A stretch of DNA of 64,000 bases from Candidatus Atabeyarchaeum deiterrae (GTDB taxonomy: Archaea; Asgardarchaeota; Atabeyarchaeia; Atabeyarchaeales; Atabeyarchaeaceae). The stretch spans positions 32,001 to 96,000 of the forward strand of contig CP147780.1 in assembly GCA_037310415.1 (NCBI GenBank). Reading direction: 5' to 3'. Both the position numbers and the translations under genes were made by a program. The notes beneath the pieces are model-generated. The model worked only from the letters and a program-made list of their open reading frames with translations, had not been told where the DNA came from and did not search any database. This document shows, one piece after another, positions 1 to 64,000 of this stretch (position 1 is the first letter of the stretch; each line of letters starts with the position of its first letter).

Positions 1-413
1 CAACTATTCTCGGATGACGTATTTAAGGAACCGTTGAAACCCACCTCTAAAGAGCGTGGGCTTGCACTCTGCGTTCCTGTAAAGAAGCAGTTGGCGCGGA
101 CATGCCAAGGCATATTACACCGGATAATCCGCTCAGTTCAGAGCATTGCCTGATTGATGTATTGGGTTTTAGCTTTCCATTGCAACCCGGTCACGTGTGT
201 TCGGCGTACCATTTGTCTTAATCAGAAACTGGGCAGATTCTCTTGCCCAAGAAACCTTAAAATAAAACTATGTTGAATCACATTAGGACCAGCATGTTCT
301 TGTACTCTAGTTTAAATGATCTGAATCATTTATCATTTCTTCTAACTCATAGCGGTTAACGCAACATGTGAGCGAGCGAACTCGTCAATTCAGTCTTATT
401 CGGAGAGATAAAA

Positions 414-3404
414 GTGGCAGTCAAGGAGATTCCAAAACAGCTTTCGCTTCGAGAGCTTGAGCAGAGAACCTTGGAAGAGTGGCGTGTCAACAAGATATAC
501 GAGAAAGCAAAGGAGAAGCTGAAAGGAAAACCTCGCTTCAACTTCATAGATGGACCGCCGTACACCACCGGTTCGATCCACTTGGGGACAGCTTGGAACA
601 AGATAATGAAAGACATAGTCCTGCGATTCAAGAGGATGAGAGGATTTGAGGTAAACGACACACCTGGATACGATATGCATGGGCTACCTATAGAAGTCAA
701 AGTGGAGCAGGAGCTGAATATCAAAAGCAAGAAGGAAATAGAGACGAATGTCGTCAAGTTCGTAGAGAAATGTAGAGAGTTCGCGCTTAGCAACTTAGAT
801 ACGATGAGTCAGCAATTCAGTGAGCTTGGAGTTTGGATGGATTGGAAGAAACCCTACATGACGCTGAGCGATTCATACATAGAAGGAATATGGAAGACAA
901 TCAAACTTGCCTATGATAGGGGCTACGTGTATAGAGGAGTGAAGGTTCTCGAAGTCTGCCCAAGATGTGAGACGGCGCTCGCGAGACACGAGCATGAATA
1001 TCACACCGTCACCGACGTTTCAATATTCGTGAAGTTCAAGATTAAGTCAAGACCAAATGAATTTTTGTTAGTGTGGACTACTACACCGTGGACATTGCCA
1101 GCCAACTTGGCAGTTATGGTTCACCCGGACTTCGAGTATGTTAAGGCAAAGGTTGGGACCGAGGTTTGGGTAATAGCCAAAGCTATGGCAACAACCTTGC
1201 TGCAAGGCGTGTTCGAAAAGAACTTTGAGGTTCTCGAAGAATTCAAGGGAATGGATCTCGAGGGATTGAAATATGAGCACCCCTTAGTACAGGAGGTCCC
1301 GATTCAAGCTGAACTCGACAAGAAGTACAAGAAAGCACATACTGTTGTTCTTAGCGCTGACTACGTGACTCTTGAACAGGGAACCGGGTTGGTTCATTGT
1401 GCGCCAGGGCACGGACCTGAAGACTTCGAAGTGGGAAAGCAGAACGGCTTGCCTCCGTTCTCACCTTTGGATGTTTCTAAGTTTTCGTCTGAAGGCGGCA
1501 AATATGCAGGCATGTTCCCCAAGAAAGCTGACGAGCTCATAATCAACGACTTGGAGCACAAAGGGCTACTAGTATACAAGGGCACCATAGAGCATGAATA
1601 TGCTCATTGCTGGAGGTGCAAGAGCCCGCTTCTGTTCCAAGCCACAAGCCAATGGTTCATAAAAGTGGTCAGCTTAAAGGATGAAATGCACAAAATGAAC
1701 AGTGAAACATCATGGGTTCCTGACTGGGCTGGCCACCAGTGGTTCAAGAACTGGATTGATGGACTACAGGACTGGTGCATATCTCGACAGAGATACTGGG
1801 GAGCCCCCTTACCCATGTGGATCTGTGACAAGTGTGGGCATGTGGAGGTTCTTGGTTCAAAGCAGGAACTTGTCGCAAAATCTGGCAAAACACCAAAGGA
1901 GCTCCACAGACCTTGGGTTGACGAAGCAACCTGGAAATGTGAACAGTGCCATGGAAAAGGTACGAAGCGTAGAATATCCGATGTCTTAGATGTTTGGCTT
2001 GACAGTGGATCATGCATATGGGCTACGCTACCCGTCACAACCGGAATGGCAGACTATGATGACTGGAAGGAACTGGATTTCATAATTGAAGGGAAGGAAC
2101 AGATAAGGGGATGGTTCAATTCGCTCATGTGCTCAAGCATGGTTGCGTACGGCAGGTGGCCATACAAATCAGTTTACATGCATGGATTCATGTGCGATGA
2201 ACAAGGACGGGAAATGCACAAGTCGCTCGGTAACTATATTGAACCATCAGAAGTCATACCAAAACACGGCGTCGAATCATATAGGTTCTATGTCTCCAAA
2301 TCGGCGCCACCAGGCGAAGATATACGCTTTAATTGGAAGGATGTCGCGGACACGGAGAGGTTCTTAAACATTACTTGGAACGTCTACGTATTCGCATCAA
2401 CGTTCATGGCTGAGGCTGGATTCAATCCTGGCAAGGTCAGGAGCACAAAAGTTCAGCTTCTGCCAGAAGATAAGTGGATACTCTCGCGCACAAACTCCGT
2501 GGTCAAACAGATAACCAACGAACTGGATGGCTACCAGATACCCACTGTGACGAGGCTACTGCAGGATCTGATTGTCAAGGATTTGAGCAGGTGGTACATA
2601 AGATTAATCCGAGCAAGGACATGGGTCACGACTTCAGGCCCAAGCAAGACAGCGGCACTCAACACATTATTCAATGTCCTCGAGAAACTGACTTACATAC
2701 TCGCGCCAATAACTCCCATACTCGCTGAGGCTTTGTACCAGTCGCTTGTCAGACCGACCATGGCGAATCCACCAGAAAGCGTGCATCTTTGCGAGTGGCC
2801 AAAGCACTCAGAAGAACTAATAAACACTGACCTTGAAGCAAAGATGGACCACGTGCGGGAAATAGTCGAAGGAACACTGGCAATAAGACAGGAAGCAAAA
2901 GTAAAACTAAGGTGGCCTTGCAGGAGACTTGTGATAGTTCCCAAGGAAAAAGAATGGGTCGACATACGTGAGCTCCTGGAAGTTGTAAGAGACCAAGCAA
3001 GTGTCAAAGAAGTACATATCCTCAGCAAACTCTTGGCAAAGGACAAGACTGAGGACCTGAGAGAAAAGGAAACCTCGACATGCACGATATACCTTGACGT
3101 ATCAACCACTGAAGAACTTGAATCAGAAAGACTCGCAAAAGACTTCACGCGACAAGTTCAATCACTCAGAAAGAAATATGGATACATTGTGACCGACAAG
3201 ATAGAGCTAGTAGTAGCGAGCAAGGACAAACAAATACTCGAAGGGCTCGAGAAACAAGAACAACAAATCAAGAGCAAGATTGGAGCGGTGAAAATAGAGG
3301 GACTTGGGGAAATGCCAGAAGAACTCAAAGACTACGACGCTAAAGGCGAATTCAAATATCAAGATGAGAAGATTCAGGTAGCGTTCCGACGAAAGAAAAC
3401 TTAA
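414..3404 (+). CDS. ileS: Isoleucine--tRNA ligase (archaeal/eukaryote-type)
   Basis: 996 aa; DGPPY..GSIHLGTAWNK (HIGH), WTTTPWTLPAN and GTGLVHCAPGHG (editing domain), DWCISRQRYWG, EMHKSLGN (KMSKS variant). Confidence 0.97.
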   Translation: MAVKEIPKQLSLRELEQRTLEEWRVNKIYEKAKEKLKGKPRFNFIDGPPYTTGSIHLGTAWNKIMKDIVLRFKRMRGFEVNDTPGYDMHGLPIEVKVEQELNIKSKKEIETNVVKFVEKCREFALSNLDTMSQQFSELGVWMDWKKPYMTLSDSYIEGIWKTIKLAYDRGYVYRGVKVLEVCPRCETALARHEHEYHTVTDVSIFVKFKIKSRPNEFLLVWTTTPWTLPANLAVMVHPDFEYVKAKVGTEVWVIAKAMATTLLQGVFEKNFEVLEEFKGMDLEGLKYEHPLVQEVPIQAELDKKYKKAHTVVLSADYVTLEQGTGLVHCAPGHGPEDFEVGKQNGLPPFSPLDVSKFSSEGGKYAGMFPKKADELIINDLEHKGLLVYKGTIEHEYAHCWRCKSPLLFQATSQWFIKVVSLKDEMHKMNSETSWVPDWAGHQWFKNWIDGLQDWCISRQRYWGAPLPMWICDKCGHVEVLGSKQELVAKSGKTPKELHRPWVDEATWKCEQCHGKGTKRRISDVLDVWLDSGSCIWATLPVTTGMADYDDWKELDFIIEGKEQIRGWFNSLMCSSMVAYGRWPYKSVYMHGFMCDEQGREMHKSLGNYIEPSEVIPKHGVESYRFYVSKSAPPGEDIRFNWKDVADTERFLNITWNVYVFASTFMAEAGFNPGKVRSTKVQLLPEDKWILSRTNSVVKQITNELDGYQIPTVTRLLQDLIVKDLSRWYIRLIRARTWVTTSGPSKTAALNTLFNVLEKLTYILAPITPILAEALYQSLVRPTMANPPESVHLCEWPKHSEELINTDLEAKMDHVREIVEGTLAIRQEAKVKLRWPCRRLVIVPKEKEWVDIRELLEVVRDQASVKEVHILSKLLAKDKTEDLREKETSTCTIYLDVSTTEELESERLAKDFTRQVQSLRKKYGYIVTDKIELVVASKDKQILEGLEKQEQQIKSKIGAVKIEGLGEMPEELKDYDAKGEFKYQDEKIQVAFRRKKT

Positions 3405-3407
3405 TAA
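3391..3407 (+). promoter_or_regulatory. Putative BRE/TATA promoter of the tRNA gene, overlapping the ileS stop codon
   Basis: GAAAGAAAAC-TTAATAA ends about 34 nt upstream of the mature tRNA 5' end. Confidence 0.45.
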
Positions 3408-3440
3408 CACCAACTAAACAGAGAGAAAAACAATGCCATA

Positions 3441-3652
3441 GGGCCCGTGGCTTAGCCTGGCTTACTTTGGGATCATACTTTCGTTTGTTCCCTTTGTCCA
3501 GACAAAGCGACAGTTGATGGCGACAGCCGTCGCCGCGAAGGCCTTATACGACCACGCTTTGTACAAAGCCTGAGACAGCCGTAAGAGTTAGGGTAATCGG
3601 CTAGGCGATTGCCTCTTCGGTAAGATCGTGGGTTCGAATCCCACCGGGCCCA
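3441..3652 (+). tRNA. tRNA-Ile(TAT) with four introns (proposed exons 3441-3462, 3504-3511, 3540-3548, 3577-3583, 3624-3652)
   Basis: Acceptor stem GGGCCCG/CGGGCCC plus A73; T arm GTGGG-TTCGAAT-CCCAC. The spliced product gives D stem GCTT/AAGC, anticodon stem ACGGC/GCCGT with loop CTTATAA, and variable loop AGATC, 75 nt in total. BHB central helices are evident for introns 1, 3 and 4. Confidence 0.85.
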
Positions 3653-3658
3653 TCACTA

Positions 3659-3680
3659 CTTTTCCAAGTTTTTTCATTTT
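3659..3680 (+). terminator. T-rich archaeal terminator after the tRNA
   Basis: CTTTTCCAAGTTTTTTCATTTT directly downstream of the discriminator base. Confidence 0.5.
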
Positions 3681-3908
3681 GATTCTCTTCAGATATGCGC
3701 TAGGTCGTACAAGAAAAATGTTTTGCGGTGGAGTGTCCCCTCTTGGCCGCTCAGTGCGGAAGAGACGTTATATGACCTTTACAAGATGGAGAGATAAGCC
3801 TTGAGCCAGTTTCATTCTCTGAACTCAGAAAGAGCTACTTAATCGTCTAAACAGTTCACATCTTTCATCATAAAAAAAGGAGGAAGTTCTTGCAGTGCAT
3901 TCTTTGCT

Positions 3909-6080
3909 CTACAAGATTCTGAAGCAACCGAAGCACGGGAATCTGATAGGCGTGACACTGAATTGGTAGTCTGCCCAACCATTAGACATAGTCGGGCTGA
4001 CGATCATGATCACGTAGCTGATCTGTCCAGCGTATCCCAAGGTCCAACCTGTCTCAGTCTTGTGATTGAGCCACATGTCGTATGGAACGTACATCGTACC
4101 ACAGCGTGTCTGTATTGCGCAGACGAGCGTCACCTGGAAGTTTATGTCAGGATAGACTGGAGTCAATGTCAGTGCGCTGCCGCTCACGCTTGCGCCCTGT
4201 ATGAACCATCCTTCGTATGTGGTCGCCCAGTCAGTCATGTAGCGGAATCCTATCAAGACGTTTTGTCCTGAGTAGTAGGACAGGTCGAATGTCATAGTGG
4301 TCCAACTAGGCCAGTCTGGGTTATAGTCTGTGAGTCCAGGGAGGTTTGCGACAATATCTGGATGCGCTGATGGGTCGTGATCTGAAGTAGCGTACTCATT
4401 TGCCAGTGATGTCCACGTATTGCCATTGTCTGTTGAGACTTGCACGAAGCAGAAGTCCCAGAAGGATTCTGCGCCATACATTGTAACCAATGTGAGAACC
4501 GGATTTGATGGATCCACATAAGCTTTGCCAAAGAGAAGCGCGTTATATAGATCTGCACTTCCTGACCACCAGTAACCACCAGTGCTATTGAAAGTCCAGC
4601 CAAATACGGAGGAGTCATCTCCGTTAAATTGTACAAGTGCCAGCTTTCTCCAGTCTTGGAATTTTATGTAGTCGCTGCCATAAGCCCCGATCATTGATAC
4701 ACCCGTGTCATAGCCCAAGATTGTCTTTGTCGTTCCGAAGTCTGTGCCCCTGGTCCAGGGAACCGGCAAGCAATTGATGTCATGCATCGCTACTTGAGTT
4801 ATCGCTGGGTCATTCAGGTTTATGCTCTTGTAGTTGTATTTTCCGCATCCTGGGAAGTCTGAGCGGATCAGGTTCGCAAGTCTCCAGTTGTGGTACACAT
4901 CGTCGAACCTAACCTTGTATCCAAAACTAGACAAAACGGAGTCAACGCCTTGGATCCCCGGGATGCCTGACTGCACGTATTGCGTAAGGAAGCCAACTCC
5001 ACCGTAGTGGTCAGTCAGGTAGTGTGCCCATAGTTCGGCGGCACCGTAATCTGCGAGAATGTTGATGTCTCCTTGGTCGCCCCACTGCGTCAGCGAATTG
5101 TCTGGGGTTGCAAAGTAGCTGTTGATATCGTTCGTATCTATTCCGAAGCCGCATAGGTACTCGGCGTACATGCTGCAGCCTTCATTCATGAATAGGTCAC
5201 CAGCAGGTTGCCAGTCTTGGTGGATATCGTGTTGGAATTCATGCGCGACTGTTCCCTCGTAGGTGTGAGGTCGGTTGACAACGAGTTCTGGATGATCAGG
5301 GAACCATTGCTGTCCTTCGGCACCGAGTCTTCGCCACCACTGCCAGCAGTCAATGTGGATCATGTTCCTATTGTAGTAGACCAATGACTGAGTTGGACTG
5401 TAGAATCCGATTGTGTAGTACGGGTAGTTCGGGTCGTAGTAATTAGCATCGCGGATGTTGAGAACTTTCAGTATGACTCTCTGTGGGTTCGTCGTATTAA
5501 TCCAGTTCCAGTAGTACGATGGGAAACCCGATAGCTCAAAGATGGTATTTGTCCCATCTTTATCGAAGGGCTTTCCAAAGGAGTTTGTGTCCGTTGGGTA
5601 TATGATATTGTTGAATTCGTCTGCAAGATATTGGCACATTTCGTCAGTAATCGTCAGGTTGAGTACGTAGCCATTTCTTGGGTCGCCAGGTAGGAACCAT
5701 AGGTAGTCCTGTGTCCAGACTTCAACATTTCCTGATATAGCTCTGAGTGTCATATAAGGTTGGGATCCAGTCAGAGTGCCTCTGCTTATCGATCTCAGGT
5801 AATAATCGTATACCTTAGTGCCAATTGGAGGAGTCGTTCCGACGGCGAGAGCGTTTGCCTCAGCGTATGCGCCATCTGTTTCCTGTAAGTCAGACGCAGC
5901 GTTCACGGTAGGCATTGCTACTGTTCCTGCCAGACCACTTCGCCAATCCACTGGCTGGTAGTCTGGAAGAGACTTGCTAGATGGGCTGGATGGACTTGAT
6001 GCTTGCACCGGTAAGGCTAGGGAATACATTGAAAGCGACAATGTCACGACGATAAACATTGCTAGAATCTTCTTGTTCAT
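3909..6080 (-). CDS. Secreted zinc metallopeptidase (immune inhibitor A / M6-M30-like) with C-terminal beta-sandwich domain
   Basis: Signal peptide; AHEFQH (HExxH) followed by NEG; C-terminal WDF..VQVSTDNGNTW...FDLS.Y.G..V.IGFRY.TD motif typical of InhA-like proteins. Confidence 0.8.
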   Translation of the reverse strand: MNKKILAMFIVVTLSLSMYSLALPVQASSPSSPSSKSLPDYQPVDWRSGLAGTVAMPTVNAASDLQETDGAYAEANALAVGTTPPIGTKVYDYYLRSISRGTLTGSQPYMTLRAISGNVEVWTQDYLWFLPGDPRNGYVLNLTITDEMCQYLADEFNNIIYPTDTNSFGKPFDKDGTNTIFELSGFPSYYWNWINTTNPQRVILKVLNIRDANYYDPNYPYYTIGFYSPTQSLVYYNRNMIHIDCWQWWRRLGAEGQQWFPDHPELVVNRPHTYEGTVAHEFQHDIHQDWQPAGDLFMNEGCSMYAEYLCGFGIDTNDINSYFATPDNSLTQWGDQGDINILADYGAAELWAHYLTDHYGGVGFLTQYVQSGIPGIQGVDSVLSSFGYKVRFDDVYHNWRLANLIRSDFPGCGKYNYKSINLNDPAITQVAMHDINCLPVPWTRGTDFGTTKTILGYDTGVSMIGAYGSDYIKFQDWRKLALVQFNGDDSSVFGWTFNSTGGYWWSGSADLYNALLFGKAYVDPSNPVLTLVTMYGAESFWDFCFVQVSTDNGNTWTSLANEYATSDHDPSAHPDIVANLPGLTDYNPDWPSWTTMTFDLSYYSGQNVLIGFRYMTDWATTYEGWFIQGASVSGSALTLTPVYPDINFQVTLVCAIQTRCGTMYVPYDMWLNHKTETGWTLGYAGQISYVIMIVSPTMSNGWADYQFSVTPIRFPCFGCFRIL

Positions 6081-6384
6081 CCGGTGATTTTCCCTCTTCC
6101 TAATTTTACCCTCTGAGGCTCAGCTATCTCCGCTTCTCCCTTTTTAGCTTTACGGAAATAAGAATTACGTAAGGATGATTCTGAACCACGAACCGTATTA
6201 CGAGTTAACAACGAAGATGCCGACACAGTGCTTGACTTCTCGTTATCAGCCCCGTTTGATCGCTTCTTCAAGTCTTGGTTTTTGACCTTATCTTAAGACA
6301 GCTTGTCGCAAAAGACGAAACGCGTTGGTCTTCCTCTATATGTCAGACCAAGTCTTATTATGGCATTTCGGCAAAATAGAGGTT

Positions 6385-7014
6385 ATGAAACTATCACAGC
6401 TTGAACTCATCGAGAGATACTCCAAAAAGCAGACGAACAAGCTTGGACCTTATGCTTGGTCACACGTGAGACGAGTATACCGTATTTGTTTAAGGATGGC
6501 GAAAACTGAGAACGAGAACCGCGTGGATCTGGATGTTCTTGAAGCCGCAGCTTTATTGCATGATGTTGGCAAGTATATTGAGAAAAGTGATCCCGAGACG
6601 GATCATGGCCTTATCGGCGCCAGAATGGCAGAGGATATTTTGAAGAAATGTGGCTTCGAGATGGAGAAGATGAAATCAGTATCTCATGCCATTAGAGCTC
6701 ATACTCATGCAGTTGAGCCTAACTTAGTGGAAGCAAGGATCCTCCACGATGCCGACTATATAGACAAGGTTGGAGCTGTCGGTGTGGCAACCATTCTGAT
6801 CAAAGCATGTCTGTCAGACGCGACCATCGAGGAGGTACTAGAGACATTCAATTCTGGAGAACAGGGAGAATCTCCTGTGGCCAAACATATCGGCCAGATT
6901 AGGAAACCACATCTCTATACCAATACGGCTAGAAAGGTTGTGGCGAGAAGAAATCAGACAGTCGTAAAATTCTTCAGTCAATTGAAGAAGGAATTGGAAT
7001 TGCGCGACTTCTGA
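6385..7014 (+). CDS. HD-domain phosphohydrolase
   Basis: H..RV, AALLHDVGK, DH, AH.H, LHDAD.IDK.GAVG; start placed at MKLSQ (ORF track starts at 6325). Confidence 0.85.
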   Translation: MKLSQLELIERYSKKQTNKLGPYAWSHVRRVYRICLRMAKTENENRVDLDVLEAAALLHDVGKYIEKSDPETDHGLIGARMAEDILKKCGFEMEKMKSVSHAIRAHTHAVEPNLVEARILHDADYIDKVGAVGVATILIKACLSDATIEEVLETFNSGEQGESPVAKHIGQIRKPHLYTNTARKVVARRNQTVVKFFSQLKKELELRDF

Positions 7015-7085
7015 GTCTAAAAGACCGTGTCAGCGTACAAAACAAGAAACGGCGTGTTTCTCATCGTCCGCGTCCGAACTTAGTG

Positions 7086-7529
7086 CTAGCCAGCGATTTC
7101 CTTCTCGAGCTTGTCTGCTAAGTCGAACACGATGTCTTGGAAGTTGAGTTTGACTACAGGGGCGTGTATTCCTTCCAAGAAGTTGTTCAAACGTTTTATG
7201 GCATTTAACAAATCTAGATCAGTCTTAGCCATGTTTACGTTGAAGAGAACCATCGTGAGCTCTTCCCCAGCCTCCCTGATCAATAGATCTTCAAGTGAGA
7301 GTTTGATCTTCTGAGCCAAGCTTGTGTCGGTTAGAGTGAAGTTGTTTCCGTCTGTGGTTTTCTTTACCACGTCCGCCTTGAGGAGCTGGCTTAAGTGATC
7401 CTTGATCTTGGAGTAAGAGACACCTGTGAGGTCGGTTATCATCTTTGTCGAAGCGTTTTGAAAAGCCACCAGAACCTTCAGCACCTGTGTGACCTCTGGT
7501 GACTCAATTATCTTCTCAACGGAACTCAT
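7086..7529 (-). CDS. Winged-helix (ArsR-like) DNA-binding protein
   Basis: ASTKMITDLTGVSYSKIKDHLSQLLKADVVKK wHTH pattern; start probably MSSVEK (ORF track extends to 7670). Confidence 0.65.
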   Translation of the reverse strand: MSSVEKIIESPEVTQVLKVLVAFQNASTKMITDLTGVSYSKIKDHLSQLLKADVVKKTTDGNNFTLTDTSLAQKIKLSLEDLLIREAGEELTMVLFNVNMAKTDLDLLNAIKRLNNFLEGIHAPVVKLNFQDIVFDLADKLEKEIAG

Positions 7530-7733
7530 AATCAGCATCCCCAGATTAGTATGTCTCCAAACATCTATATGAAGCATTTTGTCGCAATGTATGTTAAAAG
7601 GATTGCTGTCATATTGCGGGATCCACGTTCCCCCAACATTTTGAGGGTGTATCGGTCTCATCGTCCTCATATGAATGAAATGGCTCTCTCGGGCGATATA
7701 TCCTAGGTAACGACTTCGCTCAAAATGAAGGAT

Positions 7734-8032
7734 TCAAGAGCTCCTTATGGAGTACTGAATTTTGGAGAAACGAATATTAGGTGCGAGTCCGGCGCGTCTC
7801 AGCATCTCTGCTACTCTCTCAGCAATCTCAATCTCGTTGCCCTGAGGGATCACGTTGAAGGTTTGGGAATTGCAGTTGCGTCGTTCCTTATCCACCCATC
7901 TGTAAAATACAGACCCATAAGGTAAGCCCGCTGCCAAGAAGAGAGAGCGCCAACATTCATCCAATACCTACAACGAGAACTCTTCTTCGTTGCATCAGAA
8001 ACATCATTATTAGAAGAGTTATCATTGCACAA
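7734..8032 (-). pseudogene. Frameshifted, truncated LAGLIDADG homing endonuclease remnant
   Basis: AYLMGLYFTDGWI (LAGLIDADG helix) in one frame continues as QGNEIEIAERVAEMLRRAGLAPNI in another frame; early stops. Confidence 0.6.
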
Positions 8033-8265
8033 TTCTGAAAATCACCTCGACCCTAGGGGAAGGATGATTTCTCCGCATGCTGCCAGGCTACCAACCTGAG
8101 CCCACCCCGAGCGACCAGATGTTGAGCGAGCCAAAAATCTGTACGGATTGCGCGCCTGTAAACTGCCACAATTGGACTCTAAACACAGAACCTGGAGAAC
8201 AACGAATTACATTATCATTGAGGTCAGACAAAGTGCGGACAGACAGATTCTGGCAAGAAGACAGC

Positions 8266-8745
8266 TCAAATAAAAGAAATCGCTCCGTACTTGCAGTAGA
8301 TTTCACAATCGCGGCATATTGAGCTTGTAACGCTGTTTCGGCGGCACTTTGACAGATCGATTATTATGACCCTGCCGTTTTTGATCGCTAAAACTAGTTT
8401 GCTTCTGTCGTTTGGCTCCCTGCCAAATGATGTTATGGGTTCTTCGGCTTGGTTTACTGGGCAGATCTCTACGCAGACACCGCAACCAGTGCATTTGCTT
8501 TCATCTATTAGGATGCCAGTCTTGGATGCTTTCTCAAGTGGGGCCAGTAATTGCTTCAGTTCCTCCATTTGCTTATAAAAGCGAGGATCGGTCAACGGTG
8601 GGCATTCGGTATACTTCTTCTCCCCTTTTTGCAGTTTATATACGAAAGCCATACAGCTTGGCTCACCACATTTCGCGCAGTTTAGTTTTGGGAGCAATTT
8701 GTATAGTTGGAGTGGACTAACACTTGCCATTGATACGAACCACAC
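8266..8745 (-). CDS. Fe-S domain plus ferredoxin protein (FwdG/RnfB-N-like)
   Basis: LYKLLPKLNCAKCGEPSCMAF...CPPL Fe-S domain; CTGCGVCVEICP and C..C...C ferredoxin motifs. Confidence 0.8.
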   Translation of the reverse strand: MWFVSMASVSPLQLYKLLPKLNCAKCGEPSCMAFVYKLQKGEKKYTECPPLTDPRFYKQMEELKQLLAPLEKASKTGILIDESKCTGCGVCVEICPVNQAEEPITSFGREPNDRSKLVLAIKNGRVIIIDLSKCRRNSVTSSICRDCEIYCKYGAISFI

Positions 8746-8884
8746 ACGCTAGCTTCTTCATGTCAAATCAGATTGCGTCTAAAGACCTTTTGTCTCAATT
8801 GCTGTAATGAGAAATGTGCTCTGAACTTGAGGATCTCTGCATTTGTATTTCTCTTCGTACTGCAGAATTAACGACAGTTTTTCT

Positions 8885-9385
8885 TCAATTTAACACTTTG
8901 TCTAACACAGTTGAAAGAGAAATGAATTCGAAGACGCCATCGATTTTGTCGGCCAGCCAAACGATAAATGATAGCCATGATGACGGGGAGAAACGAAGGT
9001 TCAAAGGAAACATGTGAGAATTGATGGCTCTTACAACTTGCTCGTCCTCTCCTATGTTGCGAGCAATCAAAGCGCTTCTCAGCGGATGTTTTAGCATTTG
9101 AGTTGTGGTTGACTCTTTGGAGCCAGGGTGAAGACCGCAGTCGTGAAGTAGACCTGCCCTCGCAGCTTTTGTCCTATCCTGCCGTAGGATTCCAGCAATC
9201 GTATAGGAGAGATACGCGACCCTCAGAGAGTGGTTATACCGAGATTTTCTAATTCGAAGACTCCCATTCTTCTCTGTTGCCACGCGGCTCGATATTGAGT
9301 GCCCGCGATAGTACCTCAAGCGTGTGACTTCTTTCACTGACAGGAGGTCGTGTATGCTGCGAATAAAGTCCTCAAGCATTGCCAC
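8885..9385 (-). CDS. HD-domain protein
   Basis: NHSLRVA, AGLLHD, KHP, SHMFP, ADKI. Confidence 0.8.
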   Translation of the reverse strand: MAMLEDFIRSIHDLLSVKEVTRLRYYRGHSISSRVATEKNGSLRIRKSRYNHSLRVAYLSYTIAGILRQDRTKAARAGLLHDCGLHPGSKESTTTQMLKHPLRSALIARNIGEDEQVVRAINSHMFPLNLRFSPSSWLSFIVWLADKIDGVFEFISLSTVLDKVLN

Positions 9386-9481
9386 TGAGCAACTCTTTAG
9401 AAGGGATAATTATGGGAAAGCAGAGATTCGGTGCTGACCGTAATACGGTATTTCGAGCATATCTTGCTTTTATCGTTCTGA

Positions 9482-9949
9482 CTACTTGACATTGACTTCT
9501 ACGGGTATTCCTTTTCTGACTGCTTCAGTTACGATACAGTAGTCTTGGAATATCCCGAGACATCTCTCAATTCGCTTTACATCTTCAGAGGATTTGAGTT
9601 CAGGATGGAGGTCAACTTTGACTTGTTTGACTCTGAGGTAGCCTTTCTCGTTTCTAGCTATCTTCACTTCGACATCGCTATTCAGGCTCTTCAATTCGAG
9701 TTTACTCTTTTTCAAACAGAAGGCGAGGCTTGCACTTAGGCAGTTCCCTATTGCGGCTCCGAGTAGTCTGGAGGCGTTGGGTCCCTCCCCGCTTCCACCT
9801 GCTTGAGGAGGTTCATCAGCCTTCAATGATGGAACGGTAGGGATGTCGAAGCTGACAAGAAATGCTAAGTCGTTTTGCCATTCTAGCTTGATTCTGGCGG
9901 TACTCTCCTGCACTTTTCCTTCCTTCTTATCTTGCTGTCCTTCACTCAA
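9482..9949 (-). CDS. OsmC family protein
   Basis: DEP...GG.G.GPN.SRLLGAAIGNCL and second Cys in YCIVT. Confidence 0.85.
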   Translation of the reverse strand: MSEGQQDKKEGKVQESTARIKLEWQNDLAFLVSFDIPTVPSLKADEPPQAGGSGEGPNASRLLGAAIGNCLSASLAFCLKKSKLELKSLNSDVEVKIARNEKGYLRVKQVKVDLHPELKSSEDVKRIERCLGIFQDYCIVTEAVRKGIPVEVNVK

Positions 9950-10195
9950 AAGTTTCTCACCTTAAGTCTCTCCAACTTCGTTCAAGTATAGTTGTTTGTA
10001 TCTTAATAATAATCGCCTTCTTGTGTCTTTACATGTTTTCAGCGGACGGCAATAACACGGTTTCGCAGGAACTTTAACGTGAGAGTGAATTCGACAATGT
10101 TTTTATACTAGGAGATAAAGTAGGATAAACAATTCCACTTGCTTGAAAGCCGTGTCACGGCGGAGTGTTTCTTCGGCAAAAGGTGGTAACTAGAG

Positions 10196-12499
10196 ATGGA
10201 TTTCAGTCCGATGGAAAGCATCTTCCTGTGGTTAATAATAGCAATAGCGTCGGCCGGTTTGGTCTACGCGGTTGTTCTCTCACGTCAGACCATTAGACAC
10301 CCTACCGGTACAAAGGAAATGAATAAGATCTCTAGAGCCATCAGGATCGGGGCGAACTCCTACCTGAAAAAACAGCTCATGTCAATATTAGCTGTTCTTG
10401 TTCTATTAGCTATCGTGCTTTTCGTGACGGCGGCACCGCCTGGCGGCTATCCAGCAGATTATCCTTCCGTCGCTTTGGGTCGCACGCTGGCGTTTCTGAT
10501 GGGTGCTGCGTTCTCTGCCTCCGTGGGATTCATTGGTATGAACATAGCAACTCGCGCAAACGTAAGAGTTGCGGCTGCTGCAAACACAAGCTTCGGAGAC
10601 GCGCTCAAAATAGCGTATAGGGGAGGGACTGTAACTGGCATGCTGACTGATGGGCTGGGGTTGCTTGGCGGCGCACTTGTGTTCATGTTCTACCGCGAAT
10701 GGGCTTATCAGGCTCTGCTGGGATTCGGATTCGGCGGCACACTTATCGCGCTATTCTACCGAGTCGGAGGAGGGATATACACCAAAGCAGCAGATGTGGG
10801 TGCTGACCTCGTCGGCAAAGTTGAGAAGGGAATTCCTGAAGATGATCCGAGAAATGCAGCGGTAATAGCGGACCTAGTCGGAGACAACGTTGGAGACTGC
10901 GCGGGGATGGCTGCAGATATATTTGAATCCTATGAAGTGACGGAGGTCGCAGCCATGATATTGGGTATCTTGGCATTTCCACCCAGTATCTACGGGTTCA
11001 AAGCCGTCTTGTTCCCGCTTATGGTTCGTTCCATCGGTGTCCTGAGTTCGATCATCGGAACTTATGCCGTTAGAGCGCGCGGAGAAAAGGAAAGTGCGAT
11101 GAGGGCAATATTCCGTGGATACACTCTCGCCGCAGTCATCTCGATAGCGGGGTTCATCATTCTCAGCTTCCTCTATATGCAGGGACTCACTGATGAAAAT
11201 GGTCTACCTGTTGCGTGGTGGAAGTTCCCAATTGCTATCGGAGCTGGAATCGTTCTCGCAGTTTCGACCAACCGCTTGACGGAACATTTCACGGGAACGG
11301 AACGGGCACCTGTCAAAGGAATGGCAAAATCTTGCCAGACCGGAGCTGCTACCAACATTCTCGCCGGCATTGCCGTAGGATACGAGTCGAGCGTTTGGGC
11401 AATTCTAACCATAGGGGTAGCAATACTTGTTTCCGTGGTAATCTTTGGTTCGCTCGGAACAATTGCGTTCTATGGAGTTGCGCTTTGTGGGATCGGGCAG
11501 CTAACACTTACAGGAAATAACGTTGCCATGGATAGTTTCGGACCGATTTCAGATAACGCAAATGGAATAGCTGAGATGGCTAAAGCAGAGCCATTGAGTG
11601 ACAAAGGCAGAAAGGTACTAGCTGACTTGGATGCCGTCGGCAATACCACTAAAGCAGTAACAAAAGCCATAGCAATAGGTTCAGCGGTAATTGCAGCAGT
11701 ATCACTCTTCAAATCGTACACGACCGATGTTCCTCATGAGGTAGGCATGCCAGCATTTACCTTGGATCTCGCAGTGCCTTTGGTCTTCATTGGCTTACTC
11801 GTTGGAGGAGCAATACCGTTCTTGTTCAGTTCCATTGCAGTTAGAGCAGTCGGTAGAGCTGCGTCCAAAATGGTTGGAGAGGTTAGAAGACAGTTCTCAG
11901 AGATCAAAGGACTTTGGGAAGGGAAGGCCGAACCTGACTACGCTAGGTGCGTTGGCATTTCAACCAGGGCTGCCCAGAAGGAGTTGATTGTTCTAGGAGT
12001 GTTGGCGATAGTTTCACCGCTACTTGTCGGACTTCTTCTTAGTGGCGTAGCCTTGGGTGGATTCCTTGCAGGTGCTATCCTAGCCAGCCAGTTGTTAGCT
12101 GTGTTTATGTCTACGGCTGGTGGAGCGTGGGACAACGCAAAAAAGAGCATAGAAGACGGTCTACTCGGAGGAAAGGGTTCGGAGGCGCATACGGCTTCAG
12201 TTATTGGGGACACAGTAGGAGACCCCCTCAAAGACACTGCAGGACCAGCATTGAATCCGATGATGAAAGTGATAAACTTGATCTCGATAATCATGGGATC
12301 CTTGATACTTCAGAATTCCTTGATAACCAGCAATCTTACATTCAACCCATCAATCTGGATAGTCATCGTTGTGGTGCTGTTGACCGTGGCGGTTGCGGCG
12401 GTGCTCTGGTACAGCAAGAGGGAAACTGAGGTCATTGGAGAGAAAAAGGAAGAAGTGAATATGAAGCCCAAGCAACAGAAGCCTCGTGCCAAGAAGTGA
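10196..12499 (+). CDS. hppA: Membrane-bound pyrophosphatase, probably K+-independent H+-pumping type
   Basis: GGGIYTKAADVGADLVGKVE, EDDPRN, DNVGD, GGAWDNAKK, GDTVGDPLKDTAGP; Lys in GNTTKA marks the K+-independent class. Confidence 0.95.
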   Translation: MDFSPMESIFLWLIIAIASAGLVYAVVLSRQTIRHPTGTKEMNKISRAIRIGANSYLKKQLMSILAVLVLLAIVLFVTAAPPGGYPADYPSVALGRTLAFLMGAAFSASVGFIGMNIATRANVRVAAAANTSFGDALKIAYRGGTVTGMLTDGLGLLGGALVFMFYREWAYQALLGFGFGGTLIALFYRVGGGIYTKAADVGADLVGKVEKGIPEDDPRNAAVIADLVGDNVGDCAGMAADIFESYEVTEVAAMILGILAFPPSIYGFKAVLFPLMVRSIGVLSSIIGTYAVRARGEKESAMRAIFRGYTLAAVISIAGFIILSFLYMQGLTDENGLPVAWWKFPIAIGAGIVLAVSTNRLTEHFTGTERAPVKGMAKSCQTGAATNILAGIAVGYESSVWAILTIGVAILVSVVIFGSLGTIAFYGVALCGIGQLTLTGNNVAMDSFGPISDNANGIAEMAKAEPLSDKGRKVLADLDAVGNTTKAVTKAIAIGSAVIAAVSLFKSYTTDVPHEVGMPAFTLDLAVPLVFIGLLVGGAIPFLFSSIAVRAVGRAASKMVGEVRRQFSEIKGLWEGKAEPDYARCVGISTRAAQKELIVLGVLAIVSPLLVGLLLSGVALGGFLAGAILASQLLAVFMSTAGGAWDNAKKSIEDGLLGGKGSEAHTASVIGDTVGDPLKDTAGPALNPMMKVINLISIIMGSLILQNSLITSNLTFNPSIWIVIVVVLLTVAVAAVLWYSKRETEVIGEKKEEVNMKPKQQKPRAKK

Positions 12500-12689
12500 G
12501 TTAAGACTTACCTCTACTCTATTTTTCTGACTTGACCCACTCACTCTGTTGCAGTCGCCCAAGACCGCTCATGCAATGCAGAATGAAGATTCAGAACTTC
12601 AGGCCTGCGGCTTCACGACTTGGTCACTATTTTGCTTAAACTACTAATCATCAATAAAAATAAGGAAGTTAAAGAGCGGATGACTTAGC

Positions 12690-15164
12690 CTACGCTCTTC
12701 TCCGTCTATCAATAAAGAAGGACACTGCCAGTGCCAGCACCATAGCCACGAATACCACAATGATTATGGTGGGAACGTTCGAGGGTTGCAATGTCGGAGG
12801 CGGAGGCGAAGCAGCGCCGGCAACGTAGGTATAGGTGGAGTTTGTAGATATTCGACCCTTTGAGTCGGTTGCACTAACATGTATGTTCAGGAGTGTGTTG
12901 AAATTCAGAACCGGTGCCTGATAGATCGCCCTATAGGATTTCGTGGTTGAGTTCCAAGTCGCCACTATCTGGGTGACTTGTCCAGTGGTGCCGACCTCAA
13001 TGGTGACCTTGACTGTTCCGTTGAACAGAAATGTCGGCTGACCAACGTAGGAGAGATTTCCAATTATCGTTAGATTCTGGTTTGGCGCTAGGATCGTTGA
13101 TGGAGTTAGACTTAGCGTTGGTGCATTGAGTTCATAATCTTCCACGGTAACGACTCCTGTCCACCTTGTTGCGACGTATCCGCTTGGATCAAGCGAGGTA
13201 ACTTGGATTCCGTACACTCCTTCGCCTGTAACTGAGAGCTGGTATACGTAGCTAGACCCGTTCCAAGGAAATGCTGTATTGATAATGACCGAGCCACTCG
13301 TATTGGTTACAGTCACATTGACTCCCGTCAGACCTTCCAGATCGATGAGTGACGATGAATTCACAATTTCGATTGTTGCAGTCGGCGTGGTATCCGAAAG
13401 ATGCCCAGTGATGCTTGCTGAGGCTGTGGCAGTGAAGTTGTTAAAGAGGAGTAGCGTGCAGTTTATTGTTTGGCCGCTCGCCAATGTATACTGCGGGAGA
13501 AATGAAAAACCATCTCTATACAACTTCATGAGCTTAGTCGCAGGGTTGTATAACCAACTAGTTCTGGAAAGTCTGCTGTCATTCAGGTAAATGTTATCAG
13601 TTAGACTGAATATCGGTGCAAGGGTGACTGAAGATTCGGATAGAGATACGTTTTTGACGTCTGAGTGAGTGTATATGAATTGTAGTCTCAATGAGCCTGG
13701 ACCCGCAAACGAAAGTCCCGTAGTAATATTATATAGCTGGACCCACGCCACCACACTCAAGCTACCGTCTCTCGGAAAATTCGTACTATTGACAAGCTTG
13801 AGGTTGAAATTGATTGTCCACGGCGACGAATTCAGAACGCCTGGTCTTTGTAGGTCTCTTGTGCCAAGCGATGTATACATGTCAGCGAAATTACCGGAGA
13901 CAGCTGAAGGCGTCGTGTTTACAATATTTCTCATCTTCATGTCGTTTACTTTTATTTTGTATCCAGTAGAAAACAGGTTGCCGGTCCCAAACGTGTAGTA
14001 CCAGACCTTGTACGTGAAGTTGAGTGACGGTATCGGGTACTCACTTGTGAAGCGTATTTGGGGATTAGGGGTGCTTGCCCATATCGACTGGTTCCACATG
14101 AGATTGTCGCCAACTGGAATGTTGTTAATCGCGAGATTTATCCCCGAGGGATATGGGGAGTCAGGGATTGGGCGAACGTTTAACTTAAACCCGCCGAAGT
14201 AGTAGGTCGACCCAGTAATGTTGACAGTATTCTCCCAGTTAACGCCTCTGTTGTATGTCAACCAGCCGAACGAGGTGTTTGATGGTCTATTGGAAAGTGC
14301 AGTGCTGGTAAGATATCCGCCTCCAGAAGAGGCCCAACCCTGCGTGTGAAGTACGATGAAGTAGGAACCTGGTTGAAGGTTCACATTGGGGATTGAAAAC
14401 GTTGTGGCCGTACGCCCAGTGTTTATCATTGTGCTTGGAAATGTTACAGATTTTATCAGGCTTCCGACTTTGTTGTCAGATGTTGAACTTCTAACCTCAA
14501 TGGTAATATTAGTACCAGTCCCCAGAAATCTCTGCAATTCTACTAGAACTGTGAGGTTCTTGGCTTGATTGGCTATCAAGAAAGACTGAGCTACACCCAT
14601 GTTGCCGTCTATCGGAGGGTATGTTGAGTTGGTTGATGCTCTCGCAGTAACCCAACCTATGGATTCACCTATTCTGAAACCTGTGACCGTGAACTGAGCT
14701 TGATAGATCGTTGAGTTGGCGGGAACATGTGTTCCAAGGTTATACTGGTCATAGTATCTGGGCACGTCCGTTCCCTGTTGAATAGTGGTAACGTGCCATT
14801 GCACGTTGGTAGTGTTCGTGAAAACTGCTTTCGCTATTGTTCCGTTGAAAAATGTTAGCCCAAGCGCTGAGGCGTTCCAGTTGGTTGGCAAAGACAGGGA
14901 GAAGTTGCCTCCCAAAGATGGAATATACCAATTGTTCACGTTGTATAAGTGGTATCCATATAGGTAGACGTCAGGATCAAATAAGCTGGTATTGCTGGGA
15001 CCACTATTAGCTGAAGGTTTGGCGGAAGCTAATGACATGGCAGGTTGCATTTGTGCGTCAATTAGCAGTCCAACCATCAGTGATGTGATAAGTACGAGTG
15101 CCAGAAGATCATTCCGTCTGCTTTTTCCACGCGAGGGGTAGGTTCTATGCTTCATCACTGCCAT
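12690..15164 (-). CDS. Membrane-anchored cell-surface (glyco)protein
   Basis: N-terminal signal/TM; Ser/Thr/Asn-rich beta domains with many N-x-S/T sequons; PPPP linker; C-terminal TM and RRRR tail. Confidence 0.7.
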   Translation of the reverse strand: MAVMKHRTYPSRGKSRRNDLLALVLITSLMVGLLIDAQMQPAMSLASAKPSANSGPSNTSLFDPDVYLYGYHLYNVNNWYIPSLGGNFSLSLPTNWNASALGLTFFNGTIAKAVFTNTTNVQWHVTTIQQGTDVPRYYDQYNLGTHVPANSTIYQAQFTVTGFRIGESIGWVTARASTNSTYPPIDGNMGVAQSFLIANQAKNLTVLVELQRFLGTGTNITIEVRSSTSDNKVGSLIKSVTFPSTMINTGRTATTFSIPNVNLQPGSYFIVLHTQGWASSGGGYLTSTALSNRPSNTSFGWLTYNRGVNWENTVNITGSTYYFGGFKLNVRPIPDSPYPSGINLAINNIPVGDNLMWNQSIWASTPNPQIRFTSEYPIPSLNFTYKVWYYTFGTGNLFSTGYKIKVNDMKMRNIVNTTPSAVSGNFADMYTSLGTRDLQRPGVLNSSPWTINFNLKLVNSTNFPRDGSLSVVAWVQLYNITTGLSFAGPGSLRLQFIYTHSDVKNVSLSESSVTLAPIFSLTDNIYLNDSRLSRTSWLYNPATKLMKLYRDGFSFLPQYTLASGQTINCTLLLFNNFTATASASITGHLSDTTPTATIEIVNSSSLIDLEGLTGVNVTVTNTSGSVIINTAFPWNGSSYVYQLSVTGEGVYGIQVTSLDPSGYVATRWTGVVTVEDYELNAPTLSLTPSTILAPNQNLTIIGNLSYVGQPTFLFNGTVKVTIEVGTTGQVTQIVATWNSTTKSYRAIYQAPVLNFNTLLNIHVSATDSKGRISTNSTYTYVAGAASPPPPTLQPSNVPTIIIVVFVAMVLALAVSFFIDRRRRA

Positions 15165-15328
15165 TTCAACTCATCACCACAGTCGAACTGATGAAAAGGT
15201 TGATTCTTCCTTAGTAAGCTTTCTCACTAGCGTTTGTGGATCTGCATTATGTTAGCTATGGAAATCATGGTTCTCCTAAAAATGCCTTTTGGTTGACTTA
15301 TATACTATACGCTATGAATTGGGCCTGA

Positions 15329-16939
15329 TTATGAGACTATTGATGACAGATCTCTGAAGATGTTCTCTTTGGAGAGTGCTTTGTAGGTTTTCTCATAGAT
15401 ATTGAAAAGCTTCGAGTACAGTTTGGAGTTATCTTGATTCGGAGTGTATCTCGCTGTCACTGAAACCATTTCATTTGCTGCTTCAACAACTCCTTTGTAG
15501 ACTCCTGCGCCGACGCCAGCTAGTATTGCTGCCCCTAGTGAGGTTGCTTCTTCGACGGATCCTGTTAGCACTGGCAGACCAGTTACATCAGATTGTATCT
15601 GATTCCAAGTGGGGCTTCTGGTGGCGCCACCTGTCACTCTGAGTTCATGGAGGTCGGTTCCCATCTCCCTCATTACTTCGATATTTTCTTTTATTTCGAA
15701 TCCTGTGCCTTCCATTATGGCTCTAACCAGACAACCTCTCTCATGACCGAGAGTGAACCCTATTATGACTCCTCTGTCAAACGGATTCCAGTGTGGCGCA
15801 CCAGATCCCATGCAATGAGGAATGAGTAATATGCCCCTTGAACCCACGGGGATCTTAGCCGCTTCATCATTAAGCAATTCATAAGGATCTTTTCCAGATC
15901 GCTCAGCCTCCATCTTCTCAGCCTTCGAGAACTGGTCTCTGAACCATCTGTAGACAGCCCCAGTTGTGAATATGCTTGCCTCATTCACCCATTTCCCAGG
16001 AATAGCGTGACAACTGCATAGTACTCTTCTCTTCTCGTCGTATTTCGGTTCATCGAGGAAAGCGAGTATGAAGGTTCCAGTTCCTGTTGTCGCGTTCACA
16101 CGTCCTGCTTCTGTTGCGCCCACGCCTAGCGCTGCCGCTTGCTGGTCTCCCGCCCCTGTAATGATTGGCGTCTCCTTTGCGAAGCCAGTTTCCTCTGAGG
16201 ATTTGGATGACACTTCACCGATTCTCATCCCTGATGGCCGTAGTGTTGGCATCTTTTCATTTGGAATCTGAAGTTCCTGACATATTTCGTCTGACCATTT
16301 TGTTTTCCTTATGTCGAATAGCATCGTCCGTGAGGCGTTACTGTACTCAGTCACGAACTCTCCGCTCAACTTCATTATCACATAGTCATGTACCAAGAGG
16401 AATTTGTATGTCTTGGAGAAGATCTCTTGCTCATTTTTCTTTATCCAGAGGATTTTCGGAGCTGAGAAATAGGGGTCAATTGTCAGACCCGTTGTGGCGT
16501 AGATCTTCTGGGCACCTATGTTTGTGGCAATCTTGTTGCATTCTTCCGTGGTTCGTCGGTCCTGCCATACTATTGCTTTTCTCAATGGTTCTCCTTGGGA
16601 ACTAACGGGGACAATGGTTTCTCTCTGATTAGTAACGCTGATTCCTCGGATATCATCAGGGTGAACCTTTGATTTTTTGATAGCGGTCTTTGCAGTACTA
16701 CAGACCGCTCTCCACCATTCTAGCGCATCCTGTTCTACCCACGAGGGAGATGGAAAGTGGGTTGGATACTCTTGGTACGATTTGGAGACAATTTTCCCGT
16801 TAGTATCGAATATGATTGTTCTACATCCCGTCGTTCCAACATCAATGGCAACGAGAAGTTCATTCTTCAATGGTTGATCTCTCTCCTTGACATAGCTAAC
16901 AATCATTCTGACATATGATTTATGGAAATTTGAGGACAA
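15329..16939 (-). CDS. FGGY carbohydrate kinase (xylulokinase-like)
   Basis: IDVGTTGCR, TNQRET, WQDRR, GAGDQQAA, TGTG, GG..RS..W.QI; true start probably slightly downstream. Confidence 0.9.
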   Translation of the reverse strand: MSSNFHKSYVRMIVSYVKERDQPLKNELLVAIDVGTTGCRTIIFDTNGKIVSKSYQEYPTHFPSPSWVEQDALEWWRAVCSTAKTAIKKSKVHPDDIRGISVTNQRETIVPVSSQGEPLRKAIVWQDRRTTEECNKIATNIGAQKIYATTGLTIDPYFSAPKILWIKKNEQEIFSKTYKFLLVHDYVIMKLSGEFVTEYSNASRTMLFDIRKTKWSDEICQELQIPNEKMPTLRPSGMRIGEVSSKSSEETGFAKETPIITGAGDQQAAALGVGATEAGRVNATTGTGTFILAFLDEPKYDEKRRVLCSCHAIPGKWVNEASIFTTGAVYRWFRDQFSKAEKMEAERSGKDPYELLNDEAAKIPVGSRGILLIPHCMGSGAPHWNPFDRGVIIGFTLGHERGCLVRAIMEGTGFEIKENIEVMREMGTDLHELRVTGGATRSPTWNQIQSDVTGLPVLTGSVEEATSLGAAILAGVGAGVYKGVVEAANEMVSVTARYTPNQDNSKLYSKLFNIYEKTYKALSKENIFRDLSSIVS

Positions 16940-17172
16940 TGCAACGGCAACGATACTACATTTCGGTTCTTAGAACTATTTCTCACTACAGTAATATAAG
17001 GAGAGGAGAAAATCCGTTCTTCCCATAACTCGCAACATAACGATGCTGAGAAAAGAACACCATTGATCAAGATTGCGAGGATTGCAACCAAAAAAAAGTG
17101 AGCAATTGAATTCTGGCTCTATTTTAAATATGTCACTCATCGATCATTACGTTTTAGGAGGATGAATAGAAG

Positions 17173-17307
17173 ATGGTTTGTAGTAGCTTAGATCAAAAGA
17201 ACAAGAAATGCAAAGAAACAGGAATGAAGATATATGAAGGAATGGACGTTCCATGCGAAGTTGTTAGCTCGCCATCCAAGTGTAAGGTAGTCGCAATTAG
17301 AAAATAA
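17173..17307 (+). CDS. 44-aa four-Cys microprotein (not in ORF track)
   Basis: MVCSSLDQKNKKCKETGMKIYEGMDVPCEVVSSPSKCKVVAIRK; TATA-like TTTTAAATA at about 17122 and AGGAGG at 17156-17161. Confidence 0.5.
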   Translation: MVCSSLDQKNKKCKETGMKIYEGMDVPCEVVSSPSKCKVVAIRK

Positions 17308-17366
17308 ACAACTAAGGGAAGCTTAAGCCCAGTGGGTCGAAAACCACAACTGTCAATTCGTTTCCT

Positions 17367-18452
17367 TTAGGAGAGAGCTCTTCGAAGTTCGTCTTCAAGT
17401 CTCTGCAGCTCTTCATATGGAACCCCCAAGCTTTTGGCCATGTGCTCTTGTGAGATTTCTATTCCACTTTCACTTGCTGCGATTTTTGCCGCAACAACGA
17501 AATCAGCTGTCCTGAGTTTTCCGCTTACTGAGGGGTTTCTTAGTCTTTCCTTCTTAACTTCATTTAAGAGTTTGGCCATTGTGCATATAATCTGGAAGTT
17601 GAGCTTGCTGTCCTTCGCGACTGAAATTAGCTGAAATATCTCTTCATTGGTTAACATGGCATAGAATGTTCTCAAGTATCCCATCATGTTTTGTTCATTC
17701 AATTCACACTCGACTCTACCCCACTCGTTGATTGAGAACAGTTTTCTCCGGTATATTGAAGCGAAGTCGATCCCAAGAGCTTGAAGCAGTTTCATCACGG
17801 TATCCGAGAGCTCATTAACTATGATCAGTATGTATTGTTGAAGACCATATGAGATATGTTGCTCCATGGCATAGATTGATTTCTGAGACATACTGGCCAG
17901 GATTTTCGTTTTCACTGAGCGCACGTCGCTCAGGGATCTGTTGAGAGATGCTTCGAAGAAGACTAAGTTTGCTTCTTTCATGTCGTAGTTTCGCACCGTG
18001 AATCCAACCAAGGAATCCTTGTGTGCGCCAGCAAACTCCTCCAATCCTCGCACGGTTGGACTTATGCCGAGCTCTTTCAGATCTTTCTCATCAAGAGTTA
18101 CATAATCGCCCTGTCCTCTTCCGTAGCACAGACGAACAGAGTCAACATTCAACCCATAATCTTTTCCCAGAGAATTTCTCAGGGCGTAGTCTACTTGGAA
18201 GATCTCACTGAATATCTCAGGCGAGGCGACAACCTGCTCCCATGGTTGAGGTTCAACGCCTGGCATGAAGTTGACAACCGGTGCTTCTGAGGCCGTTACG
18301 TGGATCTTGTATTTAGTTAGTTCTTTCTTCACAGTATAAGCTATATCTCGCGCTCTATGTGAAGCTATGAGTGAAGTCGTGTCATTGACTACTGCTCTGA
18401 ATTCCTTCTGGCTTCCTATAACAGGTTCAAAACGTCTCCAATTAATCTCCAA
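17367..18452 (-). CDS. Hypothetical protein with C-terminal TFB/cyclin-like helical domain
   Basis: 361 aa; C-terminus SGK...VAAKIAASESGIEISQEHMAKSLGVPYEELQRLEDEL resembles the second TFB repeat with its HTH. Confidence 0.55.
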   Translation of the reverse strand: MEINWRRFEPVIGSQKEFRAVVNDTTSLIASHRARDIAYTVKKELTKYKIHVTASEAPVVNFMPGVEPQPWEQVVASPEIFSEIFQVDYALRNSLGKDYGLNVDSVRLCYGRGQGDYVTLDEKDLKELGISPTVRGLEEFAGAHKDSLVGFTVRNYDMKEANLVFFEASLNRSLSDVRSVKTKILASMSQKSIYAMEQHISYGLQQYILIIVNELSDTVMKLLQALGIDFASIYRRKLFSINEWGRVECELNEQNMMGYLRTFYAMLTNEEIFQLISVAKDSKLNFQIICTMAKLLNEVKKERLRNPSVSGKLRTADFVVAAKIAASESGIEISQEHMAKSLGVPYEELQRLEDELRRALS

Positions 18453-18724
18453 GAATAACGCCCCGAAAAGCTAGTCTTTAGGTAGCAGCGGAAAGCAATT
18501 CGCGGTCTTGATACATTATACTATGGTACAGTATGAATAAGAACCTTTTTGCATAACTTGACGTTAAGATGACTTCCCGCAGGGGTCTGCAACAACCCAA
18601 TTCGATCTATGCGCAAACTCTTGGGAGTTCTTTGCGATGACAGTGTCTTATAAGAGTATCCTACCACCCACAATCTAACATATATTAACGGAATCGACTT
18701 CTTATCTTCGAATCACAAGGTTTC

Positions 18725-19441
18725 ATGGCGAGCAAAATGTCTCCAATGGGTATAGGCAGATCGATTGAACACATTACTAGGTTGCTAGATGAGAAGAAAA
18801 CTATGAGGATTGGTGTGAAGTCACCCTGTGGCTTCGACGATATTCAAGAGCAAACTAAAGCATCCTTTGAATTCGTGCAATTTGCTTACTCTTATATGGA
18901 GTCTGGTGACTATTGGCTTGCGATAGCTAATTTCCTGGAGGATCTCAAGTATTACAGATCGTTGGGTGAAATAGGCAAGTGTGGCCATGTTTTGGTCGAG
19001 ATCGCTGACTGCCTCTTCTCGGTCAAGGAGTGGACTGCTTCAATTGAGTGTTGCGAAGAAGCTCTTCGTCTCTTGGTTTCAGGCAGAGATGAGCATGTTT
19101 GGGTTCGAGGGATGGCGGCTCTCAGTGAACTTCTTTTGATGGCTGTCGCTCTTAACTCAGGTGGAATCGATGAAGCTTTGAAGACTTTGCGAAGGGTTAG
19201 ATCAGCGTTGACACCAGGAGAGAGAAGGATTCTTTCCAACGAAGATGCTCATAGAGTTGCTCGAAGGTTGATCATAGCATACAGGGCAGGAAGTAGCAAG
19301 CCTCTCGAAGAACTTGCAGAAATAGTGCCCAAGAGAAAGAGGTTGTTGGAAGAGCAGAGTCTTCTCGCTCTTTTCCATGAATGGGCTAAGCATTACAGTT
19401 CTCTGAAATACTTGGTGGAGAAGAGTATTCATGATGGATAA
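18725..19441 (+). CDS. TPR/SNAP-like helical repeat protein
   Basis: AYSYMESGDYWLAIANF...IADCLFSVKEWTASIECCEEAL repeat pattern. Confidence 0.55.
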   Translation: MASKMSPMGIGRSIEHITRLLDEKKTMRIGVKSPCGFDDIQEQTKASFEFVQFAYSYMESGDYWLAIANFLEDLKYYRSLGEIGKCGHVLVEIADCLFSVKEWTASIECCEEALRLLVSGRDEHVWVRGMAALSELLLMAVALNSGGIDEALKTLRRVRSALTPGERRILSNEDAHRVARRLIIAYRAGSSKPLEELAEIVPKRKRLLEEQSLLALFHEWAKHYSSLKYLVEKSIHDG

Positions 19442-19710
19442 TTTGCGTGACCGGTTCTTCGAGTTTAAGGAACCACGGTGCATGAAAAGGGCGCCTCACG
19501 GCAAGTGAAGTAGTGGCGACTCGTCACCGGCTCTTCCGATGATCATCCAAAACGCCCGAGATCGTCACACGGGGATAAATTCGTCATCGTCGCCATTTAG
19601 AGTCATGACAAGTCAAGGTATTAAACCTAACTCTCCATTGGACTAGATCGTTAATCAAGTGTTCATTGCGGTGTTTGTCTCGTCTTCCCTGAGTTGGTGG
19701 GTGAATGTGT

Positions 19711-20517
19711 TCACTGACTGATCTTTGATTTCCAGTCTCTGAGTTTGTATCGAAGCTGCTCCAGATTCCCCGTGCCTCTTCTCCATTCCTGTATTTCTTT
19801 CCCGATTTCGAAAATGTATGTTCCTCTGATCCTCACTTTCTGTTCGATATTATCTTTCAGGGTTTGCAGCGTCTGCGCGACGATCTCAGAATTCCTGTGG
19901 AAACTCAGGTACTCATCAACTTCGTCGAATAGATTGTTGATATTTAGCGTTCGCCATTTTTCAGCTGGTGGAGGCCTGAGCATTCCAGGTGTTGTTAGAA
20001 GCGAGCCGTGAACTTCGATTGAGTGCTCTTCTGATAGGTCTTCGATGACCTGTCTCATGGTTAGCAGATCAAGGCCGGCAATTTTCGCGATTTCATTTGT
20101 CTGCATGGCACCTTTTTCACTTAGAAGTAGCAATATTCTGTATTTTACTGAGCCCTGTTTTAGGATAAAGTCTCTAATCGTCGCCTTGATGTTGGGTTCA
20201 TTGACTAGTGATCTGAAAAGCAAGCTCTCGAGTGCAATGTTGCTTCCGGATAGTGTGTTAACCTCTTGCTCAAGGTACGAGATTCTATTGTTTGTAGCTT
20301 CGCCGAAGCTTGGTGCCACCTCGGCGTTTCTGATCCGTCTAAGCTCTGATTCAAGTTCTGTCCTCTGCTTTTGACATTCTGAGAGAGCTTCTCCCAGTGA
20401 TGATATCTCTCCTGCAATTTGGTTTCTCTCTCTAAGTAGCATGTCATAATCGTACCTGAGTCGCTGGAACTCAAGCCGAGGATCTTTGTCTGTCTCGTTC
20501 TCGTTCGGCGATGACAA
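19711..20517 (-). CDS. Coiled-coil, winged-helix and helical-bundle hypothetical protein
   Basis: Heptad-rich N-terminus; KYRILLLLSEKGAMQTNEIAKIAGLD..TMRQVIEDL wHTH. Confidence 0.6.
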   Translation of the reverse strand: MSSPNENETDKDPRLEFQRLRYDYDMLLRERNQIAGEISSLGEALSECQKQRTELESELRRIRNAEVAPSFGEATNNRISYLEQEVNTLSGSNIALESLLFRSLVNEPNIKATIRDFILKQGSVKYRILLLLSEKGAMQTNEIAKIAGLDLLTMRQVIEDLSEEHSIEVHGSLLTTPGMLRPPPAEKWRTLNINNLFDEVDEYLSFHRNSEIVAQTLQTLKDNIEQKVRIRGTYIFEIGKEIQEWRRGTGNLEQLRYKLRDWKSKISQ

Positions 20518-20661
20518 AATAATCCCCTATTTTGGTAGTGAGTGTTATCATCTCAAGAAGTGTTAGGAACCTTTAAAGTATTGTCCTCTAACCTAGTTAC
20601 ATCCTTAATCCTCTCGTTCTGTTTATCACTGGAAGATAGGTCAATCAACTTATGAGGAAAG

Positions 20662-21816
20662 ATGGGTTTGAGTTACGAAATGCTCTCACATGCCGACCTA
20701 GCTAGGCATTTCTGGTCGATGCAGGCAGCCCAGTTCATCAGGGACAAAGAAGTCGATGTTAGCGCGCTCGACGGATACAAAGATGTTGTACTAGAGGCGG
20801 AGACATGGATAGTCGAAACATTAGACAAAGGCGTGCTCTCTCCTGATTTTGGGAGAAGACCTGAGGACATCATGCTTGCATATCCAACTGCGAGGATGTT
20901 CATCTCTATTCTCGAAAATGAGTATGTCCTAAGAAGATTCGCAACTGCCGTGTCCAAGTATGCTGGAGCCATGCTTAGTATAGAAAATGATGCCAAGATC
21001 CTCTTGCTGGCAACGACTTCAGGCAACTTCGGAGAGAAGCCCCTGGAACTCCGTTATCAGAAAGCAACTGTAAACCGAAAAGATGTAGTTGGCGGAAGGA
21101 TATTTGAGTGGAAGCTTTTCTTCACCGATTATGTTGGCATTGCCCAGAGCTTTCACGAGGCCCCTTGGAAACTTGTCAACCGGCCAGTGAATGGAGGCTG
21201 GGTCTATCTACTCAAACCTGACGTAACCCGTCTAATGGAGGAAGCGCTTAAGACGAGGATAAGCAAAGCTGGGATGAGACCTCCAAGAGAACTTCCGTCA
21301 ATGAAGGATCTGCCTCCGAACTTGAGGGAGACTGCTGAGAGGATCTCAAAGAAAGTCAAGAAAACGATTAGCGAATTGCCCAGCTATGAGTCTGAGGGAG
21401 CTGGCGCAGGTGAGACCGCCTATCCGGGATGCATGAAACAGATTGTGGACAAGCTAAACAAGGGAATCGGGGTTAGTCACAATGAGCGTCTAGCGCTCGT
21501 CTTCTTCTTATCGAACCTTGGGAAGGATGTGGATGGGATCCTTGAAGCGTTCTCCAAGGTTCCAGACTTTGACGCTTCGAGATCTCGTTACTACATAGAG
21601 CATGCAATGGGTTTGAGAGGCGGAGGAACAAAGTACAAGTCATTTGGTTGCCCCAAGCTGCAGACGTTCGGGATCTGCAATCCGCAAGATGAATGGTGCA
21701 GACAGGGCAAGATAGGCAGAAGAACCTTAAGAGGGCCTTCTCAGTTCTACGGAGCCAAGAGCTGGGTGATTGTGAAAAAGAGGGAGGAAGAAGAAAGAAA
21801 GGCAAGCCAATGTTAG
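20662..21816 (+). CDS. priL: DNA primase large subunit
   Basis: WKLVNRPVNGGWVYL, YPGCM, HNERLAL, PDFD...SRYYIEH..G..GGGTKY, C-terminal Fe-S cysteines. Confidence 0.93.
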   Translation: MGLSYEMLSHADLARHFWSMQAAQFIRDKEVDVSALDGYKDVVLEAETWIVETLDKGVLSPDFGRRPEDIMLAYPTARMFISILENEYVLRRFATAVSKYAGAMLSIENDAKILLLATTSGNFGEKPLELRYQKATVNRKDVVGGRIFEWKLFFTDYVGIAQSFHEAPWKLVNRPVNGGWVYLLKPDVTRLMEEALKTRISKAGMRPPRELPSMKDLPPNLRETAERISKKVKKTISELPSYESEGAGAGETAYPGCMKQIVDKLNKGIGVSHNERLALVFFLSNLGKDVDGILEAFSKVPDFDASRSRYYIEHAMGLRGGGTKYKSFGCPKLQTFGICNPQDEWCRQGKIGRRTLRGPSQFYGAKSWVIVKKREEEERKASQC

Positions 21817-21836
21817 GGAAGAGTGAGTAGATACGT

Positions 21837-23051
21837 ATGGACACCGAAACACAGTTGTTTCTCACTTCTAAATTCATGGAGTACTACGAGAAGAAAGGCT
21901 CATCCTTGGTAAAGCCTCCAGAGGATTTCCCTGAGAGAGAGTTTGCGTTCACTTACTTTGGCAGAGAAGGCATGTTCAGGCACATCGGATTTCTGGCTAT
22001 TGACAAACTCTTGTCACATCTGAGGGTCAATGCTCCTTCGCATTGTTATCTGAGCGCGGCGCATTATTTGGACCCTGGTGCTGGCACAATGGGGGAGAAA
22101 GGGTGGAAGGGGACTGACCTCATATTCGACATCGATGCAGATCACCTTGACGCCCTATGCAAGAAGAAACATGATAGATGGGTCTGCCAGAATTGTGGAA
22201 AGAGTCGCACAGGGCCTAGACCAGAGAAATGTCCCAACTGTGAATCGACAACAATAGAGGATGAGCCTTGGCTGTGTGATGAGTGTATTGGTCAAGCTAA
22301 GTACGAGACACTCAAGCTGCTTGAGATACTAAGCGACGATTTCGGCTTCTCAAGAAGTGAAGTTGACGTAACGTATACCGGACATAGAGGATATCATGTC
22401 AAGGTCGAGCAACAAAGTATTCAAACACTTACACCGAGCGGAAGAAGGGAAATAGTAGACTACATAACGGGCAGGGGAATTGACTTACAGGCACATGGTT
22501 TGATTGAACAGGGTGTGGGAGGCAAAAGAAGCATAGTCGGACCAGGAGAGATGAATGTGGGATGGGGGTTGAGGATCTTCAGATCTGTGGCAAGAGTTAT
22601 GCAAAGTGACGATGCTCCCAGTGAGGCGACGGAGGACAAGGACAGAGTGTTGAAGGAGATTGCTGCAGGCCGATGGGATACGGTCAAAGGAATCGCCATG
22701 AAAACATGGGAAAGGCTAGCAATGAAAGCCATAGACTGGTATGGAATCGCCCATATCGATGAACCAGTTACAACAGACATCCACAGACTGATCAGGTTAG
22801 CAGGAAGCTTACATGGAAAGACGGGGTTTGCTGTCACCAAGGTGAACAACTTGGAATCATTTGATCCCTTCAAGGAGTCCGTGGTGTTCAAGTCAGACGA
22901 GACGGTTCATGTCTTCATTGATCATGGAAATGAATTTCGGATAGGAGACCAAACCTACGGACCATTCAAGAATGCTGAATGTGAATTGCCGTTAGAGGCG
23001 GCCATATTCTATATGTGCAAAGGAGTCGCTAGAATAGTACGCGGATTATAA
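21837..23051 (+). CDS. priS: DNA primase small subunit with zinc-ribbon insertion
   Basis: REFAF, DLIFDIDAD, YTGHRGYH, IDEPVTTDIHRLIRL..SLHGKTG. Confidence 0.95.
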   Translation: MDTETQLFLTSKFMEYYEKKGSSLVKPPEDFPEREFAFTYFGREGMFRHIGFLAIDKLLSHLRVNAPSHCYLSAAHYLDPGAGTMGEKGWKGTDLIFDIDADHLDALCKKKHDRWVCQNCGKSRTGPRPEKCPNCESTTIEDEPWLCDECIGQAKYETLKLLEILSDDFGFSRSEVDVTYTGHRGYHVKVEQQSIQTLTPSGRREIVDYITGRGIDLQAHGLIEQGVGGKRSIVGPGEMNVGWGLRIFRSVARVMQSDDAPSEATEDKDRVLKEIAAGRWDTVKGIAMKTWERLAMKAIDWYGIAHIDEPVTTDIHRLIRLAGSLHGKTGFAVTKVNNLESFDPFKESVVFKSDETVHVFIDHGNEFRIGDQTYGPFKNAECELPLEAAIFYMCKGVARIVRGL

Positions 23052-23094
23052 GATGAACTTTTCATGAGAAAATAGAAGAGGAGTACCGAGGGGA

Positions 23095-23529
23095 ATGGCT
23101 AGGAGGAGCCCTGCTCTTACTGTGGACATAATAATAGTTAGAAAAGATGGATCGGTTGTTCTTGTGAAACGTCTTAACCCGCCGTTCAAAGGGGAGTGGG
23201 CGATACCTGGAGGATTTGTTGAATACGGTGAGACCGTTGAGGCAGCAGCTATGCGAGAGGCGAAGGAAGAGACAGGGATTGATGTGCAACTTACCAGAAT
23301 TGTGGGAGTATATTCTAGGCCTGACAGAGACCCAAGAGGACACACGGTCTCTGTCTGTTATCTTGCACGGGAGCTTGGGGGCGAACTCAGAGCGGATACA
23401 GATGCCAAGGAAGCTAGAAGTTTCAATCGCAATTCTCTTCCGAGAAGACTTGCCTTTGATCATGATCAGATGCTGATTGATGCTGGGATCAGGGATCGTG
23501 CGGATTCGCTATCGAAACAAGAAGGCTGA
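23095..23529 (+). CDS. Nudix hydrolase (ADP-ribose pyrophosphatase-like)
   Basis: Nudix box GGFVEYGETVEAAAMREAKEETG; RDPRGH; LAFDH. Confidence 0.92.
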   Translation: MARRSPALTVDIIIVRKDGSVVLVKRLNPPFKGEWAIPGGFVEYGETVEAAAMREAKEETGIDVQLTRIVGVYSRPDRDPRGHTVSVCYLARELGGELRADTDAKEARSFNRNSLPRRLAFDHDQMLIDAGIRDRADSLSKQEG

Positions 23530-23732
23530 ACCGAGATCTTTGAGTAGATTCAGGAAGAAGCTGGCATGACATTCTTCGAGGTTTCATAACAGGTGCTGCG
23601 TATCAAGACTGTCTTGAGTGTGTCAAAGATTTAATATAGGAATAGATGATATACAGAAATGACAAGTACGAAAGCATGTTATTAGTGGACGATATAGAGC
23701 GAACTGAGACGAAAAACGTGGCTGGTAATCAC

Positions 23733-26309
23733 ATGAGCGACAAAAACGATGTGGTGATAGGTCCACAATCTGCTAAGAAACCGCGCAGAACATTCCTAGG
23801 TGTTCTGGAACAGAAAGACTTCATACTAGTGATACTTGCTTTCTTTGTTCCATTGATCTCTTGGTCAAAGGTAATAGGACAGATGCTTGCAGGCCAAGGG
23901 CTCCTCATAAACGTGTGGGATCTTACATACCAGATACACATGTTGCTTCCGATAATAATCTTCATATTCGCTGTGATGTCGGGGAGTCTCACGGGCAGCA
24001 TTCTCATCTCAATTTCCGCGGTGCTGGGATACATAATAGTGGGCATACCCTACTACTGGAACCCCGCAGGATGGCTTCCCACAGAGTACCCGCCTGATCT
24101 TAGCTTCGTGCTCTCTGATACGGGGTTGCTTCTCTTTAACCTGCTCATACCCGGAGTCCTTGGGGGTATACTCGCTCAGTTTGGTATAGTGAGTGCAGCG
24201 AAAAACGATCTCAAGGAACTTCTCCGTAGACCTTTTGCAGTTATTCTGTTTGTTGCTGCGTTACTTGGCGCGGTGTTAGTCTATGTCTTTGGCAGAGCGG
24301 CGACGCTGAATATAGCTAGACCCGTTACGCTCGCGTATCTACTTATGGGCGCCCTGGCGATAATTGCCATTGTGTCTTATTCGACGAGAACTGGTTATGG
24401 TGGTCTTGCTGTCGGCTTCGTGATAGCGCTCGTCTACTACTCAGCGGCAGCGGCGAAAGACCCTTCCTCTGAGGTTCTAGCGGTTTTCGCTGTAGGAATA
24501 GTGAACTGGGTGAGAGGAGCAGGGCTAGATCTGACTCTTCAGACGTATTACATATCCTATGGTCTGGGTTTCTTTGTAGCGGCGCTTTGGGGTTCAATAT
24601 GGGGCGTGCTAGGCAAATTCATGGTCTTTGCTAGTGCACCAAAGACAACCGAGGAGATAACGGAAGCGCACATATTCAGAGATCTATGGTCGAACTACTT
24701 CATTTTCGGAAAGAATACGAGACCTGAGTTCAGGTTGAAAGACGAAGCAGGATCAACCGTTCAGGGAGGCGCTGCACTAACCAGTTCAATTGGAGCTCCA
24801 AAGGCGAAAGGCAAGTATGTGACATATAGATATCTTGACAGAAAGAGACGATTCGAACGAGTACCAGCGTCCATCGGGGGATTACTTGTAGAACCTCAAG
24901 AAGCAGGAAAATGCAAAGTATATGAGAGGACATACAAGGCTCGAGGGCAGGAAGACAAGAAGTATATGGGAGACTTCCTTGATCCAAAACCACTCTTCGA
25001 CAAATACAAACCCATGTGGAGCCCATTCTCACTCGGGATGAGGGAGTATGCTACTAAGGCACTAGCCCCATTTGTAATCATACCCATTATTCTCGGTGCC
25101 ATCTTCTTTGCTAGACAACTCATAGGTGCAGGTCTCTACATCCTAAGTGGAGCTGCGACAACAGTGGCGTATTGGATACTCGCGGCTCAGGCAATCATAA
25201 TAGTCTTCCTGATATTCTACTTGCTGAGATGGAGAAAGAAGCTGCCTATCGCGCTCAAGGCTCATCCTGAGGGATCACTGGCGTTTCTCTTCGCTGGAGC
25301 AGTCATAGGAGTGCTGGTCATCTTCTCATTCTACTTCTTGGCCTCAATGATACTAGTCGTTCAGAGCGATAGCATCTTTACATTCGGCGACTTCACGACG
25401 AACGCAATAATCTTTTTGCTGGTCGTAACGATATTCACGTCCGCTTCGACCGTCCAGATACTGGGATCCGACAACTTCAACGTGTATTTCTACGACGACG
25501 AAGAGAAAGACTTGAAGCCTTACAAGAACGAGTACGATAAACCCTACTGGCTCAAAGGGTCGCACTATTGGGTTTTTAGACACATTTACTTCTGGCCTTT
25601 TGAGATGACTCCGAGCCTCAAGGGGTTCATGCACGAGGACTATGAGAGAGTTGAAATATGGGTTAACGCCGATACCGGGAAGCCAGAGTGGTCCATATCA
25701 GATTATCATTGGAGAGAACTATGGTACAAGATTCCAGAATTGGATGAGGACATAGCGATTCAGGCGAGTTTTAACAAGAACTTCCACACGCCATCGATAA
25801 ACGTCATAAGGAGAAGTCAACTCAAGGGAATCAAGTTTGCAAAGGAGTCTTTTGTGAACACTTGGAAAGCAATATTCTACTATGCGCTAACGAGTCGAGC
25901 CCTAAACAAGGAAGCAAAGAAACCACCAAAAGTCTCCAAGAAGAGAGTAGAATCACTTGCCAAATTCTTCGTTGACCTTCCTGAAGCAATAAGACCTGCC
26001 GCTGCAGGAACTATGGCCGGCTACCCGTGGAACTTCTTTAGGTTCCCGAAGGGCGTAGCATCGGTGCAAAAAGCTGAAGGAATAGAGAAATATGTTTACA
26101 GGGAACCGAACTACAAACCGCCCTTCATTGAGCATGTCACGGGCGGCACTGCAGAGGCAGAGCCAAACGACGGAATGGGTGCCCCGGCATCACTGGACGC
26201 GGATTCGCCACAACTATGTCCAAAGTGCGGTAAGCCATTGGCCAAGAGTCTTGTTTGCAGTAGCTGCGGTACCGACGCCAAGGTAGAGTCATTCCTCAAC
26301 GTACTATGA
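23733..26309 (+). CDS. Multipass membrane protein with C-terminal Vps62/NPP1-like domain and zinc ribbon
   Basis: About 12 hydrophobic segments; soluble C-terminus with MHEDYERVEIWV...PEW.ISDYHW; terminal CPKC...CSSC. Confidence 0.6.
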   Translation: MSDKNDVVIGPQSAKKPRRTFLGVLEQKDFILVILAFFVPLISWSKVIGQMLAGQGLLINVWDLTYQIHMLLPIIIFIFAVMSGSLTGSILISISAVLGYIIVGIPYYWNPAGWLPTEYPPDLSFVLSDTGLLLFNLLIPGVLGGILAQFGIVSAAKNDLKELLRRPFAVILFVAALLGAVLVYVFGRAATLNIARPVTLAYLLMGALAIIAIVSYSTRTGYGGLAVGFVIALVYYSAAAAKDPSSEVLAVFAVGIVNWVRGAGLDLTLQTYYISYGLGFFVAALWGSIWGVLGKFMVFASAPKTTEEITEAHIFRDLWSNYFIFGKNTRPEFRLKDEAGSTVQGGAALTSSIGAPKAKGKYVTYRYLDRKRRFERVPASIGGLLVEPQEAGKCKVYERTYKARGQEDKKYMGDFLDPKPLFDKYKPMWSPFSLGMREYATKALAPFVIIPIILGAIFFARQLIGAGLYILSGAATTVAYWILAAQAIIIVFLIFYLLRWRKKLPIALKAHPEGSLAFLFAGAVIGVLVIFSFYFLASMILVVQSDSIFTFGDFTTNAIIFLLVVTIFTSASTVQILGSDNFNVYFYDDEEKDLKPYKNEYDKPYWLKGSHYWVFRHIYFWPFEMTPSLKGFMHEDYERVEIWVNADTGKPEWSISDYHWRELWYKIPELDEDIAIQASFNKNFHTPSINVIRRSQLKGIKFAKESFVNTWKAIFYYALTSRALNKEAKKPPKVSKKRVESLAKFFVDLPEAIRPAAAGTMAGYPWNFFRFPKGVASVQKAEGIEKYVYREPNYKPPFIEHVTGGTAEAEPNDGMGAPASLDADSPQLCPKCGKPLAKSLVCSSCGTDAKVESFLNVL

Positions 26310-26375
26310 TAGTATTCATGACACAAGATCTGGTAACTAGGAACGTCAATTCCTTCTCTTCTTTTTTTGGATTTC

Positions 26376-27089
26376 TCACGGTTCCTTGAGATATTTTGCC
26401 CGTTTCACGTTGTATTCGTCCCTTGTCATGTAGCTTCTTGAAGGGCATCCTTTCACAACCGTATCATCGGGAACGTCTCTTGTGACGATCGATCCGCTAG
26501 CTACTACTGCGTTCTCGCCCACCGTCACGCCGGCTATCAGAATGCTACCAGCTCCAATCGTTGCGCCTCTCTTTATTGTGACACCTGTGATCTTGGGGGA
26601 CGGTGGGTAGAGATCATTGGTGATCACAACGTAAGGACCCAGGAAGACTCCTTCCCCGATAGTTGTGCCAGGCGGTATGTAGACACCTGACTGTATGTTA
26701 ACATTGGAGCCGATGTTAACGTGCCCGTCAATTACAGTGTTTGTCCCTACTCGTGTTTGAGGTCCTACTTTGCATTCTTCCCTTATCAGAACGTGATGTC
26801 CAGTTTCAACATCATCTCCAAGAGAGGTTCGTTCATAGAGTATGCTACCTGACCGCACGATTGCATTTGAACCGATTGTGGACCCGTTGCTCTTCTCATC
26901 AAACAGGGCCAGATCGATTTTCCTGAGTGCGGGATCTGAGAGAACTCCCTTGAGGGTTTTTCTAATCGGGTAGCCAATTATGCATCCTTCCCCGATCAGA
27001 GTTCTCGAGCCGATCAAGGAGTTACCTAGAATTACAGCGTCTCCTTCTATCAGTCCTTGAATTCTGGACCTCTTTGAGATGAATCTCAT
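26376..27089 (-). CDS. Hexapeptide-repeat N-acetyltransferase (GlmU-C/DapH-like)
   Basis: Left-handed beta-helix repeats; FLGP..VITND.YP; VTRDVP. Confidence 0.85.
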   Translation of the reverse strand: MRFISKRSRIQGLIEGDAVILGNSLIGSRTLIGEGCIIGYPIRKTLKGVLSDPALRKIDLALFDEKSNGSTIGSNAIVRSGSILYERTSLGDDVETGHHVLIREECKVGPQTRVGTNTVIDGHVNIGSNVNIQSGVYIPPGTTIGEGVFLGPYVVITNDLYPPSPKITGVTIKRGATIGAGSILIAGVTVGENAVVASGSIVTRDVPDDTVVKGCPSRSYMTRDEYNVKRAKYLKEP

Positions 27090-27409
27090 GTTGACTTATC
27101 ACCTCAGGAATACCAGATGAATGCAAAATCGTTTATCTGGTAATCGGAGCATCTATTCAAGCGTATCATTATTCCCTTAATATAGGTTTCAACTCAATAA
27201 CTGATCTGCCATATACCTCTCTCCAATAAAAATACGTAGGAAAGGTTAAGACTGCTTCCTTGTCTATATTTGACTAAGATCTACCGCATGATAATTGGTT
27301 ATGTTGTCTTTCATGACGAGGAAGGGAATTTCCTGACTGCAAGTTTCCGATAAGATCGTATTTGTTGAGTCTGGTGATGCAGAGACTCCTGGCTGAGGGA
27401 TATCTGAGA

Positions 27410-29233
27410 ATGTGTGGCATAATCGGAGTAGTCACTAAGAATAGCCAAGTTGCTGAAACCGTAATCAGCTCATTAAAGAGACTGGAGTATAGAGGCTATG
27501 ACTCGGCTGGGATAGCTATCGTGAGAAGCGATGGCATTTCAATTGTGAAAGACAAGGGATCAGTTGAACATGTTTCAAAGGAAATCAACGCATCTAGAAT
27601 GGACGGCCATGTTGGGTTGGGACATACAAGGTGGGCTACTCATGGTCCTCCTTCCAAGGTCAATGCTCACCCCCTCACAGATTGTAAGGAAAGAATTGCA
27701 GTCGTCCATAATGGCATAATAGAGAATTTCATGGAATTAAGAAAACAGCTGGAGGATCGCGGGCACAGACTCGTTTCGCAGACGGACACGGAAGTCGTTC
27801 CTCATTTGGTCGAGGAATTCATGAGTAAGGGCATGTCACTCAAAGAGTCGGCTAGGGCCGCTATCGGGGAGTGCAGAGGCTCGTATGCTCTGGTCATGAT
27901 TTCCTTTGCTGAGCCTGATAGGATAGTCTGTGCAAGAAGGGAGAGCCCACTCGTCTTAGGTGTTGGGAAGGGTGAAATGTTCTGCGCCTCAGATATACCG
28001 GCTTTCCTCCCTTTCACAAACAAGGCAATAATCCTCCATGATGGAGAAATGGCGGTTCTAACTGCGGATTCAGTTGAAATCGAGAGAATTGATGATTCGA
28101 CTACGGTCTCACCTCAGATAATGACGATAACGTGGAGTCCTCAGATGGCTGAGAAGTCAGGGTTTCCGCATTTCATGCTGAAGGAGATCCATGAACAGCC
28201 ACATGCTCTCAGGGAGACGCTTAGAATAGATGAACGTTTGATCGAGCCTTTTGTCAAAAGAATAGATGATTCCAACAAGGTCATCCTAACCGCTGCAGGA
28301 ACATCCAATCATGCAAGTATTATTGGGAAATACATGCTAACGCATCTAGCTCAACTTTACTGTCAATCAATAGTATCCTCTGAGTTCGCTGACATAGGAC
28401 TTAACACGATAAGTGATCGAGACACGATAATTGCTGTGAGTCAATCTGGTGAGACTATAGATACTATTGACGCAGCTAAGAAAGCTAAAGAGAAAGGCGC
28501 AGCCATTCTTTCAGTTACGAATGTGGTCGGAAGCTCTATAACTCGCCTCTCTGACCATGTCATATGCACACAGGCAGGACCTGAGATCGGTGTGGCCGCG
28601 ACAAAGACATTCATTGTTGAAGTCGCAACATTAGCGCTTCTGGCTCTCGAACTTGCAAAGGTGAGGGGGACACTGAGCTACGATGAGAGTCAGATCCTTA
28701 GAAGAAGCTTACTTGACACTCCTCGCCTAATAGAGGAGGTCATAAAGAGCCAAGAAGGATCTGCGATTAGAGCAGCGGAGAAGTACCATAACAAGCAGAG
28801 TTTCCTCTTCTTAGGCAGAGGCATAAGTACTGCGACAGCGATGGAAGGAGCATTAAAACTCAAAGAAATAGCTTATACTCATGCAGAAGGATATCCCGCT
28901 GGCGAGAGTAAACATGGACCAATCTCACTTGTAGAGCCTTGCTTTCCTGTTGTATTCATAGCTCCCCCAGACGACACATATGAGAGATTGATCGGGAATA
29001 TTATGGAAATGAAGGCTCGTGAAGCCAGCATAATATCCGTATGCGCCCAAGGCGATGAAAAGGTCGAGCGACTATCTGATGTTCTGTTTGAGATCCCCGG
29101 CAACATTCCACCAGAATTCTCCCCGATACCTTACGTCGTCCCCCTCCAGCTATTTGCCTATTATGCTGCAGTCAAGCGGGGATGCGACCCGGACAAACCC
29201 AGAAATCTCGCAAAGTCCGTCACAGTGAAGTAG
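27410..29233 (+). CDS. glmS: Glutamine--fructose-6-phosphate transaminase (isomerizing)
   Basis: Starts MCGIIG; LEYRGYDSAG, GHTRWATHG, HNGIIEN, SQSGET, KPRNLAKSVTVK. Confidence 0.97.
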   Translation: MCGIIGVVTKNSQVAETVISSLKRLEYRGYDSAGIAIVRSDGISIVKDKGSVEHVSKEINASRMDGHVGLGHTRWATHGPPSKVNAHPLTDCKERIAVVHNGIIENFMELRKQLEDRGHRLVSQTDTEVVPHLVEEFMSKGMSLKESARAAIGECRGSYALVMISFAEPDRIVCARRESPLVLGVGKGEMFCASDIPAFLPFTNKAIILHDGEMAVLTADSVEIERIDDSTTVSPQIMTITWSPQMAEKSGFPHFMLKEIHEQPHALRETLRIDERLIEPFVKRIDDSNKVILTAAGTSNHASIIGKYMLTHLAQLYCQSIVSSEFADIGLNTISDRDTIIAVSQSGETIDTIDAAKKAKEKGAAILSVTNVVGSSITRLSDHVICTQAGPEIGVAATKTFIVEVATLALLALELAKVRGTLSYDESQILRRSLLDTPRLIEEVIKSQEGSAIRAAEKYHNKQSFLFLGRGISTATAMEGALKLKEIAYTHAEGYPAGESKHGPISLVEPCFPVVFIAPPDDTYERLIGNIMEMKAREASIISVCAQGDEKVERLSDVLFEIPGNIPPEFSPIPYVVPLQLFAYYAAVKRGCDPDKPRNLAKSVTVK

Positions 29234-29270
29234 AAATCCACAAATACTCAGTTGTAAGTTTTGTAGCTCC

Positions 29271-30257
29271 ATGACCACTCTTGTTGCAGAGAACGTCCAC
29301 TTGATACGGGTCCCCTCTATGTTTCCTGTCGGAGCAACCAACTGTTACGTAGTAAACACTGGCGAACCCTCGCTAATCGATGTGGGACTCAAGAGCAGGA
29401 AATCCTATGAGACCCTGATCAAGGAACTCGCCTCCTTACATCTTGCTTTGAGAGACATCGGAAAAATCATAATTACGCATTCCCACGTCGATCATTTTGG
29501 TCTAATCCGTACCCTTCAAGAGGAATCAAGTTGTGATGTCTATGTCCATTCAGATGACTTTCAGTTTGTGTCCGACTACGAAGGATCCTATCTAAAGAGG
29601 ATGGACTACTTCGGGGATATGATGCTGAGCGCAGGTACACCGAGAAAAGTGTTGGAGGACCTGCAAGCGGCTTATCTTTTTCTAAGAGATGTCGGTGATT
29701 CTGTCACTAATTGCAGACGAGTAGATGACGGTGACAGCCTTGTACTGGGTCAAGTCAGGTTGAGGGTGGTACACACGCCAGGACACACAATTGGAGAGAT
29801 AGGTCTCTTGTGGGAGGACAATGAGTCGCTTTTTTGCGGAGATCACTTGCTGAAAGACATAACTCCCAATGTGGGTGTAACTCTCAGAGAGCGGCCTCAT
29901 GTTTCACTCCTACCAGACTACGTGAGGTCCTTACAGAAGACGATTAGACTTCCTGGTCAAACAGCTTTTCCAGGTCACCGCGGTGTTATCAACGACTTCA
30001 AAAAGAGAGCTCTTGAGATACTTCAACACCACGAAGAAAGGAAAGCCCTAATGCTGGAAAATGTTAAGGCGAGTGAGAGAAGTGCATTTGAGATCTCCAA
30101 AGCTGTTTTTGGCGAAGTGGCACTATCAGAGGTCCCCTTGGCAATAGCCGAAACAATGTCTCACATGAAGGTTCTGGAAGAAGAGGGGAAAGTGCATTCA
30201 CTGGAACGAAAAGGCATTGTGTACTATGTGGCAAGCAGCAACGCGCTCGCGAGTTAG
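29271..30257 (+). CDS. MBL-fold metallo-hydrolase with C-terminal winged helix
   Basis: THSHVDHFG, HTPGHT, GDH, PGH. Confidence 0.9.
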   Translation: MTTLVAENVHLIRVPSMFPVGATNCYVVNTGEPSLIDVGLKSRKSYETLIKELASLHLALRDIGKIIITHSHVDHFGLIRTLQEESSCDVYVHSDDFQFVSDYEGSYLKRMDYFGDMMLSAGTPRKVLEDLQAAYLFLRDVGDSVTNCRRVDDGDSLVLGQVRLRVVHTPGHTIGEIGLLWEDNESLFCGDHLLKDITPNVGVTLRERPHVSLLPDYVRSLQKTIRLPGQTAFPGHRGVINDFKKRALEILQHHEERKALMLENVKASERSAFEISKAVFGEVALSEVPLAIAETMSHMKVLEEEGKVHSLERKGIVYYVASSNALAS

Positions 30258-30454
30258 GATTTTGGTTGGGCAAGATTTCTATCCGGAGCTCTCCGACTCG
30301 ATAGAGAGATTTAAATGTCTTATGAGTATTTAATAGAAACGTTGATTGCTGCACGCATTCCATCCGATGTTTGTGTGCAAGCATAAGAATCCGGACAAGT
30401 CAGTTCGAATTATAATGGTAAAAATCAATTGTTTCTTGGAGGTCGAATGTATAG

Positions 30455-30808
30455 TTGGGCGGTGGATCCAAGAAGAAATCCGTGTCGATGGCTGAAAAAG
30501 CACAGGATAGGCAATTGAAGAAGGAAGGCGAAGTCAAGGAGAAGAAGGAGTCCAGCGAACAGAAGAAGGGTCCGCGATCAGTAGTGGTCAGTGAAGATCT
30601 CATGAAAACCATCAGGAAAGAAGCCGTGAAAATGAATGCAGTAACACCATATACTTTGGCATCGAAATATGGCTTGAAGACTAGCATAGCGAAGGAAATA
30701 CTCAGAGAACTTGCGTCAAGCAATTTACTGAGAAAGGTTACCAGCAACCGCAGGACGATCGTGTACGCTCCCGTTCAAGCCAAACCGGGAGAGGCCGCTG
30801 CGGCGTGA
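30455..30808 (+). CDS. rps25e: 30S ribosomal protein S25e (eS25)
   Basis: MGGGSKKKS..., VTPYTLASKYGLKTSIAKEILREL. Confidence 0.9.
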   Translation: MGGGSKKKSVSMAEKAQDRQLKKEGEVKEKKESSEQKKGPRSVVVSEDLMKTIRKEAVKMNAVTPYTLASKYGLKTSIAKEILRELASSNLLRKVTSNRRTIVYAPVQAKPGEAAAA

Positions 30809-30897
30809 TTGAACTTGTGAAACGAGAAATCTCTTGAATTAAGAACACAAGCGTGAGCTAGGGGTCAGTCCATTTGCTCGTGCCAGGGGGTTCCTCC

Positions 30898-31272
30898 ATG
30901 TCAGATCTGAGCCGATTCAAGGTTGTTTTCAGAATTCAAGGTGTGGGAGAGGCACGGGGAGAATTGATCCGCATGAAAGCGCCTCTTACGGCCGAGAGTG
31001 TGTGGCGTGCTATTCCTATAGTTGGGCAAGCAGGCGTATGGAGGAATGCTGAGGTCTATTTCCCGGCAGGAATCAATAGAGGTCTGGAAAGGGCCACCAA
31101 GGAAATTGAGCAAGGAGACATTGCATATTGGCCTCTTGGCAACGCCATATGCGTGTTCTATGACAAGGTCCAGCCTTACTCTGATGTAAGCATTATCGGA
31201 AAAATCGTTGAAGGTCTGAGGAGCTTCGCCAAGGTCAAAGTCGGGACAACCATCACTCTGGACAAAGCGTAG
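30898..31272 (+). CDS. Cyclophilin-like fold protein (DUF369-like)
   Basis: APLT...I..A.PI, EVYFP.GI, GDIAYWPLGNAICVFY. Confidence 0.8.
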   Translation: MSDLSRFKVVFRIQGVGEARGELIRMKAPLTAESVWRAIPIVGQAGVWRNAEVYFPAGINRGLERATKEIEQGDIAYWPLGNAICVFYDKVQPYSDVSIIGKIVEGLRSFAKVKVGTTITLDKA

Positions 31273-31505
31273 ATCGGAAGGACAGAACAAGTCCCTTTAC
31301 CATTCAGTCATATAGAAACTTCCAACACCTGAAAGCTTTTCAGAGAATATGGGGAGCAACGCTACTAATACTGCTTCTCATCTCGAACCCAACAAAATCA
31401 AAATAACTCACTCAACCACAGAAGAAACCCTCGAATTCGTTCAGTGCCAAACACCTAAGGATGGTGGCATAACGGAGATCAGGACAAACTTCACTCTCAG
31501 AGAAA

Positions 31506-32909
31506 ATGAACAGGAGAGGAGAGAGTATTCCAAGAGAAAAGGGAGAAATCTCATTAGACAAGTTATTTGAGCCCAAAACCGTTGCTCTGGTGGGATCATC
31601 GAAGTTGGCAGACAGAGTCGGGATGATGAACCCGCGCGTTTTTGATTCTGTATATCACAACCTCATGAAGTTCTTCAGAGGAAAGACAATGAAGTTTGAC
31701 ATTGGTGAAGACGTCAGCCAGTTTCGAAAAGGTTCCGTCAAGGCCGACTTGGCTGTAATAACCTTGTCAGCCAAGCTGGCGATTAGGGTTCTTGAGGTAT
31801 GTGGAAAGAATGGTGTGAAGGCGGCAATTGTCATTCCCGGGGGATTTAAAGACTTTGAAAGGAGTGAGCTGATCGAAACCGCTTCCAGAAACGGGATCAG
31901 GGTACTTGGTCCCAATGCGATCATGGGTGTGGTCAACACAGGAAATGGGTTGAATACCACATTTGAGAAAGATCTTATGCCTAAACGCGGAGGCATATCT
32001 GTTCTCAGCCAAAGTGGCGGCGTTGGAGCAGCACTCATAGATTGGGCGATTTTCTATGGAGAAGGCATTAGCAAGTTTATTTGGCTTGGCGATAAGGCTG
32101 ACGTCTCTGAGGTCGAATTGCTAGACTACCTGGGTCAAGATGAAGATACCAAAGTCATTACGATGTATCTTGAGAGTGTCAAAGATGGCCGCAGATTTCT
32201 GAAAACGGTAAGGCAGGTGACTGAAAGAAAACCGATTGTGGTACTCAAGGGCGGAGTTTCTGAAGAGGCAAAAGCTAGGGCGCTGAGCCACACGGCAGCG
32301 ATAAGCGCCGGAAGCGATATGATATTCAGAGTCGGAGCCAAGCAGAATGGCGCCATCGTTGTTGATTCAATGGAGAAACTGTTCATTGCAGGTGAAGTTC
32401 TTGAGAAACAGCCTCCGATGAAGGGAAACCAAGTGCTAATAGTGTCGAACGTCGGAGGCCCCGCTGTTCTTGCTGCCGATGCAGTTCAGCAGTATGGATT
32501 GAGACTCGCTAAACTCTCAGAAGAAACAGGCAGAAGAATAGAAGCGAAATACCCCGGGGTTGAATCGATAAACCCTCTTGACATTATTGCCGACGCGAGA
32601 GCCGATCGCTATGAGGATATTCTGGAGAACTCAATGGCAGAAGACCAGGTTAGCGGCGTTATGGTGATCAACATGTTGAAATCGTGTCTCACACTTCCTG
32701 AAGATGTCAAGGTTATTGCGGAAGTGGCTTCGAGACACCCAGACAAGCCTATCGTGGATTGTATTCCCGGCGGTGATGATTATGAGAAGATACGTGAAAC
32801 TCTGAGTGACACAACGGTGCCTGTGTTTAACACGCCTGATAAGGCTGTCTTTGCACTCAAGATACTCAGTGAGTATGGTGAATATCTCTCAAGAATCAGA
32901 AAGAAATAA
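31506..32909 (+). CDS. ADP-forming acyl-CoA synthetase alpha subunit (CoA-binding)
   Basis: LFEPKTVALVG, RVLGPN, SQSGG, GDKADV, YLES, LKGG, SHT (phospho-His), NVGGPAVLAAD, NPLD. Confidence 0.9.
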   Translation: MNRRGESIPREKGEISLDKLFEPKTVALVGSSKLADRVGMMNPRVFDSVYHNLMKFFRGKTMKFDIGEDVSQFRKGSVKADLAVITLSAKLAIRVLEVCGKNGVKAAIVIPGGFKDFERSELIETASRNGIRVLGPNAIMGVVNTGNGLNTTFEKDLMPKRGGISVLSQSGGVGAALIDWAIFYGEGISKFIWLGDKADVSEVELLDYLGQDEDTKVITMYLESVKDGRRFLKTVRQVTERKPIVVLKGGVSEEAKARALSHTAAISAGSDMIFRVGAKQNGAIVVDSMEKLFIAGEVLEKQPPMKGNQVLIVSNVGGPAVLAADAVQQYGLRLAKLSEETGRRIEAKYPGVESINPLDIIADARADRYEDILENSMAEDQVSGVMVINMLKSCLTLPEDVKVIAEVASRHPDKPIVDCIPGGDDYEKIRETLSDTTVPVFNTPDKAVFALKILSEYGEYLSRIRKK

Positions 32910-32988
32910 CTCGTGGAGTGACTCCTTCCCGATAAATGATCGGTGCCTGTCTTCTCTCAGAAGAATCAGTTTCCGAACTCATGTAATT

Positions 32989-34317
32989 CTATAACTTGAT
33001 CTTCTTTAGAAAATTCGAGACTACGTCGTCGAGGTTTGGCTTAGTTATCTCCTCAAGTTCGTAAGAGACTTTCGCCAGTGGTTTGTCAATTTTCATTATC
33101 CTGTTGAGGTCTATTGGTGTGGCCGAGAGCACTGTGTCGCAGGGCGTGGCCTTGATCGTCTTCTCAAGGTCCTTTATCTGTTCTGGGGAGTAGCCCATTG
33201 TTGGCAATAGTGCCCCTACCTGCTTGTACTTGTTGAACGTGTCTTTTATTGATCCAGCGGCGTAGGGATGTGGATCTATTATCTTTGCTTTCATTTGCTT
33301 CGCCGCGACAGTTCCCGCCCCATAAGGGGTTTGTCCATGTGTGACGGTGGGGCCGTCTTCAATGACTAATACGCTCTTACCTTTGACTAGTTCTGGTCTG
33401 TCTATCTTTATTGCTGATTTTGCCTCAATAATCTCCGCCTTTGGATTCACTTTCTTAATATTGGATTTGATGAGTTCGACATCTTCCTTTTTTGCTACGT
33501 CAACTTTGTTTATCACTACCACATCTGACATGATCACGTTTGCTTCTCCGGGATAGGCTCCAACCTCTTGTCCAGGTCTTAATGCATCCGCCACAGTGAT
33601 CAGTAGGTCAGGCACGTAGAAAGACATGTCATTGTTACCGCCATCCCAGAGGATTACTTGAGCTTCCTTCTCAGCTTGGCGAAGTATCCTTTCGTAGTCA
33701 ACTCCAGCATATACTATTGTTCCAGCAGATATGTGAGGCTCATACTCTTCTCTTTCCTCGATGGTGCAGCGGGCTTTGTCCATATCTTCCAGCGTCGCGA
33801 ATCTCTGAACAGCCTGCGAAGCAATATTAGGATCGTAGGGCATTGGGTGGCGAACAGCGACGAGTTCTATGCCTCTGTTCCGAAGAATCCTTGCTATCCT
33901 CCTAGTCGCTGTGCTCTTGCCAGCACCTGTTCTTACTGCACATATTCCTATGACTGGAACCTTAGATTTCAGGCAGGTAGACTTAGGTCCCATTAACCTA
34001 AAATCCGCACCCGAGGCTAAAACCACGGAGGCTTTGTGCATGACAAGGTCGTAGGTGAGGTCACTATAAGCCAGGATGACTTCATCCACTCCATGTTTCT
34101 TAACGAGTTCCGCCAATTCCTCTTCCGGACGAACAGGAACCCCATTTGGATACAGTTTCCCTGAAAGCTCAGGAGGATAAGTTCTGCATTCGATTCCAGG
34201 TATTTGGGTCGCGGTAAATGCGACAACCTCAAAATTCCTATTGTCCCTGAAGAACACGTTGAAGTTGTGAAAATCCCTTCCTGCAGCACCCATTATGATT
34301 ACTTTCCGCCTCTCCAT
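32989..34317 (-). CDS. COG2403 P-loop ligase (cDPG-synthetase-like / arginine synthetase ArcE-like)
   Basis: IIMGAAGRDFHNFN, AVRTGAGKS, RHPMPY, TIEEREEYEPH, WDGGNND, EDGPT.THG. Confidence 0.85.
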   Translation of the reverse strand: MERRKVIIMGAAGRDFHNFNVFFRDNRNFEVVAFTATQIPGIECRTYPPELSGKLYPNGVPVRPEEELAELVKKHGVDEVILAYSDLTYDLVMHKASVVLASGADFRLMGPKSTCLKSKVPVIGICAVRTGAGKSTATRRIARILRNRGIELVAVRHPMPYDPNIASQAVQRFATLEDMDKARCTIEEREEYEPHISAGTIVYAGVDYERILRQAEKEAQVILWDGGNNDMSFYVPDLLITVADALRPGQEVGAYPGEANVIMSDVVVINKVDVAKKEDVELIKSNIKKVNPKAEIIEAKSAIKIDRPELVKGKSVLVIEDGPTVTHGQTPYGAGTVAAKQMKAKIIDPHPYAAGSIKDTFNKYKQVGALLPTMGYSPEQIKDLEKTIKATPCDTVLSATPIDLNRIMKIDKPLAKVSYELEEITKPNLDDVVSNFLKKIKL

Positions 34318-34536
34318 CTCGAACCCTTCCTAGGCCAGTCTTCAGTACCTGAGATCTGCTCATCCCATTAACTGAAACGCGGATTTATCGGCGTCATAGT
34401 TGATGAGTAACATTCGCAATGATGACGAAGATGACTAGCTCAAGGGCGATTTAAAAAGGTATTGTATTGAAAATTCAAGCAAGGTCTGCTCAAAAAAGTC
34501 GGAAACAGTCAAAAAGCAAGAGGATTTCTAATCCTA

Positions 34537-34568
34537 TCAAGGCTCTCATGTTCCTCCCAGAGCCTTGA
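34537..34568. repeat. 10-bp perfect inverted repeat (hairpin) in intergenic DNA
   Basis: TCAAGGCTCT (34537-34546) / AGAGCCTTGA (34559-34568). Confidence 0.5.
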
Positions 34569-34710
34569 ACGAAAAATCAATTCACGTTCCAACTCATAGT
34601 CCCAGCGAGCAGGCATATAACATTCGAAACCAGATGCACACATTTTTCTCGCCCATCGATAGGTAACTGGCAGATCAATTCTTCAACGCCGTGCACGACG
34701 GAGTGAGGGT

Positions 34711-34965
34711 TCATGATTTTGTCCAGTATTCCACTCCGCAGTGTTCACAAACCACTTTCTGCCTGAATTTGCCGGACGAAGAATAGTAGACTTCTATTTT
34801 GAAGTTGCTGTCACAAGACGCGCATCTGCATTCTGGGCCTGCGTCTTTGACCTCGATGAGTATCAGATCCTTTTCCGGTTCGCTGTTGTCTTTGAGTTTC
34901 TTTTGGAGGATGTCCTTCCAGCATGTACCTTCGGCATTCGTCACATTTGATTCCTCACAGTTCAA
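34711..34965 (-). CDS. Small zinc-ribbon protein
   Basis: CASC...CEHC pairs; start uncertain. Confidence 0.5.
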   Translation of the reverse strand: MNCEESNVTNAEGTCWKDILQKKLKDNSEPEKDLILIEVKDAGPECRCASCDSNFKIEVYYSSSGKFRQKVVCEHCGVEYWTKS

Positions 34966-35303
34966 AAATCAGAACCTGTATCACATCTTCCTTCGATTCG
35001 TTCGATTAGTCTACTTCCAGAAAATAGCATGTTCCCGAAGTGACATCGCGGAGGACTGCGAGTCAATTCAAGTATCACAGATCTAACCTGACCATATTAA
35101 GTTTTTGTGACTTTCTGAAGTTCAGCCCATTTCAGATGCAAAGTTATCAAAAGCGGAGATACACCGTTTTCGATCACACCGCAAAGTATCGCAAAAAAGA
35201 AAAGCGTATTAGGATTTCGATACTGCGGAATCGGGCAGCGAAACCGCATCACCAACTCATACCCAACGAAGTCAGCGCTAGCTTTATTGTAAGCGTAGGT
35301 CTT

Positions 35304-35672
35304 TCATTCTTTCTGCACTGTTATGCTGATCGTGGACACGTTTCTTGTTCTTCCGTCTTCTTCCTTGATTGCTTCTGTCCCGATTTCTATTGCCTTGACT
35401 TTGCATTTTCCTTGCAGAAATCTTGTTCTGGCTATTTCAACGACGTCAACGGCCTTTGAGATAGCTCTACCACGGGCTTTGATGGAAATGTCGCCCGGGC
35501 TCTTGTTGAACTGAAAGACTGTCGCAACGACGTAGTTCATGGTGTCTTTGTTCCCCACAAAGATCACATTCTCAGGGGAACGCTCACCTTGGTACGAACG
35601 TTCTTTCGGAGGAGCACGCTCCCTTGGAGCTTCAGCTGCTGCTTCTTGATCCGTTCTCTTTTTTCCAGGCAT
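35304..35672 (-). CDS. albA: DNA/RNA-binding protein Alba with charged N-terminal extension
   Basis: IFVGNK.TMNYV, IKARGRAISKAVDVVE, RNVSTISI. Confidence 0.95.
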   Translation of the reverse strand: MPGKKRTDQEAAAEAPRERAPPKERSYQGERSPENVIFVGNKDTMNYVVATVFQFNKSPGDISIKARGRAISKAVDVVEIARTRFLQGKCKVKAIEIGTEAIKEEDGRTRNVSTISITVQKE

Positions 35673-36065
35673 TTTTGGTCACACTCTATCTACAAGTCTC
35701 GACTCATCGTTTCCGTTTGGGTAAGTAACAGTCCAGCTCTGTTAGAGTTCTTCACTCTGTTTTGGATTAGAGAAATGTACGCATATTTAATCCTTTTCCA
35801 GTAGAGCTCATGATCCATAGGTGTGGAAATTTGCCCCCCTATTCTTCTGCTTCGGTCAAACGCTCACCCATAACTGCGATGGCACATTGTTGAAGTGTCT
35901 TTTTGCGCATATCAATATGTTTTTAGGGAGCGAGGATGGACTGATGCATTATGGTGTGAGACGCGGAGGTATATCTTACAGTTGATCAGACAACCGATTC
36001 TTACAAACAAGGTGAGTCTCGAAGGGAGAAAGGTATCTTCGCGGCAGGTGACCACGCGAAAGCCT

Positions 36066-36575
36066 ATGAAAATGCTTCTTGTAATGGGAGTATTTCTTTA
36101 TTTAGCGCTCAGCAGGATTCTCCTTGCTGGTCAGATAATCTACAACTTCAATGCTTACGCTCAAGCTTATCCCCAATTGGCCACAACTCTACTTGCGCTC
36201 GACGGTGTTGAAATCATCATCGCCGTCATACTCATTCTAGGACTCTACTCCGCTTTGGTGTATCGGAGAAGTTACTTAGGTAAGATTGCCTGTTTGGCAA
36301 TGATTATCGCAGGAATTGTTGATCCACTTAGTCAGTTTGGTCTTATTGAGAGCGCGCTTGGAGCGTTTCTATTCTTCATATTCACGATGCGGGACGTCAA
36401 GAACGCCTATGCACTGAAAGAGGGGCGTCCGATAGAGAAAGAGGGAGTAGAATCTGCCGATTTGACTTATCCCCGAGAGAAACGGAAGGTGGGCGTGATA
36501 TGCCCGAAGTGTGGGATGCATTTGCCTCCATCAGCGACGGTATGCCGCCGCTGTGGAACAAGAATACCATACTAA
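36066..36575 (+). CDS. Membrane protein with C-terminal zinc ribbon
   Basis: About 4 TM segments, then CPKCG...CRRCG; start uncertain (ORF track 35895). Confidence 0.65.
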   Translation: MKMLLVMGVFLYLALSRILLAGQIIYNFNAYAQAYPQLATTLLALDGVEIIIAVILILGLYSALVYRRSYLGKIACLAMIIAGIVDPLSQFGLIESALGAFLFFIFTMRDVKNAYALKEGRPIEKEGVESADLTYPREKRKVGVICPKCGMHLPPSATVCRRCGTRIPY

Positions 36576-36643
36576 CAGATTTGAAAGAGCAGACACAATG
36601 ACTGACATTCAAGAGATGAATAGTATCAGGAGAGGATTACGGT

Positions 36644-37033
36644 TTGGGGATAGTTAAGAATAGTTCGTTGGTCTTGTTGTTACTAGTAAGCGCACTTTTG
36701 ATTCTGCCGTATATGATTCCAGGATTTGAATGGACGCTGGAGGAGCTTCTGGTGCTGTACGGCTTTGGATTCGCTTGCATTATCCTATACTTCGCTACAA
36801 GCTCAAGCCCGAAAAAGGGCGAGAAAAGACCTGCTCAGGGCAAAGACGTTCAGTTCAAGACGGTGACCTCAGTTGCATGCTACAAATGTGATTTCAAAGA
36901 AGAAAGAGAATTCAGTAGAGGCGACTACGTCGGCAAAACTGTTGGCAAATGCCCCAAGTGCAATGGCGAAAGCTACATCAAAACCATTTACGCGATTGAA
37001 GAAAAGAAAGGAAAACATGCTCAGACTCCTTGA
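36644..37033 (+). CDS. Two-TM protein with zinc ribbon
   Basis: 2 TM; CYKC..REF..GDYV...GKCPKC. Confidence 0.7.
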   Translation: MGIVKNSSLVLLLLVSALLILPYMIPGFEWTLEELLVLYGFGFACIILYFATSSSPKKGEKRPAQGKDVQFKTVTSVACYKCDFKEEREFSRGDYVGKTVGKCPKCNGESYIKTIYAIEEKKGKHAQTP

Positions 37034-37059
37034 GTGACAAAACTACTTTTCCCCCCTTC

Positions 37060-37515
37060 TTATTCTGGGGGAGCAGTTATGCCCATTTTGTCCAGTGTTT
37101 TCCTGAGCCAGTAGTTGTCTTCTATCAAATAGGAGAACTTGGCATAGATTTCCTGCTTTGCTTTTTTATTGCCGCCTTCGATTACCTTGATCAGTTCCTT
37201 TCCTAACTTAATGTTGTCGGTTCCACCAAGTCCCTTGGTATCGGCCAGCTTCACGGCTTTCGAGGCCTCTTCTTTGTTGCCTGAACGCAGCAATATGATG
37301 GTAGCGCAGAGGAATGAATCAGATGCTCCTGTCTTGTCTTTTCCCTTTATGCTTTCTTCAGCCGAGTTGAGAAAGCATTGTGAAGCCTTGCTGAAGTCTT
37401 TGGTATCGGAGTAGCAGAAACCAGCGCTCTTCCAACGTTCCGCGGTAATGGTATGGTCACCAGTTTTCGCCTCAGCTTCAGCTTCTTCAGTGAAGTTTTT
37501 GCACTCGTCGGACAA
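37060..37515 (-). CDS. SNAP/TPR-like helical protein
   Basis: AERWKSAGFCYSDTKDFSKASQCFLNSAEESIKGKDKTGASDSFLCA resembles alpha/gamma-SNAP repeats; TTG start behind GAGGTG. Confidence 0.6.
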   Translation of the reverse strand: MSDECKNFTEEAEAEAKTGDHTITAERWKSAGFCYSDTKDFSKASQCFLNSAEESIKGKDKTGASDSFLCATIILLRSGNKEEASKAVKLADTKGLGGTDNIKLGKELIKVIEGGNKKAKQEIYAKFSYLIEDNYWLRKTLDKMGITAPPE

Positions 37516-37719
37516 AAAGGCATGCACCTCTTCTCTTGAGTATTTCTTTCGTTGATGAGACTGCGTACGACCTTAAAAAGCTATTCTCTGATGAGGGAAA
37601 GAGTCTAAATAACCGAATTGGTAATCTCTGGGAGGGACTCTCTGAGTCATGTTCTCTTTGATATGACGGCGGATGGCAGCTATTGTTACGAATCTCAGCA
37701 ATAAGGGAGAGAGAAGCGT

Positions 37720-38583
37720 TTGCGAGTTGCATTGAGTACGAGTTGCTTTCTGGAGAAATATGAGGGATACATAGCTCAGTCAGAGGTCCCTGAGAGTGTT
37801 GTCAACAATTCTGATTTGGAGCTGCAGATTGACAGAGGTTTCACCTTCAACGACTTCGCCAAGGCTCATGTGAAATCTATCCACCTTCCTTTTGCTCGAT
37901 TCATACCAGCCATGAAAGGCGGCAGAAGGGTTTGCCTCGAAGGGAGAAACGTGAACATAGCAAGCATAGATGAGAAAAAATGGATACGCGATCTCGAGTA
38001 CTACAAAGATGTAATAAAGCTGTCTCGCGGAAGAGGAATCGAGAACGCCATAGTGCACTATGGCAACTGCACCTGTGGTGGGGAGGCCTACAAGAATCCG
38101 CATCATAGGGAGCTCCACTGGAAGATGGAAGTAAGGTTTCTAAAAGAAGTTAGTAGAGACTTGAAGGAGGCTGGGATAAGATTACTCGTGGAGAACCATC
38201 CGTACCAGGATCGAGTCTTCAAGAATCATGGCACGCATATTCAGAGGATTATCGATGAGAAAGTGGCTCATCTTTGTTTGGATCTTCCTCATGCTTTCAT
38301 AAGACATTCCAAGTTTGGCGATGAGGAGCCTATGAAGTTAATAGAGAAGTTTTACAGGAGTATTTTTGAGATACACCTTGCTGATAATGATGGGGAAGTG
38401 AACGAGTCACTTAGTTTGGGAACTGGGAAAATGCCTTGGCAGAAGCTTATCGATGCTATCGGCGACAAACAGAGGAATATGCTTGTTGTTCTGGAGTTGC
38501 ATGGTGATCCGATGCCATCCATGGATCAGCTCAAAGCGCACATAATAGAAAACGACGCAGAAATGGGCACAGGGAAGACGTGA
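37720..38583 (+). CDS. Sugar phosphate isomerase/epimerase (AP endonuclease 2-type TIM barrel)
   Basis: SIHLP, LLVEN, LCLDLPHA, EIHLADNDG, LGTG..PW, VLE. Confidence 0.85.
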   Translation: MRVALSTSCFLEKYEGYIAQSEVPESVVNNSDLELQIDRGFTFNDFAKAHVKSIHLPFARFIPAMKGGRRVCLEGRNVNIASIDEKKWIRDLEYYKDVIKLSRGRGIENAIVHYGNCTCGGEAYKNPHHRELHWKMEVRFLKEVSRDLKEAGIRLLVENHPYQDRVFKNHGTHIQRIIDEKVAHLCLDLPHAFIRHSKFGDEEPMKLIEKFYRSIFEIHLADNDGEVNESLSLGTGKMPWQKLIDAIGDKQRNMLVVLELHGDPMPSMDQLKAHIIENDAEMGTGKT

Positions 38584-38801
38584 TGCGGATCTGATGAGGG
38601 TAGGAGTCCTTATTTTTCCGTTTCTTCTTGATTCTTCCTTCTGAAGATCAGCTAAACTGAGCATCGTTCATGAGCTGGGCTCATGCACTCATTTCTGATC
38701 TCGCCGTAGTGCCCGATCAAAAACCTATTAATATAGGTTGCTGGATAAACGAAATCGCGATAATATGGCTTTACAGTATTCACTTGGAGGGTCTGAGATT
38801 A

Positions 38802-40001
38802 TTGAGAAAGGTAGCAATTGTCGGAGCAGGTTTAACACGGTTCTCTGCTTCAAGACACGACGCAAACCAAGAAGAGATGCTCGCCGAGGCGATGAGACAA
38901 GCCACAGAAAATATGGGGACCACGTGGAGTGATTTGCGCAACGAGGTCAACATGGGAATAGGATCTTATTGTAGTGATTTCTTCAATCAGCAGCTGATGT
39001 TCGGCGCGACAGTCCAAGACTACTTTGGGCTGTGCCCAAGATCAAACGTAAGAGTTGAAGCTGTCGGCGCTACTGGCGGGCAGGCGATACGGACTGCTTA
39101 TGCGTATATAGCTGCAAACACTCTGTACGATGTTATTGTCGTGTTCAGTTGGGAGAAGATGTCAGAGGTCAACTATGAGCAGGCGTTGGACTTCCTGGGA
39201 AGAAACTTGGATCTTGATTTTGAATACTATCCTCTAGGAGTCACCATCCCTACGATACATGGTATGATGGCGCAAGCTTACACTAGGAAGTACGGCACTG
39301 GTAGAGAGCAGATCGCCAAGGTGGCCATCAAGAATAGGAAGAATGCATTAGGAAACCCATTCGCAGGATTTGGAGCAGAAATCGGTGTTGAGGATGTACT
39401 GAATTCTAAGCTCCTTTACAGTCCTCTGGGAGAGTTGGATTTTGCTCCAGCTTCCGATGGAGCAGCGGTTCTAGTATTGGCATCAGAGGAAAAGGCAAAG
39501 CAGTTTACAGACACTCCCATATGGATCTCTGGAACTGGCTGCGGAACAGATAAGACGTTTTACAGAAGAACCCGAGATGAAATACCAGCACTAAATTCGA
39601 CCAAGGTAGCCGCCGAGCAGGCTTACAAGATGGCTGGAATAGGAAACCCAGTAAAGGAACTTGACTTTGCTGAAGTCTATGACATGTCAACGATCTATGA
39701 GATCATGGCTTACGAGTCGCTGGGGTTCTGCGCCAAGGGTGAAGGAACTAGACTTCTTGATGAAGGATTGACTGAGAAAGATGGAGAGCTTCCTGTCAAC
39801 GTTGGAGGAGGATGCTTTGGGGCAGGCACGGCGTTAGGAGCAATTGGAGTAAAACAAGCGGTTGAGGCTTTTTGGCAGTTGAGAGGCGAAGCAGACAAGC
39901 GACTCAAGAGTGGCATGCAGGTTGAAGACGCGGAGAAAGCCCTATTACATGTAGAGTCAGGATACGGCGCTTATGGCGTGGTTCACATACTGGAGAAGTG
40001 A
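38802..40001 (+). CDS. Thiolase-family protein (SCP2/Ltp-like, catalytic residues degenerate)
   Basis: KVAIVGAG, KNRKNA..NP.A, SDGAA, LPVNVGGG; EAVGATGG lacks the Cys and EVYD/GTALGA lack the His residues; TTG start. Confidence 0.85.
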   Translation: MRKVAIVGAGLTRFSASRHDANQEEMLAEAMRQATENMGTTWSDLRNEVNMGIGSYCSDFFNQQLMFGATVQDYFGLCPRSNVRVEAVGATGGQAIRTAYAYIAANTLYDVIVVFSWEKMSEVNYEQALDFLGRNLDLDFEYYPLGVTIPTIHGMMAQAYTRKYGTGREQIAKVAIKNRKNALGNPFAGFGAEIGVEDVLNSKLLYSPLGELDFAPASDGAAVLVLASEEKAKQFTDTPIWISGTGCGTDKTFYRRTRDEIPALNSTKVAAEQAYKMAGIGNPVKELDFAEVYDMSTIYEIMAYESLGFCAKGEGTRLLDEGLTEKDGELPVNVGGGCFGAGTALGAIGVKQAVEAFWQLRGEADKRLKSGMQVEDAEKALLHVESGYGAYGVVHILEK

Positions 40002-40049
40002 GTAGAAGGCAAGACACGCAATAAGATGTGATATGAGGAGGATTAAAGC

Positions 40050-40514
40050 ATGACAAGAATCTCCAAGACAGAACCTTTGACAATAGTGAAAGATTACAGA
40101 ATAAGATACCAATCCACGTTAGGAGAGGTATCGAAGTTCTTCCTAGACATGGCGAATGAGGGGAAGGTCATGGGAACCCGATGCGAAAAATGCGGGAAAA
40201 CGTATGTCCCCCCTTACCCAAACTGTCCTGACTGCTTCGGCAAAACAAGTTGGGTTGAGGCGCCTAGCAGCGGAGTGGTAGAAGCTTTCACAGTATGCTA
40301 TACGCAGCCTCGCCACTTCAAGAGAAAGCTGCCCTATACGATCGCGTACGTAAGGTTGGACGGGGTAGATACACTGCTCCCAGGTGTGCTCGAAGGCGAT
40401 TCAAGCAAGGTTGAAGAAGGAGCCAAGGTCGCCCTGAAAACAAGGACTCCAAAGAGTGGGTCCAGATGGGGAGTATACGAATCAGACTACTACTTCGAAT
40501 TGGTTAAGGAGTGA
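40050..40514 (+). CDS. DUF35 Zn-ribbon OB-fold protein (thiolase partner)
   Basis: RCEKCG..YVPP...CPDC, PYTIAYVRLDG. Confidence 0.9.
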   Translation: MTRISKTEPLTIVKDYRIRYQSTLGEVSKFFLDMANEGKVMGTRCEKCGKTYVPPYPNCPDCFGKTSWVEAPSSGVVEAFTVCYTQPRHFKRKLPYTIAYVRLDGVDTLLPGVLEGDSSKVEEGAKVALKTRTPKSGSRWGVYESDYYFELVKE

Positions 40515-40520
40515 GAGGAA

Positions 40521-41801
40521 GTGGATAAACGAGTCGCAATAGTTGGAGCAGGATTGGGAAAGTTCGACAAGCCGAGAGAAGACAGGAGAGTCAGAGAACT
40601 CGTAGCCGAATCAGTTAGAATGGCCTTTGACTTCACACCAAATCTCTCGAAAGACGACATAGATATGGGCGTTGCGTCTTATTTCGCAACACACTTTGAT
40701 CAAGAGCACAACCCGGCAATAAGCTGCTGGGATTACATGGGCATGACACCAAAGCCGCTTCTGCACATTGAAGGAGGTGGCGCAACTGGAGCGCTGGCCA
40801 TTTGGGCAGCTTGGCACTACATAAAATCTGGTTTAGCTGATGTAATATTGGTTTATGGACTTGAAACCCAGTCAACCGTGGATTCATCTCTGGCAAACGA
40901 GTTCATAGCCGCTGCATCCGATACTGACTTTGACTACAGTCTGGGAGGATTCTACACTGGCTACTATGCATTGATGTGCACGAGACACTACGAGTTGTAC
41001 AAGACTAATCCTGTGCACACAGCAATGATAGCAGTGAAGAACAAGAGAAACGCTCTGAATAAACCGTTTGCTGAGTTCGGCGCAAACATTACCGTTGAAG
41101 ATGTGTTGAAGTCAAGGTTCATTGCGAGTCCACTTAAGATCTTTGATTGCTGCATGTTGACTGACGGTGCAGCATGTGTCGTGTTGGCATCTGAAGAAAA
41201 AGCGAGAAAATTAACTGATTCACCTATCTGGATCACGGGTGCTGGTGGCGGAAGCGACGCAATGAGACCAGGAGATAGACCCATCGCTGCAGCAGGGACT
41301 TGGGAGAAGGGCGCAAAGACGCCAATCATCAATCCTGATGAAAACATCCAAGCGCTCGCCAAGGTATTATACCCTGACATTCAGTCATTCGGCGCTTGCA
41401 GAGAGGCTGCGAGACAGGCTTACAAGCTGGCAAACATTACCAACCCACTTAAGCAGATCCATCTGGCAGAGTTGCATGACGCCTATACTTCAAGTGAAAT
41501 GCAAACCTACGAGGACATAGGATTCATCCCACATGGAAAGACAGGCAAATGGATTGAGGAAGGCGGACCTTTCGTGGATGGAGATCTCCCCTGTAATCCA
41601 AGTGGTGGACTGATTGGAGTGGGTCACCCCGTCGGGGCAACGGGAATCATGAGCGCGTTCTTCGCATACCATCAGGTGCTGGGAGATGAACCGAAGTTCT
41701 GCACAAACAAAAGCACCGAAGTTCAACGAGCAGAGAAGGCAGTTGTACACTCACATGCTGGGACAGGGACCTACATAGTTGTCATGGTCCTTGAGAAATG
41801 A
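40521..41801 (+). CDS. Thiolase-family protein (SCP2/Ltp-like)
   Basis: IEGGGATG (no Cys), TDGAA, AELHDAY, NPSGGLIGVGHPVGATG. Confidence 0.9.
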   Translation: MDKRVAIVGAGLGKFDKPREDRRVRELVAESVRMAFDFTPNLSKDDIDMGVASYFATHFDQEHNPAISCWDYMGMTPKPLLHIEGGGATGALAIWAAWHYIKSGLADVILVYGLETQSTVDSSLANEFIAAASDTDFDYSLGGFYTGYYALMCTRHYELYKTNPVHTAMIAVKNKRNALNKPFAEFGANITVEDVLKSRFIASPLKIFDCCMLTDGAACVVLASEEKARKLTDSPIWITGAGGGSDAMRPGDRPIAAAGTWEKGAKTPIINPDENIQALAKVLYPDIQSFGACREAARQAYKLANITNPLKQIHLAELHDAYTSSEMQTYEDIGFIPHGKTGKWIEEGGPFVDGDLPCNPSGGLIGVGHPVGATGIMSAFFAYHQVLGDEPKFCTNKSTEVQRAEKAVVHSHAGTGTYIVVMVLEK

Positions 41802-42307
41802 TAGAAAAGGAGAGGATAACCAAAATGTCCGACCAACCTGATGTTTTGAGTTCCGAACCCCTGAGAGTGACGAGAATCCATGACATGACCTGGAATCACA
41901 GTTATGGTAAAATAGATAAGTTCTTCAAAGCATTCGCAAAAGGAAAGCTCTTGGCCACGAGGTGTGAAAAGTGTAACAAGGTCTATGTTCCACCACGAGC
42001 TGACTGCCCATCCTGTATGGCAGACTTGACCCAGAGTTGGGTTGAACTGCCCAAGGAGTGCGAGCTACATACCTTTTCGGTACTCTACTTCGCAGGACCA
42101 ACGTTTTACAAAGACCTACCTTTCATTCTTGGACTTGCAAAATGGCCAGGAGTAGACACTTACCTGATGGCCAGACTCAAAGAAGCCAAACCAGAGGAAG
42201 TCAAGATTGGTATGAAACTAAAAGTGAGATTTGCCGAGCCGCATAGGAGAACCTGGACCGTCCTAGATTTCTGGTACGAGCCAGCAGAAAAGGAAGATAA
42301 GAAATGA
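41798..42307 (+). CDS. DUF35 Zn-ribbon OB-fold protein
   Basis: RCEKC..VYVPPRADCPSC, VKIGMKLKVRF. Confidence 0.9.
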   Translation: MIEKERITKMSDQPDVLSSEPLRVTRIHDMTWNHSYGKIDKFFKAFAKGKLLATRCEKCNKVYVPPRADCPSCMADLTQSWVELPKECELHTFSVLYFAGPTFYKDLPFILGLAKWPGVDTYLMARLKEAKPEEVKIGMKLKVRFAEPHRRTWTVLDFWYEPAEKEDKK

Positions 42308-42322
42308 AGGTGAGCAAGAAAG

Positions 42323-42589
42323 ATGGCGGAAGAAGTGAGAAAATGTCCAAAATGCAGTACGGAGATGAAGAGCTACAACGGTGGAGCTGGAGTCGTTTGG
42401 ATATGTCCTAAGAAGGGATGCGATCAGTCAGCAATACAGGAATACGAAGTTTCAGTATACCAACGATTTGAAGGAGTAAGGCTGGTCCCAGATTCGAAGG
42501 TATTCTTGCCAGTGGATCAGAGACTCGGCGCCAGAAAGAAGGAAATCTATGATCAGGCTAAACCATATCTCAAAGGAAAGAAGTATTGA
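42323..42589 (+). CDS. Small zinc-finger protein at the end of the thiolase operon
   Basis: CPKC...WICPKKGC; AGGTGA ribosome-binding site; T-rich terminator downstream. Confidence 0.7.
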   Translation: MAEEVRKCPKCSTEMKSYNGGAGVVWICPKKGCDQSAIQEYEVSVYQRFEGVRLVPDSKVFLPVDQRLGARKKEIYDQAKPYLKGKKY

Positions 42590-42729
42590 CTTCCTTACTA
42601 TTCTCCAAAATCCTTCCTTTCTTGTAGTGGTTTGAAGGAAGTGTATTTTCTTTTAAGCATCGAATAGTACATCGAATCAAGATCGAAAAAGAGAAAGAGA
42701 GAATCCAGAATAGTGTGATTCTCACGGTC

Positions 42730-43899
42730 TCAGTACCCGAATTCCTTGAATACTTCACGTTGTATAAGGAATCTCAGTACCTCGGCAGTTCCGCCGCCAA
42801 TCATCATTAGCCTTGAGTCTCTGAGCATTCTTTCAACCGGATATTCCCTTGTATAGCCTATGCCTCCGAGTATCTGGAGCGCGTTGCTGGCTACCTCGAA
42901 TGCGGTTTCAGTAGAGTATATCTTTGCCATCGTTGCTTGCTTGGTGGCGGCTATACCTTTGTCGAGTATTCGTGCCGCTTGGAGTGTCAATAGCTTGGCT
43001 GCTTCGATCTTTGTGGCCATTTCTGCTATCTTGAAGCTAACCCCTTCAAATGATCTGATTTTCTTGTCAAATTGTGCGCGTTCATTGGAGTACTTAACAG
43101 CAGCCTCGAATGGGGTTCTGGCATAACCCAGCGCTTGTGCAGCGATGCACACCCTTTCTCTGTCAAGTTCATCCATAAGTACCTTGAAGCCATCATTCTC
43201 TTTTCCTATCATGTTTTCCTTCGGCACCTTGACGTTCTTAAATTCAAGTTGGGATACCTTCGCACCGTGCTGACCGAGCAACTCGTAATCCTTCACGGCA
43301 GTGAAACCCGGCATTCCTTTCTCGACCAAGAAGGCGGACATTCCTTGGTGAGGGTGAACTTCAAGGTTAGTTATGGCGAATACGCAAAGGAAATCTGCCT
43401 GACTCCCATTTGTTATGAATCTTTTTTCACCATTAATCACGTAGTCTTTTCCTTCTAGTTTTGCTCTGGTCTTCATGCCAGCTGTGTCTGAACCTACGTC
43501 TGGCTCTGTGATTCCTATCGCTCCGATCTTTTCTCCCTTGATGACTGGAACTAGGTATTTCTTTTTCTGTTCTTCGCTTCCGAACTTGAACACTGGCATC
43601 GAGTAGAAAAGTGATGATGCTGCTCGTGACATGTCCGTGCCAGGGTTCATGGCTGAAACTTCCTCAGCAACAATGATCTCAAAAGCCATGCCCTTTTCCG
43701 TGCCGCCATACTTGGCCGGATACGGTGACCCCAGGTAACCCTTCTTCCCCATCTTACCTATGAACTCTCTGACAAGCGAGAAATCTTCTTTCCGCTCAAT
43801 CTCTTCAGACACTGGAGCTAATTCACTTTCAACAAATCTTCTGACTTCTTTCCTAAACTTGTTTTCAGCTTCACCGAACAGTATTTCAATCATTTTCAA
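42730..43899 (-). CDS. Acyl-CoA dehydrogenase
   Basis: ITEPDVGSD, INGEKRFITNG, QILGGIGY, RDSR...IGGGT.E. Confidence 0.95.
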   Translation of the reverse strand: MKMIEILFGEAENKFRKEVRRFVESELAPVSEEIERKEDFSLVREFIGKMGKKGYLGSPYPAKYGGTEKGMAFEIIVAEEVSAMNPGTDMSRAASSLFYSMPVFKFGSEEQKKKYLVPVIKGEKIGAIGITEPDVGSDTAGMKTRAKLEGKDYVINGEKRFITNGSQADFLCVFAITNLEVHPHQGMSAFLVEKGMPGFTAVKDYELLGQHGAKVSQLEFKNVKVPKENMIGKENDGFKVLMDELDRERVCIAAQALGYARTPFEAAVKYSNERAQFDKKIRSFEGVSFKIAEMATKIEAAKLLTLQAARILDKGIAATKQATMAKIYSTETAFEVASNALQILGGIGYTREYPVERMLRDSRLMMIGGGTAEVLRFLIQREVFKEFGY

Positions 43900-44228
43900 T
43901 CACCGTGATATCATATTGATCCCGTACGTTCCTACTATTAGACGCGCCATCACATATTTCAAGGATGTGATGCAGGTGGATCGTTCGACATCGGTTGTAT
44001 GTGCTTTCTTCTCCAGTATTATATTAGGGATTCGATCGAAAGTGGGCCTTGGCCCGAGTTTCACGTTGCGAGTCTTTGTTTTTGGTGGTTTTCTGCGAAC
44101 TTCTCAAGGAGATCACAAGGTTTTTCTTTAGATTGCCACTAGGGATATGAACACGGTAAGTCCTAGTGACACTTGTCAATCATCTGCTAGCATAACTGCC
44201 TCCAATAGATCGATAGGAGATAAACCAC

Positions 44229-46052
44229 ATGAAGTTTAGAGACGCTTCTGAAGATGAACCATCGTCATCGACCCAAGGAAAACGGGTCATCATAAACCTT
44301 GATGAAACTGATAAATGCGCCGTTGACCGTGAGAACAATTCAAAGGAAATCTCAATCAATGGCGTCCTGAGCATAAAGAATACGAGTAGTAGTTACAGAA
44401 TTTACAACACCTATCTATCCGTGAGCAATCACGGTTTGACCGATATCTCTGAAGGTCGATATCCTGTTGGCGAGATTGGTCCGGATAAGTCTTGGTCAAA
44501 GGACTATTCGGTTTCGACCGACACACCTACTCTGATGTTGAGAGAGACAGTCGATGCCAATTATGAAGACGAAGCCGAGGAACTCCACAGAACTTTCTAT
44601 GCGGGCAAGGAGAATCCCACGTTGTTCAAGATCTCGCTCAGAAACAACTTCGATCACGAAATCACCGACATTGTTTTGAAGAAAGCCATGATACCTGAGC
44701 TCTCCGGGGTTGAAGCTTCGGTTCAACTAGGGGAGGTTGATGTTAATGAGGACAACAGGGTCATTCAATGGACAATCGAGCGATTGAAACCAAGTGAAGA
44801 TAAGACTCTAACCTTGAAGGGAATTGTCAAACCCAAAAGTTCGGAGCCAGTCAAGTGCGGAACAACCGAGGTGAAGTTCAAGGTCGAAGATGGAGCCCGT
44901 TCGGGGATTGACTTGGACCTTGAGTCACTGGTGAAGAGTTTGTCAGGATTGAATATTAGTGAAACAACGTCGGCAGGAAAATGGAGTTTCGAGATATCCT
45001 TCAATAACGCTAGCGATCTGACTACGACACTTGAGGAGTTTATCGTAACGGGGCCAGAAGGGGAAGTCGCCCGCTTCACTCCAGCAGCTGATGTGCCAGC
45101 TGGGGAGTCGTGGACAAAGACTATGGAGTTTGAGTCAAAAGAGGTTCCTGAGCTTCACAAGGAGATTAAGTTCAGAGTTGCTCATGAAGTTCATAGAAGC
45201 ATTGATGGCTATATTTTTAGGGAAGACGACATCTTGCCGGTCGGGCAGATAACCGTTTTGAAGCAATTTGAGCCAGCGGAGATACCAGCATATGAGACTT
45301 TTAACCTAGTAGCGAAGTTGACTGTCGAGAACACTGGATCCGCGGAATTTGATTCAATTAAGTTGGTGGACAGATTGCCCAAGGATTTCAAGCCACCAAG
45401 AGCTGGCGACGTGAGGGCTGCTATCGGAACCTATGAGATTGAATGCAGGGCTGAGATAGATCCAGACGACCAAGAACATGGTACAGAGCACACCATTACT
45501 GCCACGGTGCCCAACTTGTTACGCGGCAAACGTGGTTTGAAGCCATCAGACAAATTGATTATCAACTACCCGATTACTGCCATAGGCGCTAGACCTCCTT
45601 CAGAAACAAAGTACCCTGCACCACTACATGCAACTGCTTTCTCACGACCACCAGGACTGGGAACCGATGCAGAGACGTCAGTGGAAAACCCGCCAGAGAT
45701 AGCCGTCAAGTATGTCAAGAGAATATTGACGGGTGCAACAGGTTTTGAGAGCGTTGAGGAAGGCGTCTACGAAATAACCATACAGGTCAACAACAAGGGT
45801 GAAGCAGGGCTGGAGAATGTCTCCGCTGAGCACTGGATACCTCCTGACTTTGAATTCGTCGAGTACACTCCGAAAAGACTAGTTATGGAAGAGGAAGAAA
45901 CTCCTGATGGGAAGAAAGTGAAGTTCGTGATCCCGAGGATGATCAAGGGAGCAGGAGAAACTATAGTCTACAGAGTCAAAGGTAAACCAGGTGCACATTA
46001 TAAACAGACAGAAGCGAGGTTCAAGGTTCTTGGTGCGCAGAAGAAGGAGTGA
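44229..46052 (+). CDS. Acidic multi-beta-sandwich protein with mu-homology-like segments
   Basis: 607 aa, no signal peptide; RVIINLDET..AVD..N....SINGVLSIKN and GEV.....RVIQWTIERL repeat-like motifs. Confidence 0.6.
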   Translation: MKFRDASEDEPSSSTQGKRVIINLDETDKCAVDRENNSKEISINGVLSIKNTSSSYRIYNTYLSVSNHGLTDISEGRYPVGEIGPDKSWSKDYSVSTDTPTLMLRETVDANYEDEAEELHRTFYAGKENPTLFKISLRNNFDHEITDIVLKKAMIPELSGVEASVQLGEVDVNEDNRVIQWTIERLKPSEDKTLTLKGIVKPKSSEPVKCGTTEVKFKVEDGARSGIDLDLESLVKSLSGLNISETTSAGKWSFEISFNNASDLTTTLEEFIVTGPEGEVARFTPAADVPAGESWTKTMEFESKEVPELHKEIKFRVAHEVHRSIDGYIFREDDILPVGQITVLKQFEPAEIPAYETFNLVAKLTVENTGSAEFDSIKLVDRLPKDFKPPRAGDVRAAIGTYEIECRAEIDPDDQEHGTEHTITATVPNLLRGKRGLKPSDKLIINYPITAIGARPPSETKYPAPLHATAFSRPPGLGTDAETSVENPPEIAVKYVKRILTGATGFESVEEGVYEITIQVNNKGEAGLENVSAEHWIPPDFEFVEYTPKRLVMEEEETPDGKKVKFVIPRMIKGAGETIVYRVKGKPGAHYKQTEARFKVLGAQKKE

Positions 46053-47119
46053 CAGAAGCTTCAAGGAGGGAAATTAGCAGAATGGATCTTCTAACACTGA
46101 TCTCGAGAGGGGTCGTCCCCATCATTGACTTCAAATCCATGAAGGGCGACGTGAAGCCCTTTATGGCTAAATACGGAGGACACATCAATTCAATCGGCAT
46201 TGTAGTCAAAGATGAAACCGGACGGGGGTATTTCGACAACAGTGCGGCGCCTCCTGCATCTCCCGACCACGCAAAGTTTCTGCGCTCCTCGGCTGAACTG
46301 TTTCAGTCTCTTGAGATCAAAGTATACGCCATAGTCGATGCTTTTCTTGACTCTAGAGCAATAAGGGAGCCGAGACGTAGGTCGATTGATCGATTCGGAA
46401 AGCAAAGTGAAAGGTTCTCGTGTCCAAGCAACGTTAGTAATCAGAATGATTTGGCGAAGTTGGTTGAAGAGCTTGCATCTACGAAGCTCGTAGATAACAT
46501 AGTTGTCACCGATAGCGGATTTGTGAGAAGAGACTACTGTTTTTGCGACTCTTGTCAGAAGGAGTTTGCGCAGAGGAACAAGTTACCTCTTCCAGTAACA
46601 AGCAACTCGCTGGCATCCAAGCAGGGGATGTACGATGACTGGATCAAATGGCGTTCGGAGGTCGTAACTAGAGTACTTGACCAAGCGTCGAAGCGCGTTG
46701 CGGAAGTTTCATCGAAAACACAGAGAGAAATTGCGTTCTACGGTGCAGTCGATGTTGATGAGAGAACGGGGTACTTTGATGGGGCTACACGAGATTTCGG
46801 GCAAAAGGCAGAGGACATCATGAAATCATCCAACCTTGCTGTGAGAATCCAGCCGTGGACCCCTATAATACCGTCGAACGATACGCCGGAGTATAGCAGG
46901 ACCATAAACGCATTGAAGACGGTCTCCAACCTTCTGAGTGATAACAATCGCAAAGGGCTAATCTTAGTTTGGAACATAGAGACTGAGGAGGACTTGGCTA
47001 CGACGAAGGACATGGAGAAGGCGCTATCTGCTAGCGGAGTGTTGTCCTTCTTAGGCTATCCCCAAAGCATTGGACCACAAAGAGACGCACACTTAGGATT
47101 AGACCTAGAAGCTAAGTAA
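46049..47119 (+). CDS. Glycoside-hydrolase-like TIM barrel (GHL10/DUF187-like), coupled to the upstream gene
   Basis: CPS, YCFCDSCQKEF, WIKWRSEVVT; GTGA start/stop overlap. Confidence 0.6.
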   Translation: MTEASRREISRMDLLTLISRGVVPIIDFKSMKGDVKPFMAKYGGHINSIGIVVKDETGRGYFDNSAAPPASPDHAKFLRSSAELFQSLEIKVYAIVDAFLDSRAIREPRRRSIDRFGKQSERFSCPSNVSNQNDLAKLVEELASTKLVDNIVVTDSGFVRRDYCFCDSCQKEFAQRNKLPLPVTSNSLASKQGMYDDWIKWRSEVVTRVLDQASKRVAEVSSKTQREIAFYGAVDVDERTGYFDGATRDFGQKAEDIMKSSNLAVRIQPWTPIIPSNDTPEYSRTINALKTVSNLLSDNNRKGLILVWNIETEEDLATTKDMEKALSASGVLSFLGYPQSIGPQRDAHLGLDLEAK

Positions 47120-47127
47120 TGCGTATT

Positions 47128-47649
47128 CTACTTCTTGCGCTCTTCAGTTTTTCTCTTCTTATCTTTTTCCGTCGTCTCTTTCTCTAAGTGACTCATCTCA
47201 TAAAGCATTCTACCTTCAACAATCTTTGCTTCAGGTTTAACCTTCTCGGACACCATCTCGTACTTTTCAACAGTATACCAGACCCCGTCTGCGACCTTCT
47301 TGTAAGATTTCTTCAGAAGTTCCTGAAGTTCAACAAAGCTGGAGCTGGTCTCGCTGGTCGACTCTATTAGTGATTGATCGATTTCGATGATTCTGCAGTC
47401 TCTTCCCACAGGGAATTCCAGCCCCTTTGCGCGGAGCCCGAATATCGGAATGGAGTTTGCAGCCCTTTTTGCAGTCATTCTGTTGTTCTGAGAGCTTCCC
47501 ATTCCCAGCCACATGTAAATCCTTTTTGAAGATTCATCGATTACCATTACGACCTTGCCTGGTGCCAAGATTCTCGTTGAAAGCTCAGCCGGATTCAATT
47601 CTCCAGAAGGGCTAGCTTCAAACACCGCCACAAATTTCCTAGAGTTCAT
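47128..47649 (-). CDS. Single-domain gelsolin-like protein
   Basis: LAPGKVVMVIDESSKRIYMWLGMGSS..NR..A...A matches the gelsolin repeat consensus. Confidence 0.7.
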   Translation of the reverse strand: MNSRKFVAVFEASPSGELNPAELSTRILAPGKVVMVIDESSKRIYMWLGMGSSQNNRMTAKRAANSIPIFGLRAKGLEFPVGRDCRIIEIDQSLIESTSETSSSFVELQELLKKSYKKVADGVWYTVEKYEMVSEKVKPEAKIVEGRMLYEMSHLEKETTEKDKKRKTEERKK

Positions 47650-47749
47650 CTCTACTCACACTTCTTGCTTTCTGCCTATTTCTATTCGAGAAAGTAAAGT
47701 TTCAATTGTTTTTTTCTCGTAGGATGTAAACTTATGAGTTCACTATCTA

Positions 47750-48358
47750 TTAGGATGGAATATGTTCCATGTCCGACAAGAGGAATTCAAGGAGATCTTT
47801 CACGTTAGGGGTATTTATTCTTTCACTCGCAACTAGGTCGTTCCATCTCTTGACTTTCTTTCGAAAGACACTGCTCTCCTTTTCCATCAGAAGTACAGAT
47901 TTTCTAAGTCCGTTGAAATCGAACTCCTTGGATCCTTTGCCCAACCCTCTGCAGAAGCCAGGGGCATCGTCATTGACTGTGAATTTGACCGCTCTCTGAT
48001 TTTCAATACTATAGTAGAACGGAAATGGTTTGCATACGAGAGGTCTCGCTCTGTATATGTTACACTTATTATCGTGCAGAAAAATGCATGATTCTTCGTC
48101 TTGCATAAGCGCTAGCACATTATCTTCAGCGCCATTGATTTTTATCTTAGGAATGTCAGCATATGTGTCGGCAACACTTTTGTCTGGTCTTACTATTGTC
48201 GAGAAGGCCTCGGGGCTCTTGCCTATAAAATTCGTTATTCTGTAGATGTCTGACTCTGTGACAGGCACGTTGTAGATTCTGCAACAGGTGCCACATGACT
48301 GACAGGAAAAGTGCATTTTCTCCGTTTTGTCTCCCTCGAAAAAGCTTAAGACATCCAT
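47750..48358 (-). CDS. YkgJ family cysteine-cluster protein
   Basis: CQSCGTCC, CIFL...KCNIYRARPLVCKPFPF, CRGLG. Confidence 0.9.
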   Translation of the reverse strand: MDVLSFFEGDKTEKMHFSCQSCGTCCRIYNVPVTESDIYRITNFIGKSPEAFSTIVRPDKSVADTYADIPKIKINGAEDNVLALMQDEESCIFLHDNKCNIYRARPLVCKPFPFYYSIENQRAVKFTVNDDAPGFCRGLGKGSKEFDFNGLRKSVLLMEKESSVFRKKVKRWNDLVASERINTPNVKDLLEFLLSDMEHIPS

Positions 48359-48409
48359 GAATCAATATATCGCTAGGACCCTACACTGTTCCAGAGTGGG
48401 ACACAAACC

Positions 48410-50683
48410 ATGGATCTTGTTGAGTCTTCCGCGATGATCCTGCTCAATCTGATTCCTCTTTTCGCAATATTGCTCTTCTACCCTTTTATACGTAGAGATG
48501 TGTGGAGAAGAGCATATGTCAGACTGAGTCTTTGCTTCATAGCGTTCTGGCTTGGATACTATATATTTCCAGTTGCACTCTTCAGCTTGGCAAACATACC
48601 ACAGACACATTTTGACTTGTCTCCCCCTGTTAGCTACAATCCCTGGATATCGGCAATAGGGTATTACATAACAATATTCCTCAACCTTGTTGCCGTTTTT
48701 GCGAAGACGACTCTGTTTGTGATGCCCTTCGCCTTTCTCTTCGCTCCACTTATCGCAGTTGCCATCCTGGCCCTGTATTTGAGAGGCCAGAAAGGCTCAT
48801 TTGGGGAGAAGATAAATGAGGTGGGTTACCGGTATGAGTCGAGTCCACTTCAGAGAGTCCGCGACAGACTTAAGGAAGGACAATGGAAAGAAGAGAAAGA
48901 ACTGTTCAAGTTGATGATCGTATTTCTTCCTATTTCCCTTTTCGTTCTTACTTTCATACTCGCCGTCTCCGGTCAACTTGCAGTGACTCACACTTTCGTC
49001 GACGCAGGTTTAATCGTATTCATAGAGGACTTGGTAGCTTATTTGGCAAGTTTCCTTGCTGCTGTCTATTTGCTATATTCCTCGAAGCTTAGTTTTCGTG
49101 GCAAATCGTTGGGAGACAGGATAAAGTTTTCTGTTAACAATTCCTTGTTGAGAACTGGAACATTCATCGCCCTTCTCTCATTAGTTGCTTTCATCGCGCA
49201 GTATTCTCTAATGTGGATTACGATGAGTTACTTCATTGTTTACTACATTATGATGAGTGTAATCTTTGCTATTCTGCTGCCATTTTTTGAACCCTTTAGT
49301 TCGCTACTATTTATCAAGTTGGTCAACTTTACCAGGGGTTCCAAGCTCAGTGCCAAGCTTAGGAGTGTCTTCAGCCGGAGATCGATTTCCCCTATAATCT
49401 TCGGATTTGCAGTGGCAAGCACTGCAGTAGTAATGCGAGGGCTTGTTGATTTGGGCATAGCATTTTCCAGTAGTCTCAGTTCCCTGGCAATCTGGTATAA
49501 TTCCACTTTGCTACCGGCAGTCTCAATCCTTGGTTCTCCGTCGTTTACAGATGAACTCTGGTACATCAGGCTGTTCTTGATCTTCGCAACCAGGGATGTT
49601 TTGGAATTTTTTGTTGTGGCCTACATTTTGGTGTGGTTTGTGAGACAGCAGAACTCTTCTATAACTGCAACAGTTCTGTCAACCGCTGTCTTCTCCTCCA
49701 TATACTACCTGGTGTCAAGTATTCCTGTCGCAGCCAGCTTGATTCCTCAAAGCACGCCTTTGTACTGGTTTACGGCTGCCCCTGCTATCATGACGGCGCC
49801 AGACTTCTACCTTCCAGTTTCTAGGATCGGTACGCTACCTGTTCAAAACTCCCTCTTGGGCAACGCGGAGCTACTATACCTATCGCTCAGCCCTCTCTTG
49901 TTGCTACTCCTTTTGTCATACTTGATCAAGTACCGGAAAGACCCGCTATATCTGACAGAGAAGATCGGAGAAGAAACAGTAACCGAGAAAGCCTACTCAA
50001 GACTCTCCGTCATGCCAAGCTTAAGTGACGTGAAGAGTCCGACTAAGGATAATGTATTCAAGTATGGTCACCCTCCGAAGAAGAGTAGAACCTTGAAGGA
50101 TGTCTCCCCTGAAACCCGAGACGATATAAAGAAGGTGACCGAAGCACTCGGTAAGAATATGCTTACTGGTTTCTCAAATCTGGCTGGCGAAACTGGTGTG
50201 GAAGCAAAGAAACTCTATGGCATTCTACGGTATATGGTTTCCACTGGATTGGTTGAAGCGTATGGCGTGGAATTCACATCAGTGACTCCGAGGGCAGCGC
50301 TTCAGAACCTCTATGTTACAACAAAGGTTGGGTTGAACATTTTCAATTACTCATTTGGTTCGCTGACGATTGATCCTGCGCTTGTCTCAGGGATGCTGAC
50401 GGCTATAACTAGCTTCATAAAAGAGGCTACAAGGTCCAAGCAGTCTCTTAGAACCATCGAGCATGGAGATGTTGTCCTGATGATCGAGTATGGCAACTTT
50501 GTCTTCGGAACAATAGTTGCCGACGAAGAGACGCCCGATCTCAGAATGGCATTGAGAAAGTTCGTGGATCAGTTTGAGAAGAAACATGGTGCTGCTGTGG
50601 CGAATTGGACAGGACGAGTGGAGGAATTTGACCAGGACAAGAGCATGGTAGTGTTGATTTTCAAGCAATACTTGAATGCGTAA
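48410..50683 (+). CDS. Multipass membrane protein with C-terminal wHTH and longin-like domain
   Basis: About 12-14 TM; then NLAGETGVEAKKLYGILRYMVSTGLV (wHTH); then LYV..K.GL.IF...F...DPALVSGMLTAITSFIKE...LRTIEHGD. Confidence 0.7.
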   Translation: MDLVESSAMILLNLIPLFAILLFYPFIRRDVWRRAYVRLSLCFIAFWLGYYIFPVALFSLANIPQTHFDLSPPVSYNPWISAIGYYITIFLNLVAVFAKTTLFVMPFAFLFAPLIAVAILALYLRGQKGSFGEKINEVGYRYESSPLQRVRDRLKEGQWKEEKELFKLMIVFLPISLFVLTFILAVSGQLAVTHTFVDAGLIVFIEDLVAYLASFLAAVYLLYSSKLSFRGKSLGDRIKFSVNNSLLRTGTFIALLSLVAFIAQYSLMWITMSYFIVYYIMMSVIFAILLPFFEPFSSLLFIKLVNFTRGSKLSAKLRSVFSRRSISPIIFGFAVASTAVVMRGLVDLGIAFSSSLSSLAIWYNSTLLPAVSILGSPSFTDELWYIRLFLIFATRDVLEFFVVAYILVWFVRQQNSSITATVLSTAVFSSIYYLVSSIPVAASLIPQSTPLYWFTAAPAIMTAPDFYLPVSRIGTLPVQNSLLGNAELLYLSLSPLLLLLLLSYLIKYRKDPLYLTEKIGEETVTEKAYSRLSVMPSLSDVKSPTKDNVFKYGHPPKKSRTLKDVSPETRDDIKKVTEALGKNMLTGFSNLAGETGVEAKKLYGILRYMVSTGLVEAYGVEFTSVTPRAALQNLYVTTKVGLNIFNYSFGSLTIDPALVSGMLTAITSFIKEATRSKQSLRTIEHGDVVLMIEYGNFVFGTIVADEETPDLRMALRKFVDQFEKKHGAAVANWTGRVEEFDQDKSMVVLIFKQYLNA

Positions 50684-50731
50684 CTGAATTCCTAGTGATG
50701 TGCGTCTTTCTGGGAATGGTGAGAGAAGCCA

Positions 50732-51910
50732 ATGGAATCGCTTTTGGAGACAGTTAGAAAGCAAGAAGAGTGGCGAGGAAATCAGACAATAAACTTGATC
50801 GCATCAGAGAACGTTGCGAGCCCTCAGGTGAGAAAGCTCATGAGTTCAGACCTGTTACACAGGTACACGGCTCCTGACAAATTCTATATGGGAACGAAGT
50901 ATATTGACGAGATTGAAGCTTCAGCGGGGAAGATCGCCAAGGAAGTCTTCAGGTCGGATTATGCCGATCCGCGCCCACTATCTGGACATATAGCAGATTG
51001 GATACTGTTGTCATGTTTCACCAAAGCGAATGAAAGCATTCTAAGTGTATCACCTAAAAACGGGGGATACCCAGGAATAGGAGACCAGGGACTGGGCAAG
51101 TTCATGTCCCTCAGAAATCTCTACTTCCCGTTTAACGAACAGAAATGGAACATCGACATCGATGAAACATCGGGGTTGATTGAGAGTAAGAAACCAAAAC
51201 TCGTGATATTTGGTGCGAGCTTCATACTGTTTCCGCATCCAGTTAAAGAACTCTCAAGGACTGCTAGCAATGCAGGCGCCAGAGTCGTGTTTGACGGCGC
51301 GCATGTCCTCGGTCTTATTGGAGGAGGGAAATTCCAGGATCCTCTGCGAGAAGGAGCCAGTGTTCTTATCGGTTCGACCCATAAGAGCCTTTTTGGGCCT
51401 CAAGGAGGGATAATTCTAAGCGATATGGCCGCGGGTAAGACAATCAAGGAAGCCATTCACCCTGGTCTAGTTGACAACGCTCATTACAATAGGATTGCCG
51501 CACTTGCAATGGCATTGTATGAATTGAAATCATTTGGCAAGGCTTACGCTGAACAGGTGATAAGGAACTCCAAGACTATAGCGAAAGCAATGGATGAACA
51601 TGGCATCCCTGTAAGGTGCAGAGAATATGGTTATACTGAATCCCACCAAGTCATCTTGGATAATAGCAAACTTGTGAAAGGGCTGGATCACACGAAGATC
51701 CTTGAAGACGCAAACATAATCGTTGATAATGGAACACGAGTTGGAACTTGCGAAGTCACAAGACGGGGCATGAAGGAGCCAGAGATGGAAAGGATAGCTG
51801 AATTCGTCGCTCGATTGATAGTCAGAAAGGAAAGTGTGGAAAAGGTCAAGAAGGAAGTAGTGGAGCTTAGAAAAGAATTCAATAAGCTGGAGTATTGCTT
51901 TAGAGAATGA
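50732..51910 (+). CDS. glyA: Serine hydroxymethyltransferase
   Basis: INLIASEN, FDGAHVLGLI.G, GSTHKSLFGPQGG (PLP Lys), R.GT.EVTRRGM. Confidence 0.95.
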   Translation: MESLLETVRKQEEWRGNQTINLIASENVASPQVRKLMSSDLLHRYTAPDKFYMGTKYIDEIEASAGKIAKEVFRSDYADPRPLSGHIADWILLSCFTKANESILSVSPKNGGYPGIGDQGLGKFMSLRNLYFPFNEQKWNIDIDETSGLIESKKPKLVIFGASFILFPHPVKELSRTASNAGARVVFDGAHVLGLIGGGKFQDPLREGASVLIGSTHKSLFGPQGGIILSDMAAGKTIKEAIHPGLVDNAHYNRIAALAMALYELKSFGKAYAEQVIRNSKTIAKAMDEHGIPVRCREYGYTESHQVILDNSKLVKGLDHTKILEDANIIVDNGTRVGTCEVTRRGMKEPEMERIAEFVARLIVRKESVEKVKKEVVELRKEFNKLEYCFRE

Positions 51911-52040
51911 ACATGACTTGTCTCGTTTGACTGTTGTCCGAGATGTATCCAAAAGGTTATCTAATTCCTTTTCCGTATTAGATAGTGGGTAAAGAGAGAA
52001 ATATATAGAGAAACCCACTTTTCAATGGTAGGGAATACAA

Positions 52041-52193
52041 GTGGGAGGAATATTCTGTCCTTGGTGTTCAAGCGACGACTACTTTAAGCGGCATAGAACA
52101 GCCAAATGTCCCACATGTGGGACAAGCTCAAAGGTATTCGAGTGTGAAGAGTGCGGCCGCACATTCCTTGAGTGCGGACACAGGTATACTTGA
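52041..52193 (+). CDS. 50-aa double zinc-finger microprotein (not in ORF track)
   Basis: MGGIFCPWCSSDDYFKRHRTAKCPTCGTSSKVFECEECGRTFLECGHRYT; TATA-like ATATATA at about 52000; T-rich terminator after the stop. Confidence 0.7.
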   Translation: MGGIFCPWCSSDDYFKRHRTAKCPTCGTSSKVFECEECGRTFLECGHRYT

Positions 52194-52258
52194 AAACTTC
52201 CTTCCTTTTTCTTTTTTAGTTGTGTTTTCCCGTCAAAGGGAGAAGCGTAGGTCTTAAA

Positions 52259-52786
52259 CTATTCCTGCCGTTTTTCGAGTCCTTGCGCCTTGTACTTCTT
52301 ACATAGGTCCATATAGGCTTTGTTTCCTGCCTTGATCATTGTCACATCGCTGTCGGTAAGTTGCCTTAGCGGTTTTGCAGGTAGACCCGCCATCAAGGTT
52401 CTCGGAGGGACTTTCGTGTCAGCGAGAACTACTGCTCCAAGAGCAACCATTGATTCTTTACCTATTACCGCTCTATCAAAGACAATTGCGTTGATGCTTA
52501 TGAGGGATCCACTTTCTATTCGAGCTCCGTGTATACAACACCCATGAGCTAGTACGCAGTTATCGCCGATCGTCGTTGGTCCGTCACCGTGGATTACGGA
52601 GTTATCTTGTATTGTATTGAATTTACCTATCCTTATTTTGGCCAAATCGCCTCTTATTACCGCGCCATACCAAATGCTGGTTCCCTCTCCTACTTCCACA
52701 TCACCTATTATAGTTGCATTTGGAGCCACAAAAGCAGTAGGATCTATTTTTGGTTTTTTCCCATCCAATTCGACTAAAATGGGCAT
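52259..52786 (-). CDS. Gamma-class carbonic anhydrase family protein
   Basis: IIGDV.VG...SIWYGAVIRGD, IQDNSVIH, AH...IHG. Confidence 0.92.
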   Translation of the reverse strand: MPILVELDGKKPKIDPTAFVAPNATIIGDVEVGEGTSIWYGAVIRGDLAKIRIGKFNTIQDNSVIHGDGPTTIGDNCVLAHGCCIHGARIESGSLISINAIVFDRAVIGKESMVALGAVVLADTKVPPRTLMAGLPAKPLRQLTDSDVTMIKAGNKAYMDLCKKYKAQGLEKRQE

Positions 52787-52956
52787 TCATGCGTCACCTT
52801 CCTATTTCGCGTATTCCGGAATCTGTCGATCAAACGACACTAGGTTCGTTTTTTGTTTCACTCATCTGTAGCAGCAGTATGACAACATTTTTAGTTAAAG
52901 AGAACAGATGATCTACTTATACTTTGGGAAGCTGGTGCTCACATGGTGGAGTATCA

Positions 52957-53679
52957 ATGACTGATAATCTTGATGAGGATAAGAGGGAAGCAGAGAAGAT
53001 CGATCAAGCATGGAAGAAAAAGAAGATTGAGTTCATTCAACAGGAATCCGACGGATCACTTGACAATCGCCAAATTCTGAAGGAATGGATCAGACGTAGC
53101 ATAGATGGGCATGGGAATATCCCGCCCAAAATAAGGGATAGAGTTGACAATGTCGGGAAAGATTTTGGAATTACGGTCGACGACGTTGTCGAAGAGGTCA
53201 TGGAGGAGCAGGTGCTTGAAAAAGGTGGAAAGGTGAACGATGAGAAACTTGCATTTCTGCTATTGCAGAAGGCACAAAGACTGCGCGACCAGAATGGTGG
53301 AATCATGACCTTAGCTGAAGCGCTACTAATGGCAGAAAGAGGGGGCTGCCTATCAGGTAAATTAAGAAACGAAGACATAGAGAAGGCAGTAGAGATACTG
53401 TCAAAGCAGAAGTTAATACCAGGGATGAGGAAGCTGAGTTCTGGCCTGAAAATCATCTACTTCTTTCCTATCGAGTTCAGTCCGGATCAGAACACGTTAT
53501 TGTCAATTGCCAGCGAACAGGGTTGGACAACATTAGAGGAGGTAATGATGAGAACTAGTTGGTCTCGGGAGAGAGCGGAGTTAACCCTAGGCGAACTCGA
53601 GAGAGCGGGAATATCACGGCTCGATTCCAGCTACTCTGCCGGCAAGAAGTGGTACTTCCCAGGGTTCATTACACAATAG
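52957..53679 (+). CDS. ESCRT-II Vps22/Vps36-like (EAP30) tandem winged-helix protein
   Basis: R..NGGIMTLAE, EDIEKAV..L, P.EFSPDQNTLL, WS.ERA...L..L...G....D......WYFP. Confidence 0.8.
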   Translation: MTDNLDEDKREAEKIDQAWKKKKIEFIQQESDGSLDNRQILKEWIRRSIDGHGNIPPKIRDRVDNVGKDFGITVDDVVEEVMEEQVLEKGGKVNDEKLAFLLLQKAQRLRDQNGGIMTLAEALLMAERGGCLSGKLRNEDIEKAVEILSKQKLIPGMRKLSSGLKIIYFFPIEFSPDQNTLLSIASEQGWTTLEEVMMRTSWSRERAELTLGELERAGISRLDSSYSAGKKWYFPGFITQ

Positions 53680-53847
53680 AATAATGACTGCCCCATCGAT
53701 AGCGAGTCTTTCATCAGGTAATGGAGAATCACAGCAAAGAAGTACATGGCGACCGAAAACAAGTTTTATATTGATCTGTCAGATAAGTAAGTATCTCTAG
53801 AAAGGACACATGGGAGAACCCGCTCCTAGTTCAGGGGGGGACTTACT

Positions 53848-54324
53848 TTGATCGGCCTCGACGCAATTGATGAGAGTGAAAAGGACAAACTGTTCAAAGA
53901 TGTTTATGTGATAGTTGATGGAGCAGTTGTTCTTCACAAGAGTTACAGCAAATCATCAAAGGAGCCCGCTTTGATATCAGGGTTTATTGGCGCGATAGCA
54001 TCATTCGCTAGGGAGATAACTACCACTGGTATCTTGAAAAAAGTTCTCATTCCCCCTGTCAAATTTGTCGCGTCTCAGGTTATGGAACACCCTCAGGTGA
54101 TAATAGCACTTCTCGTTTCAGACAAGCTTGCCGACGACATTTCGGAGCAACTTCTTCAGTCTATTGCTGATGCTGTCTTGGAAAAACACTTGAATGACAT
54201 TATCGACTCTAAAGGACAGGATCTTACCGAGCAAGTCTCAAAAGAAGTCCACGAGGCAATGATGAGAACCATAAGAAGCCGCATAGACAAGAAGAAAGCG
54301 GAGGAAGAGCTTAATAGGTTATGA
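53848..54324 (+). CDS. Longin/roadblock-like domain protein
   Basis: VYVIVDGAVVLHKSY...EPALISGFIGAIASFAREI. Confidence 0.7.
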   Translation: MIGLDAIDESEKDKLFKDVYVIVDGAVVLHKSYSKSSKEPALISGFIGAIASFAREITTTGILKKVLIPPVKFVASQVMEHPQVIIALLVSDKLADDISEQLLQSIADAVLEKHLNDIIDSKGQDLTEQVSKEVHEAMMRTIRSRIDKKKAEEELNRL

Positions 54325-54466
54325 TTCGCAGCTTGATGCCATTCTTCCTCGCGCGCCCATGGTAGGCTTTTGTTCTGTGGAGAAAGCCTGAAGTTGGTAT
54401 CTAAGAATTAGAGAATTAGTGTTTCCAGTCTGACCATTCGTTGGAAGGAAGTTCCCGTATCTTTTC

Positions 54467-54531
54467 GTAACAACCCAAGGCTTATATATTGAGGTCTGAT
54501 CAGTTATTGATAGTTACATTAAGGTAACAAC
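54467..54531 (+). promoter_or_regulatory. Promoter (TATA 54482-54489) with palindromic operator GTTAC-N6-GTAAC (54513-54528)
   Basis: Palindrome lies at the expected TSS; extra GTAACAAC half-site at 54467-54474. Confidence 0.55.
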
Positions 54532-54532
54532 G

Positions 54533-54961
54533 ATGCAGGTGGTATCAATGTCATTCAAGTTACTGCTGGTCAAAGATGGCAAGGTACTTGCAGAGGTTCC
54601 TCTATTCAATGAACATGAATCACACATAGAATTTCTGGAAAAGGAGTTAGAGGAGTTCGAGGATGATGAGTTCAAGGATCTGTCGAAACTATTTGACACC
54701 TTATCCAACCAAGACAGACTAAGGATGCTCTCCAAGATGCTGACTAGTGACAAGCCAGTGAGGTTTGTTGACTTCATGAACGATCTTGAGTTGAATCAGA
54801 AACTCGTTTCGGATTACTGCAAACGTTTGATGAACAGTGGACTCGTAACGAGCAATGAAAGAGGGAAGTATGAAGCTTCCCCGCTTGGTATGAATAGTTT
54901 CCTTGTCATGACAGTGGCCTTGAGGACCATTCTCCAAGCTCTTGAAGATGAGATGAAGTGA
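54533..54961 (+). CDS. ArsR-type winged-helix regulator (putative heat-shock regulator)
   Basis: FDTLSNQDRLRML...LNQKLVSDYCKRLMNSGLV....GKY; lies upstream of Hsp20. Confidence 0.75.
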   Translation: MQVVSMSFKLLLVKDGKVLAEVPLFNEHESHIEFLEKELEEFEDDEFKDLSKLFDTLSNQDRLRMLSKMLTSDKPVRFVDFMNDLELNQKLVSDYCKRLMNSGLVTSNERGKYEASPLGMNSFLVMTVALRTILQALEDEMK

Positions 54962-55047
54962 CTCATTGAATTGCCCAGCAAAGTTAATTAGCTGAACGCT
55001 GGGAATCTGAAACTGCAGCATTGAACATGAAAGCTGATGAGTGAGAA

Positions 55048-55659
55048 ATGGCATTCAACAATTGGTTTGAAGATGATGATGACGAGGATTTCTACGAACA
55101 GCTGAGGGAAATGCAGGGAAGAGTATCTCGGATCATGAGAAACCAGCTGAAGGAAATAATCGAGGCCCTCAAAGAAGAAGATATGGGTGCAGAAATGCAC
55201 ATTAGACCCATTGATGGACCAGGTGTTAAAGGCTACATTATGTGGGGCCAGCTTAGCAACAGTCCAGACGTGCCTGAAACAAGGAAGAAGGCGAGGTCCC
55301 TCATCAGTGAAAGATCAAGAACCGAGAAGGTAGAAGAGCCAGAATTCTCCTTGGGAAGAAGACAAGAAGAAGATGAAGAGGAACAAGAGGATCTGGAATT
55401 AGCTATTGAACCAGCAAAACCATTGATCGAGAAATTCAAGTCTAAGGACGAATATGTGATCTTAGTGGTGATACCGGGCGTCGATGAATCTGATCTCAAG
55501 GTGAATATCAAAGGTGGCATGTTGTGGATAAGCGGTGGAGAAAAATTCACACCGAGCAGAATACGTCTTCCGATTGATGCACGACCTGCACGTTTGAAGA
55601 AAAGCTACAAGAATGGGGTTCTGGAGATAAAGATACCCCGAGTCACAGATCGAAGATGA
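55048..55659 (+). CDS. Small heat shock protein (Hsp20/alpha-crystallin)
   Basis: IPGVDESDLKV, I.LP...., YKNGVLEIKIP. Confidence 0.88.
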   Translation: MAFNNWFEDDDDEDFYEQLREMQGRVSRIMRNQLKEIIEALKEEDMGAEMHIRPIDGPGVKGYIMWGQLSNSPDVPETRKKARSLISERSRTEKVEEPEFSLGRRQEEDEEEQEDLELAIEPAKPLIEKFKSKDEYVILVVIPGVDESDLKVNIKGGMLWISGGEKFTPSRIRLPIDARPARLKKSYKNGVLEIKIPRVTDRR

Positions 55660-55708
55660 GAGGAAGTGAGCGATCGGGCTCTCTATTCCTGTCAGAGTTG
55701 CCCTGAGG

Positions 55709-56662
55709 TTATCGCCTGATGCTCCTGTTGACCAGTGTGAGTTCGTGGGCGCATTTCTCAAGATCAGCGCAGTAAGCTGATGCACAGCAGGATCGCCTGA
55801 ACACTCTTGTCTTCTTGCCAAATTGCTGCTCTATCTTTCTTTGGATGTCTGATACGTAAATTGCCCTTTGTTTCTCATCAACAGTGGGTGCGCGCTTGAG
55901 AATTTCGGACAAGTCAAGGTTTTTCTTTCTCATCGACTCGACTATTCTTCGTGTGACTCTGAAGTTCCCAAGAACAACTCCTTCTGCACCATGTTCAATG
56001 CATTCGTCAATCAATCTCTCGTTTTCCTTCATTGTTATGATCCCCGGAAGTATCGGTCGCAGGAATAGGAAAGGCTTCAATCCGGCTTCAGTTAGATTAC
56101 TGATCGTTTCTAATCGTTCTCTGGTTGTTGGAGCGATTGGTTCTAGCACTCGTGCTTTTGATTCTTCCAGCGTTAGTATCGTTATTAGGGGGCTGAGCCA
56201 CTTGCATGAAGAGCTTAAGGATTCTGCTTCAGCTCCACTGAGGAATGACTTCGATGAAAACTGGATCGGGTTGCCTAGCTTAGCCAGCTCCTTTATGTAG
56301 TTCATTGTCAAGAGCTTTAGTTCTGGTTGGAATGGCTCCACGACGCTCCCTATCGCGATGTAGGTTCCATGCCTACCTGGAACAAAACCTGGGTTGAGCA
56401 GAAGTGATAGCACAAGCTGCTCGGGAGTTAATTCGCAGGGTTTCGGCTTCCTGAACCTGAAACCCATATCAGGAATATAGCAGTAAGTGCATGAGTACGC
56501 ACAATCATTGCCAGGATGGACTGTAAGACCGCACTGTATCGGTCTTCTCCGAGAGTGGTCATTCACTCTAGCTTTCCTGATGCCTTCATCTCCGACAGTC
56601 TCCTCGTATTGTCTGATCAGCGCCAACCTTTCCTTGTCGTCGCGTGAGAACAAAGATTGCAC
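55709..56662 (-). CDS. Radical SAM protein (SplB-like)
   Basis: CAYSCTYC, IGSV.EPF, LEP.AP...ERL, LRPILPGI. Confidence 0.88.
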   Translation of the reverse strand: MQSLFSRDDKERLALIRQYEETVGDEGIRKARVNDHSRRRPIQCGLTVHPGNDCAYSCTYCYIPDMGFRFRKPKPCELTPEQLVLSLLLNPGFVPGRHGTYIAIGSVVEPFQPELKLLTMNYIKELAKLGNPIQFSSKSFLSGAEAESLSSSCKWLSPLITILTLEESKARVLEPIAPTTRERLETISNLTEAGLKPFLFLRPILPGIITMKENERLIDECIEHGAEGVVLGNFRVTRRIVESMRKKNLDLSEILKRAPTVDEKQRAIYVSDIQRKIEQQFGKKTRVFRRSCCASAYCADLEKCAHELTLVNRSIRR

Positions 56663-56878
56663 CCCAACCCTGGTTTGGTTATGCCTCCAACCTGCCTCGC
56701 TTGTACCACAGTTAGTTTTAAGACATAGTTCCAGACGGTCTAGTTAGAGGAAGAGAACGCATACAGTTAAATCCCTTTGTCACTAGCACCAGACTGGAAA
56801 GAATTGAAAGACAGGACGGGCATTCCCAGAATTACGATGACATTATAGCAGAACGCTGAAGCTTGGCGGTGATTCACA

Positions 56879-57394
56879 TTGGCAGAGCAGAAGCTTTTCG
56901 AACACATAGGGAACGTGGATAACTTCAAGAAATACGTGAAGCTTCTTCTGGATCATTACCAGATTGTCGACGGATATTGGTTCACGTACGTCGAAAAAGA
57001 GTTGGGCCTTGAAACTGCCGTCAGGATAAATGAAGAGATCTGGGGCAAGATTGCCACAAAGACCGCTAAAGACATAAAGGCGTCGTTTGGGATTGAGGGA
57101 AAAGGCATAGACTACGTGTTAAACGCCTTGAGATTCTTCCCTTGGTACACTATTACGGATTACCACGTTTCAAGAGAAGGAGATGCTTTCAAGATAGAGA
57201 TTCCGAAATGTCTGCCACAGGAGATACGCAAGAAGAAAGGTATGGGAGAGTACCCCTGCAAGAAGATGCATTCCATAATACTGCAGAATTTCGTTAAGGA
57301 GATCGATAATTCAGTCGAGGTTAAGTGTATCTTCGCACCACCGGACGAGCACCCCAAAGACTTGTGGTGCAAATGGCTTCTCAAGGCCAAATAG
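56879..57394 (+). CDS. DUF6125-like protein
   Basis: VDGYWF..VE...G...A..IN..IW, C.PQ..R...G..EYPCK, C.F.PPD.HP...WC.W. Confidence 0.75.
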   Translation: MAEQKLFEHIGNVDNFKKYVKLLLDHYQIVDGYWFTYVEKELGLETAVRINEEIWGKIATKTAKDIKASFGIEGKGIDYVLNALRFFPWYTITDYHVSREGDAFKIEIPKCLPQEIRKKKGMGEYPCKKMHSIILQNFVKEIDNSVEVKCIFAPPDEHPKDLWCKWLLKAK

Positions 57395-57492
57395 GATAAC
57401 CCCAATTCAAAAAAGGAAAAATGGAAATCGCCTTGAGGCTTCCCCTATTCTCATTCTTCTTGGTGGAATCCTTCGTATTTCGCTGGTCTTTT

Positions 57493-58512
57493 TTAGTACT
57501 CCCTGTCTATCACGAAGTCCACCAGTTGGGAAATCGAGCCTGCTGCACTGCTTGATCTGAAAGACGGGGCAATGTGATTCTTCAAAATGTCTTTGCTCTC
57601 TGAAGCAAATTCTCTCGCCTTCTTCTTGCCCTGATCTATGCTTCCATACTTCTTCATCAAATCGAGTATGTATTCCAATTCATCCTTGCTTTTGCCTGAT
57701 CTGTCTTTGCTCAGTATCTTCGTCGCCCTGTCCTTCTCTGTATGGTTACAACTATTCAGCATGTTTATCAGCATCAGTGTCCTCTTTCCTTCCGCTATAT
57801 CTCCAGCAATTTCCTTGCCGTACTTCGCCTCTTGTCCAACAAGATTCAAGAGATCATCTTGGATCTGAAAACCAATTCCGAGTTTCATTCCGAAATCGAC
57901 TAAGTGATTCATTACCTTCTCCTCTGCTCCAGCTATTATGGCACCAGTTCTAAATGGCGTTATTATCGTATACCAGGAGGTCTTCTTTCCTGCCATTTGA
58001 TAGTAGTCTTCATCCGTCAAGTCAAATCTTCTGTTTGCAATCCAGCTGAGCTCCATCGCCTGTCCTTCCACAGTTTCCATGCATAGCTTCTTGAACTCGT
58101 CAAGGATGCGAAATGTCAGTCCATCTCCCAGCAATTTTCTGTTGTCGAATAGTATTTCCCACATTTTTGCGTGTAAGCCGTCTCCAGCGTTAATCGCAAG
58201 TGGAATTCCGTAGATCTTGTGTAAACACGGCTTGCCTCTCCTCATTTCGGATTCGTCCTCTATGTCATCATGTATTAATGCCCAGTTCTGAAAGGCCTCC
58301 AGAGCAGCGGCTGTGCGAAGCGCTTGCTTGGAATCGCCTCCAAAAGCTTCGCAGCTGAGCATGCAGAAAGCTGGTCTTAGCCGTTTCCCGCCTCTCATGG
58401 GATACTCTCTCATCAAGTCGTACAGTTCGTTCGGCTTCTTCGAGGGAAGGTAGGGGGCTAGCTCGCCTTCTACAGCCTTTCCTTTTTCTTCAAGAACTTT
58501 CATTATGCTCAA
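57493..58512 (-). CDS. idsA: Polyprenyl (geranylgeranyl) diphosphate synthase
   Basis: GGKRLRP, LIHDDIED...RRG, GQAME, KT, FQIQDD.L. Confidence 0.92.
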   Translation of the reverse strand: MSIMKVLEEKGKAVEGELAPYLPSKKPNELYDLMREYPMRGGKRLRPAFCMLSCEAFGGDSKQALRTAAALEAFQNWALIHDDIEDESEMRRGKPCLHKIYGIPLAINAGDGLHAKMWEILFDNRKLLGDGLTFRILDEFKKLCMETVEGQAMELSWIANRRFDLTDEDYYQMAGKKTSWYTIITPFRTGAIIAGAEEKVMNHLVDFGMKLGIGFQIQDDLLNLVGQEAKYGKEIAGDIAEGKRTLMLINMLNSCNHTEKDRATKILSKDRSGKSKDELEYILDLMKKYGSIDQGKKKAREFASESKDILKNHIAPSFRSSSAAGSISQLVDFVIDREY

Positions 58513-58581
58513 GGAAACACCTTCTTCAAACCTTCAATCGGATAACACGATTCAGCTGAAGAGGAATAATCCTCCGCTGGT

Positions 58582-58815
58582 TTATGAAGCGCTGACCCGA
58601 GTACACCTGATCTTCTCTCCATTCAAAAATGCCTTAAGGTTACCATGTTCCATCATAGAGACAATGCCGACCTCAAGACCTTCTTTAATCTCATTCCTGC
58701 ACAAATCAAGGCTCCGTAGCTTTTGTTTCATACCGCCGCTCGCATCAACCGTCTGTGATTTGCCCATTCGGGCTAAGATCTGGTCGGTTTCATTGAGGTT
58801 GATCTCTACCTTTAT
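58582..58815 (-). pseudogene. C-terminal fragment of isopentenyl phosphate kinase
   Basis: IKVEINLNETDQILARMGKSQTVDASGGMKQKL...V.IV....GNLKAFLNGEKIRCTRV matches the IPK C-terminus (D.TGGM..K); in-frame stop just upstream; directly upstream of idsA. Confidence 0.65.
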
Positions 58816-59134
58816 TCATCCTTATTATGTTTTCCAAAATCAGTTCTCTTGGGACAAGACCCTGATGCTATCATAAGTCAGGTTTGAAATGCTGATCTTT
58901 GTGAGTGACCACCTCTTTCCCCTATTCTAGGCAAGTGTGAATTGAAAAGAAAGGTCGACACCAAAGATGCGATCTCGGCAATGGAACGTCTTCGATTGAG
59001 CAGACCCAATATCTTGAAGATACCCATCAATAATAGGAAGCTATAGCAACTTACTAGGTACAGCTAATGATTCCGAATCCGAGGATTAGTGTACCTATAG
59101 TGAGAGGCATCGGAGCCAAAGGTTTGTCTGGGTT

Positions 59135-59605
59135 ATGCCCGAGAGAAAACTTGACGGTTATCCCTGCCCAGTCTGCAGGGCGATGATCACTGGGATAGTG
59201 ATCAAGGAGGAAAATATCCTCGAGTCCAAGCGTAGTCCCGCACTAGTGCCGGCCAAATGCCCTAGCATGCACGATATTGCACTATATGTCGACAAACAGT
59301 TCAAGATAAGGGATGCAGAGCCTCTGGTTGACTTGAAACAAGATCTAGGGAGGTGCCCTTATTGTGATTTTCATGGTTCTTCAGATGAGACAATAGCGCA
59401 CATAAGCGGTCATATACTCTCAGTGAACGCAAGAATTGATAGTGTGAATGTTGATTACGGAAACAAAGTAGCTTTCGTTCATGTTGTAGTCGGGCAGGGG
59501 GGTAACGCTAAAGGTTTTGACGTGGCGGTTCCTCTCCCACGAGACATGAAGATACTCGGCAAGGTTGTGCTTGAAAGTGTCTCCTTTGGTCTTTATCCAG
59601 AATGA
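59135..59605 (+). CDS. Zinc-binding hypothetical protein (CPxC...C..H plus C2H2-like finger)
   Basis: CPVC...CPSMHDIALYVDKQFKIR; CPYC..........H...H. Confidence 0.6.
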   Translation: MPERKLDGYPCPVCRAMITGIVIKEENILESKRSPALVPAKCPSMHDIALYVDKQFKIRDAEPLVDLKQDLGRCPYCDFHGSSDETIAHISGHILSVNARIDSVNVDYGNKVAFVHVVVGQGGNAKGFDVAVPLPRDMKILGKVVLESVSFGLYPE

Positions 59606-59813
59606 CCGTATCTACGTCTTGTCCTATCACCATTGAATCGCCCGCTTTAGGACAAAAGTCGACGCTGCAATAGTGCCAATTTGAGGAGATTTCCAGGATT
59701 AGATGAACAACCAGATAAATGTGGGAAACACGATAATTGTCTAGTTATTTTTCCCTGATCTACGGGCAACACGCAAGACCAAATGTCAATATAATGTGAA
59801 GTGATCCTTTAGA

Positions 59814-60896
59814 ATGAGAATTGGCATGATGACTTTATGGAATGCTGCCAATGGTGCATCTATACATGCTGAACTAGTAGGAAGAGCGTGGGTGAAGCAG
59901 GGGCATGAGCTCAAAGTCTTTTCAGCTAAGAAACACCCTGATGGAAGGCCCACATCACAGCCTGATGAGAACTACGTAATTAGGCATTTCACTGTTGATG
60001 AGGTCACCCCCTTTACTAAAGTCAGTTTTTTTGACCCAGCTCCGCTCTTGGAAGAGGACTACGAAGTCTTCGTCGCCCAGAATGTTGAACGCTTGCCTGT
60101 TGGGAGGCTCTTGGAGCTTTTCCCCAAGGTAAGGAAAAAGGCAAGCACGATCAACATTGTTCATGAACCGTACCCACCTAAGGACTCACTCTACTACAAG
60201 TTTAAGTGGGATGCAATAGTCTGCTTCGATCACCGCTACAAAGAATACCTCACCAAGTACTTCCCTGAAGACATCATTCACATAATCCCGTACCCATATC
60301 ACCCAATGGTTTTGGGTAACAAGATCGAAGCTAGGAAGAAATTGAACCTCCCATTAGAGAAGAAGATCTTGTTCTCCTTCGGGATCAGAGCACGATGCAT
60401 ATCGCTTCTCCCGCCTGTTCTAAGAGAAGTCAATGAAAAGTTCCCACTTAGATACGTCGTCGTAGCAAACCCTGGCAGCAAAGTTGAGACTCTGCGCAGA
60501 TTGACCGGTGAATACGAATTCATGGATCTTCGCATTGAATCTATTCCGTTGAACGAAGCCTATACGTATCTCCACGCGGCAGACGCCCACCTCATTCACA
60601 GACAGCTATCAAACAAAAATAGCATAGTTGTCTCAAGCACCATATTCCAAACACTTGGATCAGGCTGCCCGATCCTTTTCAACGACTCAAAATATGTCGA
60701 ACTCCAAGGAGATGAAGTGACGAAATATTCGGACGAAGAGGATTTGAAAGCCAAGTTGGCGGAAATACTCCAAAATGGATTCAATATTAGCAAAGTAGAG
60801 CGCCTCCTGAGTCGACAGAGCTCTGATGTGATTGCTGAGAAATTCATCCAACTTTTCAAAAGAACACGCGCAGTTCATCATTTCTCTGGGGCTTGA
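59814..60896 (+). CDS. GT-B fold glycosyltransferase (GT4-like)
   Basis: N-terminal W....G.S.HAE...R.W, IHIIP, YLHAAD, SS...Q.LGSGCPI. Confidence 0.75.
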   Translation: MRIGMMTLWNAANGASIHAELVGRAWVKQGHELKVFSAKKHPDGRPTSQPDENYVIRHFTVDEVTPFTKVSFFDPAPLLEEDYEVFVAQNVERLPVGRLLELFPKVRKKASTINIVHEPYPPKDSLYYKFKWDAIVCFDHRYKEYLTKYFPEDIIHIIPYPYHPMVLGNKIEARKKLNLPLEKKILFSFGIRARCISLLPPVLREVNEKFPLRYVVVANPGSKVETLRRLTGEYEFMDLRIESIPLNEAYTYLHAADAHLIHRQLSNKNSIVVSSTIFQTLGSGCPILFNDSKYVELQGDEVTKYSDEEDLKAKLAEILQNGFNISKVERLLSRQSSDVIAEKFIQLFKRTRAVHHFSGA

Positions 60897-61675
60897 GGCC
60901 TTCCTCCAACGCAATTGCACACCTGCGCAACACTGGGATTGTCGTAGTAGTCTCTGGCGACTCTGATCAGATTCTGGTCCTGTGTCAACATGGCAGTTTG
61001 GTCAATCCAGTCTGACAACGTTACAAGCGTTTTCATGTCGGAGATAAGCATCCCAACAGAGCAGCAAAGGAGGCGTATTTCACCAAGGTTTGAAGAGTCT
61101 TCTCTTTCAAAAAGTTCCTGAGTCATGGCGACGTTCAGCTTGACTCTCCGCCTTTGTCTGGCATCAGTCAATGACTCTTTGAGTCCTTTGAGAACTGTTG
61201 AGTGTGAAATGAAAACTGTTATTTCTTTCTGTGCTGTCTCTATCAGTGCCTTCATTCTGTTGATGATGTTATTTTGCCCCTTGATAATATATGCAAACTG
61301 CAGTTCCTCCGATTTCTTTGCGCTCTCGTATATTGGCGTCATCATGTCGATTAGAACATCTGCTTGTTTGACTTTCTCATTGAGACTTTCAGTCAGCTGT
61401 TGTTTCAGATTGGCGATAGCTTCTTTTGGCGCTACGGGTAGGTAGATGCTTGGATTACTCTTCTGAACTATGAGCATGCCTTTCTTAGAGAGTGCGTCAA
61501 GAGCGTAGTAGATTTTTGAATCGGGGATGCCCGTTTCATTGCACAGCGTGCCAGCAGTTATGCTGGGTTGCGTCAGAAGTGTAACGTAAGTCAATGTTTC
61601 ATGGGTTGACAATCCCAGTTCTTTAAGTTGTGAGACCATTCGATCTCGGATGACTGTCTCCATCTTGCTCACCAC
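60878..61675 (-). CDS. TrmB-family transcriptional regulator with C-terminal Cys pairs
   Basis: LGLS..E...Y..LL, TGIP.SKIY..L..L..KG; effector domain has CC and CxC. Confidence 0.88.
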   Translation of the reverse strand: MVSKMETVIRDRMVSQLKELGLSTHETLTYVTLLTQPSITAGTLCNETGIPDSKIYYALDALSKKGMLIVQKSNPSIYLPVAPKEAIANLKQQLTESLNEKVKQADVLIDMMTPIYESAKKSEELQFAYIIKGQNNIINRMKALIETAQKEITVFISHSTVLKGLKESLTDARQRRRVKLNVAMTQELFEREDSSNLGEIRLLCCSVGMLISDMKTLVTLSDWIDQTAMLTQDQNLIRVARDYYDNPSVAQVCNCVGGRPQAPEK

Positions 61676-61712
61676 TGTTCTCCCTACTTCTAATGAGTAT
61701 GTGTCAGAGAAT

Positions 61713-61746
61713 CCTTAAATAGTTTTCTACTACTTCTTGGTAGTAG
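61713..61746 (+). promoter_or_regulatory. TATA box followed by palindrome CTACTAC-N6-GTAGTAG (putative TrmB operator)
   Basis: CCTTAAATA 61713-61721; perfect 7-bp inverted repeat 61727-61746; degenerate copy CTACTTC-N6-GTATGTG at 61684-61703. Confidence 0.6.
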
Positions 61747-61771
61747 GTAAAAGTGAACGGAGTGGTATGAC

Positions 61772-62071
61772 ATGGAAGACAAAACGAAACTGTTGATAGC
61801 GGTCGGGGCCTCGGTCACGGCAAATTGTCAACCTTGCCTAAAAACCGCCGTCACAGAAGCGCAGGGAGCAGGAGTAGAAAAGAAGGAAATCCTTGAAGCA
61901 ATCGCCATAGGGAGAGTTGTTAGAAAAGGCGCATTTGGTAAGATGGACAAATTCGCCTCAACCCTAACCGGAAAGGATTTTGAGAACGGTTCAGATGAAT
62001 GTCCATTCGGCTCGACAGAGAAAGAAGTCAAAGAATGGGTAGCACAAGACGATCAATGTGGCTGCCATTAG
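61772..62071 (+). CDS. Carboxymuconolactone decarboxylase/AhpD-like protein with Cys-rich tail
   Basis: LIAVGASVTANCQPCL.....A...G....EI.EAI; tail ECPF...QCGCH. Confidence 0.8.
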   Translation: MEDKTKLLIAVGASVTANCQPCLKTAVTEAQGAGVEKKEILEAIAIGRVVRKGAFGKMDKFASTLTGKDFENGSDECPFGSTEKEVKEWVAQDDQCGCH

Positions 62072-62092
62072 TGGGGCACGAGGTAAGAAGAT

Positions 62093-62929
62093 ATGAAGGA
62101 CGAGAAAACAAAGAAAATTGTCCGGGAAGGCTACGCAAAAGTCGCCAAGAAGCAAACCTCTTGCTGTACAGCCGCACCAACTTCTTGCGGCTGTTCGGCG
62201 CCCACTAACAAAGAAATCAGCGAGAAAATAGGTTACAGTGAAGAGGAAATAAGTTCAGTCCCAGAAGGCGCAAACCTCGGTCTGGGATGCGGCAACCCCA
62301 TCGCGTTGGCCTCCCTGAAAGAAGGAGAAACTGTCCTCGACCTTGGCTCTGGTGCGGGATTCGACTGCTTCCTAGCAGCTAGCAGAGTCGGCAGAACCAG
62401 TAAGGTAATCGGCGTCGACATGACACCCGAGATGATAGGAAAAGCAAGAGAAAACGCAAGAAAAGGCAAGTACCAAAACGTAGAGTTCAGACTCGGAGAA
62501 ATAGAGAGCCTCCCAGTTGCAGACAGCACGATCGATATCATCATCTCCAACTGCGTAATTAACCTCTCACCAAACAAGAAACGCGTGTTCGAAGAAGCCT
62601 TTAGAGCTCTAAGAGCTGGCGGCAGACTAATGGTCTCAGACATAGTCCTTCTGAGAAAACTTCCTGAGAACATAAAGAAGAGTGTTCATGCATATCTCGG
62701 ATGCGTTGCAGGAGCAGAAATGAAAAACAAGTACCTGAAACTAATCAAAGAAGCTGGTTTCCACGAAACCAAGGTTATTGAAGAAAGCTTCTTCCCGATC
62801 GAAAACATTGCCAGCGACCCAACCGCACAAGCAATCATGAAAACCTCAGAAATGTCTGAAGGTGAAACTAGGGAACTTGCTAACACGGTCGCGAGCATAA
62901 GAGTCTCAGGGATCAAACCCAACAGCTAG
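62093..62929 (+). CDS. arsM: Arsenite methyltransferase
   Basis: SCC, LGLGCGNP, VLDLGSGAGFDCF, IISNCVINLSP.K, GCVAGA. Confidence 0.93.
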   Translation: MKDEKTKKIVREGYAKVAKKQTSCCTAAPTSCGCSAPTNKEISEKIGYSEEEISSVPEGANLGLGCGNPIALASLKEGETVLDLGSGAGFDCFLAASRVGRTSKVIGVDMTPEMIGKARENARKGKYQNVEFRLGEIESLPVADSTIDIIISNCVINLSPNKKRVFEEAFRALRAGGRLMVSDIVLLRKLPENIKKSVHAYLGCVAGAEMKNKYLKLIKEAGFHETKVIEESFFPIENIASDPTAQAIMKTSEMSEGETRELANTVASIRVSGIKPNS

Positions 62930-63135
62930 CTTAACGCATCCTGAAACGCCACTCTTTCTAAACATCCGTCTCCTCCCTTTTTTCTTAAGACACCTCACAC
63001 AAAGAAGAGAGAATAGATCGCCTTCGTACCAATCACAGTCACCTACTCCTACCAAAAGAACACCCAATACGAAGGAGTACATCAACCAAGACAAAAAACA
63101 AGAAGCGAATAACACTTGCCGCAATACCTGAAACT

Positions 63136-63642
63136 TCATTTCAAGCTCTTGACAAACGGAATCGTCTTGAAACCATATTTCGTGCGCAGTCGCTCACCAG
63201 TATCCCTGTACCCCATCCTGGTCCAAAAAACATAAGATTTCCAAGGAACGCCTTGCGCATTCTCAGTAGTATCAGTCTTCATCAAGGAATGCCCACTTGT
63301 TATAGCAATATTCTCAACGTGAGTCACAAGAGCCCTACCCACACCCTTCCCCTGCTCATCCTTCCTAATATCAACGTTATCGATATCGACGTAACCACGT
63401 TCCTTCTTGAACACGATGAAACCGACTACCCTCCCATCCTTCTCAGCAACGATGACCTCAAAACCATCCTTCAACCTGTTCCTCCTAGCCCAAACCTTCG
63501 CAAGCACATCAGGCGAAGAAAAAGTAGCAAACTCCGGTGCGGTAAACCCCGCGATCTCGCTCCTAGTCTTTGACGATAGGTTAACCTCACATATAGACGG
63601 AATATCGTCGCGAATCGCGGGACGTATAACCAGTTCTGTCAT
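63136..63642 (-). CDS. GNAT family N-acetyltransferase
   Basis: IRPA..DD, V.....QGKGVGRAL, FW..MGY. Confidence 0.88.
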   Translation of the reverse strand: MTELVIRPAIRDDIPSICEVNLSSKTRSEIAGFTAPEFATFSSPDVLAKVWARRNRLKDGFEVIVAEKDGRVVGFIVFKKERGYVDIDNVDIRKDEQGKGVGRALVTHVENIAITSGHSLMKTDTTENAQGVPWKSYVFWTRMGYRDTGERLRTKYGFKTIPFVKSLK

Positions 63643-63814
63643 AGCCCAAACGAGTGACGACTCATCGTATAACCATTTCTATCACACGCCAGTAATCAAG
63701 ACACAACCCACAAACATGAAAGTTCATTTCAAGGGTCTACCGTGACAACTGCCTTGCTTCGCTTCCTTCTTTGAACCCTGAGTCAATGTCACGGTTTAGC
63801 GCATCCCATCACGC

Positions 63815-64000
63815 TTAGAGTGCTTTCAGGATCTTTTCAAGATTCTTTGTTGCTATTGGTTCTTTTGACAGAAATTCCTTCAGCTTTCCGCATGGGTAAT
63901 CGCCACAGTGCGCGCATGTCTTTACTTTTCTTTCCTCAGAGCAGGGCCTTATCTTGCAGATTTTCCGGCACCAACCAGAAATTCTATTAGACATGCACCC
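63815..64000 (-). CDS. Partial DUF3795-like Cys-rich protein (3' end only; not in ORF track)
   Basis: ...GCMSNRISGWCRKICKIRPCSEERKVKTCAHCGDYPCGKLKEFLSKEPIATKNLEKILKAL*. Confidence 0.75.
   Translation of the reverse strand, partial: GCMSNRISGWCRKICKIRPCSEERKVKTCAHCGDYPCGKLKEFLSKEPIATKNLEKILKAL

Follow-up and report, generated by a model that had tools for sequence, protein, structure and literature searches.

Comparative evidence for a four-intron tRNA-Ile(UAU) gene downstream of ileS in the Asgard archaeon Atabeyarchaeia-2

The DNA analyzed here, referred to as the window, is a stretch of 64,000 nucleotides (G000:C1:32001-96000) from the genome of Atabeyarchaeia-2 (G000), which is a single contig of 2.76 Mb with an estimated completeness of ~97%. 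Within the window, ileS is followed on the same strand by a gene for tRNA-Ile(UAU), and the ileS stop codon lies 36 nt upstream of the tRNA gene. The positions of the exons and introns, of the neighboring elements and of the orthologous loci are collected in Table 1. The terminal CCA is absent from the gene, and the 3' flank reads TCA. Farther downstream, a 723-aa ORF occupies window positions 3909-6080 on the minus strand; apart from an InhA-like MAM domain (PF20773, 4.7e-12), this ORF is uncharacterised.

Table 1. Features of the tRNA-Ile(UAU) locus (window coordinates unless an accession is given; tRNA positions abbreviated as nt) and its listed orthologs
Feature	Position	Strand	Description
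ileS	414..3404	+	isoleucine-tRNA ligase, 996 aa; TIGR00392, 914 bits vs cut-off 621
Possible TATA box	3401..3408	+	TTAATAAC; overlaps ileS stop codon; inferred from sequence reading
tRNA-Ile(UAU) gene	3441..3652	+	212 nt, 5 exons and 4 introns in the present model; same ends as published tRNAscan-SE call
Exon 1	3441..3462	+	22 nt; acceptor 5' strand, nt 8-9, D-stem 5' strand, D-loop up to nt 20a
Intron 1	3463..3503	+	41 nt, D-loop 20a/21; CTGG/CCAG 4/4, bulges CT^T and AC^A
Exon 2	3504..3511	+	8 nt, AAAGCGAC, nt 21-28; contiguous with exon 3 in G002 and L024
Intron 2	3512..3539	+	28 nt, anticodon stem 28/29; AGCG/CGCG 3/4
Second GCGACAG copy	3520..3526	+	first copy 3507-3513; makes decoy 5' splice site 3524/3525
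Exon 3	3540..3548	+	9 nt, GGCCTTATA, nt 29-37; holds anticodon TAT
Intron 3	3549..3576	+	28 nt, canonical 37/38; CTTA/TGAG 4/4
Helix X, intron strand	3555..3560	+	intron 3 nt 7-12, CGCTTT; pairs AAAGCG at 3504-3509 (nt 21-26)
Exon 4	3577..3583	+	7 nt, AGCCGTA, nt 38-44
Intron 4	3584..3623	+	40 nt, variable loop 44/45; GCCG/CGGT 4/4
Exon 5	3624..3652	+	29 nt, nt 45-73; T arm, acceptor 3' strand, discriminator A
T-rich tract	3660..3680	+	T4, T6, T4; likely archaeal terminator, inferred from sequence reading
Ortholog G001	CP147779.1, 36840-37083 (L022:441-684)		Atabeyarchaeia-1; family f1; 5 introns
Ortholog G002	JAHPYV010000047		MAG LC30; family f1; 3 introns
Ortholog L024	L024:216-392		metagenome contig Ga0187774_10249773; family f1; 3 introns
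Ortholog G003 / G014			second Asgard family f2; 3 introns (short)

When the five exons were joined, a 75-nt tRNA-Ile(UAU) was obtained, which ARAGORN called as Ile(tat) and in which 21/21 stem pairs are Watson-Crick, with no mismatch. The join reproduced letter for letter the 75-mer that had been read from this DNA in an earlier note, and the exon and intron coordinates given there were all correct, as were the four BHB helices with their 3-nt bulges (CTGG/CCAG, AGCG/CGCG, CTTA/TGAG and GCCG/CGGT). In the case of the unspliced DNA, no tRNA was called by ARAGORN anywhere in the window, and no Rfam match was obtained at the gathering threshold. The expectation that standard annotators would miss the gene thus held for these two tools, but not for tRNAscan-SE, which had found the same ends and reported a two-intron possible pseudogene (PMC11291895). 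In the table "SRVP_Atabeyarchaeota_2_curated.FINAL" of Supp. Data 4 (Valentin-Alvarado et al. 2024, PMC11291895), the tRNA coordinates of which agree with the present genome in every row, the locus is given as 35441-35652, corresponding to window 3441-3652, and is listed as Ile TAT with an Infernal score of 52.4, the label "possible pseudo", and introns at 35525-35539 and 35549-35576. That call captured the gene ends and the canonical intron without resolving the D-loop, full anticodon-stem and variable-loop introns. The corrected four-intron model of the Ile(UAU) locus is new here.

The excision sites were evaluated with a fixed BHB rule, in which the 4-bp helix consists of the four bases ending two positions before each cut, and the cut falls after the second base of each 3-nt bulge. 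Applied to 59 published introns of Atabeyarchaeia-2, the rule gave 4/4 pairs in 45 and 3/4 pairs in 11. At the Ile(UAU) locus, introns 1, 3 and 4 showed the complete helix and intron 2 the relaxed form. Helices with 4/4 pairs were present in only 2.2% of all (p,q) boundary pairs of the locus, and none of the boundaries shifted by ≤3 nt (48 per intron) reached 4/4 around any intron. At boundaries fixed by the cloverleaf, three helices of 4/4 and one of at least 3/4 correspond to P ~6e-6. Acceptance of a spliced product by ARAGORN was regarded as weak evidence and was dropped as a criterion because artificial multi-intron splicings pass at another locus: at the Ile(GAU) locus, 17,559 length-compatible combinations resulted from brute-force removal of "introns" with 4/4 helices, and many of them were ARAGORN-positive with different anticodons. 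The decisive support for the four-intron model is comparative, and the cloverleaf alone would be unconvincing.

Every ortholog listed in Table 1 gave a 75-nt Ile(UAU) tRNA once its introns were excised, and the exon blocks were the same. The D-loop, 37/38 and variable-loop introns were common to all of them, and a homologue of intron 1 was identified in G001, G002, L024 and G003. The anticodon-stem intron was found only in Atabeyarchaeia-2 (28/29) and Atabeyarchaeia-1 (30/31) and was absent in G002, L024 and G003. In the case of Atabeyarchaeia-1, this intron is 28 nt long, its sequence is unrelated to that of intron 2 of Atabeyarchaeia-2, and it has a strict hBHBh' motif (CGCC/GGTG). The same gene contains an extra D-loop intron of 34 nt (helix TTAG/CTAA) that leaves a 5-nt exon, TGGCT; in total, its introns measure 34, 42, 28, 29 and 36 nt, with helices of 4/4, 4/4, 4/4, 3/4 and 4/4 pairs, respectively. 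This five-intron ortholog, which was unannotated before, is also new here.

The exons and introns of these genes have diverged to different extents. The mature tRNAs of MAG LC30 and the metagenome contig are identical (75/75), and their introns are 77%, 90% and 60% identical. Intron 3 (37/38) is the most conserved intron, with 66-90% identity among orthologs. Across three distinct orthologs, every stem pair is maintained (21/21); the six variable pairs have all changed on both sides (6/6) with none broken, and the compensatory pairs 13-22 and 27-43 straddle introns. Since six stem pairs change by compensatory substitutions, the locus was interpreted as a functional spliced tRNA gene, not a pseudogene. 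An identical locus was also present on DNA contigs from two other studies. The comparison of orthologous loci had been suggested as a check in the earlier note, and it showed relatives with conserved exons and compensatory stems in place of a decaying pseudogene. Taken together, the cloverleaf, the BHB helices and the orthologs support what had been proposed there, namely one tRNA gene with four BHB introns and internal exons of 8, 9 and 7 nt.

Intron 2 had been singled out as the least certain of the four introns, and this assessment was borne out by its 3/4 pairs, weak h' helix and decoy site. The outermost pair of its central helix is an A.G mismatch, pairing in the h' helix is poor, and the BHB motif faces competition from an internal 6-bp hairpin. 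Moreover, the decoy 5' site at 3524/3525 uses the same helix, has a better local hairpin and offers an equal or better BHB for a 15-nt excision (3525-3539), and the 15-nt intron of tRNAscan-SE is the choice of this decoy site. Because a cut at the decoy only would strand 13 nt without a BHB, a productive product needs the cut at 3511/3512; removal in two steps (15 nt and then 13 nt) was ruled out, as the 13-nt remainder has no BHB. Thus, intron 2 removal is the weakest step of the splicing that we infer. As exons 2 and 3 are contiguous in MAG LC30, intron 2 is a clean insertion, and this contiguity offers independent, motif-free support for its boundaries.

In a functional gene, the gap between exons 2 and 3 might also be closed by something other than one 28-nt BHB excision, either by three cuts (at both GCGAC^A copies and the 3' site, with 13 nt discarded) or by a route that needs other factors or the prior removal of introns 1 and 3. 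Such processing would be in line with the two 5' sites, at both of which GCGAC^A faces one and the same CGCG strand, and with the cost of imposing the BHB on intron 2, which was 7.5 kcal/mol in the primary transcript and 1.8-1.9 kcal/mol after removal of introns 1 and 3 (nearest-neighbour model, 37 C). However, the leftover 13 nt would have no BHB of their own, and we consider these routes improbable. As they would end in the same tRNA, they would represent a variant of the four-intron model and not another gene structure.

The importance of the gene depends on how AUA codons are read in this genome. TiaS (PF08489) was not found in the three Atabeyarchaeaceae genomes searched (G000, G001 and G002); among 41 Asgard genomes (G000-G040) it was found in 23, in a family-consistent pattern, and the archaeal control genomes were positive (4/4). 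In the long ORFs of Atabeyarchaeia-2, ATA accounts for 24.6 per 1000 codons and 35% of Ile codons. The published tRNA list of the genome contains only two CAT tRNAs, Met and iMet (PMC11291895), and no paralog of the tRNA-Ile(UAU) gene was detected in the genome by BLAST, on which this absence rests. A loose scan for other UAU or CAU anticodon stem-loops gave 1654 matches, was not discriminating and was abandoned. As the genome lacks a detectable TiaS and uses AUA heavily, the Ile(UAU) tRNA is probably its only AUA decoder; an Ile2(CAU) tRNA or a second AUA decoder is possible because hidden tRNAs exist in this genome. If TiaS is absent, the usual archaeal agmatidine-modified tRNA-Ile2(CAU) could not be made, and the Ile(UAU) gene would probably be essential.

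The order of ileS followed by tRNA-Ile(UAU) recurs in Asgard families f1, f12, f15 and f20. The TiaS-negative families f1, f2, f9, f12 and f15 (in the genomes searched) are among those with UAU anticodon arms, as determined by a narrow pattern search that represents a partial test. Asgard lineages accordingly appear to use two different AUA-decoding systems. In Nanoarchaeum and Korarchaeum, tRNA-Ile(UAU) decodes AUA without a C34-modifying enzyme. A UAU anticodon is likewise found together with the absence of TiaS/TilS in Mycoplasma mobile (PMC3575796). Unlike the genes of these three organisms, the gene of Atabeyarchaeia-2 is linked to ileS and has four introns.

On the basis of the above, the published pseudogene label can be weighed. 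In this reading, a former tRNA-Ile gene was inactivated by insertions, chiefly the 28 nt in the anticodon stem, and is now decaying, as would be compatible with its low tRNAscan-SE score (52.4), the label itself, and the degenerate BHB of intron 2 with its decoy site. However, a decaying gene does not account for the 21/21 Watson-Crick stem pairs with no mismatch, for exons that are kept while the introns diverge, with six compensatory pairs and none broken, or for the conserved ileS synteny and the identical locus in independent metagenomes; nor does it fit a genome without TiaS in which AUA is heavily used. Decay was thus judged very unlikely. Hardly any weight can be given to the published two-intron model (15 + 28 nt) as the complete structure, with the remaining extra sequence retained as enlarged loops. 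Although two introns are given by both tRNAscan-SE and R2DT, the resulting 169-nt "tRNA" would have a disrupted variable region and D arm. In the other two segments the BHB helices are perfect, and these segments diverge fast among orthologs; moreover, introns in the D arm are systematically overlooked by tRNAscan-SE in this clade (10.64898/2026.10.13.758758). The four-intron model is preferred, and the probability that it is right and that the gene is functional in Atabeyarchaeia-2 is estimated at roughly 0.85.

To our knowledge, the tRNA genes of Thermoproteales hold a maximum of three introns each. As a statement on tRNA genes in general, the limit of three introns given in the earlier note is outdated, since four-intron tRNAs are reported in PMC11291895 and up to five introns in one tRNA gene in the preprint of Goswami et al. 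(10.64898/2026.10.13.758758, October 2026). The four-intron rows of Supp. Data 4 comprise Lys-TTT in both Atabeyarchaeia genomes and Arg-TCT and Ile2-CAT in Freyarchaeia, and R2DT inspection raised Trp-CCA of Atabeyarchaeia-2 and Leu-GAG of Frey from three to four introns (PMC11291895). Overall, 92-95% of tRNA genes in Atabeyarchaeia and Freyarchaeia are interrupted, many at non-canonical sites (PMC11291895; 10.64898/2026.10.13.758758). The Ile(UAU) gene resembles these multi-intron tRNAs as an instance of the same phenomenon in the same genome. It differs from the published Atabeyarchaeia tables, where Ile(UAU) has two introns and is a "possible pseudo", and where the Atabeyarchaeia-1 ortholog and both Ile(GAU) genes are absent. 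In the preprint of Goswami et al., predicted pseudogenes were left out of the burden estimates and the compact reference pool (10.64898/2026.10.13.758758). As tRNA genes with four or more introns were already published for the same genome, the contribution of the present analysis is a corrected annotation, its comparative context and leads.

Splicing of the gene would require a suitable endonuclease and ligase. Two PF01974 splicing-endonuclease paralogs were found in Atabeyarchaeia-2, encoded at 215.6 kb and 625.6 kb of the genome. The alpha-like EndA has its best match in the catalytic alpha subunit of A. pernix (3p1z_B, 1.9e-46), aligns without gaps through the N-terminal loop region and keeps Tyr, His and Lys. 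The second paralog aligns to the EndA of M. jannaschii, with a Thr at the position of the catalytic His, in keeping with a structural role as the putative beta subunit. RtcB is present as well (582 bits). Endonucleases of the (alpha-beta)2 type are known to cut non-canonical BHB sites (PMC3241643; PMC5829648). BHB introns at non-canonical positions, several per gene, are described for Thermoproteales (Sugahara et al. 2008, as cited in PMC11291895; Yoshihisa 2014, PMC4090602). The likeness includes several non-canonical BHB introns per gene and, probably, a broad-specificity (alpha-beta)2 EndA, whereas Thermoproteales belong to another phylum, and exon length here goes down to 7 nt (5 nt in the Atabeyarchaeia-1 ortholog).

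The cost of imposing each BHB was calculated with the same nearest-neighbour model at 37 C. In the primary transcript, it amounted to 1.8 kcal/mol for intron 1 and 1.9 kcal/mol for intron 4, and in the case of intron 3 it decreased from 5.3 to 2.2 kcal/mol after the other introns were removed. The intron 4 helix uses the 3' strand of the anticodon stem and shares GCC(G) with the intron 3 BHB, and the two are mutually exclusive. Because the BHBs of introns 3 and 4 share bases and the internal exons have only 7-9 nt, excision is likely to be stepwise and not simultaneous, and in the folding model introns 1 and 4 would be removed first. Folding was suggestive of an order in Atabeyarchaeia-2, and the probabilities of the helix described below, compared before and after intron 1 is removed, were inconsistent among four orthologs; no order is claimed. 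In the route proposed here, transcription would yield a precursor with a length of at least 212 nt, and a Crenarchaeal-type (alpha-beta)2 endonuclease would cut the four introns after the second base of each 3-nt bulge. The introns of 41, 28, 28 and 40 nt would leave stepwise, RtcB would ligate the exons, and end trimming and CCA addition would give a 75-nt tRNA that reads AUA codons and is presumably charged with isoleucine.

A further feature of the gene is a complementarity between the D arm and the canonical intron, termed helix X here. Nucleotides 7-12 of intron 3 can form 6 bp with exon nucleotides 21-26, which comprise the 3' strand of the D stem together with nt 21 and 26. The site is unique in each of six orthologs except Atabeyarchaeia-1, where it is one of two. 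Across 13 orthologs from five Asgard families, 77/78 cells pair, and both partners have changed in three of the six pairs, with the variants AAAGCG/CGCTTT, GGAGCG/CGCTTC or CGCTCC, AGAGCG/CGCTCT and GGGGCG/CGTCCC. The observed values were reached in 0/500 shuffles, and slid controls paired at 38-67%. The complementarity was absent in those f23 and f9 orthologs that have no 20a/21 D-loop intron. Helix X competes with the D stem and, from a reading of the geometry, would also compete with the h' helix and BHB of intron 3 itself. In folding predictions, it reached P ≥0.57 in some precursor state of 4/4 orthologs, in an order that was not consistent. This covarying helix between the D arm and the canonical intron is new here. 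A box C/D guide role for introns 2 and 3 was also considered and was rejected by eye, as the box-like words are not kept in orthologs.

As to its role, we can only speculate that helix X serves as a lock, as a splint for the 8-nt exon or as a checkpoint. In yeast tRNA-Ile(UAU), the canonical intron is required for pseudouridines 34 and 36. The Asgard gene resembles the eukaryotic one in that AUA is read by a UAU tRNA with a conserved 37/38 intron, and the canonical intron is the most conserved one among the Asgard orthologs; this resemblance is to be taken as a lead only. It is conceivable, though doubtful, that the 37/38 intron acts through helix X as a lock or splint for exon 2, fixing the order of intron removal or imposing a checkpoint ahead of anticodon-loop completion, and that, together with the absence of TiaS and the linkage to ileS, it belongs to a eukaryote-like mode of AUA decoding, where anticodon modification may also depend on the intron.

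Other tRNA genes of these genomes were found to be hidden in a similar manner. The published 40-tRNA list of Atabeyarchaeia-1 contains no Ile tRNA at all. In Atabeyarchaeia-2, an unlisted tRNA-Ile(GAU) gene is located outside the window (L001:863-1045 = G000:C1:459473-459655), just upstream of tRNA-Ala and 16S rRNA. In its model, three introns lie in the D-loop, within the anticodon (35/36) and in the variable loop; each helix has 3/4 pairs, the outermost position being a purine-purine mismatch, and is accompanied by an h' helix of 5 bp. In the Atabeyarchaeia-1 ortholog (L033:180-390), a fourth intron is located in the T-loop, and the acceptor stem shows a compensatory change. Another unlisted locus outside the window (G000:C1:1514976-1515102, minus strand) was called by ARAGORN as an intron-containing tRNA, with the T arm AGGGG/CCCCT and the acceptor 3' strand ACTCCCC. 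Since the published list of Atabeyarchaeia-2 has no Asp, Cys, Thr-CGT or Ser-CGA tRNA, further hidden tRNA genes are likely.

The orthologs with three, four and five introns provide a clean natural series for BHB intron gain, which is also suited to the study of how exons of 5-9 nt are dealt with by endonuclease and ligase. In the two complete Atabeyarchaeia genomes, each of the two isoleucine tRNAs has been either overlooked or mis-annotated, and inferences on tRNA complement and codon usage for this lineage are affected. In Atabeyarchaeia-2, what was annotated as a "possible pseudogene" is probably the sole AUA-reading tRNA of a complete Asgard genome.
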